Program-made: the position numbers and the translations under genes
Notes under the pieces: generated by a model
The model's database searches: none
Told to the model about the DNA's origin: nothing
The model's input: the letters and a program-made list of their open reading frames with translations, nothing else
DNA from: Minisyncoccota bacterium
GTDB taxonomy: Bacteria > Patescibacteriota > Minisyncoccia > Phycocordibacterales > UBA918
NCBI GenBank assembly: GCA_021734905.1
Contig: JAIPIB010000003.1
Location: forward strand, 1,334 to 65,333
Direction of reading: 5' to 3'
DNA: 64,000 nucleotides
In this document: positions 1-64,000 of the stretch, piece by piece
How positions within the stretch are numbered: the first letter of the stretch is position 1
Layout: each line of letters opens with the position of its first letter

Positions 1-60
1 AAAGATTGTGAAAGTCAAACTAAAAAGAAATTTTTCATGATTGGTATAAAAGCTATATTG

Positions 61-774
61 TTATTGTTGTGAAGGCTTAGATTTTAATAAAATCTGTAGT
101 GCTTGAGCCTCTGGTGTGTTTGTCTCTAAAAAAACTTTTAATTCAGACTCATCAAGGTAGTGTGATTCTTCTTTAGTGATGATCGAATCATAAATACTCT
201 CAGATGAAGGTGCTGCATTATGATTGGCATAAAAAACATTTATACTTACTTGAGAACTACTTGATGTGAAAAAAATACTTTCTGTAATATTAATAACCAT
301 ATAATCTTCTCCATTTGTCGAATACAAAAGAGATGACTGATTATTTTCGTATGCATTAGAAAGTTCCCAGGCATTTTCATAAAGGAAATCCTTATATATA
401 TCATAATTTTCTTTAACGCTTTTAGCAGAATCGAAAGTTATGCTAAGTTGTAGCCTGTCTGGATATTCAAGACTATAGCTTTCTATTAAACTCATTCCAC
501 TCTCAATTGGAACATCTGTTGGAAAATCCGTTGGTGTATCTGACCCGAAATCAGTTCTTTTACCCTCTATCTCCAGTAAATTTGGTACATTAGTATCAAA
601 AGATTTAGTATCGTTAATAAAATCAACTTGTTTTGGTGCAAAAAAATAATCTTTACCAAGGAAGATATAAGAAGCAATACAAATTAATATTAAAGTTCCA
701 ATAAATGTGGCAATGACAAATTTAATGCTAATTTTACGTTTTAAAATTTTAACTACGTTAATCTGTATGTCCAT
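61..774 (-). CDS. hypothetical N-terminally membrane-anchored protein
   Basis: 237-aa ORF with one N-terminal TM helix (IATFIGTLILICIASYIFL); no recognisable catalytic motif. Confidence 0.4.
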   Translation of the reverse strand: MDIQINVVKILKRKISIKFVIATFIGTLILICIASYIFLGKDYFFAPKQVDFINDTKSFDTNVPNLLEIEGKRTDFGSDTPTDFPTDVPIESGMSLIESYSLEYPDRLQLSITFDSAKSVKENYDIYKDFLYENAWELSNAYENNQSSLLYSTNGEDYMVINITESIFFTSSSSQVSINVFYANHNAAPSSESIYDSIITKEESHYLDESELKVFLETNTPEAQALQILLKSKPSQQ

Positions 775-860
775 ATAAATTATTCATAAGTATTTCACTA
801 AGTTTACTACACAAAATGAATATAAATGCGCTTTATATTGCATAAGTATAAGTTCTGGTA

Positions 861-2084
861 TTAAATTTTTCTCTTTTTTCTGTGAAAAGCTATAGCGAAT
901 CGATGTGCTTCTGCATTTGTGAGAAGAATTGAATCTTTATGCTCTGCAATAAGTTTTCTAGATCCTAAAATATTTTTTGGTTTGTGTTTTTCATCCTTCA
1001 CAACTCCTACAACGGGGATATTATGGCTTAGTTTTTTAAGAAGTCTTTCTGCAACATTAGTTTGAATAGTATTACCATCGACCACAATAAGATTAGGAAG
1101 TGACCATTCATTATGTGCAAGTCTGCGTTCAAGCGTCTCACTTAGAGCCTTGGGATCATTTGGACCGTCACATGTAGTGATAATAAATTTCCGGTAACTT
1201 GCCTTCTCGAGTTCACCACCAATACAAACGGTCATTGCACTAACCATGCTACCACCAGACAAATGTGCTACATCATAAGCTTCGATACGAAAGTTCTTTG
1301 AATCTTGGTATAGCTTTTTGTCATCCGTCACAAGCGCAACATCTTGAATGTGTTTAAGAGCAAAAATTTTCTTCTTGTGTACAGCTGCAATTTCAAATTT
1401 TTCAGATTTTGCAGCCTTCATCATTGCTTTTTCAAGTTCTTTAATAATCTGTTCTTTTTTTCCTTCAAAAAATAATCGTATATGGCGAATTGTTCGATTG
1501 TATTGAATCCTACTTTGCACTTCAGGATATAAACCTATTTGTCTATTGAAATCTACCTGTCCGTTTGCCATTTTAGACCTGATTTTATTAAGCGGTTTAC
1601 TCGTATCGTAAAATTGAAATAACTTACGAACTATTTTTAACGCAGCTCTAAAGAGAGTTCCATTTGGAAAGGGTCCGAAAATATATTTAAATTCGTTTGC
1701 AGTATATTTATCAGACAAGTCTTTACTACGAACAACTAATACACGTGGGAATTCTTCGTTTGTTATTACTAAATTATTGTAACTCTTATCGTCCTTTGAT
1801 CTAGTATTAAAATATGGTCTGTGGGTGCGAATAAGATTCACCTCAAGGAGCATAGCTTCGAGTACTGAGTCTGTTGCTGTCCATTCAACAGTTCTTGCAT
1901 CGTCTACCATTTTTTCAATAAGTACACTTCGTTTTTCAGCAATATTATCATCAAAATAACTTTTAATACGCTGTGCGAGTGACGTTGCTTTTCCAATATA
2001 TAAAATCTCTTTATGTTTTCCTAGAAAAAAATACACACCTGGTGACCCTGGTAATATATTTTTTACGAGGTCTTCTTTTTTCAT
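861..2084 (-). CDS. uvrC: excinuclease ABC subunit C, compact form (GIY-YIG + UVR motif + RNaseH-like endonuclease domain, no C-terminal HhH)
   Basis: N-terminal GIY-YIG (PGSPGVYFFLGKHKEILYIGKA), YIFGPFPNGT and UVR-like FEIAAVHKKKIFAL blocks, endonuclease block IEAYDVAHLSGG. At 407 aa it is shorter than classical UvrC. Confidence 0.8.
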   Translation of the reverse strand: MKKEDLVKNILPGSPGVYFFLGKHKEILYIGKATSLAQRIKSYFDDNIAEKRSVLIEKMVDDARTVEWTATDSVLEAMLLEVNLIRTHRPYFNTRSKDDKSYNNLVITNEEFPRVLVVRSKDLSDKYTANEFKYIFGPFPNGTLFRAALKIVRKLFQFYDTSKPLNKIRSKMANGQVDFNRQIGLYPEVQSRIQYNRTIRHIRLFFEGKKEQIIKELEKAMMKAAKSEKFEIAAVHKKKIFALKHIQDVALVTDDKKLYQDSKNFRIEAYDVAHLSGGSMVSAMTVCIGGELEKASYRKFIITTCDGPNDPKALSETLERRLAHNEWSLPNLIVVDGNTIQTNVAERLLKKLSHNIPVVGVVKDEKHKPKNILGSRKLIAEHKDSILLTNAEAHRFAIAFHRKKRKI

Positions 2085-2112
2085 AAAATTCTATTGGTAA
2101 ATAAACTAGAAA

Positions 2113-4755
2113 TTACCGTCCGTAAAGTGATTTTTTAAGGTATTGCCCTGTAAATGATTTTGAATTTTCTGCAACCTCTTCAGGAGTTCCCTTTGCAACA
2201 AGTGTTCCACCTTTCTCTCCCCCCTCAGGTCCAATATCAATGACGTAATCAGCACATTTAATTAAATCAAGATTGTGTTCAATGACCATAACGGTGTTTC
2301 CCTTGTCGACAAGCTCTTGGAGAATCTCAATTAACTTTTTGACGTCCTCATAATGCAAACCAATTGTTGGTTCATCGAGTAGATAGAGCGTCTTTTGTGT
2401 GTGTGGTCTATAGAGCTCCGATGCAATCTTCACTCTCTGAGCCTCACCCCCAGAGAGTGTCGTAGCACTTTGCCCAAGTTCAAGATAACTAAGTCCGACA
2501 TCCAATAATGATTTCATCCTCTCATGGATTGCGGGTATGTCTAAAAAGAATGCGTCCGCTTCCTCAATGGTCATATGAAGCACATCATCAATGTTTTTAC
2601 CTTTGTAATAAACTTCGAGTGTTTCTTTTGTAAATCGCTTCCCATCACAGACATCACACGTTACGTAGACTGTTGGCAAAAAATGCATTTCTACAGCAAT
2701 TTCACCATTTCCTTGACACGCCTCACACCGTCCACCCTTGACATTAAATGAAAAACGACCTGGTTTCCATCCACGCGCCCGCGCTTCTCCTGATGCGGCA
2801 AAGAGGTCCCGCACGTGTGAAAATGCACCTGTATATGTTGCAGGATTCGATCGTGGAGTCCTTCCGATAGGAGACTGGTCGATAAGTATCGACCGACCCA
2901 AATATTCAGTTCCTGTTACACTTGTTGCATTATAGGTGCGTGCATTCCTATATTTTTTATCAAGACGAGAACGTAGATTTCTATGCAAAATTTCATACAT
3001 AAATGTAGATTTACCACTTCCTGAAACTCCAGTGATCGCCGTAAGTCGTCCGAGAGGAATATCTACGTTTAAATTATTAATATTGAACGCCTTCCCTCCC
3101 TTAATTTTTATTGATCCTTTTTCGCCACTTCTTCGCTCTTTAGGTATTTCTATAGCTTTGTCACCACGAAGGTAATCAAGTGTTATTGATTTTGAAATAT
3201 TTTTTTCTTCTGCCAGAAGTTTTGGTAGGTAATCCGCTACAACCACGTGTCCCCCATGAATCCCTGCACCTGGTCCGATATCTACAAGATAATCAGCAGC
3301 AAAAATAGTGTCCTCATCGTGTTCTACAATAATTATTGTATTTCCAAGATCACGAAGTTCAGTCAGTGTTTTTATGAGTCGATCATTATCTCTTTGGTGT
3401 AGTCCAATTGTAGGCTCATCAAGAACATACATAGCACCAACAAGTCCAGAACCAAGCTGTGATGCAAGTCGTATTCGTTGAGCCTCTCCTCCTGACAATG
3501 TGTTCGCTCGCCTACCCAAAGTCAGATATTCAATCCCAACGTTATTCATGAATTCAAGTCGCTCAATAATCTCTCGTAAAGCTGGCCATGCTATGTCCTG
3601 ATCTTTTTTCGAAAGCTTCAGTTCAGAAATAAATTGTGCCGCTTCACCAATCGTCATGTTTGTAAAATCGACAATATTCTTGCCAAGGTTTTTTCCTCCA
3701 TCTCCTCCAAGGTATACGCGAAGCGCCTCTTTTCTTAATCGCGCCCCGTTACATGCTGAGCAAACATCAATATTAAAGATCCCTGCCGTACCCAGCCCAT
3801 TACATTCTGGACATGCACCATAAGGTGAATTGAACGAAAAAAGACGTGGTTCAACTTCAGGAAATGAGGAACCGTCGATTGGACAAATAAATTTTGCTGA
3901 TAGCAGTCGCTCATCTCCATCTGGTGTTCGGACCTTGACAAGCCCTTTTGATTCACGAAGTGCTAATTCAACCGCCTCAGATAGACGTTCTTTAGCGTTT
4001 TTAGGAGAGTTGATAAATTCACTAACATAGATCTCATCTACAAGAACGTCAATATCATGACGTTTTGTTTTTGATAAAACAATTTTTTCCCGCAACTGTT
4101 TGATTTCACCATCAATTTTCACAACTTCGTATCCTTTTCCAAGAAGGTCATAAAGCATTTGATAATATTCCCCCTTCCTTCCAACAACGAGTGGTGAAAA
4201 AATCGCTACTCTTGCGGAGCTTACTTCGACACCTAAAATATTTTTTGTGTCATTTTTAATTTTCTTAATTTCTCTATCCTCGATTGATTTTTGGATAATA
4301 GATAAAATTTCATCTTGTGATAATTTTTGGATTGGGACATCTGTATCAATACAGTATGGCTGACCTATTCGTGCATACAAAATTCTAAGATAGTCATATA
4401 TTTCCGTTATTGTTGCAACCGTTGACCGAGGGTTCCTTGAAGCAGATTTTTGATCAATAGAAATTGCTGGGGAAAGTCCACTGATTTCATCAACATCTGG
4501 CTTTTGCATCTGCTTCAAAAACTGTCGTGCATATGATGACAGCGACTCGATGTATCGTCTCTGACCCTCCGCAAAGATTGTATCAAATGCGAGGGATGAT
4601 TTTCCACTTCCAGAAAGACCCGTAAATATAACCATTTTGTTCCGAGGTAACTCAACTGATATGTTTTTGAGATTATGCGTCCGCGCACCACGAATAATGA
4701 TTTTTCTATCACCAGGGTCCTCCCATTCTGTTTTTTTCTCTTTTTTGGTTGCCAT
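2113..4755 (-). CDS. uvrA: excinuclease ABC subunit A
   Basis: 880 aa; two ABC ATPase modules ([14 protein letters not shown]; [10 protein letters not shown]), Zn-finger Cys clusters, LSGGE signatures. Confidence 0.95.
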
Positions 4756-4831
4756 ACATTCACCCCTTACGATGGTGCGTAAGGTTTATAAAAACATTAT
4801 ACAGTGATAGACAGTGTTTGGAAACTACGCA

Positions 4832-6169
4832 TTACTTAGGTAATGTAACGACAATATGAGTTCCAACATCACGAATTGACTCAACACCAATAGATCCATC
4901 CATTAGTTCAATGAGTTGTTTTGTAATCCACATTCCAAGTCCTGTCCCAACAGTCTGACTAACCTCGTCTGAACCTACCCTAAAAAATGGAGAAAACAGA
5001 CTTTTTTGATTTTCGGCACTTATACCAGTCCCTGTGTCTTTGACTCGAATTTCAATTCTATCAGTGCGCTGATCAAGCGATACAGTAATACTTCCTGCAG
5101 GAGTGTACTTAATTGAATTACTGACAAGGTTTGTCAACGCCTGAAAAAGTCGTTTCTCGTCAACCATAATAAATAAATCATCACGAATGCCTTCTTGAGA
5201 CAAATTAATATTTTTCTCCTGTGCAGGTCCCTGCATTGCATCAATAACATCGTGAATAGTGCGCTGAATATTTGTACTTGTCTTCTTAACAGAAAGTTTA
5301 CCCGAATGTATCCTTGCAACATCAAGTAGATCACTCACCACAAGAACAAGACGTCCTGCAGCATCCTCAATTTTTTTGGCATGCTCTCGGACATCTTCTT
5401 TTGTATCTTTGCTTTCCCTTATTAAACTAGCGTAGCCTCGCATTGCAGTAAGTGGCGCCCTGAGCTCATGTGCAATCATATTTGTGAACATGTCCTTCAT
5501 CTCATTCGCTTTTTTTGTTTCTCTATACAGATATGCATAGTCAATCAGACGTACATGCCGAATCAAAAGAAACATGACAACACAAAGAATTCCAATGAGC
5601 CAGTAGTAGGCAGTCATAATTCTTGATGCAAAAAGAATATCGATATGTTCAAGTGAAGTCTCAGTAAAAATGTAATAGTCATTATTTCCAGCTGCCTGTA
5701 CCAACCTAACACTTTGCCAATGGCGAACACCTTTGTACGCCATTGGTGTTATGATTGATTCATTAGGATGAACCGCTGCAAATCTAAATGAATTCTCATC
5801 ATGAGCAAGTGTATCAACAAGCTCAGTATCTTGAGATGCAATAATTCGGATAGTTGCACCTTCTTCCTTCGCTACAATGAATTTGATAATGTCAGGGTTA
5901 AGCTCATGGAGATGAGTAATCTCACCCTGGATTCTTTCAGGCTCAAAGTCTACAGCGCTAAGAAAAGAAGCAAAAACGTCATGCACTATCCCGATTCTAT
6001 CCTTTTCAAGTCGTTCTTGATTTTGCTGCGCAGCCTTCAAGAACTGCTGCCCACTTAAAAGAAAAGCTACCGGTATAACAATGATGAGCATGAACGTCAT
6101 CAGAAACTGAGGGTTTTTTCTTACATACCCGTAGCCACTTCTAAGTACGTGTGTTAGTGGGACTTTCAT
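4832..6169 (-). CDS. sensor histidine kinase (orphan; no response regulator nearby)
   Basis: N-terminal TM, H-box HELRAPLTAMRGY, N-box NLVSNSIKYT, G-boxes DTGTGIS and GTGLGMWI. Confidence 0.8.
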   Translation of the reverse strand: MKVPLTHVLRSGYGYVRKNPQFLMTFMLIIVIPVAFLLSGQQFLKAAQQNQERLEKDRIGIVHDVFASFLSAVDFEPERIQGEITHLHELNPDIIKFIVAKEEGATIRIIASQDTELVDTLAHDENSFRFAAVHPNESIITPMAYKGVRHWQSVRLVQAAGNNDYYIFTETSLEHIDILFASRIMTAYYWLIGILCVVMFLLIRHVRLIDYAYLYRETKKANEMKDMFTNMIAHELRAPLTAMRGYASLIRESKDTKEDVREHAKKIEDAAGRLVLVVSDLLDVARIHSGKLSVKKTSTNIQRTIHDVIDAMQGPAQEKNINLSQEGIRDDLFIMVDEKRLFQALTNLVSNSIKYTPAGSITVSLDQRTDRIEIRVKDTGTGISAENQKSLFSPFFRVGSDEVSQTVGTGLGMWITKQLIELMDGSIGVESIRDVGTHIVVTLPK

Positions 6170-6174
6170 AGAAT

Positions 6175-8991
6175 TTAGAGACGAGCAAGAACAGACTCTT
6201 CCTCTCTAACATGCAAACCAAGGAGAAGGAGGACGAGACCAATGGCCGCTATCGCAATCGACGCTATAGCAAAGAGAGCGTTTGTTCTGAAAAATGACGG
6301 ATCTGCTTGAACGGTAATTTTTTCAGTTACTGCCGCATTGGTATACGCCTCAGCTGTCTTAACAAATGGAAGTGGGTTACTTCGCGCCACAACATATCCG
6401 GCGTTGTCCGTTATTCCTGCATACACCTCATGTGTACCATTCTCAAGTTCTTTATCAAGAATGTAACTCCATCCACCATCACTATCTGTTCGTACTGTCA
6501 CAACAATTGGAGTACTATAGATATAAAGCGTAACAAAACTATTTGGTAAAGCTCGCCCTGAAATAATTGCCCGTTTTGGAGTTTCGAGGCCTGTGAGATC
6601 AACGTTGTCTGATAACGCTGTTATCGACTCAACAACAAGAAGATCCTCACGAGTAATTCCTGAATCTTTCGGTGACTCGTAGACTACAAGCGCCTCACTG
6701 CTGCTGTCGTGTGGATTATAGCCCCGTGCGATTTCTGAACCATCCGTAAAACCATCCCCATCCGTGTCAGCAGAAAATGGATTCGTATTATATAGATTTA
6801 CTTCGTCGTAATCAGAAATCTCATCCTTATCTGAGTCCAGTATGACAGCATCTCCAATTCGTTCTTTAAGTATTGCTTCATTTTTTATTGTTACTTCTTC
6901 AAGTTGCGCAGTAACTTGAGAAATGTATGAATTAACATCATTAGCAACACTTTTTCGCTCGTCTTCTTGATTAAAATTTCTTAGTGCATCCTGTTGTATT
7001 TCCTTGATACTCTCCTTAACGCGCTGGCGCTCGTTTTCACTACCAGATCGTTCCGCTTTTGCAAGATCATTAAGCTTACTGTGAAGTGACGACCTGTAGT
7101 CAGTCAAAATTGTTTGGATTTCTGACTTTATCTCATCATCTGCTTCAACAGAATTTATAAATGAATTGACAGCTTGTACATACACTACTTTTGGTGGAGC
7201 TGACTGATCATTATTAGTGACTGAAATGATTTCTGATGCGACTTTAGCTTGTGATTCATCTTTAAATGAAATAAGGGAATCGTCAGCTTTTGTTAGAGTT
7301 TCGATTTTTAATTCCTGCTCAGGAGTAAACGTAGACATCAGCTCATTGTGTACTGTAACCTGACTTTTGCTACCTTCTATAAAGCCATACGGAGATTTAA
7401 CACGTGCGTAGACATCATAATCGCCGTTTGGTGACTCTTTTGTAATCCAAGTATATTTCCATTCTGATGAAGAGACTCTTCTTGCTAGGCCAAGAAATTG
7501 TGCCGTCAATGAACTTCTTGGTTTTGCAAAAATCTCTACTGAATCAACCCTAGGAGCAGTTACAATAATATCAACATAGCCTGAAAACGGACTTTTTTTA
7601 GAGAAATCAATTCCAACACTAGGTTTTAAAAAATCAGTTGAGCTAGAAACTTTTTGCACATACTTCTCCTCGGGCTTTACAATCTCTGTAAGGGTAACAA
7701 CAGGTGACAAAGCCTCAATTTCATTCTTGACAATTACTGTCTTAAGAAGACTCTGGCGAGACTCGTTATTAACAACAGCATGTGCAGTTATCTCAAAACG
7801 TCCGTTTGGAACCTTCTTTGTATTCCAAGTTAAGTGCCAATAATCAGTATCGGAACGAGTGGCAGAGCCTACAAAGTAAGGCGTTCGCGTCTTTTCTCCC
7901 CGAGCATATACTTTTATCTCAGATGCCTCATTAGCCAATATCTTCAAAAGGATACTATTAGAAAGATACCTATCGTTGGGCAAAATAAGGAGAACTTGGT
8001 CTTTATGTTCATTTATTTCAGGGACCATCAAAGGTTCATCATTTTCAACTTGTTTAGTGCCTCCATCGTCATAATTCTGCGTTGTTGTTGCAATTTTCTC
8101 TATTGAATCATCAGTGATTTTTACTAATTCAGAATTAATTTTGTCCTGATTCGTATTGTCCATAATACCATTCTCATCTTTAGGCTCCTCTCTAGGGGAA
8201 ATAATTTCAGGAAGCTTATTCGCCACTGAATATATTGCCGAATCAATCTGCTCATATGAACCATGTAAATTTTTTATAACAGTTCTGAGATTATATTCAC
8301 CATTATCATACTGTCGAGTATCCCAAAGTGATTTCCAATTATTATTATCAATCCGCACCGCAGAGCCAACAGGAATCAAACGGCCATCCTTTTTTCTTTC
8401 TGCAATAAGTTTTACCTCACTTGCGTTACCTACGGAAACAGTAACAGGGACGACATTTGCAAACGGAGTGCCTGTCCCTGGTGAAAGCCTTACAGCAGGT
8501 TGTGTCTCAGTATTCAAGATTCTTGAGGTATCAATGATACCAATAAAATTTGCCTGCTGTGCAGTCCGCGTATAATTCGCACCACTCATGCGACTTTCGG
8601 TTGTTACTTCGGGATCAACAATGTACTGAAGATTCAAAAGTGAAAAAAAGGTCCCTGCGAGTACAAAAAATACACCTGCTATTCTTGCTGCAAGAGCAAC
8701 TGTTTTTGTGTTAAGAGATGGGAATCTGTAAGGCGACAAACAAACAATTTGTAACTGTGCCTTTGTAATCAATTTTTCCTTACTCTTCTTAACAGAGTTA
8801 TCAGTAATTACAATTTTAGGATTCTGTGTACTTTTTAAAAGTTTTACATTAATTTTTTTCTTTGTCTTGACCTTAGCAACATCAATTTTAACCGAAGCAG
8901 TACTTTCTTTTTTTCGAGTTTTTTTCGCCCGCGTTGGCACAGTTTTCGTAATTGCACGTACTGCGGGGCCTTTCTTAGCTTTTACAACCAT
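6175..8991 (-). CDS. large membrane protein with basic N-terminal tail, extracytoplasmic region and thrombospondin-type-3-like Ca-binding repeat
   Basis: 938 aa; KK/RK-rich N-terminus then TM; DTDGDGFTDGSEIARGYNP motif; C-terminal TM (ALFAIASIAIAAIGLVLLLLGL). Confidence 0.5.
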   Translation of the reverse strand: MVVKAKKGPAVRAITKTVPTRAKKTRKKESTASVKIDVAKVKTKKKINVKLLKSTQNPKIVITDNSVKKSKEKLITKAQLQIVCLSPYRFPSLNTKTVALAARIAGVFFVLAGTFFSLLNLQYIVDPEVTTESRMSGANYTRTAQQANFIGIIDTSRILNTETQPAVRLSPGTGTPFANVVPVTVSVGNASEVKLIAERKKDGRLIPVGSAVRIDNNNWKSLWDTRQYDNGEYNLRTVIKNLHGSYEQIDSAIYSVANKLPEIISPREEPKDENGIMDNTNQDKINSELVKITDDSIEKIATTTQNYDDGGTKQVENDEPLMVPEINEHKDQVLLILPNDRYLSNSILLKILANEASEIKVYARGEKTRTPYFVGSATRSDTDYWHLTWNTKKVPNGRFEITAHAVVNNESRQSLLKTVIVKNEIEALSPVVTLTEIVKPEEKYVQKVSSSTDFLKPSVGIDFSKKSPFSGYVDIIVTAPRVDSVEIFAKPRSSLTAQFLGLARRVSSSEWKYTWITKESPNGDYDVYARVKSPYGFIEGSKSQVTVHNELMSTFTPEQELKIETLTKADDSLISFKDESQAKVASEIISVTNNDQSAPPKVVYVQAVNSFINSVEADDEIKSEIQTILTDYRSSLHSKLNDLAKAERSGSENERQRVKESIKEIQQDALRNFNQEDERKSVANDVNSYISQVTAQLEEVTIKNEAILKERIGDAVILDSDKDEISDYDEVNLYNTNPFSADTDGDGFTDGSEIARGYNPHDSSSEALVVYESPKDSGITREDLLVVESITALSDNVDLTGLETPKRAIISGRALPNSFVTLYIYSTPIVVTVRTDSDGGWSYILDKELENGTHEVYAGITDNAGYVVARSNPLPFVKTAEAYTNAAVTEKITVQADPSFFRTNALFAIASIAIAAIGLVLLLLGLHVREEESVLARL

Positions 8992-9045
8992 TGTTATCCA
9001 TTATATAGAAAAAACTGAAGACTTCACCCCTATCAGTGTCAATAA

Positions 9046-11070
9046 CTATTTTAGTGAGTGGCTTTCTAGTGCTTGAATCTCATCACGAAGAATGGCGGCG
9101 GTCTCAAAATCAAGAATTTCAACAGCTTTTTCCATCTGATCTCGTTTATCTTTAATTGTTCCTTTTGGATCCTTTTTATAGAGATCGAGGTCAACAGAAA
9201 GAAGTAGAGATATAGTTTTATCGTGCTCAGTTTTTAGATGTTCAGTTATATCTTTGATTTCCTTAACGATTGTTTGTGGCGTAATCCCATGTTTTACATT
9301 GTGAGCAAGTTGTATATCTCTTCTTCTCTGTGTCTCCTCTACTGCTCGTGTCAATGACTTTGTCATTTGATCAGCATACAGAATGACTCTACCATCAAGG
9401 TTCCTTGCAGCGCGTCCAATTGTTTGAATAAGCGCCGTTTCAGAACGAAGAAAACCTTCTTTATCAGCATCAAGAATTGCTACCAATTGCACCTCAGGGA
9501 GGTCCAGTCCTTCTCGTAACAGATTCACTCCAACCAAGCAATCAAAAACGCCTTTTCGAAATTCTGTAAGAATTTGAATCCTCTCCATAGTTTTAATGTC
9601 ACTATGAATGTATTTAGATTGAATTCCACGCTCAGTAAGAAATTCTGAAAGATCTTCTGCCATTTGCTTTGTGAGTGTTGTTACGAGAACACGTGCGTTA
9701 TTTGCAATTACCTTTACCGATTCCTCAATAAAGTCCTTAACTTGCCCTGGATACCCCCCTCTTTCAGTAATAGGTCGAATATCAATAATTGGATCCACGA
9801 GACCTGTTGGTCTAATTATTTGCTCTATAATTTGACCTTCATCTGTCTCAGCGTGTGTAAATTCATAGGTACCTGGTGTTGCTGATGTGTAAAGACGTTG
9901 CCCAACACGATCCTCAAACTCTGCAAAATTAAGTGGTCGATTATCAATTGCGCTTGGAAGCCTAAAACCATGTTCCACAAGTGTCAGTTTTCTCGATCTG
10001 TCACCGGCATACATACCGCCAATTTGTGGAATAGTGACGTGTGATTCGTCAATGACAGTGAAGAAATCCGGTTTACCGTCTTTTGTGTGCGGAAAGTATG
10101 AAAGCAAAGTGAAGGGCGCTTCACCTTCAACACGTCTATCAAAATGGCGTGAGTAATTTTCTATACCATTGCAATACCCGATCTCACGTATTAAAGCAAG
10201 ATCATGGTCGGTTCGCCTTTTTAAGCGTTGAGCTTCTAGAAGTTTTTCTTCCTTTTCAAATTTTTTCAACTGGACGTCAAGCTCTTTTTTAATATCAACC
10301 ATTGCGTGCTTGCGCTCGGCTTCAGGTGTTACAAAGTGTTTTGCTGGAAAAAGAAAAAAAACTTCACTTTCTTCAATTATTGTTCTTGAAATTGCATCAA
10401 TTTTTGTAATTTCTGTAACTGTGTCTTCGTTAAAGCTTAACCGATATATTACACGCTCATTTGTCGGCATGATCTCGACGGTGTTACCTACCGCTCTAAA
10501 ATGACCTGGAAGTAAGTCTGCATTAGTTCGTTCAAAATACATTCCAACAAGAAGCCTGAGCATCTCAGACCGACTGCTTTTATAACCTTTTTCAATTTTT
10601 TTATGTACTTTTTCGTATTCAATCGGCGAACCGAGCCCATAGATACACGATACTGAGGCTACAATGATTACGTCTTTTCTTGTGAGTAGTGCTTGTGTTG
10701 AGGCGTGGCGAAGGCGATCAATCTCTTCATTGATCATTGCCTCCTTTTCTATATATGTATCCGAGATAGGCATGTATGCCTCTGGTTGATAGTAATCGTA
10801 ATATGAAACAAAATAATGTACTGCATTATTAGGAAAAAAATCCTTATACTCTTGAGCAAGTTGTGCAGCAAGCGTTTTGTTGTGAGCAATAACGAGTGTT
10901 GGCTTTTGTAACTGCGCAATAACATTGGCAGCAGTAAAGGTCTTTCCTGAGCCTGTTACTCCAAACAATGTCTGATGCTTCATTCCTGCTTTACATCCAT
11001 CAACAATTTTTTTAATTGCTTTTGGTTGATCACCAGCAGGTGTTTTTTCTGTTGAAAGCTCGAAATTCAT
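9046..11070 (-). CDS. uvrB: excinuclease ABC subunit B
   Basis: 674 aa; Walker A GVTGSGKTFT, helicase motifs, C-terminal UVR coiled coil. Confidence 0.95.
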   Translation of the reverse strand: MNFELSTEKTPAGDQPKAIKKIVDGCKAGMKHQTLFGVTGSGKTFTAANVIAQLQKPTLVIAHNKTLAAQLAQEYKDFFPNNAVHYFVSYYDYYQPEAYMPISDTYIEKEAMINEEIDRLRHASTQALLTRKDVIIVASVSCIYGLGSPIEYEKVHKKIEKGYKSSRSEMLRLLVGMYFERTNADLLPGHFRAVGNTVEIMPTNERVIYRLSFNEDTVTEITKIDAISRTIIEESEVFFLFPAKHFVTPEAERKHAMVDIKKELDVQLKKFEKEEKLLEAQRLKRRTDHDLALIREIGYCNGIENYSRHFDRRVEGEAPFTLLSYFPHTKDGKPDFFTVIDESHVTIPQIGGMYAGDRSRKLTLVEHGFRLPSAIDNRPLNFAEFEDRVGQRLYTSATPGTYEFTHAETDEGQIIEQIIRPTGLVDPIIDIRPITERGGYPGQVKDFIEESVKVIANNARVLVTTLTKQMAEDLSEFLTERGIQSKYIHSDIKTMERIQILTEFRKGVFDCLVGVNLLREGLDLPEVQLVAILDADKEGFLRSETALIQTIGRAARNLDGRVILYADQMTKSLTRAVEETQRRRDIQLAHNVKHGITPQTIVKEIKDITEHLKTEHDKTISLLLSVDLDLYKKDPKGTIKDKRDQMEKAVEILDFETAAILRDEIQALESHSLK

Positions 11071-11135
11071 AACGTGAGTATACAGTTCACTGGTAAATAA
11101 AAAAAGCCCCGTGGTCCAAAAGGAAGACCACGGTA

Positions 11136-11786
11136 CTAAAATTTAATCGTCTGCTGATTTGAGGAATCATTCCATGATCGCTCCACCTTTTGAAGTGCGG
11201 CGAGAATTTCTCGATACAAAATTGAAAATCGTCGTGCAAGTGGTAAATAAACATTGTATGTCTCATCAACTTTTCGTTTTTGAGACTCAATATCCATTGC
11301 CCACAAAGTCATGAGATTGTCGAGACGATCTGGAAGTTTAAGAATTTGAGCTTCCCGTGGTGCTTCACTTAGCTTGCAGTGGAACTCAAAGTCTCGCATA
11401 CGTTTATCTTCGTTATAGTATGCAAGATCCTCCTCAGATACCCAGAAAACCAGCTGTGCAACATCACTATTGAATCTCTGCGCAAGACGGTCCTGTGTCC
11501 ATCCGGGGATATCTTCCATAATGTCATGGAGAATAGCACCAACGATGATGTTTACATCCCGGACACCCAGGTAAAGAACGATGATCAAAACGACGCGGCG
11601 GAGGTGTTCAAAATATCTTTCGCCTCTTACTCGATACTTATCACGAAACTCCTTTTTTGCCGTATTGTATGCGAACTCTATCAGATGGAACTCATGACTA
11701 TGCCTTGGAAAGATCCGACCTATCACCGAGAAAAACGTTGTACGATCTGGGTGTACTTGAATGAGCTGCTCTATCGTCTCAAGCAT
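11136..11786 (-). CDS. HD-domain protein resembling the RelA/SpoT hydrolase domain (small alarmone hydrolase-like)
   Basis: 216 aa; HLRRVVLI...AILHDIMEDI matches the RSH hydrolase HD motif; no synthetase domain. Confidence 0.6.
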   Translation of the reverse strand: MLETIEQLIQVHPDRTTFFSVIGRIFPRHSHEFHLIEFAYNTAKKEFRDKYRVRGERYFEHLRRVVLIIVLYLGVRDVNIIVGAILHDIMEDIPGWTQDRLAQRFNSDVAQLVFWVSEEDLAYYNEDKRMRDFEFHCKLSEAPREAQILKLPDRLDNLMTLWAMDIESQKRKVDETYNVYLPLARRFSILYREILAALQKVERSWNDSSNQQTIKF

Positions 11787-11837
11787 TTCTTTCTCCTTGC
11801 TTAAGTTAAAGTGTCACCACTGTACCAGATACGTTTC

Positions 11838-13094
11838 TTATGTAAAGGTGCTATTTACAAGAATGCTTTCACGCAGCTTTTTTGTAAAATTAACTATGAA
11901 GTGGAGGTTGTGAATTGATGCTAGGTGTGGACCGAGAATTTCACCAGCTCTAAAAAGATGCGCTACATATGCTTTTGTATAATGCTGTGCAACATATCCA
12001 TCTGAAAGTGAGTCAAGTAGAGAATAATCTGTTGTAAATTTTTCGTTGCGAATATTTATTTTTTTTGTTTCGGGATACATAAAAGTTCCACATGGTGTTT
12101 CCTTCGTAAGTCCCGTGTATACATAAATGCTACCTGTTCTTCCTATCCGCGTAGGTGCAACACAGTCAAACGTATCGCACCCCTGGAGAACACCCTGAAC
12201 AATATCCTCTGGTTCACCAATTCCTAAAAGATGTCGTGGTTTATCTCCTGGCAATATCCCATTTACGATTTTCAGTGATTCTCCCAGATCTTCTTTACTA
12301 AAAGAACCGCCAATTCCAAATCCATCAAAATCCATTGCTGAAAGAGCTTTTGCACTTTCTTCTCGCAAGTCCATATAGCGCCCCCCTTGTACAACCCCAT
12401 ATAAACCTTGAGTTCTTAATGCTTCAAAATTTCGCTTATGAGCCAAAACTGAACGCTTTGCCCAACGATGTGTACGCTCCATTGCTTCCTTTTGATATTC
12501 ATAAGGGGCAGTTGGTGAAGTGCACTCATCGAAAGCAACAATGATGTCTGCGCCTATCGCATGTTGAATTTCAATTGATCTCTCAGCAGTAAAGCGATGC
12601 ATCGATCCATCAATATGTGATGTGAATGTTACACCATCTTCATCAACTATACATAACTTTCCATGATCTTCAGCCTGCTTCTTACTGTAAAGGTTTAATT
12701 CTGATTTAACTGGGACAGAGGTATCACTTTCTACATCACCTTTTGCAAATTTCGTTACCCCCTTTCCAAACGCAGCACCAAGTGAGAAAACCTGGAAGCC
12801 ACCAGAATCAGTCATTGTTGGCATATTCCAGTTTGCAAATGAGTGAATCCCCCCTGCATCTTTGATAATTTTGTGTCCAGGTTGCAAAAAAAGATGATAG
12901 GTATTTGCAAGAGTGACTTGATTACCTACATACTGAGTAAGATCTTCACTCATAAGACTCTTTACACTTCCTTTTGTGCCAACCACTACGAATGCCGGTG
13001 TTTCAATATCACCATGAATTGTATGTATGACACCAGCCCTTGCGAGGGTACCTGACTGATGTTTAATCACCTCAAATCGGACAGGAAGATCCAT
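11838..13094 (-). CDS. tgt: queuine tRNA-ribosyltransferase (tRNA-guanine transglycosylase)
   Basis: 418 aa; TDSGGFQV, AFDECT and LGIGEPEDI Tgt signature blocks; C-terminal extension. Confidence 0.85.
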   Translation of the reverse strand: MDLPVRFEVIKHQSGTLARAGVIHTIHGDIETPAFVVVGTKGSVKSLMSEDLTQYVGNQVTLANTYHLFLQPGHKIIKDAGGIHSFANWNMPTMTDSGGFQVFSLGAAFGKGVTKFAKGDVESDTSVPVKSELNLYSKKQAEDHGKLCIVDEDGVTFTSHIDGSMHRFTAERSIEIQHAIGADIIVAFDECTSPTAPYEYQKEAMERTHRWAKRSVLAHKRNFEALRTQGLYGVVQGGRYMDLREESAKALSAMDFDGFGIGGSFSKEDLGESLKIVNGILPGDKPRHLLGIGEPEDIVQGVLQGCDTFDCVAPTRIGRTGSIYVYTGLTKETPCGTFMYPETKKINIRNEKFTTDYSLLDSLSDGYVAQHYTKAYVAHLFRAGEILGPHLASIHNLHFIVNFTKKLRESILVNSTFT

Positions 13095-13684
13095 TACTTA
13101 ACACTAAGAAGTTCTACAGAAAATATGAGCGTTGAGTTTGGAGGAATCGAACCAATCTGGCGATTTCCGTACGCCATATCACTTGGAATCACGAGGATAC
13201 GCTCACCACCTATTTTCATACCAATCAATCCTTTCTCCCACCCTTGGATAACTTTCCCGGCACCGACAGTGAATGTAAACGGTGTGCCCCTTTCATATGA
13301 GCTGTCAAAACGAACACCGTCCTGTGTAGTGCCGATATAATTTACCGTAACAGAATCCCCATTCTTTACCCCTTCACCGGAACCGATCTTAACATCATCA
13401 ATAACAAGTTTAACTAATTCACCCTCACCCGTTGAAGCATCTCTAAGTGCATTCTCAAGCTCCTTGCTGCTCAGTGGCTTTTCTTGAGCAACTGCAACAA
13501 CAGCGCTCTGTGTCTCAGGTTTTATTGAATCATTCAATGCCAGTGTATTCCCTTGTGTATTGAGTATAGTTAAGACAAGTGCCATGAGGCCTATACTAAG
13601 TAATATACCAACTGCCTCATATTTATTAAATAGATTCATGTAATTTATAGTTATTGGACTATCATAGCTGGGTTCGCAAAACAT
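13094..13684 (-). CDS. FKBP-type peptidyl-prolyl cis-trans isomerase, membrane-anchored
   Basis: N-terminal TM; FKBP domain GDSVTVNYIGTTQDGVRFDSSYERGTPFTFTVGAGKVIQGWEKGL. Confidence 0.8.
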   Translation of the reverse strand: MFCEPSYDSPITINYMNLFNKYEAVGILLSIGLMALVLTILNTQGNTLALNDSIKPETQSAVVAVAQEKPLSSKELENALRDASTGEGELVKLVIDDVKIGSGEGVKNGDSVTVNYIGTTQDGVRFDSSYERGTPFTFTVGAGKVIQGWEKGLIGMKIGGERILVIPSDMAYGNRQIGSIPPNSTLIFSVELLSVK

Positions 13685-13690
13685 GCAACC

Positions 13691-14749
13691 CTACGACTCT
13701 ATATTCACGTTTATGAGACCTTCTGATTGATTTACTTGAAATTCGCTTTTAATGCCACTGAGAATTCGTTTAAATAAAGCTTTAGCGTCTTCATCAGTTG
13801 AAATTCTTGGTTGGCTTTTGCTTTTTAAACTTGAAAATGGTAGAAGTCTATATTCAAGACCTGTATCATGTATTGTCATTTCAACACCAAGACCTTCCTG
13901 AACTTCTTGACTAAAATATTGATCAAAAACAAAATTTCCTAGTGAGTAAAAAATAGGTTTTCCTTTATACAAACCGACGTCTTGGACAACGTGTGGGTGA
14001 TGCCCAATAACAGCATCAACACCATGATCAATTAATAACATTGCGAGCGCCTCCTGGTCATCATTATGAACTAATTGGTACTCATCTCCCCAATGAATAA
14101 AAACAATTTGAACGTCGCTTTCAGTTGCAACAGCCTCAAGCACCTCCTCTAAATGACTTGTATCAATCTTCTGAAAAATTGTATTAAGAAATACGAAACC
14201 AATTTTTTTCTCTTCTAAAGACTTGAATGCAATTGAATATTCATCAAGAGCATTTGGTGTACCTACACATACGAGTAAAAGATCTGAACAGTACTCCCTT
14301 GTGTAGGAGAGTGCTTCATTTCCAAAATCAAGACTGTGGTTATTTGCGAGTGAAACAACATCAAACCCAATATCCTTCAGGTGACTAAGATTTTCTTTTT
14401 CTATTGAAAAACGAAAACTGCCACTTGGTGTCTGGAAATGATCTTTACTAACTATTCCTTCAAAATTACCAACGGTGAGGTCTGCAGAAAAAAGCAAGTC
14501 GACAACATGATCGAATGGGTACATCAGACCCTTATTCTTTGTAAGTGTTTCAACAAAACGACCCAACATAATATCACCAACAAAAAGAATTGTTGGTGAT
14601 ATTTTTTCTGTTTTAGTTGTTTCTGATACAACCACTTCAGGCAGCGCTTGTTCGTATACGGTGTGAGGAATTTTACCGACCACAGGCTGAACAGCGAGCG
14701 CTGACAAGACGACAACGCTATATAAAGTTCGATTACTCAATAAACCCAT
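13691..14749 (-). CDS. CapA/PGA-cap family metallophosphatase
   Basis: ILFVGDIMLGR and ANNHSLDFG calcineurin-like motifs typical of CapA. Confidence 0.75.
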   Translation of the reverse strand: MGLLSNRTLYSVVVLSALAVQPVVGKIPHTVYEQALPEVVVSETTKTEKISPTILFVGDIMLGRFVETLTKNKGLMYPFDHVVDLLFSADLTVGNFEGIVSKDHFQTPSGSFRFSIEKENLSHLKDIGFDVVSLANNHSLDFGNEALSYTREYCSDLLLVCVGTPNALDEYSIAFKSLEEKKIGFVFLNTIFQKIDTSHLEEVLEAVATESDVQIVFIHWGDEYQLVHNDDQEALAMLLIDHGVDAVIGHHPHVVQDVGLYKGKPIFYSLGNFVFDQYFSQEVQEGLGVEMTIHDTGLEYRLLPFSSLKSKSQPRISTDEDAKALFKRILSGIKSEFQVNQSEGLINVNIES

Positions 14750-14769
14750 TTTGATATTTGATACTAACC

Positions 14770-15810
14770 CTAAAGTTCATTACTATGCACATTGTAAAGT
14801 TCTAGGAAAACAAGGAAAAGACTTAGGATCACTGGACCAATAATAAATCCCACAGGGCCAAATAGTACAATTCCGCCCAAGACTGACATAAGAAGCAAGA
14901 ATGGATGAACTTTGTTGCCCCGACTCATTACATATGGTCCAAGTAGATTATCAATGAGTCCAACTGCAAGTGCGCCCCATAGAGCGAGCGCTACAGCAGA
15001 CAGATGCTCCCCTGTTGCAAATAGATAAATAATAGACGGCACGAATACAATTGTTGTTCCAACACCAGGAATAAGAGCACCGAAAGCTGCAATACAACCC
15101 CAAAGGATGGCACGATCAAAACCGAAAATTGAGAGACCCACCGCAGTAAGGACACCTTGAACAATAGCGATAAAAACGCTCCCGAGTGCAACTGATCGCA
15201 CTGCAACTGCTAGTCGTCTTAGTATAAGCTCATCGTCAATATCTTTGAGAGGACTTAGGTACACTAAGTACGTAGTGAAAACTTTTCCATCTCTGAAGAA
15301 ATAGTATGCCGCGACAAGTGTTATAAAAAAAAGAAATATTGTAGATGCAGTTCCAGCAAAAATACTAACCAGGTTACTTGCTACAAAACTAGCGGCTTGT
15401 TGAACTACATCAGTAGTACCGAATGTAAATGTTGGGATTATTTTCTGCAGAAAAAGCTCTGCTTGTGAAAGAAAACCAAGAAAAGAAACACTACTGCTAA
15501 CATTAACGAGTTCATATATGGAAAGTGCTTCACGTAAAATAAATGAAGCTAGAAAAATAAGGGGGAGAAAAATAACCACAACAATCATCACAAGAGAAAG
15601 CAGGGCCGCAAGTGTCGTGCTGTGGTTTGGAATAACATGAATTATTCTTTCATACAGTGGGTAACATATCGTTACAATTATTGCAGCAAGCGCAATAGCT
15701 CCCATAAACGGTGAAAAAAGTTTCCAAACTAAATATCCCGATGCAAAAAGTACTACAAAAAAGAATGTGTGTTCAAGAAATTTTCTAGAAGAAGGACTCA
15801 TACTGAACAT
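14770..15810 (-). CDS. AI-2E family (PerM/UPF0118) membrane transporter
   Basis: 346 aa polytopic membrane protein with AI-2E-like TM topology and conserved Gly-rich C-terminal TM region. Confidence 0.65.
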   Translation of the reverse strand: MFSMSPSSRKFLEHTFFFVVLFASGYLVWKLFSPFMGAIALAAIIVTICYPLYERIIHVIPNHSTTLAALLSLVMIVVVIFLPLIFLASFILREALSIYELVNVSSSVSFLGFLSQAELFLQKIIPTFTFGTTDVVQQAASFVASNLVSIFAGTASTIFLFFITLVAAYYFFRDGKVFTTYLVYLSPLKDIDDELILRRLAVAVRSVALGSVFIAIVQGVLTAVGLSIFGFDRAILWGCIAAFGALIPGVGTTIVFVPSIIYLFATGEHLSAVALALWGALAVGLIDNLLGPYVMSRGNKVHPFLLLMSVLGGIVLFGPVGFIIGPVILSLFLVFLELYNVHSNEL

Positions 15811-16167
15811 TGTATACTGAATTTTAAAATCAACAAAGGCCGGAAAACGAATTCCGGCCTGTGAGTTTATTTCTCAAATTGTTTTTGAGATTGGACTGCT
15901 GCTGATTCTACTGCTTGAAATGATGCAGTGAGTGCGCTATCCAATGCTAAAAACGACTGAGAGAAGAGTGATGACAAATACCAAAGTATGAGTAGCACTC
16001 CAATTGCTCTAAACATAGCTTGAACTATTACAACCTTTACTACGAACGACTGATTCGTAGCCCAAATATTTCTGGTGGTCGCAACTGTCAAACCTCTCCT
16101 TTTATATTATACCATAATTCTTTTATTTTTCAAAATAATCTATCTCCAACAACTTTTATATCCCGCT

Positions 16168-16737
16168 CTACCTCAAGATTAATTCAACGTATTCTTGCAG
16201 TTCATCGTTTGATAGAACTCCCCTTTTGTGTCCAACAAGTATCCCATCTCTGTTATAGAACAGTGTCTCTGGCATTGCATATCCTTCGACTGCCTTATAG
16301 AAATGGTCGCTTTGATCAGCTATAACAACAAGCCCTTCAGGAGTACCAATGAAAGCAAGATACGCTTTCATTGTACTGAGACTCTCCATTCTATTTATTG
16401 CTAAAATCTCGACAGACTCACCTTTTTTCTTCTTCACTTCTGACAAAAGGAGTAACTCAGACTGCGAAAATGGAATCCAGCTTGCCCACGAATTAATGAT
16501 AAGTGGCTTTCCCTTGAAACTAACTAGTTCAATTATTTCACCGTTAATATCTGTATATGGAGAAGCAACGTCGGGATCAATCATCTTAAGGTCATCTGAC
16601 AGACCTGAAAAAATACCTCGTGAAGTCGTATATGAATAGGTTAGATAGCCCGTAATTATAAGAATTCCAACAAGTAAGGAGAGTGTCTTCCAATTATCTT
16701 TAAGTTTCTCTTGCATATCAGGAAACAAGTGCCTCAA
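16168..16737 (-). CDS. thioredoxin-fold TlpA/ResA-like protein lacking the CXXC active site
   Basis: N-terminal TM; GKPLIINSWASWIPFSQSEL occupies the position of the FWASWCxPC motif but both Cys are replaced (I and S). Confidence 0.55.
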   Translation of the reverse strand: MRHLFPDMQEKLKDNWKTLSLLVGILIITGYLTYSYTTSRGIFSGLSDDLKMIDPDVASPYTDINGEIIELVSFKGKPLIINSWASWIPFSQSELLLLSEVKKKKGESVEILAINRMESLSTMKAYLAFIGTPEGLVVIADQSDHFYKAVEGYAMPETLFYNRDGILVGHKRGVLSNDELQEYVELILR

Positions 16738-17285
16738 CCTTTAATAAATAATTCAAAATCCTCTGGAACTTCTCCTTGTAAGGCAGGGACAAGATTGAGG
16801 TCAACAGTTCGTCCATTGAAAGTTGCAGTTATGAGAGCATCCTCATCAGCATCAAATGGAACACTGAAACGCTGAGGTGTAATGACGTCTGCGCAAGATT
16901 CAGCATGATTGATTACCTCAAAGTCAACAGTTACTTGATTTGAGACGACTCCTCCACTTCGAGTAGACCAATTGAGGAGATCACAAGGTGTGGGCATAAT
17001 AATTTCACCAACAATTGTATGCCTTGGAGTAATATAGTAGTGCTTTGCATCAATTCGGGTAATATTTTTATATGGAGAATCACTATCGACAACTTCCGTA
17101 ATTTGAGTTGGCTTCGCTTCTTCAATTTCTGCACGCTTTAAAAATGCAAACACAAACATTCCTGTAATAATAAGTGCTAATACAACCACTGAAGCAACAA
17201 TGCCTTTATGTTCCATAATAATATTTTTAGATAAATAATAAGTTAGTTCATTATACCACCAACAAGCTTGATCCACTGAATACAA
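16734..17285 (-). CDS. hypothetical membrane-anchored protein (true start probably at the internal MEHKGIVA)
   Basis: single N-terminal TM (IVASVVVLALIITGMFVFAFL), extracytoplasmic C-terminal domain with 2 Cys. Confidence 0.4.
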   Translation of the reverse strand: MYSVDQACWWYNELTYYLSKNIIMEHKGIVASVVVLALIITGMFVFAFLKRAEIEEAKPTQITEVVDSDSPYKNITRIDAKHYYITPRHTIVGEIIMPTPCDLLNWSTRSGGVVSNQVTVDFEVINHAESCADVITPQRFSVPFDADEDALITATFNGRTVDLNLVPALQGEVPEDFELFIKG

Positions 17286-17286
17286 T

Positions 17287-18597
17287 CTATTCTACTACAG
17301 ATCCGTCCTTTATTGTCGTTTCGACGTCTCCGTTGTTAATAATAACTTTATAGTTATCGTGTTTCTCTGTAGCTTTTCCGATGTATAGGGTTGCCGTAAT
17401 AAATATTCCAATAAGGATACAGATAGAGATGAAGAACATTTTATATTTCAAAACAAATTCAACAATAATTCTAACTACTCCTTTTGACTCATCCATTTTA
17501 CGAAGTTGCTGGCGTAGGTCCAAGACACCATCATGAATAGGTGCTGCCATGCGGCGATAAAAAATTCTTTCATTTCGGTTCTCAAATTTATTGTCAGTAC
17601 CAATACTCAATTCTGATTGTTTATGGCCCACATCCACACCAGCCAAGGTAAGCATCCGCCGTACATAGGCCTTAACCATCCAAACAATGAGCGCAACAAA
17701 TAATGCAATAATGGCCAGCGTAAGTAACGTTATTTTCACGGGGATAACCCAAAAATATGCTATCGATGTGACACTCATTATCTCATCTACTCCATACGCA
17801 AGTGTCGCGACGGCCTTATATCTTCCTATATCTGTAATGTTGAACTGGCTTTCCCAGGTAAATTGAAATTCACGGATACTTTGCGGTAAAACATTTCCAA
17901 AATGCGTCTGGTAATTTATGGGAATTATTCCTCGTTGGGTCCCCCACATATTAGTTATAATAATGTCGCCACGGGGCTGTAAATGTACATTGCCTTTATT
18001 TTCAAATCTCAAGATGAAATCTGTCTTTGGCTTCTCGATAAAGGTGTCGATTGCTCGAAATTCTCTTATATTTCCAAGCTCGGATACATCTCCCTCAATT
18101 CGTAAAAAAAATAATGTCGTTACCGCTTGTGATGTTCGCACAGCCATTTTTTGACCATCAGATGCGGGGGGTTCTGTCGAAATCAGTATTGCAGCATAGT
18201 GCCCACCAGGTGGTGCGTCTGGGGGAATCTCTACGAAAAATGAAATTTCTTTGCTTTGCTCAGGTTCAATAACTTGCGGATCTTTTGATATTTGAATCCA
18301 TGATGCAAAACTTGTCCTTGTTAAGTCTTCATCAATGAGTGGAACAAACTTACCTTCCCCATTTTCCCCCGTTGCCTTAAAATTTACAACTTCTGCATAA
18401 ACTGTAAGTGGATATGAATTTCCATTCACCACCTTTACGCTACTCTGCCAAATATCTCCAGGGAGTGCTGAAAGTTGAAAAAGTGGCGGAGTGACGCTTA
18501 AAATTTGGCTTTCTTGTGCAAACACACTAATCACAGGAAATAATGTCGCCGTAAGCGCAAGTGTGAAAATTGAAATTTGAAGTATAGATGTACGCAT
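17287..18597 (-). CDS. secreted/cell-surface protein, paralogue of 18597..19664, with extra C-terminal TM segments
   Basis: signal peptide; C-terminal block FWVIPVKITLLTLAIIALFVALIVWMVKAY matches FYVFPIKLILTILSIVILIVGAFAWYSHKRY of its neighbour; DUF916/DUF3324-like architecture (tentative). Confidence 0.5.
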   Translation of the reverse strand: MRTSILQISIFTLALTATLFPVISVFAQESQILSVTPPLFQLSALPGDIWQSSVKVVNGNSYPLTVYAEVVNFKATGENGEGKFVPLIDEDLTRTSFASWIQISKDPQVIEPEQSKEISFFVEIPPDAPPGGHYAAILISTEPPASDGQKMAVRTSQAVTTLFFLRIEGDVSELGNIREFRAIDTFIEKPKTDFILRFENKGNVHLQPRGDIIITNMWGTQRGIIPINYQTHFGNVLPQSIREFQFTWESQFNITDIGRYKAVATLAYGVDEIMSVTSIAYFWVIPVKITLLTLAIIALFVALIVWMVKAYVRRMLTLAGVDVGHKQSELSIGTDNKFENRNERIFYRRMAAPIHDGVLDLRQQLRKMDESKGVVRIIVEFVLKYKMFFISICILIGIFITATLYIGKATEKHDNYKVIINNGDVETTIKDGSVVE

Positions 18598-19664
18598 TAT
18601 TTTTTCTTTAAATCTATATCGTGATCTTTTGCTTCACTTAACGAACCTCTAACATGGACCATTAAATGTTCGCTATCATCTATAGACTCCGAATCAAAAT
18701 ATCTTTTGTGAGAATACCATGCAAAGGCACCCACGATAAGAATTACAATCGAAAGTATGGTCAAGATTAACTTAATTGGAAATACATAAAAGTAACTTGT
18801 ATCCTGCAGTGATGCCCGAGGAGACGAACCGTACTCTACGGTAAGAAATGCTTTGTATTTACCAAACATGCCCTCTGTTGGGACATTCGACACAAAATCA
18901 TATGCACCTCCTGGTGGAATCGTTACATTTTCATCATTAATTGTGAGCGATGCGACCTCCTGCCCCTTTCCATCATAGATAATGATTTCACCAGTTGGTG
19001 TAAGAACTTGATCACCTGGATTCTTAAAAGAATATAGAGCAGCCTCATTATCAGCCTTAGTTACAAAACGATTTATGAAAAATTTTGAAAGTTTTAAAAA
19101 TTCTACTTTCTTTTCACGAATTGTCACCGTGACCACAGTACCTGGAGCTTGTCCGTTTTTTACTTGTTTCTCAGCTTCATTACGATTGTCACCATTACCA
19201 AAACCGATAAATGCATGGTAGGTGCCTGGAACTGCCTGGGGATTGATCCTAAGAGTGAGATCGATTACCTCAACTTTTCCTCGAGGAAGATCAATCCCCT
19301 TTCTACTAATCTCTATCCATGACGCAAGTGACTGCGTACGATCGCTTTCAACTGGTGATAAAAATTCTTCTATGGCACCTTCCTCGCTACGCGAAATATT
19401 GTTAACTGTTGGATAAATAGTCACCGGTTCTCCTCCAATATTTGTGATCGTAATTGCTTTTTTGATTATATCGCGTGACTCGACTATTGAGTCAATCACG
19501 AGAGGTGTTACAGAATACTCTGGAGCCGCCTGTATATGTGCATGCGGAATAGAAAAAATGACTACGCAAGAAATAAATATTTTTTTAAGAAGGCTGTAAA
19601 TCATATCTACATTAAAACATTGGGACGGAGATATATCTAATATTATTCTCATACAAACCCGCAT
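18597..19664 (-). CDS. secreted/cell-surface protein with C-terminal TM anchor and charged tail (DUF916/DUF3324-like, tentative)
   Basis: signal peptide MRIILDISPSQ...AHIQA, beta-rich ectodomain, C-terminal TM + KK tail; paralogue of the upstream gene. Confidence 0.5.
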   Translation of the reverse strand: MRVCMRIILDISPSQCFNVDMIYSLLKKIFISCVVIFSIPHAHIQAAPEYSVTPLVIDSIVESRDIIKKAITITNIGGEPVTIYPTVNNISRSEEGAIEEFLSPVESDRTQSLASWIEISRKGIDLPRGKVEVIDLTLRINPQAVPGTYHAFIGFGNGDNRNEAEKQVKNGQAPGTVVTVTIREKKVEFLKLSKFFINRFVTKADNEAALYSFKNPGDQVLTPTGEIIIYDGKGQEVASLTINDENVTIPPGGAYDFVSNVPTEGMFGKYKAFLTVEYGSSPRASLQDTSYFYVFPIKLILTILSIVILIVGAFAWYSHKRYFDSESIDDSEHLMVHVRGSLSEAKDHDIDLKKK

Positions 19665-21099
19665 CTTGCAAATCTCTTACTAAGATGCGGAAGACAATAT
19701 CTGTCGTTTCACCAGTAACTGGTTGAGAACTATATGACACTTCTTCTGGCGTTGTTGTGCTCAAACGAGCGTACGTGTCAATTGCCGAAAACCTCGTTGC
19801 GTCTCCTTGAAGGGTAGCATCTGTCGTATGATAACCAAAACAGCTTGTTGAAGATGCGTGACAGGCGGCACTCCATGCAGATGGTGCTGCGTTAGTACTG
19901 GAAATTTGTTTTATAACTACTCCTGACGAACTAACCAGATCACCATCCATCGCCATAAGTATTTGATGCCCTTGCGTTCCGTTTGAATCAACGACCAAAC
20001 GATGAGCGCCTTCTACAAAAGTATTAAGTGGAACCTTACCAAATGGTACGGATGTTGGTGTCGTATCGATATCAAGTGTTACTCCAGCAATTACCGTTGA
20101 CGAGGCCACAGCATCCATTGTAAATTGCAAACTCGCTCCCTCTGTTGCAAGAGACGGGTACGATTCTCCTGAATTTGTAAAGACAGGAATATCCTGAGCG
20201 AGACCGTACAGCCTGAAATAGTAGATTTGGTTAACTCGAGGTCCTGCTGACTTAATTGTGAATTCATACTCAGTTGATGCACCTCCTTTGTGTCTAAATC
20301 CTGTGAGATTATCTGATGATTCATTATGAGTTCCACATCCATCACCTATTCCTGAAGCACAGCTGTCAGCATCAGAAATAACTTTTGTAGAGATGACAGC
20401 ATTATCAACACCTCCTCCATCTGCATAACACCAAGTTGATGTAGCGAGGCACGTTGATGAAGCGACGACGTCAAATGGTATAGAGAAATTAGCATACTCT
20501 GAGTACTGAAGTTTGAAACGAACATCGTCACGAGAAATATTTTCCGTCTCCTTAACTGTTACCCTCAATTTCACGATTTGTCCATTTGTAATATCAACCG
20601 GGGTTACATTCTCATTGGCAAGTGGGGTACTTGGTGTCTCATTTGTTTCGTCATCGTAAAACCTCCAATTCTGTGATTTTGGTGTAAAACTAGAAGTACG
20701 TATTTGAGGGTAGTTTGAGTAGATGTCGAGTTTTGTCCCATCCACATCCACCATTCTAAAGCAGTAGTATGTCTCAGCTGTTGCGCCATAGATAGCAGCA
20801 ACGACAATTGAACGATCTTTCGGAGTAACCGAACGATCAACAACAAGGACATCCCCGTCAAATATTTTTGCACCTTGCATAGAATCACCTTCTACGCGCA
20901 CGAAAAACGTTGATGCTGGATGTTTGACGACCAGATCATTAATATCCAAGACCTTTTCAATCAAATCATCGCCAGGGGCAGGAAAACCTGCCTGCGGTCT
21001 AGAACTAAACAATGGAAGCTCTAAATCACTATCTTGAATACCAATTCCTTCAAGTACCACAACATTTGCCTCGTGCCTTTTTATGCTTTTTTCTTTCAT
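19612..21099 (-). CDS. fusion protein: N-terminal LexA/UmuD-type S24 peptidase domain + ~360-aa Thr/Ser/Gly-rich C-terminal domain
   Basis: AGFPAPGDD...HPASTFFVRVEGDSMQGAKIFDGDVLVVDRS aligns with the UmuD/LexA S24 core (GFPSPA...GDSM...DGD). No signal peptide. Continuous 495-aa ORF overlapping the downstream gene by ~50 nt. Confidence 0.6.
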   Translation of the reverse strand: MKEKSIKRHEANVVVLEGIGIQDSDLELPLFSSRPQAGFPAPGDDLIEKVLDINDLVVKHPASTFFVRVEGDSMQGAKIFDGDVLVVDRSVTPKDRSIVVAAIYGATAETYYCFRMVDVDGTKLDIYSNYPQIRTSSFTPKSQNWRFYDDETNETPSTPLANENVTPVDITNGQIVKLRVTVKETENISRDDVRFKLQYSEYANFSIPFDVVASSTCLATSTWCYADGGGVDNAVISTKVISDADSCASGIGDGCGTHNESSDNLTGFRHKGGASTEYEFTIKSAGPRVNQIYYFRLYGLAQDIPVFTNSGESYPSLATEGASLQFTMDAVASSTVIAGVTLDIDTTPTSVPFGKVPLNTFVEGAHRLVVDSNGTQGHQILMAMDGDLVSSSGVVIKQISSTNAAPSAWSAACHASSTSCFGYHTTDATLQGDATRFSAIDTYARLSTTTPEEVSYSSQPVTGETTDIVFRILVRDLQDAGLYENNIRYISVPMF

Positions 21100-21743
21100 A
21101 TCTTATGAGGCTTCATTCTAGCAGACTTCTTCTTATCCCAATCGGCAATATCTGCAGATTTTCTCTCAAGCATCTGCGCATTGCGGATATATTTCTTATT
21201 TTGATGTGGAATTACCTTTAGATATGGAGTATCGTATATTCTTTCAGCAATACTCCATAAATCTTGCTTTGCGAAAATCCATTGTTTTCCAAAACGATTC
21301 AAATTAATCGGTTTTGTATAACCAAGAAGTGTTTTCTCGCCATTCTTTACAAGAAAATATTCATGAAAATATGACATAACAAGCTCCCTCAGAGTTCGGT
21401 ATACTGGATCACGATATCTTAAGACAGCATGATTCGTCTTACTAATTGCGCCGTAGTATCCATTTCTACGAAAAATCGTAACTACATGATCATAATCATC
21501 CTTTGAGGAAACTTTTAAATTAACCACGAGTGGTTTTTCACCCTGAAGAAGTAAACATACTCCAGCAAACATTGCTCCTTCAATACAGTGGGCCTTATTT
21601 TCTCTCAGGACTCTAAGTGGCGACAAGCACGTTTCACCGCTCAACTCGTGATTAAAAGGTATTTTCTCAAGAAATGTTTGAATTTTATCTGGAGTATTCA
21701 GTGTTTGCAGTAATTTATAATCATTGTTTTTATCTAGAAACAT
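21096..21743 (-). CDS. papain-fold (transglutaminase/C39-like) putative cysteine peptidase domain protein; start set to the internal Met
   Basis: Cys...His...Asp arrangement (AHCIEGAMFAGVCL, YDHVVTIF, NGYYG). The longer ORF to 21983 adds a poly-Ser low-complexity N-terminus, so ATG at 21741-21743 is preferred. Confidence 0.45.
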   Translation of the reverse strand: MFLDKNNDYKLLQTLNTPDKIQTFLEKIPFNHELSGETCLSPLRVLRENKAHCIEGAMFAGVCLLLQGEKPLVVNLKVSSKDDYDHVVTIFRRNGYYGAISKTNHAVLRYRDPVYRTLRELVMSYFHEYFLVKNGEKTLLGYTKPINLNRFGKQWIFAKQDLWSIAERIYDTPYLKVIPHQNKKYIRNAQMLERKSADIADWDKKKSARMKPHKI

Positions 21744-22073
21744 ATTAACAATAAGTATACCAGCAAGTCTCCTAAAGACTCCTGGTATTGCAAAGAAAGT
21801 TGAACTGAGGGTAAAGGAAGGTTGTAATAAATCTGGCGATGCAAAAGGTGTGCTCTGTACTAAATTACGAATAAAGTACGAGGATGGAAAGTTTGAAATA
21901 AAAGATAAAAAGAAAATAATGGATAATAGTGATGATGAAGATGAAGATGGTTCAGACACAAGCACAAGTACGTCCAACAGCAACTAGTCACAAAATATAT
22001 AAAACTGCCTTACCATAAGGCAGTTTTATATATATCGCCATTAGTATATAATTCATCTCTAATCTAGATAAAT

Positions 22074-22574
22074 ATGAACTATAAAAAATTACTAATTTTC
22101 TCAATCACTGCGATAATTATTTTCTTTCCAAACAATCAATCATCTGCATATTTCACAACTGCACAGAATGAAATCTTGCTCAATGATGGATCTGGTCTTT
22201 TTCTCATTGAATATTCTTTCAGTAATAAGAAAAACGATATCTCAATGCCTATTCTTGCACAAGAATCAAATTCAAAAAATCGTTCCTTTCTTGAGTATTC
22301 TATTTTCAACAGTCAAGGAGAGACTGTTTCTGGTAAAACAACAGCCATTGTCCTCAGCAATGCACAGATTTTGGATTCGAGATTATATAAAATACCAAAA
22401 GGAACTTTCGGAACATTTACTCTAGCTGTTGTCTTTACTCCAGAAATAAAAGATAAAAAAGAGAAATATCGACTTGAGGTGACCAGTCTCCCTTTTGATT
22501 TTATAGGGCAGGCTCAGCTACAACTAAACCCAAGCGAGCTCCAATACTACACGACGAAATTTCTTCGACTCTAA
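22074..22574 (+). CDS. hypothetical secreted protein
   Basis: 166 aa; signal peptide MNYKKLLIFSITAIIIFFPNNQSSA. Confidence 0.45.
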   Translation: MNYKKLLIFSITAIIIFFPNNQSSAYFTTAQNEILLNDGSGLFLIEYSFSNKKNDISMPILAQESNSKNRSFLEYSIFNSQGETVSGKTTAIVLSNAQILDSRLYKIPKGTFGTFTLAVVFTPEIKDKKEKYRLEVTSLPFDFIGQAQLQLNPSELQYYTTKFLRL

Positions 22575-22593
22575 TCTTAGAGAAATTAGAATT

Positions 22594-23850
22594 TTAGCCT
22601 TTCCCAACATTATCTCCAGCAACCCACCCTGTCGTCCAACAAAGCTGTAATGAATACCCTCCAGAAGGTCTTGCTATATGTAAAACATCTCCTACAACGT
22701 AGAGATTAGTATGCAGTTTTGACCGCATGGTTTTTGTATCTAGTTCCTCAAGGTCCACACCACCATCAGAGACGACAGCCCAGTCATACCCCATTGTCCC
22801 CGTCACTGTAAGTGGAATACCCTTCATTCTGTCTACAATGGCGTTGCGGACAGTTTTTTCAAGACTGTGAGCCTTGCATATCTTTACATCATGAGAAAAT
22901 GATTCCAAGACAGCATCAACAATTCCTTTCTCAAACCATTCTCTAAGCGCATTAGCTAAAGTTTTATTTTGATGCTTTTTAAGAATATCCTGAAGCTTAT
23001 CGCGAACAGCACCGACGTCATCTTTTGGAAAGAGATCAACTACCCCGGTTACTACGCCATTTTTTAGCATTTCTTTAACCTCCAGTGCACTATTTAAAAT
23101 TAATGGGCCAGAGAGACCAAAATGCGTACATAAAACATTGCCTGACTTTGATATTTTTTTTGTTTCTTGTCTGAAAACCACTCCAACATTCTTGAGTGTT
23201 GTCCCTGAGATTCGTCGTACCCACACATCATCAACAACAAGAGGTACGAGATTCGGATTTGATTCATGAACAGTGTGGCCAATTTGAGAAAGCCATGAAA
23301 TTCCCTCACCCGTTGAGCCAGTTTCAGTGTGCGACTTTCCACCACTCGCAACTATATATGATTTGGCAATAAATGTACCTTGTTTTGTTATGATTCCAAC
23401 AATTTTTCCATTAAGCATTTTAAAGCCATCTACGCACGTATCAATGAGTACAGTCACATTATTTTTTTTAATGTACTCAATCATGGTTTGCGTAACATCC
23501 GATGCTTTCTGCGTCTCAGGAAATGCGCGCTTTCTATCTTCAATAATTAGTGGCAATTTTTTGTCTGTAAAAAACTTAAATGTTCTTTGAACGTCAAATT
23601 GTGAAAACGGTGAGTATAAGAATTGCTCTGCATCACCATAATGCCTGAGAAGTTCCCGAATGTTAAACTCAGCGTTAGTTATATTGCACCTACCACCGCC
23701 TGTAATTGAAAGTTTTTTTCCCAAAACAGCATTTTTCTCAATCAGAAGAACATGAAGTCCACGTTCCGCAGCACGCCCAGCAGCCATCATCCCTGCAGGA
23801 CCACCACCGATGACAATAACATCATATGTGTTAATGATTGACATAATCAC
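22594..23850 (-). CDS. HI0933/YhiN-family FAD-dependent flavoprotein
   Basis: DVIVIGGGPAGMMAAGRAA Rossmann motif plus ITGGGRCNITN signature. Confidence 0.8.
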   Translation of the reverse strand: MIMSIINTYDVIVIGGGPAGMMAAGRAAERGLHVLLIEKNAVLGKKLSITGGGRCNITNAEFNIRELLRHYGDAEQFLYSPFSQFDVQRTFKFFTDKKLPLIIEDRKRAFPETQKASDVTQTMIEYIKKNNVTVLIDTCVDGFKMLNGKIVGIITKQGTFIAKSYIVASGGKSHTETGSTGEGISWLSQIGHTVHESNPNLVPLVVDDVWVRRISGTTLKNVGVVFRQETKKISKSGNVLCTHFGLSGPLILNSALEVKEMLKNGVVTGVVDLFPKDDVGAVRDKLQDILKKHQNKTLANALREWFEKGIVDAVLESFSHDVKICKAHSLEKTVRNAIVDRMKGIPLTVTGTMGYDWAVVSDGGVDLEELDTKTMRSKLHTNLYVVGDVLHIARPSGGYSLQLCWTTGWVAGDNVGKG

Positions 23851-23887
23851 GAAATAATAGCATAATCAACCCTCAAATAAAAGAACT

Positions 23888-24601
23888 ATGGAATTCCCCA
23901 TGCGTATCAATAAGTTTCTTGCCCACCAAGGCTATGCCACCCGCAGAAGTGCGGATGCACTTATTGAAAAAGGACGAGTTTTTATAAACGGAAAACCATC
24001 AACTCTCGGACAAAAAGTCACTGAGAAAGATCTTGTTGAAATCAAAGATTTCGATTCAACTAAATTTCGGTATATCCTCTATTATAAACCTCGAGGTGTT
24101 ATCACACACTCACCTGAGGAAGGCGAAATTGATATTATTACTCGTATTCGCAAGGATCACAGCATAACGAATGTCTTCCCCATTGGACGCCTTGATAAGG
24201 ACTCTGAGGGCCTCATACTGCTTACCAATGACGGTAGGGTCACTGAACGTATACTCAATCCTGAACTTGGCCATGAACGAGAATACGAAGTAACCGTAGA
24301 CAAGCGGGTCACACAGAGTCTTCTCAATCGTCTTGCAAAAGGTGTTCTCATAGAGGGATATCTGACAAAACCTGCAAAAGCACTACCTAATAAAGGCAAC
24401 GATCATGCTTTTATCATTACCCTGACTGAAGGAAAAAAACATCAAGTGAGACGCATGTGTGCGGCATTTGGATACCAGGTACAATCTCTCAAAAGAACAA
24501 GGATGCTTGATTTTGAACTGAGATCACTTCGACCGGGGGCGAAATATGAACTAACCTCAAGAGAAGCAAAAACCTTCCAGACCACACTTGGTCTACATTA
24601 G
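23888..24601 (+). CDS. rRNA pseudouridine synthase (RsuA/RluB family) with S4 domain
   Basis: S4 RNA-binding N-terminus (RINKFLAHQGYATRRSADALIEKGRVFINGK), catalytic GRLDKDSEGLILLTNDG. Confidence 0.85.
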   Translation: MEFPMRINKFLAHQGYATRRSADALIEKGRVFINGKPSTLGQKVTEKDLVEIKDFDSTKFRYILYYKPRGVITHSPEEGEIDIITRIRKDHSITNVFPIGRLDKDSEGLILLTNDGRVTERILNPELGHEREYEVTVDKRVTQSLLNRLAKGVLIEGYLTKPAKALPNKGNDHAFIITLTEGKKHQVRRMCAAFGYQVQSLKRTRMLDFELRSLRPGAKYELTSREAKTFQTTLGLH

Positions 24602-25077
24602 TCTTTTGAAGTATTATCTTTACAGTAATCTGCATTAATAACTTTAAACGTTTTGTGGAAGAAGAGATACGCGACAAGGTTTGCGAAAGCAAAAGTTGCA
24701 AAAAGAGCATTAACTTCGAGTGTGTAATTTCGGGAGTTGAAAATTATCTCAATCGTTGGTGCAATAATGGCTATTTCAACAAGAAATTTAATATTAATAT
24801 GTCGTGTTTCTGCATATGAAACAAGAATTTTATAGGCCTTTACGAGGACAATAGTAAACGCAATTGTATGCAGTAACCCTAGCTCGAGCACACTACGTTC
24901 AGGTGCAGAAAGTATAACCTTGGCTGAAGATGATATATCAAAAATTCCAGTAACAAGAGCAAGTACTCCAGCAACAAGAGAACTCACCATATAGAGGACG
25001 AGTGTCAGAGCAACAAAATACACATACCCAGACACGACATAATTCATTACTTCAGCAACAAGACTTTCTTTTTTCAT
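24598..25077 (-). CDS. hypothetical polytopic membrane protein
   Basis: 159 aa, ~4 predicted TM helices. Confidence 0.4.
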   Translation of the reverse strand: MKKESLVAEVMNYVVSGYVYFVALTLVLYMVSSLVAGVLALVTGIFDISSSAKVILSAPERSVLELGLLHTIAFTIVLVKAYKILVSYAETRHINIKFLVEIAIIAPTIEIIFNSRNYTLEVNALFATFAFANLVAYLFFHKTFKVINADYCKDNTSKD

Positions 25078-25217
25078 ACTACATTAATTAATATTAACTC
25101 TTACAAACAAACTTTATATAAATGACGTGGTCGATATGCCAAATCCATTAAAAAACTGCAAATTGGTTAATAGAATTATAATCATACAGGAGATTAATAT
25201 CTAGAGAGTTTGTACAC

Positions 25218-25249
25218 AAAAACCGCATGACCAGAGGTCATGCGGTTTT
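25218..25249. terminator. stem-loop terminator downstream of cspA (bidirectional A-run/T-run)
   Basis: AAAACCGCATGACC-AGAG-GGTCATGCGGTTTT. Confidence 0.6.
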
Positions 25250-25263
25250 ATAAGTGATTTGGT

Positions 25264-25467
25264 TTATGCGAGCTGTACATTGACAGCAGCAAGTCCCTTA
25301 TCTCCTTCCTCAACTTCATATGTCACAGCATCACCTTCTTTAAGTGAATCGTACATAAGTCCGTCGGCGAGTGATCGCGCGTGGAAGAAAAGATCCTTGT
25401 CGCCTCCCTCATCGGGAGTGATGAAACCAAATCCTCGGTCAGTAAGACGAGCGATTTTTCCCTTCAT
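25264..25467 (-). CDS. cspA: cold-shock protein (CspA family)
   Basis: 67 aa; RGFGFITPDEGGDKDLFFH cold-shock domain RNP motifs. Confidence 0.9.
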   Translation of the reverse strand: MKGKIARLTDRGFGFITPDEGGDKDLFFHARSLADGLMYDSLKEGDAVTYEVEEGDKGLAAVNVQLA

Positions 25468-25626
25468 TGATCTATCATTTATTGAATAATCAAAACCGTT
25501 GTGCTACTGATCCGACTAGCTCAGGCCCCTGTTTTGTACCGACTATATTACCACACAATAATAAATTGTCGATATTAAACAGCAATACTGGGGATTACTT
25601 CTGTTTCTTATCGTGCTATTGACTTT

Positions 25627-26121
25627 TTGACACATTGCTGTATAATGAAAGAGATAGTTCCCTCTTTAGTTCTAGCCCCAAAGTATGTCATGTCAGGCAG
25701 TGCCCATTATACTTTGTATAATATTATCTTTATGAATAAAGCCTTTTTCTATCTATCAATACATACAGCTCTTCTAGCTGTGCTATTCACAGTGCCGACA
25801 GCAACATTTGCAGACGAAACGTTTAATGTAGGTACCGTAATGACCACTGCAACATTTAGATTTAACAATGAAAATTGGTTTACTGTAGAACATCCCAAAA
25901 TTGCCACATTTACCATACAGGACGACGGAAGTTCGTATGGGATGACAGAGACAGGAATTTCATTTATCCAATACAATGTTCCAAATCAAATTGGCGCCAG
26001 GATCCAGAGATTTGAAATCCAGGACCACTATCACTATATTGTTGATGGAACCATTACGTACTCTCTTGGAGATTTCTCTGTGCAGCTTGCACAAGCATAT
26101 TCAAAATCACTTTCAACATAG
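25627..26121 (+). CDS. hypothetical secreted protein (probable start at the internal MNKAFF)
   Basis: signal peptide FYLSIHTALLAVLFTVPTATFA. Confidence 0.4.
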   Translation: MTHCCIMKEIVPSLVLAPKYVMSGSAHYTLYNIIFMNKAFFYLSIHTALLAVLFTVPTATFADETFNVGTVMTTATFRFNNENWFTVEHPKIATFTIQDDGSSYGMTETGISFIQYNVPNQIGARIQRFEIQDHYHYIVDGTITYSLGDFSVQLAQAYSKSLST

Positions 26122-26179
26122 TTTATGGTCAAAAAATCACTGGTTCCCAGTGATTTTTTTGACCCAGCACTCAATACTG

Positions 26180-26767
26180 CTAGATACTTTTTACGTAACC
26201 GAGCATCGTGTCAGCATCACTCACTTCAAATGGGTCTGATTCACAGTTATCGCTGAATCCCGGCTCAATAAATACTTTTTTTATTTCACCGTTATCAACA
26301 AACATACTGTATCTCCATGACCGACTGCCAAATCCTAGATTATCTTTTTTTACGAGCATCCCAACTTTTTCAGTAAATTCGAATGAACCATCTGGAATAA
26401 GCTGTACTTTGGTAACTCCTTGCCCCCTACCCCACTCATACATGACAAATGGATCGTTGACGCTCACACAGTAAATTGCATCAATACCAAGTGCTTTAAA
26501 TTCCTCAAACTTGGATTCATAGCCTGGAAGATGCGTTGATGAACATGTAGGTGTATATGCTCCTGGCAAAGCAAAGACAATTACCTTCTTTCCAGAGAAC
26601 ATTTCGTCTGTGGTTAACTCTCCCCACTCTGCATCAATAGCTGAACAGAGACCTGTTTGAACTTCGTGTGGCACACGAACCTTAAAAGTAACTTCTGGTA
26701 CCTGCTTTACAAAATTTTCTTCTGTCATATTTTCAATAAATATTATTGTGGGTAAATCAAATTTCAA
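26180..26767 (-). CDS. peroxiredoxin, Prx5 subfamily
   Basis: VIVFALPGAYTPTCSSTHLPGY peroxidatic Cys motif. Confidence 0.8.
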   Translation of the reverse strand: MKFDLPTIIFIENMTEENFVKQVPEVTFKVRVPHEVQTGLCSAIDAEWGELTTDEMFSGKKVIVFALPGAYTPTCSSTHLPGYESKFEEFKALGIDAIYCVSVNDPFVMYEWGRGQGVTKVQLIPDGSFEFTEKVGMLVKKDNLGFGSRSWRYSMFVDNGEIKKVFIEPGFSDNCESDPFEVSDADTMLGYVKSI

Positions 26768-26860
26768 TCAAATCTGAGCTTTTCATTTTATACTATTTTT
26801 CCAATCCAACAAATATGACCAAATTGGTGGATTATTAAACACAACAAACACACGGATAAT

Positions 26861-27526
26861 CTAGAAGCGCAAATAAGTATTTCCAAAATTAGTCTTTATT
26901 CTAATAATTCCTAGTAATCCTAGAAATGTAACAAAAGCTATACCGCGAGAAGTTTTTGATCTAAAGAGGTCTCTATAAAAATTTTGTATAGATTCTGAAA
27001 AACCTTGAAAATCTCCAGCAATAACACTTGCAATCATGGATGGAATTTTTTGTTTGTCTTTATGTCCGTTCTCTCGATCATCATTCTTCTTTTCGTTCTG
27101 ACCTTCATCGATATTTTCTTTCTTCAAATCATCCTCAACAGCAATTTTCTTTATTGGCTTTATCAATGCATCTGTAGCAATCTTTTTGTACGGTGACTCA
27201 GAAACCTCGCTATAAATAAATGGCCGTGCATCAACTGTCGTTGTTGCTTGTGTCGATTTTTTTGAGCTACTTTGAGTATTACTGGTTGACACTGTCGGTG
27301 AAACAGGCGATGTCTGTACATACGTCTTGCCATTATTTGCCGTAAGCTTAAAATTTATAGAAGACATCCCGACGTTTTTTGATACGCCAACTGTATGTTG
27401 CGTAAGTGTGAAATTTGTACTTGAAAGTACTGCATGGACAGTGTGATATGGAATACTTACCAAACACAAAAGACCAAATGCGGCTCCCAATAAACCTTTT
27501 ATTCTATATTCGCTGCCCTGAAACAT
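26861..27526 (-). CDS. Ser/Thr-rich secreted protein with C-terminal TM anchor
   Basis: signal peptide, STSNTQSSSKKSTQATTT tract, C-terminal hydrophobic segment. Confidence 0.4.
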   Translation of the reverse strand: MFQGSEYRIKGLLGAAFGLLCLVSIPYHTVHAVLSSTNFTLTQHTVGVSKNVGMSSINFKLTANNGKTYVQTSPVSPTVSTSNTQSSSKKSTQATTTVDARPFIYSEVSESPYKKIATDALIKPIKKIAVEDDLKKENIDEGQNEKKNDDRENGHKDKQKIPSMIASVIAGDFQGFSESIQNFYRDLFRSKTSRGIAFVTFLGLLGIIRIKTNFGNTYLRF

Positions 27527-27527
27527 A

Positions 27528-29612
27528 TTATATGTTTAGATTTTCAGACGCCGCCTCATCCACAACTTCATTCTCAGCATTCACTGTCTGCACTTCTTCA
27601 ATAACTTCCTCCACAACTACTTCCTGAAGATATGTATCTTCTATACTCTCTTCATCACTTAGAGCATCTTCAGATACCTCTAAAACCTCTTCAATTTCCT
27701 GAACAGGTTCACTGCTTGCCGCAGGAACCTCCTCTTTCATCTTCTCTATAAGATTTCGATCTTCTTGATGCAGTTTCTTGAGATTTTCAATTTCATTTCT
27801 AAGTATGCGCACATCGTTTTCAAGTCTTTCGGTTCGTGCAAAATAATTTTCTACTTTTGCATTGAGTTCTTTAATTGCTTCAACAACAACAGCGATAATA
27901 TTTCGTGTGTTAACTGAAAGATACTGACCACCGTCACGGACGACCTCAGGAAGTATCAATTGGAGTTCTTGTGCAATAAATCCAATTTCCGTTTGTTCAC
28001 CAAATCGTTCTTTGTCCCTCCACTCATAGCGGACTCCGCGAAGTTTTAAGACGGTATCAAGCGCATTATCAATACCGTGAATATTTTTCTTAAGATTTTC
28101 ATCTGATGGATCTCGTATAATATTTCCATTTGCATCCGTTGTAAGATTTGTCGCGCCTCCCTCAAGATCTGAGGACTGTATTGAACCACGCACAGTTAAC
28201 GTTGGAATTCCGAAATTAATATCACCAGTATTAATGCTCACATCAGGATCATTGAAACTATCTCCATTATTCGTGGTAAATCTAAGGTCTGCAGGAGTCG
28301 TGAGGCTCACGTACATTTCATCCGTTCCAAGCCCCTGCAAATCAAACGTTAAATCATTGGGTAGAGAGGAGTCATAGAGAAGTGACAAGACATCTTCGTC
28401 TGTTCCAAAGCTGAAACCGGAAGTATCTCCAACCTTTAGTCCAGCCTCAAAATATGAAACATCTCCACTCTCAACATAAAATGCCCCTGCAAAAGAATTA
28501 ATTGTATCTTCTAAGTTCGTAAAGCTTGATGCACTAATTTCTCCACTTGAAACAGTAAGCCCACCTGAGAGGACCTGCACACCACTTAACATATTAATAT
28601 TGAAAAATTGGTCAAATCCTTCGCCCAGAGCAGTACTTGTAAGTGTCACATTCCCTATTCCACCAGATCCACCAAGTAAAAATGATGGGCCGTTTAACGG
28701 GTCATCTCCCTCAACGCCGACAGCATTTGCAATAAGCTTGAGTGAACCGGGAGTTTTAATATTCACAACATTATTTACTATGGCGTTGCCGTACATTCCA
28801 ATCATAAGGTCATTCATTCCGAGGTTTTCGTCAGCGGTGTTTGTAAAAAGAGAAAGCCCCCCTGTGGTGGTTCCAAATAATACCCCCTTTCCATCTGCAA
28901 ATTGAATATTCCCAGCAAAATACGAGTTCTCAGGGCTGAGCATTTTGAACACCCCATTATTAAGCACAGAGAGCATTTGCGTACCTCCGCTCACTATATT
29001 AAGAAGATCCCCTTCACCTTGCTGATTGAGTGTAAAGAGTGTACTAGCACTAGAAGTGCTCAGATTAAAAAGATGCCCAGCACGTAAAAATGCTGATGCT
29101 TGAAGACCGTCTAAGAGATCACTATTAATTGCATATCCAGACGAACCAAGACGCTCTCGTGGTGTCATTTCAGTGTCACTTCCAACTTTCATTCCGAGAT
29201 AATAAGTGTCATCATTAAAATCAAGATCATCGAACTCATTCCCAATACCTGACCCAAGCATCACCTGAAACGAACCATTGGACACATCTACGGAAGGGTA
29301 AATACCCTCCCACAAAACAGTACCTGTTGCAGCTTCGTCATATATTTTAAATACCATATCATACGACCCTGTAAGTTGTGATCCACTAGAATTAGCTAAA
29401 GTTCCTGAAAAAGGAATCTGTGCATTTATACCAACACCTGCAAATGTACTACTCGGAAATATGAAAACAAGAAAACCAAGAATGAGAAAAATGAGCACGC
29501 GATGTAAATCAAAAGACTGTGCTGGCATACTACTATCATACGACTCGCCACAATAAAGACAAGAATTATCTCTGTGGTGTAACCTTTGATCAGGTATGTC
29601 AATGCCAGTCAT
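27528..29612 (-). CDS. cell-surface fibre protein with C-terminal peptidase-S74 intramolecular chaperone auto-processing domain and acidic coiled-coil tail
   Basis: N-terminal TM/signal; Gly-rich fibre region; SDENLKKNIHGIDN...LRGVRYEWRD...GFIAQELQLILPEVV matches the S74/endosialidase-chaperone catalytic Ser-Lys motif (SDxxLKxNI). Confidence 0.7.
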   Translation of the reverse strand: MTGIDIPDQRLHHRDNSCLYCGESYDSSMPAQSFDLHRVLIFLILGFLVFIFPSSTFAGVGINAQIPFSGTLANSSGSQLTGSYDMVFKIYDEAATGTVLWEGIYPSVDVSNGSFQVMLGSGIGNEFDDLDFNDDTYYLGMKVGSDTEMTPRERLGSSGYAINSDLLDGLQASAFLRAGHLFNLSTSSASTLFTLNQQGEGDLLNIVSGGTQMLSVLNNGVFKMLSPENSYFAGNIQFADGKGVLFGTTTGGLSLFTNTADENLGMNDLMIGMYGNAIVNNVVNIKTPGSLKLIANAVGVEGDDPLNGPSFLLGGSGGIGNVTLTSTALGEGFDQFFNINMLSGVQVLSGGLTVSSGEISASSFTNLEDTINSFAGAFYVESGDVSYFEAGLKVGDTSGFSFGTDEDVLSLLYDSSLPNDLTFDLQGLGTDEMYVSLTTPADLRFTTNNGDSFNDPDVSINTGDINFGIPTLTVRGSIQSSDLEGGATNLTTDANGNIIRDPSDENLKKNIHGIDNALDTVLKLRGVRYEWRDKERFGEQTEIGFIAQELQLILPEVVRDGGQYLSVNTRNIIAVVVEAIKELNAKVENYFARTERLENDVRILRNEIENLKKLHQEDRNLIEKMKEEVPAASSEPVQEIEEVLEVSEDALSDEESIEDTYLQEVVVEEVIEEVQTVNAENEVVDEAASENLNI

Positions 29613-29655
29613 TCTGCATTCTATGACTAAAAACTGACCTCTGCTCAGGCGATCC

Positions 29656-30273
29656 CTAATACCAAACTGGCGTACAACTAACAGATCTCTGGTTAAAGCA
29701 ACCGCATCCAGAACACCACGAGCTTGAGCCCGCTATCGATTCATTACAATAATTTATCGAGGACTGATTGCCCGTACACGGAAAGCTTGAAACACAACCT
29801 GATTGAAGATTGGGACATTGGTAATGCCTAAGTGTTGGCGGCGGCGCTGGAGGAAACGATGTGTAACATGTCGATCCAATGCAAAAACGTGATGCCGTCA
29901 CACTATTTACACCAGAAATACTATTCCCGTTCATATTCAAATTCATAGTTGCAGTATGGTTCCCAAGATTATCAGTCCCTCCCCCTAATTCACTCATCCA
30001 CTTACCAGCTACCGTTGAATAAATATCATTCGCCGTTACATTACCTGCAGTGGTAAGACTTCCTGCAGTAAAATCACCAGTCTTCGTCTGTGCAGTTGCA
30101 CTTGTGTTAATTGGCGCACTCACATTACCACTGGGCGGTGGAAGATTTGGTGGTGTCCACGTGGTAGCAAACACATATGAAATACTGAATGCAAATATAA
30201 GAACTATTGCTGAGACGAATGATGTTTTGTGGGGTTTATTGAGCATAATCATTTTCAAAAACTTGGATCTCAC
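29656..30273 (-). CDS. secreted protein with Cys-rich C-terminal module (13 Cys in the last ~70 aa)
   Basis: signal peptide (FVSAIVLIFAFSISYVFA), Pro-rich linker, then FCIGSTCYTS...CPNLQSGCVSSFPCTGN...CNESIAGSSSWCSGCGCFNQRSVSC. Confidence 0.45.
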   Translation of the reverse strand: MRSKFLKMIMLNKPHKTSFVSAIVLIFAFSISYVFATTWTPPNLPPPSGNVSAPINTSATAQTKTGDFTAGSLTTAGNVTANDIYSTVAGKWMSELGGGTDNLGNHTATMNLNMNGNSISGVNSVTASRFCIGSTCYTSFPPAPPPTLRHYQCPNLQSGCVSSFPCTGNQSSINYCNESIAGSSSWCSGCGCFNQRSVSCTPVWY

Positions 30274-30847
30274 TTGCAGTGAATTCCTTTATATCTTTTA
30301 TATTTTCAATTGCTGTAATCGTAATGAGATTGCCGACTTGTATATTGCTAACTTCAGTAGGAATCAGTGAAAACGGTGTTGGTGGAGTTGGGAGAGATGT
30401 TGCTCCTATACTTGATGTGGCAACTGCAAAAGCTTCCATCTCTGCTCGCATAACCTCCTGACTTTTTTGTACGAGTGCCAGAATTTTCGTATTAGGGCCG
30501 ATAACAATAATACGCTCATTGAGTTCTGGATCTTCAAAAGGACTTAGAGAATTTACCCGTACTGAAATAAGGTTCTCCTTAATCTCAGTGACATTCCCAG
30601 AAACCGACCGAATATCATCAGAAGTAATGAACACACTGCCGAGATTGCTGTCTAAAACTCTTTTCTTTGCAGCGTCAAAACCTTCTTGATAATAGGATTC
30701 GGGTGAACGAGATTCTTCCTGTTGAAGAGGAGGCTCTTTGAAGTATAAAAACGTTAAACCTATGCCTATGATGAGGCCAAGAAACACTAGTAATATGTTA
30801 AAAAACATATGGTACGGGTGCGTATGTACATCCTGTTGATTCAACAT
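30236..30847 (-). CDS. hypothetical membrane-anchored protein; first gene of the fibre operon
   Basis: N-terminal TM (FFNILLVFLGLIIGIGLTFLYF), 203 aa. Confidence 0.4.
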   Translation of the reverse strand: MLNQQDVHTHPYHMFFNILLVFLGLIIGIGLTFLYFKEPPLQQEESRSPESYYQEGFDAAKKRVLDSNLGSVFITSDDIRSVSGNVTEIKENLISVRVNSLSPFEDPELNERIIVIGPNTKILALVQKSQEVMRAEMEAFAVATSSIGATSLPTPPTPFSLIPTEVSNIQVGNLITITAIENIKDIKEFTASEIQVFENDYAQ

Positions 30848-30997
30848 ATTTCTATTATGTATAGTATAACTTTAATATCCTTAAATATACTAAAATGTTG
30901 TTGATAAAAATCAGTCCGTCGGCGTATATCGTGTAGTTTGCTATTTTTATATTTTTGTGGTAAAAAATAATCCCACCAACCGTTTTGGGAGAAGAAA

Positions 30998-31345
30998 TTG
31001 CATAAAGACAAGCGTGAGTTGAATCAATTGAAAAACATAGCCGGCAGAATCTTGTGCGCACTTGAAAGCACTGGAGGATCGGCCGCAACAAAGCTCTTGC
31101 AGCGGCGACTGCATGAGCGAAACGGCAAAGACTACAGTCTAATCGAAATCGATCGTGCCTGCACAGTACTTGCGCAGGAGTCCCTTATCACGACGGAAGA
31201 TTCCTCAATGCATACGCTGACTGATTCAGGCAGGCGTGTTGTATCTGAAATCATAATTCTGTCGGAGAAGAGGCCCTCCCCACACAGGAGATTCACTCGA
31301 CAAACCTACAGTCCGTCCCAGGTACAAGTATCCGCAAGTCCTTAA
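30998..31345 (+). CDS. hypothetical protein, possible winged-helix DNA-binding fold; TTG start
   Basis: ORF begins at TTG with a GGGAGAAG RBS-like run upstream; weak similarity only. Confidence 0.3.
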   Translation: MHKDKRELNQLKNIAGRILCALESTGGSAATKLLQRRLHERNGKDYSLIEIDRACTVLAQESLITTEDSSMHTLTDSGRRVVSEIIILSEKRPSPHRRFTRQTYSPSQVQVSASP

Positions 31346-31506
31346 ATGGACACACCTGATACACCGGCGCATCCTCGGATGCGCTGTTTTTATTCACTCA
31401 AATTACTAAATACACGACACACTATTGCTATTTCCTTATTTTTTGGCACAATCAATGAGTTCTAATTCTGTAGAGTAGCGATAGATGAATGAATAAGGTG
31501 TACCAT

Positions 31507-31577
31507 TGCCCGATCGTCTAATGGTAGGACACATGGTTTTGGTCCATGGAATCGAGGTTCGAGCCCTTGTCGGGCAG
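31507..31577 (+). tRNA. tRNA-Gln (anticodon TTG)
   Basis: cloverleaf folded by hand: acceptor TGCCCGA/TCGGGCA with U1-A72 (typical of bacterial tRNA-Gln), anticodon stem CATGG/CCATG, loop TTTTGGT, T-arm CGAGG-TTCGAGC-CCTTG; no encoded CCA. Confidence 0.85.
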
Positions 31578-31585
31578 CAGTTAGT

Positions 31586-31651
31586 AAAAATCCGCAACAA
31601 GCGGATTTTTGCGTTACTGCTGCAACGACAGAACAGTCTGGGAGACTGTTC
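31586..31651 (+). terminator. two consecutive perfect stem-loops after tRNA-Gln
   Basis: AAAAATCCGC-AACAA-GCGGATTTTT (31586-31610) and GAACAGTCT-GGG-AGACTGTTC (31631-31651). Confidence 0.6.
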
Positions 31652-31840
31652 GAAAGGGCTCGAAGACCTTGCCAGATATTTTATGACGTAAGGAAATAAA
31701 ATATCGACAAGATATACTACCTATGTAATGGGAGAGACCTTTTGTCAGGCAGCAATGCATAGAAATTACGAAATTTCTGTTTCATACTCACAACTCTGTA
31801 CGATGTAGGCTTCTTCATCTTATTAATTTGATATACTTTT

Positions 31841-32467
31841 ATGATGAAATTATTTAAACAGTTTTCACTATCAAATTTAAGTCTTACGGTTCGATTTCTT
31901 ACTGTATCTGATGCAGTTCTTTCAGTTGGTCTCGGACTCTTCGGTCCTATTTTTGCTATCTATATCACTCAACAAATTGAAACCGAAAATATATTAGGTG
32001 TCATTGGTATAGGAACTTCAATATATCTTTTTATGCGGAGTATTGGTCAAATGCCGCTAGCGATAATTATTGATAAAATCAAAGGCGAAAAAGATGATTT
32101 TTACGTTCTTTTAACTGGAAGCATTATTTTTATCATTGTGCCTATACTGTACATATTTATTTCTGAAGTATGGCATCTTTTTGCTATACAATTTATTTAC
32201 GGACTAGGAGCAGCGTTAGTATCACCAACATGGCTTGCGATATTTACGCGACATATCGACAAAGGAAAAGAAGGTCTTGAATGGGGTATATATCAAACCA
32301 CTGTCGATATGTCAGGAGCAATTGCTGCGCCAATAGGTGGTTTCATTGCATCATTGTACGGGTTTACAGCTGTTATGATTTCTGCGTCTATAATTGCAAC
32401 AATCAGTAGTATATTTATTTTTGCAATACGAGACGATCTGCGCTTAAAAAATAAACCAAATAAATAA
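31841..32467 (+). CDS. 6-TM membrane protein resembling the C-terminal half of an MFS transporter (half-size or truncated)
   Basis: 208 aa, six hydrophobic helices, MFS-like loop GQMPLAIIIDKIKGEKDD; no N-terminal six-helix half. Confidence 0.5.
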   Translation: MMKLFKQFSLSNLSLTVRFLTVSDAVLSVGLGLFGPIFAIYITQQIETENILGVIGIGTSIYLFMRSIGQMPLAIIIDKIKGEKDDFYVLLTGSIIFIIVPILYIFISEVWHLFAIQFIYGLGAALVSPTWLAIFTRHIDKGKEGLEWGIYQTTVDMSGAIAAPIGGFIASLYGFTAVMISASIIATISSIFIFAIRDDLRLKNKPNK

Positions 32468-32525
32468 TCAGATCTGTGTCTAATACTATTGTAGTAGGAC
32501 GAGAATCTTACTACGTATCTTAATT

Positions 32526-33251
32526 ATGAACCCAAAATTACTGCCAATTACTGCAATTACAAAAAAGGATATCCTAATTCTGGAAGACGCCTCGGCACCA
32601 TTAGTAATTAGTCTTCCTGTACACGACATAATTGATGCAACATGGGTTCGTCTTACGTCAGAAAATAAAAATTTATATGAGGCACCACTGGTACGCTTTA
32701 TAGATTTTGTGGAAGATGATTATGAAATCCGTTTACGCACAGCAACCGACATAACCTACAAACATGTAGTTGGTCTTCGTAATACAGTTGATTTTTTAGA
32801 TAAAATTCCAAAAGAACAACTCTTTCAAGCTCTAACGGCTATTGCTATAGTAAAAACTAGTGATAATTTCACTATACTTGTAGAACGGGATACTGGTGAC
32901 TGGCCACACTCACTTGAACTTCCAGGTACATTCATTCGAACACATATTTACGAAAAAGGTCTTTACGAATCAACGTTGGATTTTTTACACGGTGACCTTG
33001 GAATTGCAAAAATGGACATCAAAAATCATTCTTTGATTGGAATTCTTGATTACATTTCAATTTGCGAAATGATGCTTGTGTATCAAATCAATCTATCCAT
33101 ATCTTTTAATGAACTCACTAAACTGTCACCAAAAAACATCTTTTCCTTACCAAAAGGTTACACCACCGAGAAGCATCTGAGCTTCTTTGAACTCCCTCTG
33201 CATGTACCTACACAGACAGTGCTCAATACTAACTTTAACCACCAATTTTAA
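32526..33251 (+). CDS. hypothetical protein
   Basis: 241-aa ORF, no confident motif. Confidence 0.4.
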   Translation: MNPKLLPITAITKKDILILEDASAPLVISLPVHDIIDATWVRLTSENKNLYEAPLVRFIDFVEDDYEIRLRTATDITYKHVVGLRNTVDFLDKIPKEQLFQALTAIAIVKTSDNFTILVERDTGDWPHSLELPGTFIRTHIYEKGLYESTLDFLHGDLGIAKMDIKNHSLIGILDYISICEMMLVYQINLSISFNELTKLSPKNIFSLPKGYTTEKHLSFFELPLHVPTQTVLNTNFNHQF

Positions 33252-33276
33252 TACTTCCGCGTATTTATTGCCTCCT

Positions 33277-33402
33277 ACAGGTCCGACCTGTTTAGTGTCC
33301 ACAGTCTGCGTAAAACTTTAGTTTTTTACTAAGGTCTGACCTTTGTAGTGACCAATTCTAAATTTTTAGAATACTTATCTAGTTTCCACAGGTCCGACCT
33401 GT
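33277..33402. promoter_or_regulatory. cluster of operator-like inverted repeats upstream of the HD-domain gene
   Basis: ACAGGTCCGACCTGT at 33277-33291 and again (as CACAGGTCCGACCTGTG) at 33387-33403; related AAGGTCTGACCTT at 33331-33343; TTCTAAATTTTTAGAA palindrome at ~33355-33371. Confidence 0.55.
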
Positions 33403-33446
33403 GCAGGATTCTCTAATATCTCGCTGTTTGTTGCCGTTGATATACT

Positions 33447-33478
33447 TAAAGTTCAAAATAGTCTCTCAAGTGCTATAA
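33447..33478 (+). promoter_or_regulatory. sigma70-like promoter with extended -10 (TGcTATAAT) for the 33509 gene
   Basis: TTCAAA-N16/17-TGCTATAAT about 30 nt upstream of the ATG; followed by a TACTGTA direct repeat. Confidence 0.5.
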
Positions 33479-33508
33479 TTACTGTATTACTGTAGTAACA
33501 TATGGTCT

Positions 33509-34252
33509 ATGTTCCGAGAATCACTAAAATTAGTTAAGAATGAGAAGGAAGAAAAAAATGAGCTTGCAGCACTTATGGAAAGGCGTGAGGTTCTTTTTCA
33601 TGAACTACTCCAACTGCCTGCGGTAAAGGAAGCATCTCTGCTCTTAGATAAATTACCTAAGCTTGTATATCACACAAAAGAACACACTTTCGGTGAAGAT
33701 GGTGTCATTGCTGAAACAATTCTCTTCGGTCTCGCTGACAACATTTCACGCGGAGCACTAGAGCAACAAGTTATCGCAGCTGCATGGCACGATGTTGGAT
33801 ACCTTGAGCAATACACAAACAATGAACCTGTTGCAATAAAACTTTTCACAGAAAGTGAGGCCTACAAGCAACTTGGTCCAGACATTCGCGATGAAATTGC
33901 TGCAAATATTGCAGATACAGCAATGGTCTTTAAGGATACTGGACCACACCTGCACATGTCACACAGCACCCTTGGATACATGATGGATGCAGATGTAAGT
34001 AATTTTGGAAGAACTGATTTTGAAGAGTGTAAGAAAAAAATAGCTCTTGAGACTGGCGTTGATCTTAGTGACCCAGCGCAGGAAGAAAAAATGGACAGAT
34101 TTGTTATTAACTTACTTGAGAACCACACATGGCACACCGAAGGTGCTCGAAAACTACGTGAAGAACAGAAACAAAAAAATCTTACATCTTTACGTTCTAA
34201 GTATCCAGATCTTAAGTCTGGATATGAAATCAAAGAAAGAAAAGCCGCGTAA
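33509..34252 (+). CDS. HD-domain phosphohydrolase
   Basis: H...H...HD arrangement (YHTKEHTFGEDG...AAAWHDVGY). Confidence 0.55.
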   Translation: MFRESLKLVKNEKEEKNELAALMERREVLFHELLQLPAVKEASLLLDKLPKLVYHTKEHTFGEDGVIAETILFGLADNISRGALEQQVIAAAWHDVGYLEQYTNNEPVAIKLFTESEAYKQLGPDIRDEIAANIADTAMVFKDTGPHLHMSHSTLGYMMDADVSNFGRTDFEECKKKIALETGVDLSDPAQEEKMDRFVINLLENHTWHTEGARKLREEQKQKNLTSLRSKYPDLKSGYEIKERKAA

Positions 34253-34356
34253 TCTTGATTTGAAAACACCAGCACCCAATCACAACAAAGAATACTCTCT
34301 TTGATGTTTGGTAAAGTTATCTTTACACACACATAAACACGCTATAGAATGCAAAT

Positions 34357-34569
34357 ATGCAAGAAAGTATACAAAATGAGGTGTCTCAATATCGAGCAAA
34401 CTTAAACGTAACGCAAGAAGAACTTGCGTGCGCTGTTGGGGTAAGTCGACAAACCATCATTGCGCTCGAGAAAGGTAATTATACGCCATCAATTCTTCTT
34501 GCACTTAAAATTTCACATTTTTTTAATATCCCAATCGAAACTTTATTTTCAATATCATATGAAAAATAA
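34357..34569 (+). CDS. XRE-family (Cro/C1-type) HTH transcriptional regulator
   Basis: 70 aa; [30 protein letters not shown] helix-turn-helix. Confidence 0.8.
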
Positions 34570-34921
34570 TTTACTTGAGATACTCACCACACTTTGTTTG
34601 ATCATTATTGCTATATTGCTTCTTAATCCTTTTGATTTTTGGATGCCTGACATGATGGTACTAGGAATGCTTGCCGGAGCACTCGTCCTTTTTGGTATCT
34701 TCGCAAGCTTCATTCTTCGTGAAAAAACTATCGATGAACGTGACGCAATGCATGAGACACTCGCTGGAAGAAATGCTTTTCTTGCTGGTTCAACAGTTCT
34801 TATACTAGGTACAGTAGTTCAAGGATATACACACTCAGTCGATCCTTGGCTCGTTATTGCACTTATTACCATGATTGTTGCAAAATTCATGTCAAGAATG
34901 TGGAGTGATACAAACCTGTAA
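34558..34921 (+). CDS. small membrane protein translationally coupled to the XRE regulator
   Basis: ATG at 34558 overlaps the XRE stop by 12 nt; 121 aa, 3-4 TM helices; XRE + small membrane protein pairs are common. Confidence 0.5.
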
Positions 34922-34936
34922 CTCAACTATCCCCAA

Positions 34937-36613
34937 TTGAAATGTAAAGTTAACTTTACATTTCAAACTATCCAAACTATACTGGCATACATGCATGTAT
35001 ACAAAAAAATCTTTTTGATAAGTACTCTTATATTATTACTTGGGTTTTGCTACTACATTTTTTCGCCTTTATTTATAAAAATATCTATTAATGATGTTTT
35101 GCCTGTTGAACGGACCACGAGCTCCACTGACACTGCAATAATCCCTGACGTTACACGATACCCGATTACTGGAACATCTGGACATCCAGCACAAGGAACT
35201 GTTCAGCTTATTACTACTGATACGGAAAGGGTTATCCGCTATGAAGATTTTAAAACAATCAATGGACCTGATTTATTTGTCTATCTTAGTAAAGATATTG
35301 ATGGAAAGGAATTTATTAATCTAGGAGAAATTAAGGGAACTGAAGGCAACATTAACTATCTTATCCCTTCTGATGTTGACCTAGCAACATACCACTACGT
35401 TCTAACCTGGTGCAAACAATTTGGCGTCCTCTTTAACTACGCAGATATTATGTCTAACTCATCATCAACAGAAATTACGCAAACAACTTCAACCGACAAC
35501 ACTTCTACACAAACTTCGAGTGAAGTATCACCTTCAATTACGGTGCCCCCAGCTGCACCTGTTATAAAAAAGACAGCTCTTCTTGCGAACGGATGCTTCT
35601 GGTGTGTTGAAAATGACCTAAAAAAAGTCACTGGTGTCATTGATGTAATTTCTGGGTATGCAGGGGGCAACACTGAATCGCCGACATATAAAAATTATAC
35701 AGAAGGCGGACATCGTGAAGTTGTACTTGTTACTTATAACGCCTCAGAAATTACCTTCGCAAATTTAGTTGAACACATAATTAAGCATGGCGACCCAACA
35801 GATTCTCAAGGATCATTTAATGATAGAGGGGAGGAATATGCTCCTGCAATTTACTACGAGAATAGTACTGAAAAAGCAGAGGCCGAACGTGTTATTCAAG
35901 CAATTGATATGCTCGGGATTTTTAATAATCCACTCCCCCTTCCTGTATTACCACGAGCAATCTTTTGGCCAGCAGAGGATTACCATCAAGATTATGCAAC
36001 GAAGAACCCTATCAGATATACCTATTATAGAAGTGCTTCAGGCAGAGATAGTTTTATTAAAAAATACTGGAGCGGTTCAGAAAATACATTTGTCGTACCG
36101 AAGCTTGAAGTTGAGTCTGGTGCAATATTACCCAGTGATGTCATTTCGAAAGAAGAATCTTGGACACAATTTTTAAAACCTTCAAATGACATTCTCCAGT
36201 CACTTCTTACTCCACTTCAATATAAAGTGACTCAAAAAGACGGAACTGAAAGCCCTTACACAAATATCTACGACAAACTTTATGATGATGGAGTTTATGT
36301 AGATATTGTTTCTGGTGAGCCTCTCTACCTATCAAAAGACAAGTACGATTCTGGAACTGGATGGCCTTCCTTTGTTAAACCCATTTCTCTAGAGGCGGTA
36401 ACACTCAAGGAAGATAACGGTTTGTTCTCGAAAAGAACTGAGGTTCGATCAAAATATGCTGACTCACACCTTGGACACGTCTTTGACGATGGGCCTGCTG
36501 ATCGTGGTGGAAAGCGCTACTGTATGAACTCAGCAGCATTACGATTTATACCTCGCGATATGATGGAACAAGAAGGCTATGCTTATATCTTTCCACTTAT
36601 GGATACCGAATAA
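34937..36613 (+). CDS. msrAB: membrane-anchored DM13 domain + peptide-methionine sulfoxide reductase MsrA + MsrB tri-domain protein
   Basis: N-terminal TM; DM13 block (GHPAQGTVQLI...FKTINGPDLFVYLS...YHYVLTWCKQFGVLF); MsrA GCFWCVE active site; MsrB RYCMNSAALRF/HLGHVFDDGP motifs. Confidence 0.85.
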   Translation: MKCKVNFTFQTIQTILAYMHVYKKIFLISTLILLLGFCYYIFSPLFIKISINDVLPVERTTSSTDTAIIPDVTRYPITGTSGHPAQGTVQLITTDTERVIRYEDFKTINGPDLFVYLSKDIDGKEFINLGEIKGTEGNINYLIPSDVDLATYHYVLTWCKQFGVLFNYADIMSNSSSTEITQTTSTDNTSTQTSSEVSPSITVPPAAPVIKKTALLANGCFWCVENDLKKVTGVIDVISGYAGGNTESPTYKNYTEGGHREVVLVTYNASEITFANLVEHIIKHGDPTDSQGSFNDRGEEYAPAIYYENSTEKAEAERVIQAIDMLGIFNNPLPLPVLPRAIFWPAEDYHQDYATKNPIRYTYYRSASGRDSFIKKYWSGSENTFVVPKLEVESGAILPSDVISKEESWTQFLKPSNDILQSLLTPLQYKVTQKDGTESPYTNIYDKLYDDGVYVDIVSGEPLYLSKDKYDSGTGWPSFVKPISLEAVTLKEDNGLFSKRTEVRSKYADSHLGHVFDDGPADRGGKRYCMNSAALRFIPRDMMEQEGYAYIFPLMDTE

Positions 36614-36627
36614 TATATAATTCTTAT

Positions 36628-36999
36628 ATGAGTAAAATACTTGAGTTACTAAAAATAACAGGAATACCAGTTGTACTCGCATCACTGTGTTGCCTATCCC
36701 CTATTATTCTCGTTCTTTTAGGTGTTTCAACAGTGAGCTTCGCATCTTCGCTTTCTGATACATTTTATGGTGATTATAAATGGGCCTTTAGACTCGTTGG
36801 CCTTCTAGCATTACTTCTATCTCTTGCCTATTATCTCCGTCGTAAAAAAGGAATTTGTACCATAGACGACGTTAAACGAAGACGCAATGAAGTTATAAAT
36901 TACCTCGCGCTAACTGTCGTGGGAGGTGTCCTTGGATATATCTTTTTTCTCTATGTCGTTGTTCACTATACAGGCGTCTGGCTTACACTTTGGAAGTGA
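36628..36999 (+). CDS. small 3-TM membrane protein with MerT-like CC motif in TM1
   Basis: LASLCCLSPIILVLLG resembles the MerT TM1 motif (ASACCLGPLVL); additional Cys in the loop (KKGICT). Confidence 0.5.
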   Translation: MSKILELLKITGIPVVLASLCCLSPIILVLLGVSTVSFASSLSDTFYGDYKWAFRLVGLLALLLSLAYYLRRKKGICTIDDVKRRRNEVINYLALTVVGGVLGYIFFLYVVVHYTGVWLTLWK

Positions 37000-37040
37000 T
37001 CAAGTATTCAAATAGTTAAACTGATGTCTCGTGTCTGTAA

Positions 37041-37463
37041 CTATTTCCAAAAGACAGTTACAAAAACTCCAAGTGTTACAAGCATCCCTCCAACCACATT
37101 TCCCATAGTCGGTTTTTCAGCAAGGAAGACAAATGCCAAGACTATTGTGAGTGCAATACTTATCTTATCAATTGGGGCGACTCGCGAAACTTCTCCGAGC
37201 TGTAACGCTTTGTAGTAGAAAAGCCATGAGACTCCTGTTGCAAGTGCAGAAAGAAAAATGAAAATATAGGAGTATCTTGATATTTTAAACATATCTGAGG
37301 CATTGCCCTGAATAAAAACAATCGTCCATGCGAAAAACACAATGACAATAGTTCTGAGTGCAACGGCAAGATTACTATCGACGCCCTTAATGCCAATTTT
37401 TCCAAAAATAGCAACGAGAGAAGCGAAGAACGCAGACAGGAGTGCATAAATTGCCCAGTTCAT
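37041..37463 (-). CDS. EamA-like (DMT superfamily) 4-TM small membrane protein
   Basis: 140 aa; YKALQLGEVSRVAPIDKISIALTIVLAFVFL EamA signature. Confidence 0.6.
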   Translation of the reverse strand: MNWAIYALLSAFFASLVAIFGKIGIKGVDSNLAVALRTIVIVFFAWTIVFIQGNASDMFKISRYSYIFIFLSALATGVSWLFYYKALQLGEVSRVAPIDKISIALTIVLAFVFLAEKPTMGNVVGGMLVTLGVFVTVFWK

Positions 37464-37478
37464 ATACGAATTATTATA

Positions 37479-38123
37479 TCATTCTTGCACTCCTGTCTGC
37501 CTTCTTGCTCTCATATACAATACAAATATTCCGATGAGGACGACGAGAGCGACTGAGATTTCAATGTAAGTTTCGACTTGTGATGATTGTTCAATAAGTA
37601 TCATTAGTGCCTCCAACCCAATATAGCCAGCATAGAGATAGAAACTATCTCTAAAAATTGTTCCTATAAATGTCGATACAACAAATACACGAAGTGGAAT
37701 CTTGAGAAGACCAGCACCAACAGAAAGAAGAACACTTGGAACAAATGGGAGTGCTCTAAAGATTGTGAGTAAAACGTAGTCCTTAAATCCGTTTCCGAGT
37801 TTACTACCAAGGAGATCAACGTCGTTTTGTGTCACATTGAAAAATCGACCAAATTTATTAATAACAAAATCTTCAGATTTGCTCGCAATCGCATAGACGA
37901 CAAGTGCACCAAGAGTCTTCCCACAGGCACCAATAAGAACAAGTGGAACAAGTGCATACAAAGTACGCTCCTGCACTGCAGCAAAAGACCCAAGGACAAC
38001 CATAACAGTTGGAGATGGTATAGGGGCAACAACTTCTTCAACAAATGAAGCAAAGAAAGCAAACGCCTCGAGTGAGAGTGTATGAATAGTCGAAATAAGG
38101 ATTTCTTCCAGATATAAAAACAT
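37479..38123 (-). CDS. DedA/VTT (SNARE-associated) family membrane protein
   Basis: 214 aa; conserved DedA core (GACGKTLGALVVYAI...RALPFVPSVLLSVGAGLLKIP). Confidence 0.75.
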   Translation of the reverse strand: MFLYLEEILISTIHTLSLEAFAFFASFVEEVVAPIPSPTVMVVLGSFAAVQERTLYALVPLVLIGACGKTLGALVVYAIASKSEDFVINKFGRFFNVTQNDVDLLGSKLGNGFKDYVLLTIFRALPFVPSVLLSVGAGLLKIPLRVFVVSTFIGTIFRDSFYLYAGYIGLEALMILIEQSSQVETYIEISVALVVLIGIFVLYMRARRQTGVQE

Positions 38124-38161
38124 AGTGACTCAAGTATATCAACTACGACAGTAAATGTGTA

Positions 38162-39214
38162 TTACTTTCCACTTCCATAATATTCCTTCAATAATTTCAC
38201 ATGACCTTCATACGTTGACGAACAGTGAAATCCGGCCTGTTTATCATGAAAATAAAACATACAATCAGTCTTTCGTGGATTAAGGGCAGCCAAGATTGAG
38301 TCAATTGATGGATTCGCTATAGGAGATGGAGGGAGACCGGAGTTTTTGTAGGTATTATATACTGATGCAATATATTTATCTGAGGGAACAACTTTCGGCC
38401 ACCATGTAGCCACATCTTTACTCCCCTTTGCATACTGGAGCGTTGCATCAATTTGCAAATTCATATCGATAAATAACCTATTCCAGATAACTCCAGAGAT
38501 AAGTCGCATATCAACAAAATCATACGCTTCACGCTCAAGCATAGATGCTATGGTTAATATATCTGCAAGAGGAACCTGTTTCTCAGTATCATCTCCATAT
38601 CGAGAAAATACCTCATCATCAAATCTTTTAATGATCAGTGTTGAAACATCATTCGGTGTTGCACCACGAGCCACTGTGTATGTGCCTGGGAAAAATTTAC
38701 CATCTGGGATTTCTGGAGCTGTATTAATAATTTGATCCAAAAATTCCTGCTTCGATGACGTATCCCATTTTAGAATTTCTGCAAAATGGTCTGCTATTTG
38801 TTCTTTCCGTTCACCTGGCTCTATAACAAGGAGTCTGCTGGAGAGTGAGGCAATATTCTGGTACAACCCCACGAGTGCAAGTTTTCCAAGTGCATGTTCA
38901 ATCCAACCTGTCTTCGACGCAACAATTCCTTCCTTTAACATACGATCTTCAAAATATAACTCTACCAGCGGACTCTCAATAATTTCTTTCCGTATTGGGT
39001 AAACTCCAACTGGAAATTTTTGAGTAAATTTCTGCATTTCATCAAAGGCTATACCTCCAGTATCAGGGATGTATTCTTGTGCCTTTTGCTTCCCTAAAAG
39101 GACAAAAAATACAACACTTACAGCGAATAGAATCAGTACAAGGATACTTAGAAAATATACTGTTTTATATACGATTTTTTTATTTGCACAGGTTTTTAAC
39201 TTAGATAAATGCAT
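38162..39214 (-). CDS. mltG: endolytic murein transglycosylase MltG (YceG family)
   Basis: N-terminal TM, YceG-like domain with NRLFIDMNLQIDATLQYAKG and SPIANPSIDSILAALNP blocks. Confidence 0.75.
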   Translation of the reverse strand: MHLSKLKTCANKKIVYKTVYFLSILVLILFAVSVVFFVLLGKQKAQEYIPDTGGIAFDEMQKFTQKFPVGVYPIRKEIIESPLVELYFEDRMLKEGIVASKTGWIEHALGKLALVGLYQNIASLSSRLLVIEPGERKEQIADHFAEILKWDTSSKQEFLDQIINTAPEIPDGKFFPGTYTVARGATPNDVSTLIIKRFDDEVFSRYGDDTEKQVPLADILTIASMLEREAYDFVDMRLISGVIWNRLFIDMNLQIDATLQYAKGSKDVATWWPKVVPSDKYIASVYNTYKNSGLPPSPIANPSIDSILAALNPRKTDCMFYFHDKQAGFHCSSTYEGHVKLLKEYYGSGK

Positions 39215-39223
39215 ATTCTTTTA

Positions 39224-39859
39224 CTATTTCATATCCATTTCAACAAGCTTCCAACCACACGTGCCACCTTGTGTCTTCCCAACATATTCCAGATGCGCAA
39301 CACCAGCATTTTTCATTCGTTTAACATACAGAAATGTAAACATAAGATCACGGATACTTAGCATCCTGTTGTCACACATATATGAAATCATGAGATTAAT
39401 AAATATTGTATGTGACACAACAATGACCGATTCGTACGTACCTTGCAACGACTCAAGATATCTAAGTGCTTTTTTGGCACGTCCACTTATATCAAACGGA
39501 TTTTCGGCATCCTCATATCTCCACGAAGGATCATTTCTATGAAGTACTGAGAGCACAATATACCAAAATGTACCTGGGCCAAAATGAGATTTTCCAGACA
39601 ATTTTGAAGGTCTCATTATTTCATAAAAAAGATTATCTTGTTTTGCAGACAATCCAACACAAGAGCCGATTATTTTTGCTGATTCAACTGCGCGAGTATA
39701 TTCACTCGTTAGGAGCAAATCTGGATTTACCCCCCTTAAAAGCTCTCCTGTCGTCAGTACAGCTTCCTTTCCACCCTCTGATAATCCGGTATTTGGTGTT
39801 TGATGAATATGTTTTTTATTTAACTCAGTCTCACCATGGCGTACGAAATAAACATGCAT
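39224..39859 (-). CDS. histidine phosphatase family protein (phosphoglycerate-mutase-like)
   Basis: VYFVRHGETELN catalytic RHG motif, second His in C-terminal part. Confidence 0.7.
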   Translation of the reverse strand: MHVYFVRHGETELNKKHIHQTPNTGLSEGGKEAVLTTGELLRGVNPDLLLTSEYTRAVESAKIIGSCVGLSAKQDNLFYEIMRPSKLSGKSHFGPGTFWYIVLSVLHRNDPSWRYEDAENPFDISGRAKKALRYLESLQGTYESVIVVSHTIFINLMISYMCDNRMLSIRDLMFTFLYVKRMKNAGVAHLEYVGKTQGGTCGWKLVEMDMK

Positions 39860-39870
39860 AAAAAATAAAA

Positions 39871-40914
39871 CTACACTAACTCCTTACAATGTTCCACGAG
39901 GAGCAACTCAAGCGGCAACTCAGGTACAGAGCATCTATTGATATAATCGCCCATATCAAGTGCTTTTATCATAAGATGCGAATTAATTGAAGTAACAGAA
40001 TCAGCAGCATACTCAGAGATGAATGCCATATCTTCAACACCATATTGTTCAGTGCATGTCTTCAAGCTCCCTGGATTATGTCGCAATATGATAATACTCC
40101 GGAACCTTTCAAGAAGAAGCGTATAAAAAAGTTTCATATCTGCATGAGCCTCGTGTGCTTTCGCTAACGCTTGAAGGCCTTTTTCGACATCCTTTGTTGC
40201 AAAAGCAGTAAGTACTTCTTGCAATAAAATATTTTTAGGTGCACCAACAACTTGAGACACCTCATCAGTTGTCAAAGATGTATCTGTTGAGGCCATCATC
40301 ACTTTCTGGGTAATTCCGAGAGCATCCCTATATGAACCGTCGGCAGCGAGTGCAATGACGTCAGCAGCGCTCGAATCAAGTGAAAATTTTTCTTTTTTGG
40401 CGACACTCAAGATTACTTCCCGAAGTTCTGCACGGGTAGGGGCACGGAACTCAAAAACCTGACATCGTGATGTAATCGTATCAAGGAGTTTATCTTTTTC
40501 TGTAGTAGCAAGGATGAAAATAACATGTGACGGTGGCTCTTCAAGTGTCTTCAAAAGCGCATTGAACGCTTCTTTAGTAAGCATATGAACCTCATCAATA
40601 ATATATACCTTGTACGGTGATTCATAAGGCAGTGTATGAACTGATTCCTTAAGTTCACGAATATCATCAATACCACGGTTTGATGCAGCGTCTATCTCAT
40701 AGGTATCAACATCATGTGCTCCAACTGCTCTAGCAAAAATTCGAGCAACAGACGTCTTCCCTGTCCCTCGTGATCCAGTAAAAAGCAGTGCATGGGGAAT
40801 CATGCCTTTTTCAAGAGAACCCGCTAAAACATTAACAATATGGTCCTGATTACAGACATCCTCGAATGTCTCGGGCCTGTACTTTCTATACAGTGCGAGT
40901 GAAATATCGGTCAT
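39871..40914 (-). CDS. dnaX: DNA polymerase III subunit gamma/tau (short form, domains I-III)
   Basis: RPETFEDVCNQDHIV...LLFTGSRGTGKTSVARIFA AAA+ clamp-loader motifs, SRC/sensor blocks. Confidence 0.85.
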   Translation of the reverse strand: MTDISLALYRKYRPETFEDVCNQDHIVNVLAGSLEKGMIPHALLFTGSRGTGKTSVARIFARAVGAHDVDTYEIDAASNRGIDDIRELKESVHTLPYESPYKVYIIDEVHMLTKEAFNALLKTLEEPPSHVIFILATTEKDKLLDTITSRCQVFEFRAPTRAELREVILSVAKKEKFSLDSSAADVIALAADGSYRDALGITQKVMMASTDTSLTTDEVSQVVGAPKNILLQEVLTAFATKDVEKGLQALAKAHEAHADMKLFYTLLLERFRSIIILRHNPGSLKTCTEQYGVEDMAFISEYAADSVTSINSHLMIKALDMGDYINRCSVPELPLELLLVEHCKELV

Positions 40915-40934
40915 ACTAACAGTATATCAGAATC

Positions 40935-41768
40935 TTACTGAACATCATCCCAAGCTTCAAGGATTGCCAAAACATCATGTTCCAAACTCGAACTCTTGAG
41001 TATTGCTATTCCAACATCAGATCGCGCACCACTGCTCTCAAAGGCTCCGACGAAAGTATATTTTGCCTCGTCAGTGTATCCCTGTTTGCCTCCTATAAAC
41101 CGCTTATTTTTCTGAAGAGGATTGTTATTCACATAGCCTGTCCTTGCGTCAATATATGTATTCAGTTTCGTAATATCCAAAATAAGTGGTACAGATTCTT
41201 TAATACGCGAATAAAACAGAGCTAAATCTGTAATTGTAGAAACATTCTTAGGACTCAGTCCTGTTGGTTCAGAAATCAATGTATCGCGAAGCCCGATCTC
41301 TCCAACAAGCGATGTCATCAATAAATCAAATTCAGATCCAAAAAATCTCTCTATAGCAACTCCTGCGTCGTTCGATGATTCAATAAGTAAAGGAAAGAGA
41401 AGTTCGTGTGGCGTCGTATCCATTCCTACAATAAGTTTGCCGGATCTCCCCTCAGCATAAGTGTCATTTGCTAAAATAATGAATTTTTCGTCTTTTTTCA
41501 CACTTTTCATGACCAATGCACCTGTAAAGAGCTTTGTGATTGAGGCAATTGGATGTATCTCACCGAGATTTCTTCCGTCAAGAACTACTCCTGTTTCTGG
41601 GTCAAAAACAGCCCACGTATCTGTTGTGAGTTCTGACGGTAAAATTTGGTAGTTTCTTTCTCCATCCTCAGCATGAGTAACCTCAGTTTTTTCTAACGGC
41701 ACCATCATGAGGCTCATCATTATGATACCTACAGTAACAACACTAAAGAAAAATAATTTCTGTATCAT
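40935..41768 (-). CDS. D-alanyl-D-alanine carboxypeptidase (peptidase S11)
   Basis: signal/TM; SITK (SxxK) and SND (SxN) motifs. Confidence 0.75.
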   Translation of the reverse strand: MIQKLFFFSVVTVGIIMMSLMMVPLEKTEVTHAEDGERNYQILPSELTTDTWAVFDPETGVVLDGRNLGEIHPIASITKLFTGALVMKSVKKDEKFIILANDTYAEGRSGKLIVGMDTTPHELLFPLLIESSNDAGVAIERFFGSEFDLLMTSLVGEIGLRDTLISEPTGLSPKNVSTITDLALFYSRIKESVPLILDITKLNTYIDARTGYVNNNPLQKNKRFIGGKQGYTDEAKYTFVGAFESSGARSDVGIAILKSSSLEHDVLAILEAWDDVQ

Positions 41769-41809
41769 AATTAAACTGTTGACTAAACCGCCCTAAAGAT
41801 GTTTGGGAA

Positions 41810-42313
41810 CTATTTTTTAGTCTTTACTGCTGGTTTTACAACAGCTTTCTTTACCGGAGCTTTTTTCTGAGCTACTTTCTTTGGAGCAGACTTAGCAACA
41901 ACCTTTTGCGCTTGCTTTGCAATGCTTTTTTTTGCTGTGTCCAAAACCTTCTTAACTGTTTTACTCTTTTGAAGTTTTGCCCAATGATCACCCATTTCCT
42001 TCTTAAAATCTTTTACTTCACCTGCAGTAGCGTTTTTAACAGTTCCATATGCACCACTTGCAGCCTCAACAAGAGCTCGGTATTCTTCTTCAGTAATAGT
42101 CTCAGCTTTTTCAAGAGCTTCAAGTACTTCGCCCTTTGCTTTCAATACCCACCCTTTTACTTTCTTTCTATTCTGTTTTGATTCCTTACTCCCATACAGA
42201 AAATATGCACCTGCCGCTGTTACTGCAGCTGCAGTAAGTCCAAAACCAATACCAACCTTTGTTGCTGTGCTCATATCCTTACCCTTTACGGTTTTTACTT
42301 TTTTTTGTGCCAT
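41810..42313 (-). CDS. Lys/Ala-rich basic protein with N-terminal TM and histone-H1-like KKAxK C-terminal repeats
   Basis: 167 aa; TM (VGIGFGLTAAAVTAAGAYFLY); C-terminus AKQAQKVVAKSAPKKVAQKKAPVKKAVVKPAVKTKK. Confidence 0.45.
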   Translation of the reverse strand: MAQKKVKTVKGKDMSTATKVGIGFGLTAAAVTAAGAYFLYGSKESKQNRKKVKGWVLKAKGEVLEALEKAETITEEEYRALVEAASGAYGTVKNATAGEVKDFKKEMGDHWAKLQKSKTVKKVLDTAKKSIAKQAQKVVAKSAPKKVAQKKAPVKKAVVKPAVKTKK

Positions 42314-42323
42314 ATTATTTATA

Positions 42324-42644
42324 TTATTCTTTTATTGTTAATTCTGTTCTTCTCTTTTCAGATTTTTTAGTTGACCTTCCTCCATGTTCTGTATGCCAAG
42401 GAGATGCTCCTAATATACTCTTTAGAAGCCTCTTAATAAAGCCATCTTCAGTGAAATATGCCCTAAACTGACCAATGTCTTCAGCAATAATCTCAGTCCC
42501 CTCCTCAATACGGTTCAAGATACGTCGTAATGACTTAATAGCTTTAATGACATGGAAAAGGACAATGCAGAGAAGTGCTGTAAACACGATGACAGCAATA
42601 CCTGTGATGAAGAAAAAAATATTCGCATGTAATACATCACTCAT
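42324..42644 (-). CDS. small membrane-anchored protein (DUF948-like, tentative)
   Basis: 106 aa, N-terminal TM followed by charged helical region. Confidence 0.4.
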   Translation of the reverse strand: MSDVLHANIFFFITGIAVIVFTALLCIVLFHVIKAIKSLRRILNRIEEGTEIIAEDIGQFRAYFTEDGFIKRLLKSILGASPWHTEHGGRSTKKSEKRRTELTIKE

Positions 42645-42678
42645 AGGTATAGTATATCAGACTCTGGACAGCTCCTCC

Positions 42679-43707
42679 TCAGTTTGTTTTAAGAAAGTTG
42701 TTTACAACCTCCTCAATCTCACCACTTGATTCTTTATCCATGAGCAGAGCGCGCAGCTCTTTTGCACCATCAAAATCGTTCACGTACGCTTTGTAATGTT
42801 TCTTCATCAAAGAAAAGTTTTTGAACGGAAGAATTTGTTCAAATAATCTTGTATGTTCAATCATTACCTTGAGGCGTGTAGTGATATCTATCTTTCTAAC
42901 TTCCTGTCCTGGATTAAAAAGCCACGGGTTACCGAAAATTGCTCGCCCGAGCATAACTCCATCTGCGCCAAACTCATTAGCCTTCAAATATGCGTCTTCA
43001 AGCGACATGACATCGCCATTGCCCAAAATAAGTGTCTTTTCTTTACCCTTGTTTACCGATCTCCACGCATCATTCTGTATCTCATTGCGTATGTGCACAG
43101 CTTCACGAATATGTTCCCATCGGGCCGGAACCTTGGACATTTCCTTTCGTGTTCGTACATGAATCGTGATAGCTGCTGGGTTCTCGCTCAGTAGTGCTGG
43201 AAGCCATGTCTCGAGCTCATTCTTATTGTAGCCAATACGTGTCTTAACTGAGACTGGGAGCCCACCCGCACCTCGTTTTGCAGCACAAATAATCTCTCTT
43301 GCAAGATCTGGTTTTCGTATCATTGCAGAGCCACACCCCTGTTTTTCAATTGTTCGATCTGGACATCCCATATTAATATCAATTCCATCAAATCCAAGCT
43401 TTAAACAGAGAGCAGCCGCTTGTTCCATATACTCAGGATGTGAAGAAAAAAGTTGGGCAACTATCGGTCGCTCGGCTTCTATATATAACAAATCTGCCAT
43501 GAGTTTTTCTTTTCCTTCCTCTGAGGCACGAATAAGACCATCTGCTGACACGAATTCTGTCCACATTACATCAGGACCTCCAACCGTTCCATCATGACGT
43601 ACATGAGATGAATACTTTGCAATAATTTGTCGAAACGACGCATCGGTAACATTAGCTAACGGCGCAAGTACTATGATCGGTTTTTTTAATCTGTTCCAAA
43701 ATGACAT
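42679..43707 (-). CDS. dus: tRNA-dihydrouridine synthase
   Basis: LAPLANVTDASFRQI and DINMGCP Dus motifs. Confidence 0.85.
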   Translation of the reverse strand: MSFWNRLKKPIIVLAPLANVTDASFRQIIAKYSSHVRHDGTVGGPDVMWTEFVSADGLIRASEEGKEKLMADLLYIEAERPIVAQLFSSHPEYMEQAAALCLKLGFDGIDINMGCPDRTIEKQGCGSAMIRKPDLAREIICAAKRGAGGLPVSVKTRIGYNKNELETWLPALLSENPAAITIHVRTRKEMSKVPARWEHIREAVHIRNEIQNDAWRSVNKGKEKTLILGNGDVMSLEDAYLKANEFGADGVMLGRAIFGNPWLFNPGQEVRKIDITTRLKVMIEHTRLFEQILPFKNFSLMKKHYKAYVNDFDGAKELRALLMDKESSGEIEEVVNNFLKTN

Positions 43708-43710
43708 ATA

Positions 43711-44574
43711 TTATTCTTCATTCTGCTCTATAGACTCTTCATGCACATCCAATTCCTCATTTACAAAAATTTTGTTGTTGAATCGTGCGTCAATGTAGTT
43801 AAAATTACCTGGTTTAATGTGAGCAAATTCCTTTGCTGAAAGGACTGATTGAAGATTATCAAATGACTGGTTGAGGTCTTTCCATTTTGCAACGTAAATC
43901 ATACCGCCGCCATTAACAAAAAATTTGATATCTCCAACACCTGTATGTACAAGAGATGTAATACGAAAACCTAGTTCTTTATTCGCTCGTGCAATAAAAT
44001 TATCGATGTCAGACAGCACAGCTTCTTCAATAACCGAACCCGACATAATTGAATCTATATCTTCAACATAATGGCGAACAAGAGTCCCTCCATGGAGAAG
44101 TGGCGCAGTTGCAAAGGCATAGCCTTTAACATCAATAAAATAGCAGGGCTCGTCATCTTTCTCATATATGCACCACAGTGCATGAGGCGCAAATTCTTCA
44201 AACGAAACTTCTAGCGTCTTGTTTGATGGATGTGTGATTTCAATATTATGAATTCGAGGAGTCTTTTCAATTACTTCAACAATCCGGTCGTGTGGGTAAA
44301 AATACACAAAGCGCTTCGGAACAACCAAGTAGTAAGCACCCTGAAGCTCACCATTAACACTATTTCTAATTTCATCATGCGAGATAGTCTCACCTCCACG
44401 AATGACAACATCGTTGATTGTAAAAAATTCAAGTCGAGTAACGTACCAAATAAGAACAATCCCTAATACAACAAGAAGTAGCTTCAGAACTCCAAAGAAA
44501 ATTTGACGCGCGAATGAAGTCTTCTCTTTTGCGCGTATTCTTCCTCGCGTTTTTTTTCTTTCAAAAAATCCCAC
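43711..44574 (-). CDS. ftsQ: cell division protein FtsQ/DivIB-like (POTRA domain)
   Basis: basic N-terminus, single TM, POTRA-like region (FTINDVVIRGGETISHDEI...EFAPHALWC). Confidence 0.65.
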   Translation of the reverse strand: MGFFERKKTRGRIRAKEKTSFARQIFFGVLKLLLVVLGIVLIWYVTRLEFFTINDVVIRGGETISHDEIRNSVNGELQGAYYLVVPKRFVYFYPHDRIVEVIEKTPRIHNIEITHPSNKTLEVSFEEFAPHALWCIYEKDDEPCYFIDVKGYAFATAPLLHGGTLVRHYVEDIDSIMSGSVIEEAVLSDIDNFIARANKELGFRITSLVHTGVGDIKFFVNGGGMIYVAKWKDLNQSFDNLQSVLSAKEFAHIKPGNFNYIDARFNNKIFVNEELDVHEESIEQNEE

Positions 44575-44576
44575 AT

Positions 44577-45839
44577 CTATTGAATTACATCTGTTCCCAT
44601 AAATGGAATAAGTACATCAGGAACTTTTACAGTTCCATCTTCTTGTTGAAAGTTTTCGACAAGTGAGACAAGAATTCGTGGAGTTGGAATGGCTGTACAA
44701 TTTAAGGAGTGCGCATACCGTAGCTTTCCTTCCGTATCCTTATAGCGAATGTTAAATCGACGTGTCTGGAAATCATGGAAGTATGATGCGGAACTAATCT
44801 CACGGTATTTTTCTTCACCTGGAACCCAAAGCTCAATATCATATTTTTTCACCTGTCCCTGCCCAAGATCACCTCCACAGTTAATGACCGTACGGTACGG
44901 AATGCCCAGTGACTCAATAAATTCCTCAGTATTTTTATTCAACCACTCGTGCCACTTTACTGATTCCTCATGACTTGCTTCGCAAAGAAGTACTTGCTCG
45001 AGCTTATAAAATTCATGCACGCGAATAAGTCCCTTTGTATCTTTCCCGTGACTTCCTGCTTCACGACGAAAACATGGAGAGAACGAAAGCCATTTGATTG
45101 GGAGATCACTTTTTTCGATAATGTCATCAGCATAATACCCCATCGTCGAAACCTCTGCCGTTCCCACAAGATAATCCTCGTCTTGCGTTTTATAAACATC
45201 TTCAGCGTCATTAGGAAGATGTCCTGTTCCATACAGATTACTCTTACGAACAATTGCCGGAACAATGAGTGGATCAAAACCTCGGTCTAAAAAGAATTTT
45301 TGTGCATAATTCCAAATTGCCCACGATAGGCGTGCACCATTCTTTTGGAGGTAGTACCCACGAAATCCATGAACCTTTGTACCACGCTCAAAATCAACCA
45401 TTTTAAGAGCTGTCATGATGTCTGTGTGACTTTTTGGAGTAAACGGAAATACTGTCTTTTCTCCCCATGTCTTTATCTCCTTGTTATCAGAATCATCCTT
45501 TCCTACTGGTACTGACATGTCAGGAATATTCGGGACCTGCAACATCAGCTCTTGCCATTTTTGCATAACTTCCTTTAGCTCTTCCTCTTCTTTTTGAATC
45601 TCATCCTTCAAAATCTTCATCTCAGCAATAAGTTGTGCTCGTACAGACTCATCGGTGGCAAGTGCAACCTCACGAGAAACGGTATTCTGTTCTGCTTTCT
45701 TTGCCTCTACTGACAATAGCATTTGTTTACGTGTGTCATCGAGTGCAACAAGACCATCAAGATCAACAGTCATACACTTCTTAGCAGCACCCATTTTGAT
45801 AAGGTCAAGATTCTCTCGTATGAATTTTATATCCAACAT
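44577..45839 (-). CDS. serS: seryl-tRNA synthetase
   Basis: 420 aa; N-terminal coiled coil, class II motifs (FRREAGSHGKDTKGLIRVHEF; GTAIPTPRIL). Confidence 0.95.
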   Translation of the reverse strand: MLDIKFIRENLDLIKMGAAKKCMTVDLDGLVALDDTRKQMLLSVEAKKAEQNTVSREVALATDESVRAQLIAEMKILKDEIQKEEEELKEVMQKWQELMLQVPNIPDMSVPVGKDDSDNKEIKTWGEKTVFPFTPKSHTDIMTALKMVDFERGTKVHGFRGYYLQKNGARLSWAIWNYAQKFFLDRGFDPLIVPAIVRKSNLYGTGHLPNDAEDVYKTQDEDYLVGTAEVSTMGYYADDIIEKSDLPIKWLSFSPCFRREAGSHGKDTKGLIRVHEFYKLEQVLLCEASHEESVKWHEWLNKNTEEFIESLGIPYRTVINCGGDLGQGQVKKYDIELWVPGEEKYREISSASYFHDFQTRRFNIRYKDTEGKLRYAHSLNCTAIPTPRILVSLVENFQQEDGTVKVPDVLIPFMGTDVIQ

Positions 45840-45890
45840 ATTATTGAAACTAGTCTTTTATTATACGCATCTTTAAAAATTACTCAAAAA

Positions 45891-45916
45891 ACAGCAACGT
45901 GTGTGCGTTGCTGTTT
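45891..45916. terminator. stem-loop terminator between the 123-aa ORF and serS
   Basis: AACAGCAACG-TGTGTG-CGTTGCTGTT flanked by A/T runs. Confidence 0.5.
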
Positions 45917-45929
45917 TCAGTGAGCGCGC

Positions 45930-46301
45930 TCACTGTCGCCTTTCCTTCTCAACAAAAACAAAACCCTGTCTTCCGTTACAATCAAGAAGTAATTCGGTAC
46001 ACCATGCTTCCGGAATCGGAGTCTCGCCGTCCTTTCCAAGTGTACTGATCTGAAGCATTCCTTCCACACCATCCACATACTGAACCAGTGACACATAATC
46101 CAAATCATTGGAAAGTAGCGGCATTAATCTTGAAGTGAAATTCTCAAGATCTCCAGATTGAAATGGAAAATATTTGAGACTTTCGAGATAGGAAAGAAAT
46201 GCATTCAGATCAATTAAATTTGACTCTGGTATTACAAGAACACACGCAACATTGTTGATTAGTATACTTCTTGAAAAGAAGTTAACTTCATGCGGTACCA
46301 T
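45930..46301 (-). CDS. hypothetical protein
   Basis: 123-aa ORF; no confident motif. Confidence 0.3.
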   Translation of the reverse strand: MVPHEVNFFSRSILINNVACVLVIPESNLIDLNAFLSYLESLKYFPFQSGDLENFTSRLMPLLSNDLDYVSLVQYVDGVEGMLQISTLGKDGETPIPEAWCTELLLDCNGRQGFVFVEKERRQ

Positions 46302-46398
46302 TTTGCTCTCCCAAGGAACATAAATTTAAATGAACAATAAGACCTTCGGTGTAAAATGTCAAAGAGGATAGTCCACGGCGTGATACACTTTTTTAAGT

Positions 46399-47259
46399 AT
46401 GGATTACCCTATCCAAAAACTCACAGTAGACGAATTCCCTCCTCTACTTTGTGAAATTCCTAAACCTCCTAAAGAACTATATCTTAAAGGGACCCTACCA
46501 CCGCAAGGCACTTCGTGCCTTGCGGTGGTAGGGTCCCGTAATTACACAAATTATGGAAAGCAAGTAGTTGAATACCTCATCAGCGGACTTCGAGGATATC
46601 CTATTTCAATAATTTCTGGACTCGCACTCGGTATTGACTCCCTTGCACACACAGCAGCTCTAAGTACAGGTCTCCATACACTAGCGGTGCCTGGATCAGG
46701 AATAGATGATACGGTCATTTACCCACGCAGAAACCTTACTCTTGCACAACAAATACTTGGGCAAGGTGGTGGCCTTCTCAGTGAATTTGAACCGACCTTC
46801 AGAGCAACACCATGGTCTTTTCCACAACGCAACCGAATTATGGCTGGATTGTCTCACGCAGTCTTACTCATTGAAGCAAGCGAACGTTCAGGCACGCTTA
46901 TTACCGCTCGACTCACTGCAGACTATAACCGAGAACTACTTGTCGTCCCCGGTAACATTTTTTCAGAAAATAGTGCAGGCAGTCATCAATTCCTTAAACT
47001 CGGCGCAACCCCAGTAACAACTCCCGAGGATATTTTGATCGCCCTTAATATTGATGAAAAAATTGAAACACAAACACAAAATCAGCTCTTCACTGAGGAA
47101 GAGCTAACCATCCTCAACCTCCTCTCCGAACCAAAGGACAGCGATACGATAATTCGTCTCTTTCCTTCATCACCACAAGAAACAGTCACACTCCTCATGC
47201 ACATGGAACTCAATGGACTCATTACCGAACAGAACGGGGTGTTTTATCGTACTACTTAG
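46399..47259 (+). CDS. dprA: DNA processing protein DprA (Smf)
   Basis: LAVVGSRNYTNYGKQVVEYL...ISGLALGIDSLAHTAAL Rossmann-like DprA core. Confidence 0.85.
   Translation: MDYPIQKLTVDEFPPLLCEIPKPPKELYLKGTLPPQGTSCLAVVGSRNYTNYGKQVVEYLISGLRGYPISIISGLALGIDSLAHTAALSTGLHTLAVPGSGIDDTVIYPRRNLTLAQQILGQGGGLLSEFEPTFRATPWSFPQRNRIMAGLSHAVLLIEASERSGTLITARLTADYNRELLVVPGNIFSENSAGSHQFLKLGATPVTTPEDILIALNIDEKIETQTQNQLFTEEELTILNLLSEPKDSDTIIRLFPSSPQETVTLLMHMELNGLITEQNGVFYRTT
46489..46537. repeat. perfect inverted repeat (23-bp arms, 3-nt loop) inside the dprA coding sequence
   Basis: GGGACCCTACCACCGCAAGGCAC-TTC-GTGCCTTGCGGTGGTAGGGTCCC; GC-rich against an AT-rich background; in-frame, encodes GTLPPQGTSCLAVVGS. Confidence 0.9.
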
Positions 47260-47267
47260 CTACTTCT

Positions 47268-48098
47268 TTATATCACCCTCCTGAGTGTCCCATCTTCCTG
47301 CATTTCCACAGCCTCAACATTTTTGATGCTATGGTCTCCGGTATCTTTCTCTAGTGCGACGCTCATGTAGTTTTCATGTCCAAATGCAAGAATATTGACT
47401 CGTTTATCTCCACTCGCTTTCTCTCTCGCAAACTCTGCGAGACGTTTCATGTTCTTAAACTGTGTCTCGTAGAGCTCTTCCGATGTCACAATTGATGGGT
47501 CAATTTTCTTTGCCTCTTCAGCATGCGCGTCGAAGTTTGCTCCCCACGAGCCCTTGTCATCCTTCGAAACAATTTCTTTAATCTTCTCAAACATTCGTCT
47601 TGTTTCATTTCCTACCTTTTCCCAATTTACTTTGGGAAGATATGCGGGTGAGTTGAATGCACTCAGAATGAGTTGATTCTTGCTTCCAAGAGATAATGTA
47701 TCGAGTGTGCGAACATATCCTTCACCAACTTTCGTCGCTAGCTCCATGCCAGTCTTTTCATGAAGAACAACTTCAATACCTCGTGCCTTTGCAATATCAA
47801 CGTATATCTTCGCTGTTTCGAGCGCGCGCATCTGTGTACTTGAAACCGCATACACTACATCTTCATCAGCACTAAATGTCTCAAAGAACTTCTCAGCTTC
47901 CCTCTGTGCGAGCTCAACTCCGGCTGGTGGCAAGTCAGGAACCTGTTCCTCTAGATTCATATCTGCCTCAGGATTTTCGGAAGCAAACGCTTCTGCGTAA
48001 CTTGCATAGGTGGCTTTTGAATGCCTAATAAAAAAGACTCTCATCCTTTTCTCTATCTCAACACTTTCATTACTTTTTCCTTGCTCAAAACCAAACAT
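47268..48098 (-). CDS. divergent histidine-phosphatase-superfamily-like protein
   Basis: FFIRHSKATY (RHG-like) near the N-terminus and ILAFGHENYM near the C-terminus; weak. Confidence 0.4.
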   Translation of the reverse strand: MFGFEQGKSNESVEIEKRMRVFFIRHSKATYASYAEAFASENPEADMNLEEQVPDLPPAGVELAQREAEKFFETFSADEDVVYAVSSTQMRALETAKIYVDIAKARGIEVVLHEKTGMELATKVGEGYVRTLDTLSLGSKNQLILSAFNSPAYLPKVNWEKVGNETRRMFEKIKEIVSKDDKGSWGANFDAHAEEAKKIDPSIVTSEELYETQFKNMKRLAEFAREKASGDKRVNILAFGHENYMSVALEKDTGDHSIKNVEAVEMQEDGTLRRVI

Positions 48099-48107
48099 AT
48101 AAAATAA

Positions 48108-51100
48108 TTATTTTCTTTTAATCACCCACACTACCCCATTATCTGCATCCACCTCGACAAGGTCGCCGTCTTTGAGGACTTGCGTGGCTATTTTTGTGCC
48201 CACCACACAGGGTATCCCGAGCTCACGGGAAACTATTGCAGCGTGACACACCACCCCGCCTTCATCGGTCACGATTCCTGAACACTTTTTCATTGCAGGG
48301 ACATAGTCTGGTGACGTTGCATACGTGATCATAATGTCACCTTCAGCAACATGAGCGAGATCTGCTTTTACAAGTACCATCTTCACTCTCCCCTGTACCC
48401 TTCCCGTTGATGCTGATGCCCCTTTAATTTCTTCAGTGTCACTCACTTCCAGTGATGCAAGTTGTATCCCAAATTCTTTAAGCATCTCTTCCGTTACCGC
48501 TGTGGGAGAAAAATGGGTATTCCCCTGTATTGTAAGGAGTCCACATCCGCTACTACGACGTTCTATTTCTGCAATCTCTTCTGGCGAAAGTGTTTCTCCT
48601 CTATATGCCTCTTCGGGGGTCATGAGGTGTGCTATCTGCCCAAGATTTGGAAGTGTTCGTGTGATGTATTCGAGATACACCCTATCACCCTCATCTGAGT
48701 ATTCCTGTGTCTCCTTGCGCACCTTGAGAGCTTTCACACGCAAATCCTCTGGCATACCCTCCCTGTCAGGAATGACAAAAATATATGCCATCGGCCCCCA
48801 CCACCGCATGTAGTGGGTATAGAATGATTTCAAATCTCCTGACGATGAGATATGCTTCTCTCCATTCAAATATGGAAGAAGTTCTTTCCAGTGTGTATAA
48901 AAATCTTCAATGACAGTATCGAGAATAGAAGGATTATCAATAATCCCTTTCACAATACGGTCAAAGATAGTCTTGAGTTCATCGAGGTCGTAGTACACAT
49001 CGAGAACCCCTCGCTCGTTACGCACAAAAAGCATGTTCTTGATATTGGTGTCGTGAATATACTCATCAAAACAATCTCTGTTTGATTCATTCCAAACATG
49101 AGCATAAAACATCGAATGCTCGCGACTCATGTATTTTGAAAGAACAATTTCTTTTTCCTCCGCTCTCTTCAACACCCGCACCACCCCATTATCCGCATCT
49201 ACCTCGACAAGGTCGCCGTCTTTGAAGGTTTTTGTTCCAAATTTTGTACCAATAACACAAGGCTTTTTTAGTTCGCGCGCAACAATGGCTGCGTGACAAA
49301 GCAGACCACCTCCATCAGTCACAATGGCCCCCGCTTTCTTCATAAGTGGAACAAAATTTGGATCGGTCATTCCAGTGACAAGAATTTCACCCTCAGCAAT
49401 CTCTGCACTTTTGTAGTTTTTAATAACACGACATACACCTGTGACCTTACCTGGAAAAGCTGAATTTCCTTTCAGTACTCCTTCTCCAGAAGCTTTGCTC
49501 CATTCTGTCTCAATATCATCGGCAATTTGCTCATCGAGGATCTGATATCCATTTTCATCAGCATACACCCCGCATCTTTTGTATCGATTCTGTAAAACTT
49601 CTGGTGAGATTTTTGTTATTCCATTTACAATGTCGTATGCCTCGTAGCTGAGTGCAAACATGAGTTGTTCCTTCGTGTACCTGTCCTTAATATCATCAAT
49701 AACACGCATTATGATTGCATCAATATCGAGAAAAAGTGTTTCAGAATAACGGCGGGCATCTTCAAATTCCCTAAAGATGACTTGCTCTTCTTTCCCCGAA
49801 AGAAAATTTGAAGCAGTCTTAGAAGCAACCTGACATGCAGTATAAAAATCATAAAGCTTTTTCAGCTCATTAAGATGATCAAAAAAATTCGCCGCATCCA
49901 GATTTTTTGACATCTCACGTATTGCATCTGCAGTATCTTTAAATTTTTGAATCCAGGTCGTCCTAAAAATCTCATCTTTTGCTCTTCCGGCTAGATACAA
50001 TCCAAGCTCTTCATATTCATTTGAAGGCAGATATGCTGTCGCTGCACCGTCATGATATGAAATATATACGAAGCTTAAATTCTTTCCAAAAAAATCATTG
50101 AAAGTCTTGAAATACCCGTTTGCCGCAATCGAGTAATGAAGCAGAGAAAAAGGACCAGCCCAGTCAATCTGACAATCTGTTAGCTTGAGTTTCTTGACAA
50201 TGTCCGTATCTGCCAAATTACTGTTAGACTCAGAAATGTCTGAAAGGGTCGTAATCGGCCGACTCTGCACGATGTAGAACTTCCCCGCCCGCCCACCTTC
50301 GGCATTCGGACATGCCTCATACGCCCATTCAATGTCACAGGGAAAACCGTAGTGATTCTCTATGTGTAAAATAAGCTCTGATAGTTCAAGAATTTGTGAC
50401 TCGGTAAGTACCTGTGACGATGCCTTTGGCTCAGGGATTGTTTGCCACTCGTTTCCCCCCGCTTCACCGACTCTATAGAGGGCACGTGTCTGTGTGCTCA
50501 CGTTGATATCAATAATCTCTCGTGGACTCTTCCCCACGACATAGCTATCGGGAGTGACTTGTCCGGAGACAATGGCTTCACCGAGACCAAAACCCGCTTC
50601 GATGATGAGCTGGTTTCTGTCTTCGGTGACCGGATGCACTGAGAAGGTAATGCCAGAGACTTCACTCTCCACCATTTTCTGCACCACCACCGCAACTGAT
50701 ATTTTAGAATCGTGGAGTCCTTGTTCAAATCGATAGAAGATTGCCGAGGGGTGAAGAGTGATGCCCAACAGCGCTGTACGTTCTCAAGGAGTGTTGCTCC
50801 GGTTGTATTGAGAAAACTATCGAGTTGTCCTGCCCACGCCGCGCTCGCAGAGTCCTCTGCAGTTGCACTTGATCGGACAGCGACGAATGGAGTATTGAGA
50901 CTTGCAAATGAGGTGTTGACGAGGAGGGCAATATCTTCTGGCATTTTTGCCTCAAGAATGAGTTTCTGGATTGTCTCTGAAGCATACTCAGTCGTGTGCA
51001 TTGCTTTTGTATCAACACCGTGGAGAATTGAGTCAATTTCCACATTGAGGTCTGTCTCTTCAAGGAAACGCTCAAAAGCGCTTGAGAGCACAACAAAACC

Positions 51101-51229
51101 AGGGGGGACGGGGATTCCTGCTTGGGTCATTTCTCCAAGGGAGGCGCCTTTACCGCCCGCAATTCCTGCGTCGTGTCTGCCTAGCTCCCCGAATACTCGT
51201 ATGAGTTCCATAGGCTCAAATTGTATCAC
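48108..51229 (-). pseudogene. PEP-utilising enzyme (PPDK_N ATP-grasp domain + two tandem helical/swivel-His mobile-domain modules), interrupted by a frameshift near 50745-50752
   Basis: ORF 50498..51229 encodes the ATP-grasp N-terminus (GGKGASLGEM...VAVRSSATAEDS...CWASLFT). ORF 48108..50768 continues in another frame (AIFYRFEQGLHD...) and carries two PEP-utilisers motifs (TDGGGLLCHAAIVARELKKPCVIG and TDEGGVVCHAAIVSRELGIPCVVG). The junction lies at a CCCC homopolymer. Confidence 0.6.
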
Positions 51230-51316
51230 AGAAATTAATAACTTTCACCAATGCCCTAGACTTTACTTAAAATGTTACTTTTCTTACCCTACTCAAGAGC
51301 AGAAAAGCTCTAATGA

Positions 51317-51943
51317 ATGTATAATAACAAACATGATCTTGAGTTATTTAAAAAACAATTTATCCGGGAAGAACTTGGTATCACCGACGAATACGGAAGC
51401 ATTTTCACATTTATAGACTTCGGAAATGTGAATAAGAAGTTAGAAATCAATATCGCTCTGCTTAAAGACTTTTCATATTATTTTTCATTAAGTACTCGTT
51501 TTTATTACGGACACGACCCAGCGAATATAGGTTCAATGGGGTTTTTAAGAAAGACAAGGGATATTTTTGGAAAGAGCAAGGTTTTTACAAAACCACTCCA
51601 AAAGGTTAGACATCATCTCAAAGACAACGAAAGAGAAACGAACACGCGGAACCTTTTTCATGATACTGACGGTGACTACATTTTGCTTCCTAAATGTAAT
51701 TTTGATGTTGAAATTTCAGTTGATGCAATAAAGCTTTCAGAACACTATGATACATTTTGCCTTTTCTCGGGTGATGCCGATTTTGTATACTTAAATAGCT
51801 ACCTTAGGAATAAAGGAAAGAAAATAATTTTGATTAAAGGAGGGCACATAACTGATAATCTTCGTAAATCTGCAGACAAGGTAATTAATGCTCAGAACAT
51901 TAAAAAATATATTACGCAAACAAAGCAAAAACCTGGCGGTTAG
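51317..51943 (+). CDS. NYN-domain (LabA-like/PIN-like) protein
   Basis: FIDFGNV...CNFDVEISVDAIKL...FCLFSGDADFVYL...KKIILI NYN motifs. Confidence 0.7.
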   Translation: MYNNKHDLELFKKQFIREELGITDEYGSIFTFIDFGNVNKKLEINIALLKDFSYYFSLSTRFYYGHDPANIGSMGFLRKTRDIFGKSKVFTKPLQKVRHHLKDNERETNTRNLFHDTDGDYILLPKCNFDVEISVDAIKLSEHYDTFCLFSGDADFVYLNSYLRNKGKKIILIKGGHITDNLRKSADKVINAQNIKKYITQTKQKPGG

Positions 51944-51953
51944 CCAGGTTTTG
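51927..51953 (+). terminator. rho-independent terminator overlapping the NYN gene stop
   Basis: AAAACCTGGC-GGTTA-GCCAGGTTTTG. Confidence 0.65.
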
Positions 51954-52060
51954 CGGATTGTAAACCCGAATCCTCGGGCAGGTATATACACTATATATAA
52001 GATATGCCGAAATGCAAATGACTTATGGTGGTAATCTGTAGCGTTTCTGACACTTCTTAT

Positions 52061-52089
52061 TTGACACAATAGCTATTACCTAGTATCTA
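52061..52089 (+). promoter_or_regulatory. sigma70-like promoter of topA
   Basis: TTGACA-N17-TATCTA ending 9 nt before the topA ATG. Confidence 0.5.
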
Positions 52090-52097
52090 TTGAGTGC

Positions 52098-54458
52098 ATG
52101 AGCCAAACACTCGTTATTGTTGAATCACCAGCAAAAGCTAAGACTATCGAAAAATACCTTGGTAAAGGCTATACCGTTCGTGCGTCTGTTGGTCACGTTC
52201 GTGACCTTCCTAAAAGTAATAAGGATGCCGTAGATATAGAAGGTGGTTTTATTCCACACTATATTCAATCTTCAGGAAAAGAGAAGGTTATTAAAGAACT
52301 TCGTGCAGAAGCAGGAAAAGCTGACTCTGTTCTCCTTGCAACTGACCCCGACCGTGAGGGCGAGGCAATTGCATGGCACGTTGCGGAACTCATTAAGGAT
52401 GCAAACAAAAATCAGAAGCGTATCGTTTTCCATGAAATCACCGAACCTGCAGTAAATGAAGCTCTAAAACATCCACGCGACATTGACATGCACCTCAAGG
52501 AAGCTCAGGAGGCACGAAGAGTGCTCGACAGACTCGTAGGCTACGATCTCTCTGGCTTAATTTGGAAAAAAGTTCGTTACGGTCTTTCTGCTGGACGAGT
52601 ACAATCACCTGCGCTCCGTATCATTATGGAACGTGAGCGTGAAATCCGTGCATTTATACCAGAAAGTTACTTTGTATTATCTGCTCTTACAAAGACACCC
52701 AGTAAAACCGACCTAGCACTTACTTGTTCTATTGAACCACGAGAAAAAGATGAAGCGGAGCGCATTGTGAAAATTGGAGAGACACATCCATGGGAAATTA
52801 AAAACATAAAGGAAACTGAACAAAAAAGAACTCCACGACCTCCCTTCACGACATCAACACTTCAACAAGTCGCCTCAACGCGCCTTGGCTTTTCTCCTTC
52901 ACGGACAATGGGAGCGGCTCAGAAATTATATGAATCTGGACACATTACATACATGCGTACTGATTCAACAACAATGAGTGCGCTTGCCCAAAAAGAAATA
53001 CTCTCCCTTCTCACGAAGGAATACGGAAAAGAATATGTCACCGCGAGAACATACAAAACAAAAAGTAAATCTGCTCAAGAGGCCCATGAAGCTGTGCGTC
53101 CAAGTAACTTCTCAAAGCGATCTGCTGGAATGACTGACGATCAGAAAAAACTTTATACATTAATATGGGAGCGTGCGGTTTCATCTCAAATGGCAGATGC
53201 TATCGTCAAGCGCACAAAAATAATTGCAAATGTTACCGAATGTTCAGAGACTATTCCTGATTTTTCTACAAACGGTTCACGAATTATGTTCCCCGGATGG
53301 CTTGCTGTAGACACACGTGCGCGCGGAGAAGACACTGAAGTGCCAAAGCTTAATACTGGCGACAAACTCTCACTCACTGAAATGCTTTCAGAAGGAAAAG
53401 AAACTCAGCCACCGAGCCGATATACAGAAGCCGGACTTATCAAAGAACTTGAGAAACGAGGCATTGGAAGACCGTCAACGTATGCATCTATCATGAAGAC
53501 AATTATTGATCGTGGCTACGTAGAGAAAGTTGGAAAGACACTTACTCCAACAGACACTGGCGATCTAGTCTCTTCATTTCTTGAAGAACACTTCGCAAAA
53601 TATATTGGTGATGATTTTACAAGCGAAATGGAAAACGAGCTCGACGAGATCGCAAACGGTACGCGTGGCTACACCGAAACACTCACTGAATTTTATACTC
53701 CTTTTAGTGCTGCTGTGGCTGCCAAAGAACACATTGATAAAATTACAAATCTCGGCGCAGGTCCGGAGGAATTCCCCTGCCCGACATGCGGAAGTGGAAT
53801 GGTCATCAAGCTTGGACGTGGCGGTAAATTTCTTTCATGCGATACCTACCCAGTATGTGACGGAGCAAGAATGATTGATGGTTCTCAAATAAAAGATGAC
53901 GAGCCACTTGGAAGACATCCAGAAACTGGTGAAGATATCTTTCTTCTCAATGGACGCTTCGGTCCGTATGTACAACTGGGACCTACTCCAGAAAAAATAA
54001 AAGGTAAAAAGTCCATAACGCCAAAGCGAGCGAGTGTTCCAAAAGAAAAATCTGTTGCTGATGTCACTCTTGAAGATGCGGTTCATTATCTAATCTTGCC
54101 TCGTGAACTCGGTCTTCATCCAGAAACACAAGAACCCATCATTGCAAATACTGGACGCTTCGGTCCATACATTGGCCATGTTGGCGATTTTCGTTCACTG
54201 AAAGGTGATGATACGCCATATATCATCAGTTTCGAACGTGCTCTAGAAATACTTAAGGAACCGAAGAAAATGCGCTCCGGCGAAAAACTACTCAAGGAAG
54301 TAGGGCTTCATCCAAAAACAAAGAAAATGTTGAAGGTTTTTGAATCAAAGTCAGGACGATATATGAAACGTGGTTTTGCTCGAATATGGCTCCCTGACGA
54401 AACAGATGTCGCCAAATTTTCTGTTGAAGATGCACTAGCTCTTCTTACTAAAAAATAG
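52098..54458 (+). CDS. topA: DNA topoisomerase I
   Basis: 786 aa; Toprim N-terminus (LVIVESPAKAKTIEKYLG), catalytic Tyr region, C-terminal Zn-ribbon (CPTCGSG...CDTYPVCDG). Confidence 0.95.
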   Translation: MSQTLVIVESPAKAKTIEKYLGKGYTVRASVGHVRDLPKSNKDAVDIEGGFIPHYIQSSGKEKVIKELRAEAGKADSVLLATDPDREGEAIAWHVAELIKDANKNQKRIVFHEITEPAVNEALKHPRDIDMHLKEAQEARRVLDRLVGYDLSGLIWKKVRYGLSAGRVQSPALRIIMEREREIRAFIPESYFVLSALTKTPSKTDLALTCSIEPREKDEAERIVKIGETHPWEIKNIKETEQKRTPRPPFTTSTLQQVASTRLGFSPSRTMGAAQKLYESGHITYMRTDSTTMSALAQKEILSLLTKEYGKEYVTARTYKTKSKSAQEAHEAVRPSNFSKRSAGMTDDQKKLYTLIWERAVSSQMADAIVKRTKIIANVTECSETIPDFSTNGSRIMFPGWLAVDTRARGEDTEVPKLNTGDKLSLTEMLSEGKETQPPSRYTEAGLIKELEKRGIGRPSTYASIMKTIIDRGYVEKVGKTLTPTDTGDLVSSFLEEHFAKYIGDDFTSEMENELDEIANGTRGYTETLTEFYTPFSAAVAAKEHIDKITNLGAGPEEFPCPTCGSGMVIKLGRGGKFLSCDTYPVCDGARMIDGSQIKDDEPLGRHPETGEDIFLLNGRFGPYVQLGPTPEKIKGKKSITPKRASVPKEKSVADVTLEDAVHYLILPRELGLHPETQEPIIANTGRFGPYIGHVGDFRSLKGDDTPYIISFERALEILKEPKKMRSGEKLLKEVGLHPKTKKMLKVFESKSGRYMKRGFARIWLPDETDVAKFSVEDALALLTKK

Positions 54459-54490
54459 AGACGTTTGTTATCTTTGCAACTGGATGTAGA

Positions 54491-56077
54491 ATGGGTTACA
54501 TGACTACCGAAGATGTTCAAAAAATCACTCAGCACATGTACTCACCGAGTACTGCAGATATTGAACTAATCACAAAAGCATATGATGTTGCTGAGCAAGC
54601 GCACGAAGGACGGTTTCGATACTCGGGTAAGCCCTATTTGTCTCATTTAACTGAGACAGCTCGAATGCTTGCAGAAATTGGTATGGGGGCGCACACCATT
54701 GCAGCTGGACTTCTTCATGACACTATCGAAGATACCGACCTAACTCCTGAAGAACTTCAAAAGGAATTCGGAGATGAAATATTTTTCCTTGTTCAAGGAG
54801 TAACAAAGCTTGGTTCTGTTCGTTATTACGGAAGCGACCGTCACAACGAGAGTTTACGTAAACTCTTTGTAGCAACGAGTCAAGACATTCGTGTTTTAAT
54901 TATCAAACTCATAGATCGTCTGCATAACATGCAGACGCTCCAGTATGTACCAAAAGAAAAACAACTCCGTATAGCGAGAGAAACTCTGGAAATCTATGTC
55001 CCCGTAACACACCGACTAGGAATGGGTCGAATCCGAAAAGAACTTGAGGATTTAGCATTTCCCTATGTATACCCCGAAGAATTCAAGAAGATTACTGACC
55101 TCACAAAGCATATTGTAAAGAAGAGTGAGGTTGACCTTGAAAAATCACGAAAAACATTACAAAAGAGACTTGCTGAGGCTGGCATTCGCGATTTTCATAC
55201 CTCATACCGTGCAAAGGGAATGTATAGCCTCTACCAAAAACTCAAGCGAAGGGAGTGGGACATGGACAATATCCATGATTTTTTAGCAATCCGCATCGTT
55301 GTTCCAAGCATTGAGCAGTGCTATCAAGTACTTGGTATTGTCCATGAATTATGGAGACCTCTTCCGCAGCGTGTAAAAGATTATATTGCTTTTCCAAAAC
55401 CTAACGGTTACCAGTCTCTTCATACAACTGTCATTACTACAAATAGTACGATTCTCGAGGTGCAAATTCGTACAAAAGCTATGCATAGTGAGGCTGAATA
55501 TGGGATTGCATCTCATATTATGTACAAAAATATCCAACAAGGAAAAAAAGAAACAATATCAGGAGGTGCTAAATCTTGGTTTAGCACACTTGTACCATCA
55601 CTTTTTCGTCCTTTTATATGGAGAGCCTCGAAGAATGCTGAAACACAAACGCAAATGATTAAGGAGGAACACGAGCACAAACAAAAAATTCCTCATTGGA
55701 TACAAGAAATTGCAAGTGCTCACACGACAAATGACAGCTCAAACGAATTTTTTGATGGACTTAAGGATGATTTTTTCTCCTATCGGATATTCGTATTCAC
55801 TCCTGAAGGAGATGTTGTCGACCTCCCTGTTGGCGCTTCACCAATTGATTTTGCGTATGCTATTCATTCAGACATTGGTGACCACACTTCAGGAGCAAAG
55901 GTGAACAATAAACTTGTTGAACTTGATACAAAACTTAATAATGGTGACATCGTAGAAATTATTAAAAATAAATCAAACAAGCCAACCCAAAAATGGCTTT
56001 CATATGCCAAAACATCACTTGCACGCAGGAGAATTCGCACAGCTCTCACCTCACAAAATGAGGTTCATCATAAGTAA
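54491..56077 (+). CDS. rel: short bifunctional RelA/SpoT homologue (HD hydrolase + synthetase + TGS; no ACT/RRM)
   Basis: HD (AAGLLHDTIEDT), synthetase core (YRAKGMYSLYQKL...LAIRIVV...GYQSLHTTV), TGS (IFVFTPEGDVVDLPVGASPIDFAYAIHSDIG). Confidence 0.85.
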   Translation: MGYMTTEDVQKITQHMYSPSTADIELITKAYDVAEQAHEGRFRYSGKPYLSHLTETARMLAEIGMGAHTIAAGLLHDTIEDTDLTPEELQKEFGDEIFFLVQGVTKLGSVRYYGSDRHNESLRKLFVATSQDIRVLIIKLIDRLHNMQTLQYVPKEKQLRIARETLEIYVPVTHRLGMGRIRKELEDLAFPYVYPEEFKKITDLTKHIVKKSEVDLEKSRKTLQKRLAEAGIRDFHTSYRAKGMYSLYQKLKRREWDMDNIHDFLAIRIVVPSIEQCYQVLGIVHELWRPLPQRVKDYIAFPKPNGYQSLHTTVITTNSTILEVQIRTKAMHSEAEYGIASHIMYKNIQQGKKETISGGAKSWFSTLVPSLFRPFIWRASKNAETQTQMIKEEHEHKQKIPHWIQEIASAHTTNDSSNEFFDGLKDDFFSYRIFVFTPEGDVVDLPVGASPIDFAYAIHSDIGDHTSGAKVNNKLVELDTKLNNGDIVEIIKNKSNKPTQKWLSYAKTSLARRRIRTALTSQNEVHHK

Positions 56078-56298
56078 AAAAATGAGCTGCGTACCAAAAT
56101 CGATTAGAACTCCCATACAACCTCCTTTTAATGTTTGTCCGCACCGCCAACCAATTGCTTGAGTGCAAGATATTTTATATGAATCACATTAAAAATGTTT
56201 TTCCTTAGCCACACAGATGATGTGGCACTTCAAAGAACTTCACACATTATGCATAAATTATTGAATAACTCAATTATTTACCAGTATCCGACTTTTTA

Positions 56299-57507
56299 CT
56301 ATAGTGAAAAATTCTTTATAGAATACATATCTGAAGAGTCATCTTCTTCTGATTGTGCCTGGATGGTTTGAGGGTTACTTTCTTCAATTCTTTGATTTTG
56401 AACTGCTTGCTGAATAGGTTCCGACTCTGTCAATTGATATTCTGTTTCAATCAAATCATCTTCTATTTCAGTACCTTCTGGGACCTCAAGTGTGTCATGT
56501 CGAGTATACACATCCTCATCAACTGGAGCCTCTGCAAGTAATTCTTCTTCAGGATTATTAAGTACTGGTATTTCATCATTGGGTTTAATTTCCGGAGTCG
56601 GGACTTCATCTGCACTCACAAGTGGCGTTGCTGCTGTGACATGCGCAAGAATTTTTCTATCAGTATTTCCATTAGCAGATTCAGCTTTATGCACCATTTC
56701 AAGTAACTTTCGAAGATCCTCTGGTGCAAAGTAGTCAATAGTAAGTTTACCGCCAAAATCAGTTTTAAGAATTTGTACTCGTGTTCCGAATGTTTCTGTA
56801 AATTGTCTTTCAATTTCGATAAGTTCTGGATCAGAATTTTGCCAGTCCTTCTTCCGAACTTTATCAGATGCTATTTTTCGAGTAATACGCTCCACCTCAC
56901 GCACAGAAAGTTTTTTGAGTAGAATCTCTCGAAAAACAACATCTTGTTCTACTTGTCTATCGTTAAGCATAAGTAGCGTTCTTGCGTGTCCGTCAGAGAT
57001 ATCGTTCACTCGTAATGCGTTTAGAATCACTTCCGGAAGTCCGAGAAGTCGGATTGAGTTAGATACATATTCACGACTACGTCCAACCTTTTGTGCAACT
57101 TGTGCATGTGAGAGGCCGAATTTTTCAGAAAGTTGCTTAAACGCGAGAGCGCGGTCGACCGCATTAAGATCCTCTCGTTGTAAATTCTCGATAATTGCAA
57201 GCTCAAGCTTCATGAGCTGCGACTCCTCACCAGAACGGATAATAACCGGCACTTGAGCAAGGCCAGCTAGTTTTGAAGCTCGAAGTCTCCGTTCTCCAGC
57301 AATAAGTTCATACTCAGTAGAAAAAGCTCCGTTCTCGGCCATTATCTCCCGGCGAGTTACAACGAGTGGTTGCAAGATCCCGTACATTCGAATCGATTCA
57401 GAGAGCTCCTGAAGTTTATTTGGATCAAATTCACGACGTGGTTGGAATGGATTTGGAACAACTTTTTCCACCTCAATCCAAAAAATTGAATTACTTTCGT
57501 ATGCCAT
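56299..57507 (-). CDS. ParB/Spo0J-like protein with long acidic C-terminal tail (orphan; no parA adjacent)
   Basis: ParB box FQPRREF...GILQPLVV...YELIAGERRLRASKLAG, HTH LSHAQVAQKVGRSREYVSNSIRLL. Start set to the internal Met at 57507 because the longer ORF overlaps the tRNA-like element. Confidence 0.7.
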   Translation of the reverse strand: MAYESNSIFWIEVEKVVPNPFQPRREFDPNKLQELSESIRMYGILQPLVVTRREIMAENGAFSTEYELIAGERRLRASKLAGLAQVPVIIRSGEESQLMKLELAIIENLQREDLNAVDRALAFKQLSEKFGLSHAQVAQKVGRSREYVSNSIRLLGLPEVILNALRVNDISDGHARTLLMLNDRQVEQDVVFREILLKKLSVREVERITRKIASDKVRKKDWQNSDPELIEIERQFTETFGTRVQILKTDFGGKLTIDYFAPEDLRKLLEMVHKAESANGNTDRKILAHVTAATPLVSADEVPTPEIKPNDEIPVLNNPEEELLAEAPVDEDVYTRHDTLEVPEGTEIEDDLIETEYQLTESEPIQQAVQNQRIEESNPQTIQAQSEEDDSSDMYSIKNFSL

Positions 57508-57583
57508 AGCGACATTGTAGCATATGATATATTCCCAGCCTGTGTATAATTTGATACACTTCGGATGACGTTCTTCCCAGTGT

Positions 57584-57713
57584 GCCGGGATGGCGGAATT
57601 GGTATACCGTGAATCAGTGCCCCGCACTGATTCACCAACTCAAAATCGTGTATCGAAAGGTTTGAGGGCTGAAACAATATGGGGTATTGTTTCAGGAGGT
57701 TGTCGAGATTTTA
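57584..57713 (+). other. degenerate partial copy of tRNA-Leu (5' two-thirds) interrupted by two perfect 27-nt hairpins, ending in conserved AGGAGGTTGTCGAGATTT
   Basis: GCCGGGATGGCGGAATTGGTATAC matches tRNA-Leu positions 1-24 (21/24); AACTCAAAATCGTGT matches the anticodon loop region; AAGGTTTGAGGG matches variable/T-stem; hairpins at 57609-57635 and 57669-57695; no 3' acceptor complement found. Confidence 0.7.
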
Positions 57714-57730
57714 TTATTCGTGTTCATAGT

Positions 57731-57812
57731 GCTGGAGTGGCGGAATTGGTATACGCGCGCGACTCAAAATCGCGTTCCGCAAGGATTGAGGGTTCAAGTC
57801 CCTCCTCCAGCA
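57731..57812 (+). tRNA. tRNA-Leu (anticodon CAA), type II
   Basis: acceptor GCTGGAG/CTCCAGC, D-arm GCGGAATTGGTATACGC, anticodon stem CGCGA/TCGCG with loop CTCAAAA, 13-nt variable arm, T-arm GAGGG-TTCAAGT-CCCTC, discriminator A. Confidence 0.85.
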
Positions 57813-57963
57813 CTGTGAACGAGAATTAAAAAAAATTATACAACCTGAACAGAATTCGTAGAATTCAAGTCCCTCTCCCGGCACAGCGCTTCTTAACTAA
57901 GTATCTATCCCTGAATACAAAAAACCCGTCGTAAAGTACGGGTTTTTCGTACTGCGACGGATT

Positions 57964-58569
57964 CTACCTTCTGCAAAGCATGTTATATGTTTGAGCTGAC
58001 TTTCTCTCCCTAAGCCATGTACCAACGGACTCATTGCCGACAGCAATTTCATTAGTGGTCGCCCAATCCAAACCAGTTTTGCCATGACGAAAAAGACAAT
58101 GGCCAAAACGTGCAACATCAAACTTGCCGTCACAAGGCTCAACAACTTTCTCAATTGCAAAATATGGCTGAAAGCTATTTCGGCGATATCGCAGCTTGAG
58201 GGTAATTTCCGAAAGAACAGGGACAAGGACCTTATTTGGAGTGACGGTATAGATGAGCTCTGTTCCTCCTTTTTCCTCGGGAACTTCTTCAATCTGACCG
58301 TCAGCAATACGGGCAACAGAAACCCAATGCACGGTCTCTGCTACCATCTCTGACCCATGAGCAAAGCTATGAAAGCCACTTGGGACTTTAGAGATGAATT
58401 TGTGATACGCAAGAATAAGTTCCCCAGAAAATTTACGCACAGCGGGTGCAAAAACAGTTCGAACCAATCTTCTCTGAAGTCCGTCGCGCAATCCTGCGAT
58501 AGGCTTTTCCGCAGAGTCCCAAATTTGTTTTAAGACGAGTACTTCTGGCGTACTTGTTGTGATAATCAC
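57964..58569 (-). CDS. hypothetical protein
   Basis: 201-aa ORF divergent from miaA; not confidently assigned. Confidence 0.4.
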   Translation of the reverse strand: MIITTSTPEVLVLKQIWDSAEKPIAGLRDGLQRRLVRTVFAPAVRKFSGELILAYHKFISKVPSGFHSFAHGSEMVAETVHWVSVARIADGQIEEVPEEKGGTELIYTVTPNKVLVPVLSEITLKLRYRRNSFQPYFAIEKVVEPCDGKFDVARFGHCLFRHGKTGLDWATTNEIAVGNESVGTWLRERKSAQTYNMLCRR

Positions 58570-58705
58570 GGATCACCTCCATTTGTTTAATTTGAGAAAT
58601 AGCAAGACCTCAATCCAAGTCAAATCCTACGCTATCCGTGTACAAATGCAAATTCATCCTCACACACGCGTTACAAGCACACCTAAATATGATATACCTG
58701 CACTC

Positions 58706-59596
58706 ATGAGCAAGTCAAAAGTATTAGTTATAGTAGGACCTACAGCATCGGGGAAGACTTCCCTTTCTATATCTCTCGCCAAAAAATTTGACGGTGAGAT
58801 TACTTCTGCTGACTCACGACAAGTTTATAAGGGGCTTGATATAGGAACTGGCAAGGTTACTAAGGGTGAAATGGAGGGTGTTCCACATCATCTTCTTGAT
58901 GTAGTATGCCCTGAAGAAACCTATACCGTCGCGGACTTCGTCCGCGACGGTCGAAATGCCATTACTGACATACACTCTCGTGGGAGACTTCCCATAATTG
59001 TCGGTGGAACATTTTTTTATGTTGATGCTCTTTTGGGTAAAATTGTTACACCAGAAGTTCCACCAAATCAAAAACTGCGAGCTGAGCTAGAGGATTGCTC
59101 GAATGAAGATCTTTTTTTAAGATTACAAGAAAAAGATCCTAAGCGGTCAAAAAACATTGACCAGCACAACGGCCGGAGACTCATCCGTGCACTTGAGATC
59201 GTGGATTCGCTAGGCTCTGTCCCAAAGATCCATGTTGAAGAACTTTATGATGTGCTCACGCTTGGTATCGCGATTAATCGCGATACCCTCAAAGAAAATA
59301 TCCACACTCGTCTTGCTGACCGATTAAAAACAGGAATGCTTGAGGAAGTTACTGAGCTACATAAGGCAGGACTTTCATACGAAAGACTTTCAGAGCTTGG
59401 AATTGAATATCAATACCTCAGTAAATTTATACAAGGAAATATTTCAGAAGATGAAATGCGACAACAAATTGAAACAAAAAGTTGGCAATACGCAAAACGT
59501 CAAATGATGTGGCTAAAGCGAGACAAGACGATACAATGGGTGAAATTGGATGAATTGGAAAAAATTGATACGTTAGTAAATAAATTTTTAAGATAG
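58706..59596 (+). CDS. miaA: tRNA dimethylallyltransferase
   Basis: P-loop VLVIVGPTASGKTSLSISLA then DSRQVYKGLDIGT. The ORF-track start at 58559 is an upstream in-frame extension; Met at 58706 is the likely start. Confidence 0.85.
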   Translation: MSKSKVLVIVGPTASGKTSLSISLAKKFDGEITSADSRQVYKGLDIGTGKVTKGEMEGVPHHLLDVVCPEETYTVADFVRDGRNAITDIHSRGRLPIIVGGTFFYVDALLGKIVTPEVPPNQKLRAELEDCSNEDLFLRLQEKDPKRSKNIDQHNGRRLIRALEIVDSLGSVPKIHVEELYDVLTLGIAINRDTLKENIHTRLADRLKTGMLEEVTELHKAGLSYERLSELGIEYQYLSKFIQGNISEDEMRQQIETKSWQYAKRQMMWLKRDKTIQWVKLDELEKIDTLVNKFLR

Positions 59597-59710
59597 ATGT
59601 TTTTTTAATACACTCTACGTCACGAGTTGCTAAACAAATTGCTTCGCAAACCTGTAATTTGTTAAGCACTCTCGACCCCGACTCGCTTGCCTACCGGCAT
59701 CGCTTCGTCT

Positions 59711-59772
59711 CCCGCAGAGGTAAAAGAAAAAGAGCATGCAAATGCATGCTCTTTTTCTTTTACCTCTGCGGG
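59711..59772. terminator. 62-nt perfect palindrome (29-bp arms) abutting and overlapping the 3' end of tRNA-Trp; bidirectional terminator candidate between miaA and tRNA-Trp
   Basis: CCCGCAGAGGTAAAAGAAAAAGAGCATGC-AAAT-GCATGCTCTTTTTCTTTTACCTCTGCGGG; last 4 nt overlap the tRNA acceptor 3' end. Confidence 0.7.
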
Positions 59773-59839
59773 CCCACGTGGAATCGAACCACGGCCACTG
59801 GTTTTGGAGACCAGCATTCTACCTCTAAACTATAGGCCC
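59769..59839 (-). tRNA. tRNA-Trp (anticodon CCA)
   Basis: minus-strand cloverleaf: acceptor GGGCCTA/TGGGCCC, anticodon stem CTGGT/ACCAG with loop CTCCAAA, T-arm CGTGG-TTCGATT-CCACG, discriminator G. Confidence 0.8.
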
Positions 59840-59889
59840 AGACGTCAACCATAGTACGGGAAACGGATACTATGGTCAACGGAAGACTC

Positions 59890-60744
59890 CTAGCTCCTTA
59901 CCAGAACATCCCAATGATCTCCCTCTTGCGCATAAATAGTTCCATCAGGCGCTGTATACATAGTGGCTCCGTCACTCCTAACTCCAGAATTTTTATAGTT
60001 TGTGATTATATATGTATTAAGCTTTGGGTTCATGCGAGCATCATATTTATACCCATTTCCATGACTTGTTGCTCCTGCGGCATGACCACCTGTGGACTCT
60101 GTTCCTCCGGTAATTGTTACATCACAATTACAATCTCTTTTAAGGTCAATTGCATCTTTAATAGTGGCGTCTCTTATCCCTTGAAGTGACGTACATCCTG
60201 ACGTTCCACTGCAATCAGCTTGTACTTTTCCTCCTGAACTAGTGACCGAAACATTTGCTGCTGTAAGACGATTGACAGCGTCATCTTGTGACAATCCACC
60301 TCCCTTTCCGACTGAAGCAACAGAGGGGGCTTGTGAAGACTGAGATGTTGCACTTGGAATTCCTGGTACACATTGAATTTCATTCCAAGGACCAAGGAGA
60401 GCTCCTTCGTTAAGGAGAAGTTTGAGTGCAGTATCAACGATAAGGTATCCAGAGAGAAGAATAACAAAACCAACCACTGAATTCGTCATCGTCGTACGCG
60501 CCTGAGATATTGCTTCAGTTGAACCACCAGACATAACCATTTTCATCCCTCCGAACGCAAACATGAGTGCGATAATGGTCGCCATAATTCCAATAAACCA
60601 TGAAATGAGTTTTTGTCCGAGCTCAACAAAATCACACGCTTGACAATCTGGACCATCACAAGGAACAATCCCTTCTCCAGCAAACGTCAACGCAGGAACT
60701 GATATAAGTAGTGCAAGAAAGACTACGAGTAAGGTGCGTTTCAT
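59890..60744 (-). CDS. fusion of Patescibacteria-type T4SS pilin-like (TrbC/VirB2-like) domain with C-terminal LAS-type (M15-like) zinc peptidase-like domain
   Basis: signal peptide, IVPCDGPDCQACDFVELGQKLISWFIGIMATIIALMFAFGGMKMVMSGG + second TM (pilin-like pattern); C-terminus TSHGNGYKYD (SxHxxGxAxD-like) and EGDHWD (ExxH-like). Start taken at MKRTLLVV (GGTGAG RBS); ORF-track 5' extension to 60990 rejected. Confidence 0.55.
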   Translation of the reverse strand: MKRTLLVVFLALLISVPALTFAGEGIVPCDGPDCQACDFVELGQKLISWFIGIMATIIALMFAFGGMKMVMSGGSTEAISQARTTMTNSVVGFVILLSGYLIVDTALKLLLNEGALLGPWNEIQCVPGIPSATSQSSQAPSVASVGKGGGLSQDDAVNRLTAANVSVTSSGGKVQADCSGTSGCTSLQGIRDATIKDAIDLKRDCNCDVTITGGTESTGGHAAGATSHGNGYKYDARMNPKLNTYIITNYKNSGVRSDGATMYTAPDGTIYAQEGDHWDVLVRS

Positions 60745-60836
60745 ACTCACCATCTTATCATGTTCCTTTGTAACACTTTTACTAAACAGTGAATTGTGGT
60801 ACTTTATAACCTGTCTCTCGGGACATTCAGATACAT

Positions 60837-60893
60837 GCGTCGGTGGCAGAGTGAGAAAGTCTGGTAGACTTTCGCAAGAGGTTGTCGATATTT
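60837..60893 (+). other. 17-nt exact copy of the tRNA-Tyr 5' end followed by a hairpin and conserved AAGAGGTTGTCGATATTT, ~140 nt upstream of tRNA-Tyr
   Basis: GCGTCGGTGGCAGAGTG identical to tRNA-Tyr positions 1-17; hairpin GAAAGTCT-GGT-AGACTTTC (60855-60873); motif shared with the tRNA-Leu upstream element. Confidence 0.7.
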
Positions 60894-60993
60894 CGTTGAG
60901 AAATATCATACAATCTGAACAGCGCCTGTAAGGCGGTAACGAAGTCAAATGCCTGTTATAATCAAAGCGTCTTTGATGACAGGTCAACATAAT

Positions 60994-61076
60994 GCGTCGG
61001 TGGCAGAGTGGTCAATTGCAGGAGACTGTAAATCTCCCGGATTTATCCTACGCAGGTTCAAATCCTGCCCGGCGCA
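60994..61076 (+). tRNA. tRNA-Tyr (anticodon GTA), type II
   Basis: acceptor GCGTCGG/CCGGCGC, anticodon stem GGAGA/TCTCC with loop CTGTAAA, long variable arm, T-arm GCAGG-TTCAAAT-CCTGC, discriminator A. Confidence 0.85.
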
Positions 61077-61085
61077 CATTTTAAG

Positions 61086-61106
61086 GCACCCCATTTGGGT
61101 GCTTTT
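61086..61106 (+). terminator. stem-loop plus T-run immediately after tRNA-Tyr
   Basis: GCACCC-CATTT-GGGTGC-TTTT. Confidence 0.5.
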
Positions 61107-61226
61107 AAAATGTGTGACAGGAGGAAGACACTCAATGTGTCTTCCGTCAGGATTTGAAAAGGTTGCCAGCGATTTTGAAGAATGAAAAATCGTGGCAACC
61201 TGTACCGGTCATGTAATGACCAAAAT

Positions 61227-61242
61227 TCCTGCCCGGCGCACA
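61227..61242 (+). repeat. 16-nt direct repeat of the tRNA-Tyr 3' end (att-like)
   Basis: TCCTGCCCGGCGCACA occurs at 61063-61078 (tRNA 3' end) and again at 61227-61242; the intervening ~150 nt contains three hairpins. Confidence 0.8.
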
Positions 61243-61246
61243 AAAC

Positions 61247-61276
61247 TTGACAATACGCCATTTTCAGTGCAATATA
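61247..61276 (+). promoter_or_regulatory. sigma70-like promoter for the 77-aa ORF
   Basis: TTGACA-N17-CAATAT(A) immediately after the att-like repeat; strong GAGGAG RBS before the ATG at 61314. Confidence 0.5.
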
Positions 61277-61313
61277 TTTTTAGTTAGCCCTTATCACAAC
61301 CTGAGGAGATATA

Positions 61314-61547
61314 ATGAATACTGCCACTGAGGAACTGTTCCAGATGGACACTTTGCAAGCAAAGCTCATGCAAGAATCCATGCGGGATCTTCAAATCACA
61401 AGTGGTGATGTTGGAAAGGTATTTGTCTTGAGAAACGGAGAGCAGGCCGGTGAGATAATTACTCGCGAATCTTTCGCCACCATCCCCGTCTTCGAAATAC
61501 ATGCGTGGGTTGTAGTCAGCGAATTTGACATTAATACGTTGGACTAA
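61314..61547 (+). CDS. small hypothetical protein (77 aa)
   Basis: good promoter, GAGGAG RBS, and strong downstream terminator. Confidence 0.5.
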   Translation: MNTATEELFQMDTLQAKLMQESMRDLQITSGDVGKVFVLRNGEQAGEIITRESFATIPVFEIHAWVVVSEFDINTLD

Positions 61548-61569
61548 ACCGCTGTAACCAGGTCAACCA

Positions 61570-61629
61570 AGCTCCAGCGGGGAAAACAACCACAGTTGTC
61601 TTCCCCGCTGGAGCTGTTTTCTTTTTCTG
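61570..61629 (+). terminator. long rho-independent terminator
   Basis: AGCTCCAGCGGGGAA...TTCCCCGCTGGAGCT (15-bp stem with inner ACAAC/GTTGT) followed by GTTTTCTTTTTCT. Confidence 0.7.
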
Positions 61630-61859
61630 ATATAAAAAAGGCCAGCGGGATTGCTGGCCATTGGTATGGTTACCAAACTTCGGTAAACCTTTTAATTTTT
61701 TAGGTTTTCTGGGTCCTTCACATGAAACTCGTTCTGATCGCCGCCTTTTTAATCGTCATCCAAAGATGAAGCAGAGCGAACTCCTGGGCGTCGATAATAA
61801 TTTTTGTACTCAACTCTGAATCCTAGTGTAGAAACTAGATACAAAAGTTTGAGATTCTT

Positions 61860-62426
61860 TCACAGATACTTTAGTCGAAGTCCTTCATTTTTTAAGTCAC
61901 ACAATGAATCGTATATGTCATGCATTACAACCCGCAACATCCGAAAATGTGTAAAGTTGTGTGCCACACACCCGTCTGCAATGAAGTTGTGCTCACCCTG
62001 TGTATACAGGTTAAACACTGGTTCAGTTGTTCCGGTTGGCGCAATACTCTTGATACAAGAATGTGCCGCTTTTGACGAACTGATGCGCATGATGCTGTCA
62101 CCTGGACTGAGCTTTTTAATCGACTGATATCCTTTATCAGTCATAAAGCTATGGCCCAAAGTACAGATCATTCCAACATCATCTGATTCAAAAGTTACAT
62201 TGACCAGTGGTGCTGGTTCGTGAACCAACTTGCGAGTGATTCGTCTTGGGACCAAAATGCCCTTTTTGTATGACAGAACCATTTCCCCTTCGGACAAATC
62301 TCCGATAGGAATTTTGCCACTCGGTGTTTCTATAAGTGTAGACTTGGGGAAACAATCCCAAGAATATTCAATACCTCTGGTACCTGCGCCTGGCAAATCA
62401 TTATCTACGTCAGAGTGCTTACCCAT
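61860..62426 (-). CDS. free-standing Hint/mini-intein-like (bacterial intein-like) domain protein
   Basis: block A CFPKSTLIETPSGKIPIGDL after a 24-aa leader; block B TLGHSFMT; blocks F/G EPVFNLYTQGEHNFIADGCVAHN; 31-aa tail after the HN beginning with Phe, not Cys/Ser/Thr. Confidence 0.7.
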   Translation of the reverse strand: MGKHSDVDNDLPGAGTRGIEYSWDCFPKSTLIETPSGKIPIGDLSEGEMVLSYKKGILVPRRITRKLVHEPAPLVNVTFESDDVGMICTLGHSFMTDKGYQSIKKLSPGDSIMRISSSKAAHSCIKSIAPTGTTEPVFNLYTQGEHNFIADGCVAHNFTHFRMLRVVMHDIYDSLCDLKNEGLRLKYL

Positions 62427-62652
62427 GATTGTTTCCTTTCAAAGAACAGTCTAGACCGTTTTATGAAGCCGGTCAAAACGCTTCACGATGAAACAGAAAC
62501 ATTTCTATCTCACCGATAGTTTGACAATACCACTTTTTACTGTTTTGTCAAAATACTATCAGCTCATTTTATTAAAAATATATTGTAGAAATTCAGTGTA
62601 TTTTCTTTCTATATAAATCTAATCTATCGGTCAAGATCGATCTTCAACCAAC

Positions 62653-63825
62653 CTACTCTGCAACGTTACCATCAATTACTTCAGGAACATTTTTAGTCGT
62701 TGTTGGCATATCAAATTTACCATCACTATCCAAAATAATATTGTAGTGACGTTGAAATTTAATATCTGAATGTTGTATTTCATCAGACAAAGATGGGTCA
62801 CTTATTATACCAAGTGCACCAGATAATGTTATTGCGACAATCCATACAACTCCCAGACTAAGTGCTTTTATTGCAGTGAAAAGATTTCTTCCAGCAAGAA
62901 GGCTTCCTCCAGCTACAATGAGAACAATCAACGGGATCAACGCAGAAACAATGACCGCACATAAAAAGACATATCCAAACGGATCCGATAATATGATATG
63001 CGATACTTCTTTGATACTTGGATCAGTCCATCTACTATCAGCCATCCATAACATACTCGAAGTAACTACGAGCCCAGCCAGACTGATGGCCCCAACAAGC
63101 ACCAAGGCAAATCCAACGACATACCTAATGACCACGGCCAATGTACGGACGACAACACCAAGAAGATTGAAAATCTTCGTAAGGACTGGATAAATGCCTC
63201 CCCATGTATTTTTAACTCCAGCTTTCAAATTATTAGTATCAACCTCATCTACCTTTTTTTTTACTCGCTCAGTAATCTCCTTAAGAGTCATTTTTTCACC
63301 ACGCATTGCATATTTCTGTGTTGTTGTTTCTGCAGCAGGAACAACAAGCCAAAGAATAATATATGCAAGAATACCGAACCCACTAATGAATACTGAAAAG
63401 ATAAAGATGAGTCGGACAATGACCGGATCAATTTCAAAATATCGGGCGACTCCAGAAGCGACTCCAGCAACAACAACATCATCAGTATCACGGTAAAGAC
63501 GTTTCTTTGTGTCAGTTGTATTTAACTGTACACTTTCGTTACGTGAACCAGCATTTTCTCCTTCTTCATCAAAATCGTTGGGGCTACCCATTTCTGCAGT
63601 TACTTGCATGACATCACTACTCGTTACAGCACTTTTCTCACTACGCTTTCGTGCAGTAAATTTCTCAGCAATTGCACCCTCCATATCTTCAACAATTTCA
63701 CTAAGATCATTAGTTCTTGCTAGTTTTTGTCTAATAGCTTCAAGATATATCGAGAGAGTGTCAAACGCGTCTTGCTCTATTGCAAAGACAGAATTTCCAA
63801 GTGTTATATTAATTACTTTTTTCAT
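62653..63825 (-). CDS. PspC-domain membrane protein
   Basis: YRDTDDVVVAGVASGVARYFEIDPVIVRLIFIFSVFISGFGILAYIILWLVVP PspC domain, then several TM segments. Confidence 0.75.
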   Translation of the reverse strand: MKKVINITLGNSVFAIEQDAFDTLSIYLEAIRQKLARTNDLSEIVEDMEGAIAEKFTARKRSEKSAVTSSDVMQVTAEMGSPNDFDEEGENAGSRNESVQLNTTDTKKRLYRDTDDVVVAGVASGVARYFEIDPVIVRLIFIFSVFISGFGILAYIILWLVVPAAETTTQKYAMRGEKMTLKEITERVKKKVDEVDTNNLKAGVKNTWGGIYPVLTKIFNLLGVVVRTLAVVIRYVVGFALVLVGAISLAGLVVTSSMLWMADSRWTDPSIKEVSHIILSDPFGYVFLCAVIVSALIPLIVLIVAGGSLLAGRNLFTAIKALSLGVVWIVAITLSGALGIISDPSLSDEIQHSDIKFQRHYNIILDSDGKFDMPTTTKNVPEVIDGNVAE

Positions 63826-64000
63826 AATGTTTTATTAAGGTGTTAACAGATGTGTCGAGTGTTTTCCATGAATCCCCAAGTGTTGATAATACTAAATGTC
63901 CTTCTTTTGTTATGACGTACATTTTTCGTGGAGGTCCACTCTTACTTTCTTCCCACGAATACGAGACCAACCCATATCGTCTTAACCTAGAAAGTAATGG
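63809..64000 (-). CDS. PadR-family transcriptional regulator, C-terminal part only (5' end beyond window edge)
   Basis: manual minus-strand translation gives ...LSRLRRYGLVSYSWEESKSGPPRKMYVITKEGHLVLSTLGDSWKTLDTSVNTLIKHYEKSN*, matching the PadR wing/helix consensus; stop overlaps the PspC-gene start by ~17 nt. Confidence 0.65.
   Translation of the reverse strand, partial: PLLSRLRRYGLVSYSWEESKSGPPRKMYVITKEGHLVLSTLGDSWKTLDTSVNTLIKHYEKSN

Follow-up and report, generated by a model that had tools for sequence, protein, structure and literature searches.

The locus and its surroundings

The window, i.e. the whole stretch of 64,000 nucleotides analysed here, carries on its minus strand, at positions 61860-62426, an intact ORF of 188 aa, located in the ORF list exactly where the first-pass annotation had placed it and present as a single copy in the window. 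A Candidatus Pacebacteria MAG contains an annotated protein, P0001, of identical sequence. The ORF had been described as containing a Cys after a 24-aa leader, a TxxH block B and a terminal block, and all three elements are intact, as Cys25, T89-x-x-H92 and H156-N157, respectively. The gene, the three segments of its product and the putative signals around it are the following, in window coordinates:

61860-62426, minus strand: complete gene for a free-standing Hint protein, from the ORF list (stop codon at 61860-61862; the N-terminus MGKHSD recurs in homologues)
62355-62426, minus strand: leader, residues 1-24, MGKHSDVDNDLPGAGTRGIEYSWD, acidic, predicted disordered, without signal peptide
61956-62354, minus strand: Hint core, residues 25-157, with Cys25 in block A, T89-x-x-H92 in block B, N139 and H146 in block F and H156-N157 in block G
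61863-61955, minus strand: tail, residues 158-188, FTHFRMLRVVMHDIYDSLCDLKNEGLRLKYL, with Phe158 at +1; the first ca. 17 residues are the family motif, predicted helix
62432-62438, minus strand: Shine-Dalgarno-like AAGGAAA, by direct reading, ending 5 nt upstream of the ATG, with its AGGA core 7 nt upstream
62524-62551, minus strand: candidate sigma-70-type promoter, TTGACA, 16 nt, TATTGT, with TG (10/12 matches, in a region whose number of promoter-like sites is not above shuffle expectation)
61640-61659, minus strand: intrinsic-terminator-like hairpin and T-run, a 7-bp stem with 6 GC pairs followed by TTTTTTATAT, ca. 200 nt downstream of the stop codon

The codons for Cys25, Asn157 and Phe158 were confirmed by hand against the window sequence. 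The leader, with a pLDDT of about 50 and a net charge of -3, is similar to the acidic leaders of MGKHSD type found in CPR homologues. The core comprises 133 aa, starting with Cys25-Phe-Pro and ending with His156-Asn157, and is preceded at -1 by Asp24, as against the Gly or Ser that is typical of the family. Concerning transcription, the TTGACA/TATTGT site upstream of the Hint gene could at most be regarded as a tentative candidate promoter.

No minus-strand ORF of at least 40 aa flanks the Hint gene on either side in the ORF list, and translations of its flanks carry stop codons, which together agree with there being no extein remnant or disrupted host gene. Within the protein, neither the 24-aa nor the 31-aa flank gave a Pfam match. 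The view that this Hint domain is not inserted in any recognisable host protein hence stands, and the alternative that the flanks are the two halves of a known gene came out negative.

The gene had also been placed between an att-like tRNA-Tyr repeat and a PadR-PspC pair. Both are indeed nearby: a tRNA-Tyr lies at 60994-61077 with its 3' end repeated at 61224-61242 (18/19 matches), and a PspC protein and a PadR fragment are found upstream of the Hint gene. Neither is conserved at other family loci, however. The two copies of the tRNA-Tyr repeat enclose only about 146 bp, with the Hint gene outside, and when the ORFs within ca. 6 kb were clustered at 14 independent family loci, the only recurrence was synteny within pairs of close genomes, and no neighbour gene was shared beyond it. 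The surroundings of the Hint gene in the window, PadR-PspC and tRNA alike, thus look incidental, and are probably unrelated to it. Related genomes of one lineage keep the order YceG - Hint - RNase T - MnmA, which indicates a stable chromosomal gene.

An Rfam scan of 59000-64000 yielded two tRNAs and nothing else, PADLOC matched no defence system, and the GC content around the gene is unremarkable. Searches for family members on viral contigs found none, only ordinary inteins with 26-30% identity and without the tail. An origin from a mobile element or phage was accordingly rejected, on the grounds of these viral contigs, the unremarkable GC, the position of the gene outside the tRNA-Tyr repeat and the blank PADLOC result.

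Identity of the core domain

The window protein is confirmed as a Hint/mini-intein domain, with profile, PDB-sequence and fold searches in agreement. In the HMM searches, which had been proposed as a check, Pfam Hint_2 passes its gathering cut-off (30.0 vs 28.4), in a match that spans only residues 25-67, while NCBIfam intein_Cterm, also above its cut-off (19.2 vs 15.6), recognises block G and Pfam Intein_splicing matches the C-terminal blocks. The Pfam Hint model (PF01079) stays below its cut-off of 29.7, with 13.8 bits for the window protein and no more than 27.6 bits for any relative, and PF07591 (PT-HINT) does not match the window protein. The horseshoe-like beta structure that marks the Hint fold is found in the window protein, a match that does not discriminate among Hint classes.

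The best PDB sequence matches are the DnaB, DnaX and RecA mini-inteins, and Tetrahymena BIL2 matches as well. Scored with the family profile, mini-inteins reach about 48 bits, Tetrahymena BIL2 47 and the C. thermocellum BIL (2lwy) 35.5. By these scores, mini-inteins and Tetrahymena BIL2 are equally close to the family (ca. 47-48 bits) and the solved A-type BIL is further away, and no Hedgehog Hint sequence was reached by the family profile at E<=0.01. In block F, the alignment pairs Asn139 with the Asp that the NpuDnaB intein has in VFDL, a residue that is usual, not universal, in canonical inteins (PMC7765530). The tail has no solved counterpart in the PDB, where no chain aligns beyond His-Asn, i.e. 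past profile position 174, and no Pfam or NCBIfam model covering the tail or defining the family was matched.

Family distribution and residue conservation

A first homology search returned 29 proteins of 177-252 aa, all of them free-standing. When 1.84 billion cluster representatives were searched exhaustively with a profile, 363 of them matched at E<=1e-30; the 173 proteins examined here are the best 150 of those 363, together with the earlier close homologues, and 146 of the 173 contain a single Hint domain. The family comprises at least 146 clusters at 50% identity. Its named sources include Pacebacteria, Minisyncoccia, Saccharibacteria, Myxococcales and Thermoanaerobaculia MAGs, and the GC content at member loci ranges from 33% to 60%.

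All 146 single-Hint members share one architecture, composed of a leader of 16-344 aa, a core of 124-141 aa and the conserved tail. Cys-Phe-Pro opens the core, the block A Cys being present in 143/143, and block B is nearly as constant, with Thr89 in 140/146 and His92 in 144/146. The same holds for block G, where His156 is found in 145/146 and the terminal Asn157 in 142/146; the four members with Ser in place of the terminal Asn retain the beginning of the tail. Block F departs from the usual pattern, with Asn (N139 in the window protein) in 142/146 at the position where most inteins have Asp. Concerning the two residues that border the core, 110/143 members have a small residue (Gly, Ser or Ala) at position -1, a preference that fits a genuine scissile site, and position +1 is Phe in 145/146 and Tyr in the remaining one. 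The first-pass annotation had judged canonical splicing unlikely from Phe158 of the window protein, a judgement that the non-nucleophilic character of Phe bears out.

The literature searched contained nothing that links Hint domains to CPR bacteria or describes the tail; the family of free-standing Hint domains with a tail is apparently undescribed, of which such an absence is no proof.

The tail as family hallmark

The tail opens with a basic motif of about 17 residues, F-[TS]-x-[FL]-R-x-L-R-T-x-x-H-R-L-F-x-D-P, and the protein usually ends some 15 residues later. Conservation is high at R+5 (130/146), R+8 (145/146), H+12 (126/145) and the Asp (125/131), and the information content of F+1, R+8 and the Asp near +16/+17 (D173 in the window protein) equals that of the catalytic residues. 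With the tail HMM, the tail of the window protein reaches 26.9 bits. A net positive charge is found in 128 of 140 tails, and a single tail is TM-like.

A helix is predicted at residues 162-187, where pLDDT rises from 64-70 to 72-82 with a deeper alignment. F+1, R+5, R+8 and H+12 share one face of this helix. Covariation was computed as mutual information with average-product correction over the 146 sequences, a measure that carries no correction for phylogeny. Residue 93, which lies beside the catalytic His92, covaries with tail position +2 at z 7.6, making it the second-strongest pair in the whole protein, and further core-tail pairs (93/+5, 91/+3, 64/+12, 141/+15 and 151/+14) have z values of 3.4-5.4. 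Together, covariation and the tail pLDDT, which is only moderate, are suggestive of a tail that appears to be docked on the Hint core.

The hydrophobic moment of the tail is not above that of shuffles (mean z 0.43), on which account a strongly amphipathic membrane helix was dropped from consideration; the same result makes a specific interface likelier than a generic membrane-binding helix. It should also be noted that the start of the tail is kept in the Ser-for-Asn members, which argues that release of the tail is not its sole purpose.

Variable leaders and portability of the cassette

The leaders contrast sharply with the core and tail: grouped by similarity, those of 136 members give 79 unrelated groups, including 62 singletons. 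Recurring types are the acidic MGKHSDGC-type leaders, CKTC...CPHCGQP zinc ribbons, DnaJ-like CxxCxGxG fingers and basic leaders with His runs, and long cargos in front of Hint contain SAM/TPR or M91-like peptidase domains. A hydrophobic segment is missing from 136 of 140 leaders, hence the proteins are predicted to be cytoplasmic.

The M91-like cargo was searched for in spliced form, which yielded P0183 and P0184, two homologues without Hint. They match the Hint-bearing proteins exactly up to the start of Hint, and an unrelated region of about 250 aa comes next. With the tail HMM these two proteins score -2.4 bits, as compared to 24-39 bits for the Hint-bearing ones. A conserved upstream partner gene accompanies the M91-like cargo whether Hint is present or absent. 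As the Hint-less homologues are without the tail, the tail belongs to Hint and not to the cargo, and Hint and tail form one portable cassette. A search of 5.8 billion proteins with a spliced-product (leader-tail) profile, which has low power since full-length members were not recovered on the tail alone, found no Hint-less allele; its single match is a contig-edge fragment that still bears Hint blocks F and G.

Position among known Hint arrangements

A free-standing Hint domain with a non-nucleophilic Phe at +1 is most naturally read as having a BIL-type or Hedgehog-type autoprocessing role. This was also the proposal of the first-pass annotation, which the family data support, with self-cleavage predicted from the conserved residues.

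A-type BIL domains are reportedly treated in Amitai et al. 2003 and Dassa et al. 2004. Judged by its active-site signature, the family finds its closest known kind in these domains, of which the C. thermocellum BIL (PDB 2lwy) is the solved example and with which it shares a His-Asn without a +1 nucleophile. BIL-containing proteins so far described are large and often secreted, whereas the proteins of the present family are small, predicted to be cytoplasmic and usually contain little beyond the cassette. The defining features of the A-type are precisely the C-terminal His-Asn and the lack of a +1 nucleophile (PMC4031507, PMC7765530). A-type BILs lie in variable regions; in our family only the N-terminal flank is hypervariable, whereas the C-terminal flank is a conserved motif of about 17 residues that starts with the invariant Phe +1 and covaries with the core. 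The two reviews (PMC4031507, PMC7765530) do not describe a conserved C-terminal flank for A-type BILs. B-type BILs (Pfam Hint_2) were ruled out, as the block G His-Asn is present and recognised by intein_Cterm.

In layout, the closest known system is, by analogy, the Hog domain, in which a cargo is followed by Hint and then by an accessory C-terminal region (PMC2362128); the variable N-terminal cargo, Hint and C-terminal tail of the family are arranged analogously. Unlike Hog, the family keeps the His-Asn and is without a signal peptide, and its tail is far shorter than the SRR, with no detectable SRR/ARR similarity. Three features rule out counting the family among Hog proteins, namely the PF01079 score, the retained His-Asn and the missing signal peptide.

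Three other systems are related more loosely. From class 1 mini-inteins (NpuDnaB, Spl DnaX, Mtu RecA) the family differs in its +1 Phe, the Asn in block F and the conserved tail, and in having neither a conserved host protein nor an intein-less allele; canonical intein membership fails on the +1 nucleophile and the conserved host, even though the block G His-Asn is in place. PT-HINT (PF07591) is above its cut-off in 8 of 28 close members and in most long-cargo relatives, and both are predicted self-cleaving modules. A PT-HINT domain is directly followed by a C-terminal toxin domain of variable kind, and the proteins are secreted and have trafficking domains and immunity genes (PMC3482391). In the present family it is the N-terminal part that varies, a conserved tail of 30 aa stands at the C-terminus and there is no secretion signal. 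With no toxin domain, trafficking domain or immunity gene, and no neighbour gene conserved across 14 loci, a PT-HINT polymorphic toxin was ruled out.

Finally, BUBL BILs occur in polyproteins of eukaryotes, together with ubiquitin-like domains. The ciliate representative, Tetrahymena BIL2 (PDB 6tmm/6y75), resembles the family in that Hint is flanked by short non-host segments and processing of small N-terminal modules is predicted, but contains no counterpart of the conserved tail. The comparison adds to the first-pass annotation that the window protein is no isolated case but belongs to a large family, recognised by a Hint core that is followed by a conserved tail of its own, with an invariant Phe +1.

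Reaction model and alternative readings

The interpretation that we favour, and hold to be somewhat better than even, is that the window gene is an intact member of a widespread family of cytoplasmic single-turnover autoprocessing proteins built on a cassette of Hint and docked tail. Both cleavages of the cassette are deduced from the conserved residues. Cys25, aided by Thr89 and His92 of block B, would carry out an N-to-S acyl shift that converts the Asp24-Cys25 peptide bond into a thioester, and Asn157, aided by His156, would cyclise to a succinimide, breaking the Asn157-Phe158 bond. The invariant Phe at +1 means that no branched intermediate can form and that canonical splicing is impossible, which leaves as outcome either cleavage or a nucleophile-free ligation through the alpha-amine of Phe158.

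In the first case, the leader would be freed by hydrolysis or by transfer of the thioester to another nucleophile, and the tail would be freed or would still be docked. In the second, the new alpha-amino group of Phe158 would attack the thioester and join leader to tail, as reported for A-type BILs, whose mechanism combines thioester formation, Asn cyclisation and aminolysis without a side-chain nucleophile (PMC4031507). A docked tail would hold the C-terminal junction, and later the free Phe amine, beside the active site, and keeping this amine near the thioester offers a rationale for the conservation of the tail. Counted against this mechanism are the block F Asn in place of Asp (142/146) and the Asp at -1 in the window protein.

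Two alternatives, both of which we consider unlikely, accept active chemistry and differ in its purpose. According to one of them, the tail would recruit a nucleophile (a lipid, a small molecule or a protein amine) that attacks the Cys25 thioester, as in Hog, and the product would be an N-terminal cargo whose C-terminus bears a covalent adduct, comparable to a self-catalysed lipidation or to tagging that is independent of E1. It is correspondingly doubtful that Hint and tail constitute a prokaryotic counterpart of Hog, in which a fused peptide would become a C-terminal thioester and undergo tail-guided transfer to a specific acceptor. Against it, the terminal His-Asn is nearly invariant in the family, and to our knowledge the Hedgehog Hint module is without it. 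Pfam Hint remains below the cut-off of 29.7 and the family profile does not reach Hedgehog Hint at E<=0.01, the tail has only about 17 conserved residues, a modest hydrophobic moment (z 0.43) and no SRR similarity, and both a signal peptide and a lipid-related neighbour gene are missing.

The other alternative is the release of a 31-aa C-terminal peptide, as put forward in the first-pass annotation. Asn cyclisation would free the basic tail of ca. 31 aa as a bioactive or short-lived product, either a membrane-active or nucleic-acid-binding effector or an N-degron fragment, comparable to toxin release by PT-HINT. The nearly invariant His-Asn and the net positive tails (128/140) are as this reading would have them. 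The +1 residues are Phe and Tyr only, both of which are primary destabilising N-terminal residues in bacteria. Several family members, moreover, score above the Pfam PT-HINT cut-off, and PT-HINT sits directly ahead of the module that it frees (PMC3482391). However, the tail is a family hallmark that appears docked on the core, with which it covaries, and may thus not be merely set free; its start persists in the Ser-for-Asn members. A mere N-degron would accept Leu, Trp or Tyr, and yet Phe is found in 145/146. Nor is there an immunity-like or partner gene, the hydrophobic moment is at shuffle level with a single TM-like tail, and the invariant Cys1 is left unexplained. Overall, we regard simple peptide release as improbable.

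The data argue strongly against the two remaining readings. Very improbable is a true (mini-)intein or its decaying remnant, for which leader and tail would be the halves of a small host gene. The full set of splicing blocks, the best matches to the DnaB, DnaX and RecA mini-inteins and the position of the gene near tRNA genes and the tRNA-Tyr 3'-end repeat are compatible with it. But the +1 residue is Phe in 145/146 members, not Cys, Ser or Thr, and unrelated N-terminal flanks next to a conserved Hint and tail are the reverse of what an intein in a conserved host presents. Likewise opposed to it are the Hint-less homologues of the M91-like cargo, which are without the tail, the lack of a homing endonuclease and, with the low power already mentioned, that of a Hint-less allele by the spliced-product profile. 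Only one copy of the gene, itself intact, occurs in the window, and its synteny is kept in related genomes. The 146 bp between the tRNA repeat copies do not contain the gene, local GC is unremarkable, and the inteins on viral contigs are all ordinary ones, without a tail. Equally hard to credit is a catalytically silent Hint scaffold, a binding module whose active-site residues are kept for structure, for although the change of Asp to Asn in block F (142/146) favours it, the joint near-invariance of Cys1, block B Thr/His and His-Asn is hard to explain without chemistry, and the small -1 residue fits a genuine scissile site.

Implications

Hint chemistry underlies protein splicing, the attachment of cholesterol to Hedgehog and toxin release, and has given rise to major protein-engineering tools. 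The family described here, with the autoprocessing cassette as its favoured interpretation, would add a fourth bacterial Hint arrangement, in which a portable, cytoplasmic Hint brings along a conserved and apparently docked tail with Phe at +1 and processes unrelated N-terminal cargo. Current understanding changes only if biochemistry bears the predicted chemistry out. If the cassette cleaves as predicted, it would be a natural system for nucleophile-free ligation or thioester transfer and a compact candidate self-cleaving tag of 165 aa, and would bear on the origin of Hog-type "Hint plus accessory region" modules.

Should the less likely Hog-like transfer be true, it would mean enzyme-independent lipidation or tagging in bacteria, ultra-small CPR cells included, and the short-leader members would yield small, often Cys-rich, C-terminally modified peptides. 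A final point concerns the organisms themselves: this is a conserved gene in the reduced genomes of CPR bacteria, where genes that are kept likely matter.

Repeats and genes flanking the Hint gene

The Hint gene (61860-62426, minus strand) shares its end of the window with two tRNA genes, and the surroundings of these are marked by the following repeats.

59711-59772: inverted repeat of 30 nt without mismatches around a 2-nt loop, directly at the tRNA-Trp 3' end
59768-59839, minus strand: tRNA-Trp
60835-60870: partial copy of tRNA-Tyr (5' half, 36 nt, 78% identical), upstream of tRNA-Tyr
61224-61242: partial copy of tRNA-Tyr (3' end, 19 nt, 18/19 matches), 146 bp downstream

The inverted repeat shares 5 nt with the tRNA-Trp 3' end, and its length is unusual for a terminator hairpin. 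The partial copies flank the tRNA-Tyr gene on either side and may have been left behind by an integration or excision long ago; the Hint gene itself lies outside the stretch that they bound.

Placed between tRNA-Trp and tRNA-Tyr is a T4SS-pilin-like protein (59890-60990, minus strand), recognized by Pfam T4SS_pilin with 28.2 bits vs a cut-off of 26.6, as well as by a weak NCBIfam match to the Mbov_0395-type pilin-like conjugal transfer protein, and carrying a long Ser/Gly/Thr-rich extension at its C-terminus. The listed ORF is probably too long at its start, a start near 60750 (MVSMKRTLLVV...) looking more likely.

On the side of the Hint gene, the features are a small ORF and a hairpin.

61314-61547, plus strand: 77-aa ORF
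61570-61615: hairpin after the ORF (21-bp stem, 95% complementary), followed by a T-rich run

The 77-aa ORF, which yields no Pfam match, is probably a small real gene, convergent with the Hint gene.

Neighbourhoods and relatives of the Hint family

Concerning the M91-like peptidase that serves as N-terminal cargo in some family members, two loci show a two-gene unit formed by this cargo and a conserved upstream gene.

L028, 5235-7146: two-gene unit, M91-like peptidase cargo and conserved upstream gene
L029, 5428-7368: two-gene unit, M91-like peptidase cargo and conserved upstream gene

The proteins of about 190 aa encoded by the upstream gene at L028 and L029 are 48% identical. In the Hint-less homologues P0183 and P0184 the cargo has an intact HExxH motif (HELAH); in the Hint-bearing P0130, P0124, P0167 and P0181 this motif is degraded.

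At the locus of the homologue P0007, from a Minisyncoccia MAG (L001, 7843-10456), genes for an N6/N4 DNA methyltransferase and for a DndB-domain protein adjoin the Hint gene, a neighbourhood that looks like a defence island and was not seen at the other loci of the family examined.

Beyond the family, the nearest relatives are long database proteins with 3-5 tandem Hint cores (P0030, P0034, P0040 and about 24 others), all without the family tail, P0040 scoring -1 bit with the HMM of this tail. Tiny linkers (HN-KGG-CF) separate the cores of P0030 and P0034, and past the last core come a TM segment and a Tim44-like domain; P0030 starts with a signal peptide, while the P0034 sequence is N-terminally incomplete. 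Such back-to-back Hint cores with 3-residue spacers are an odd arrangement in their own right.
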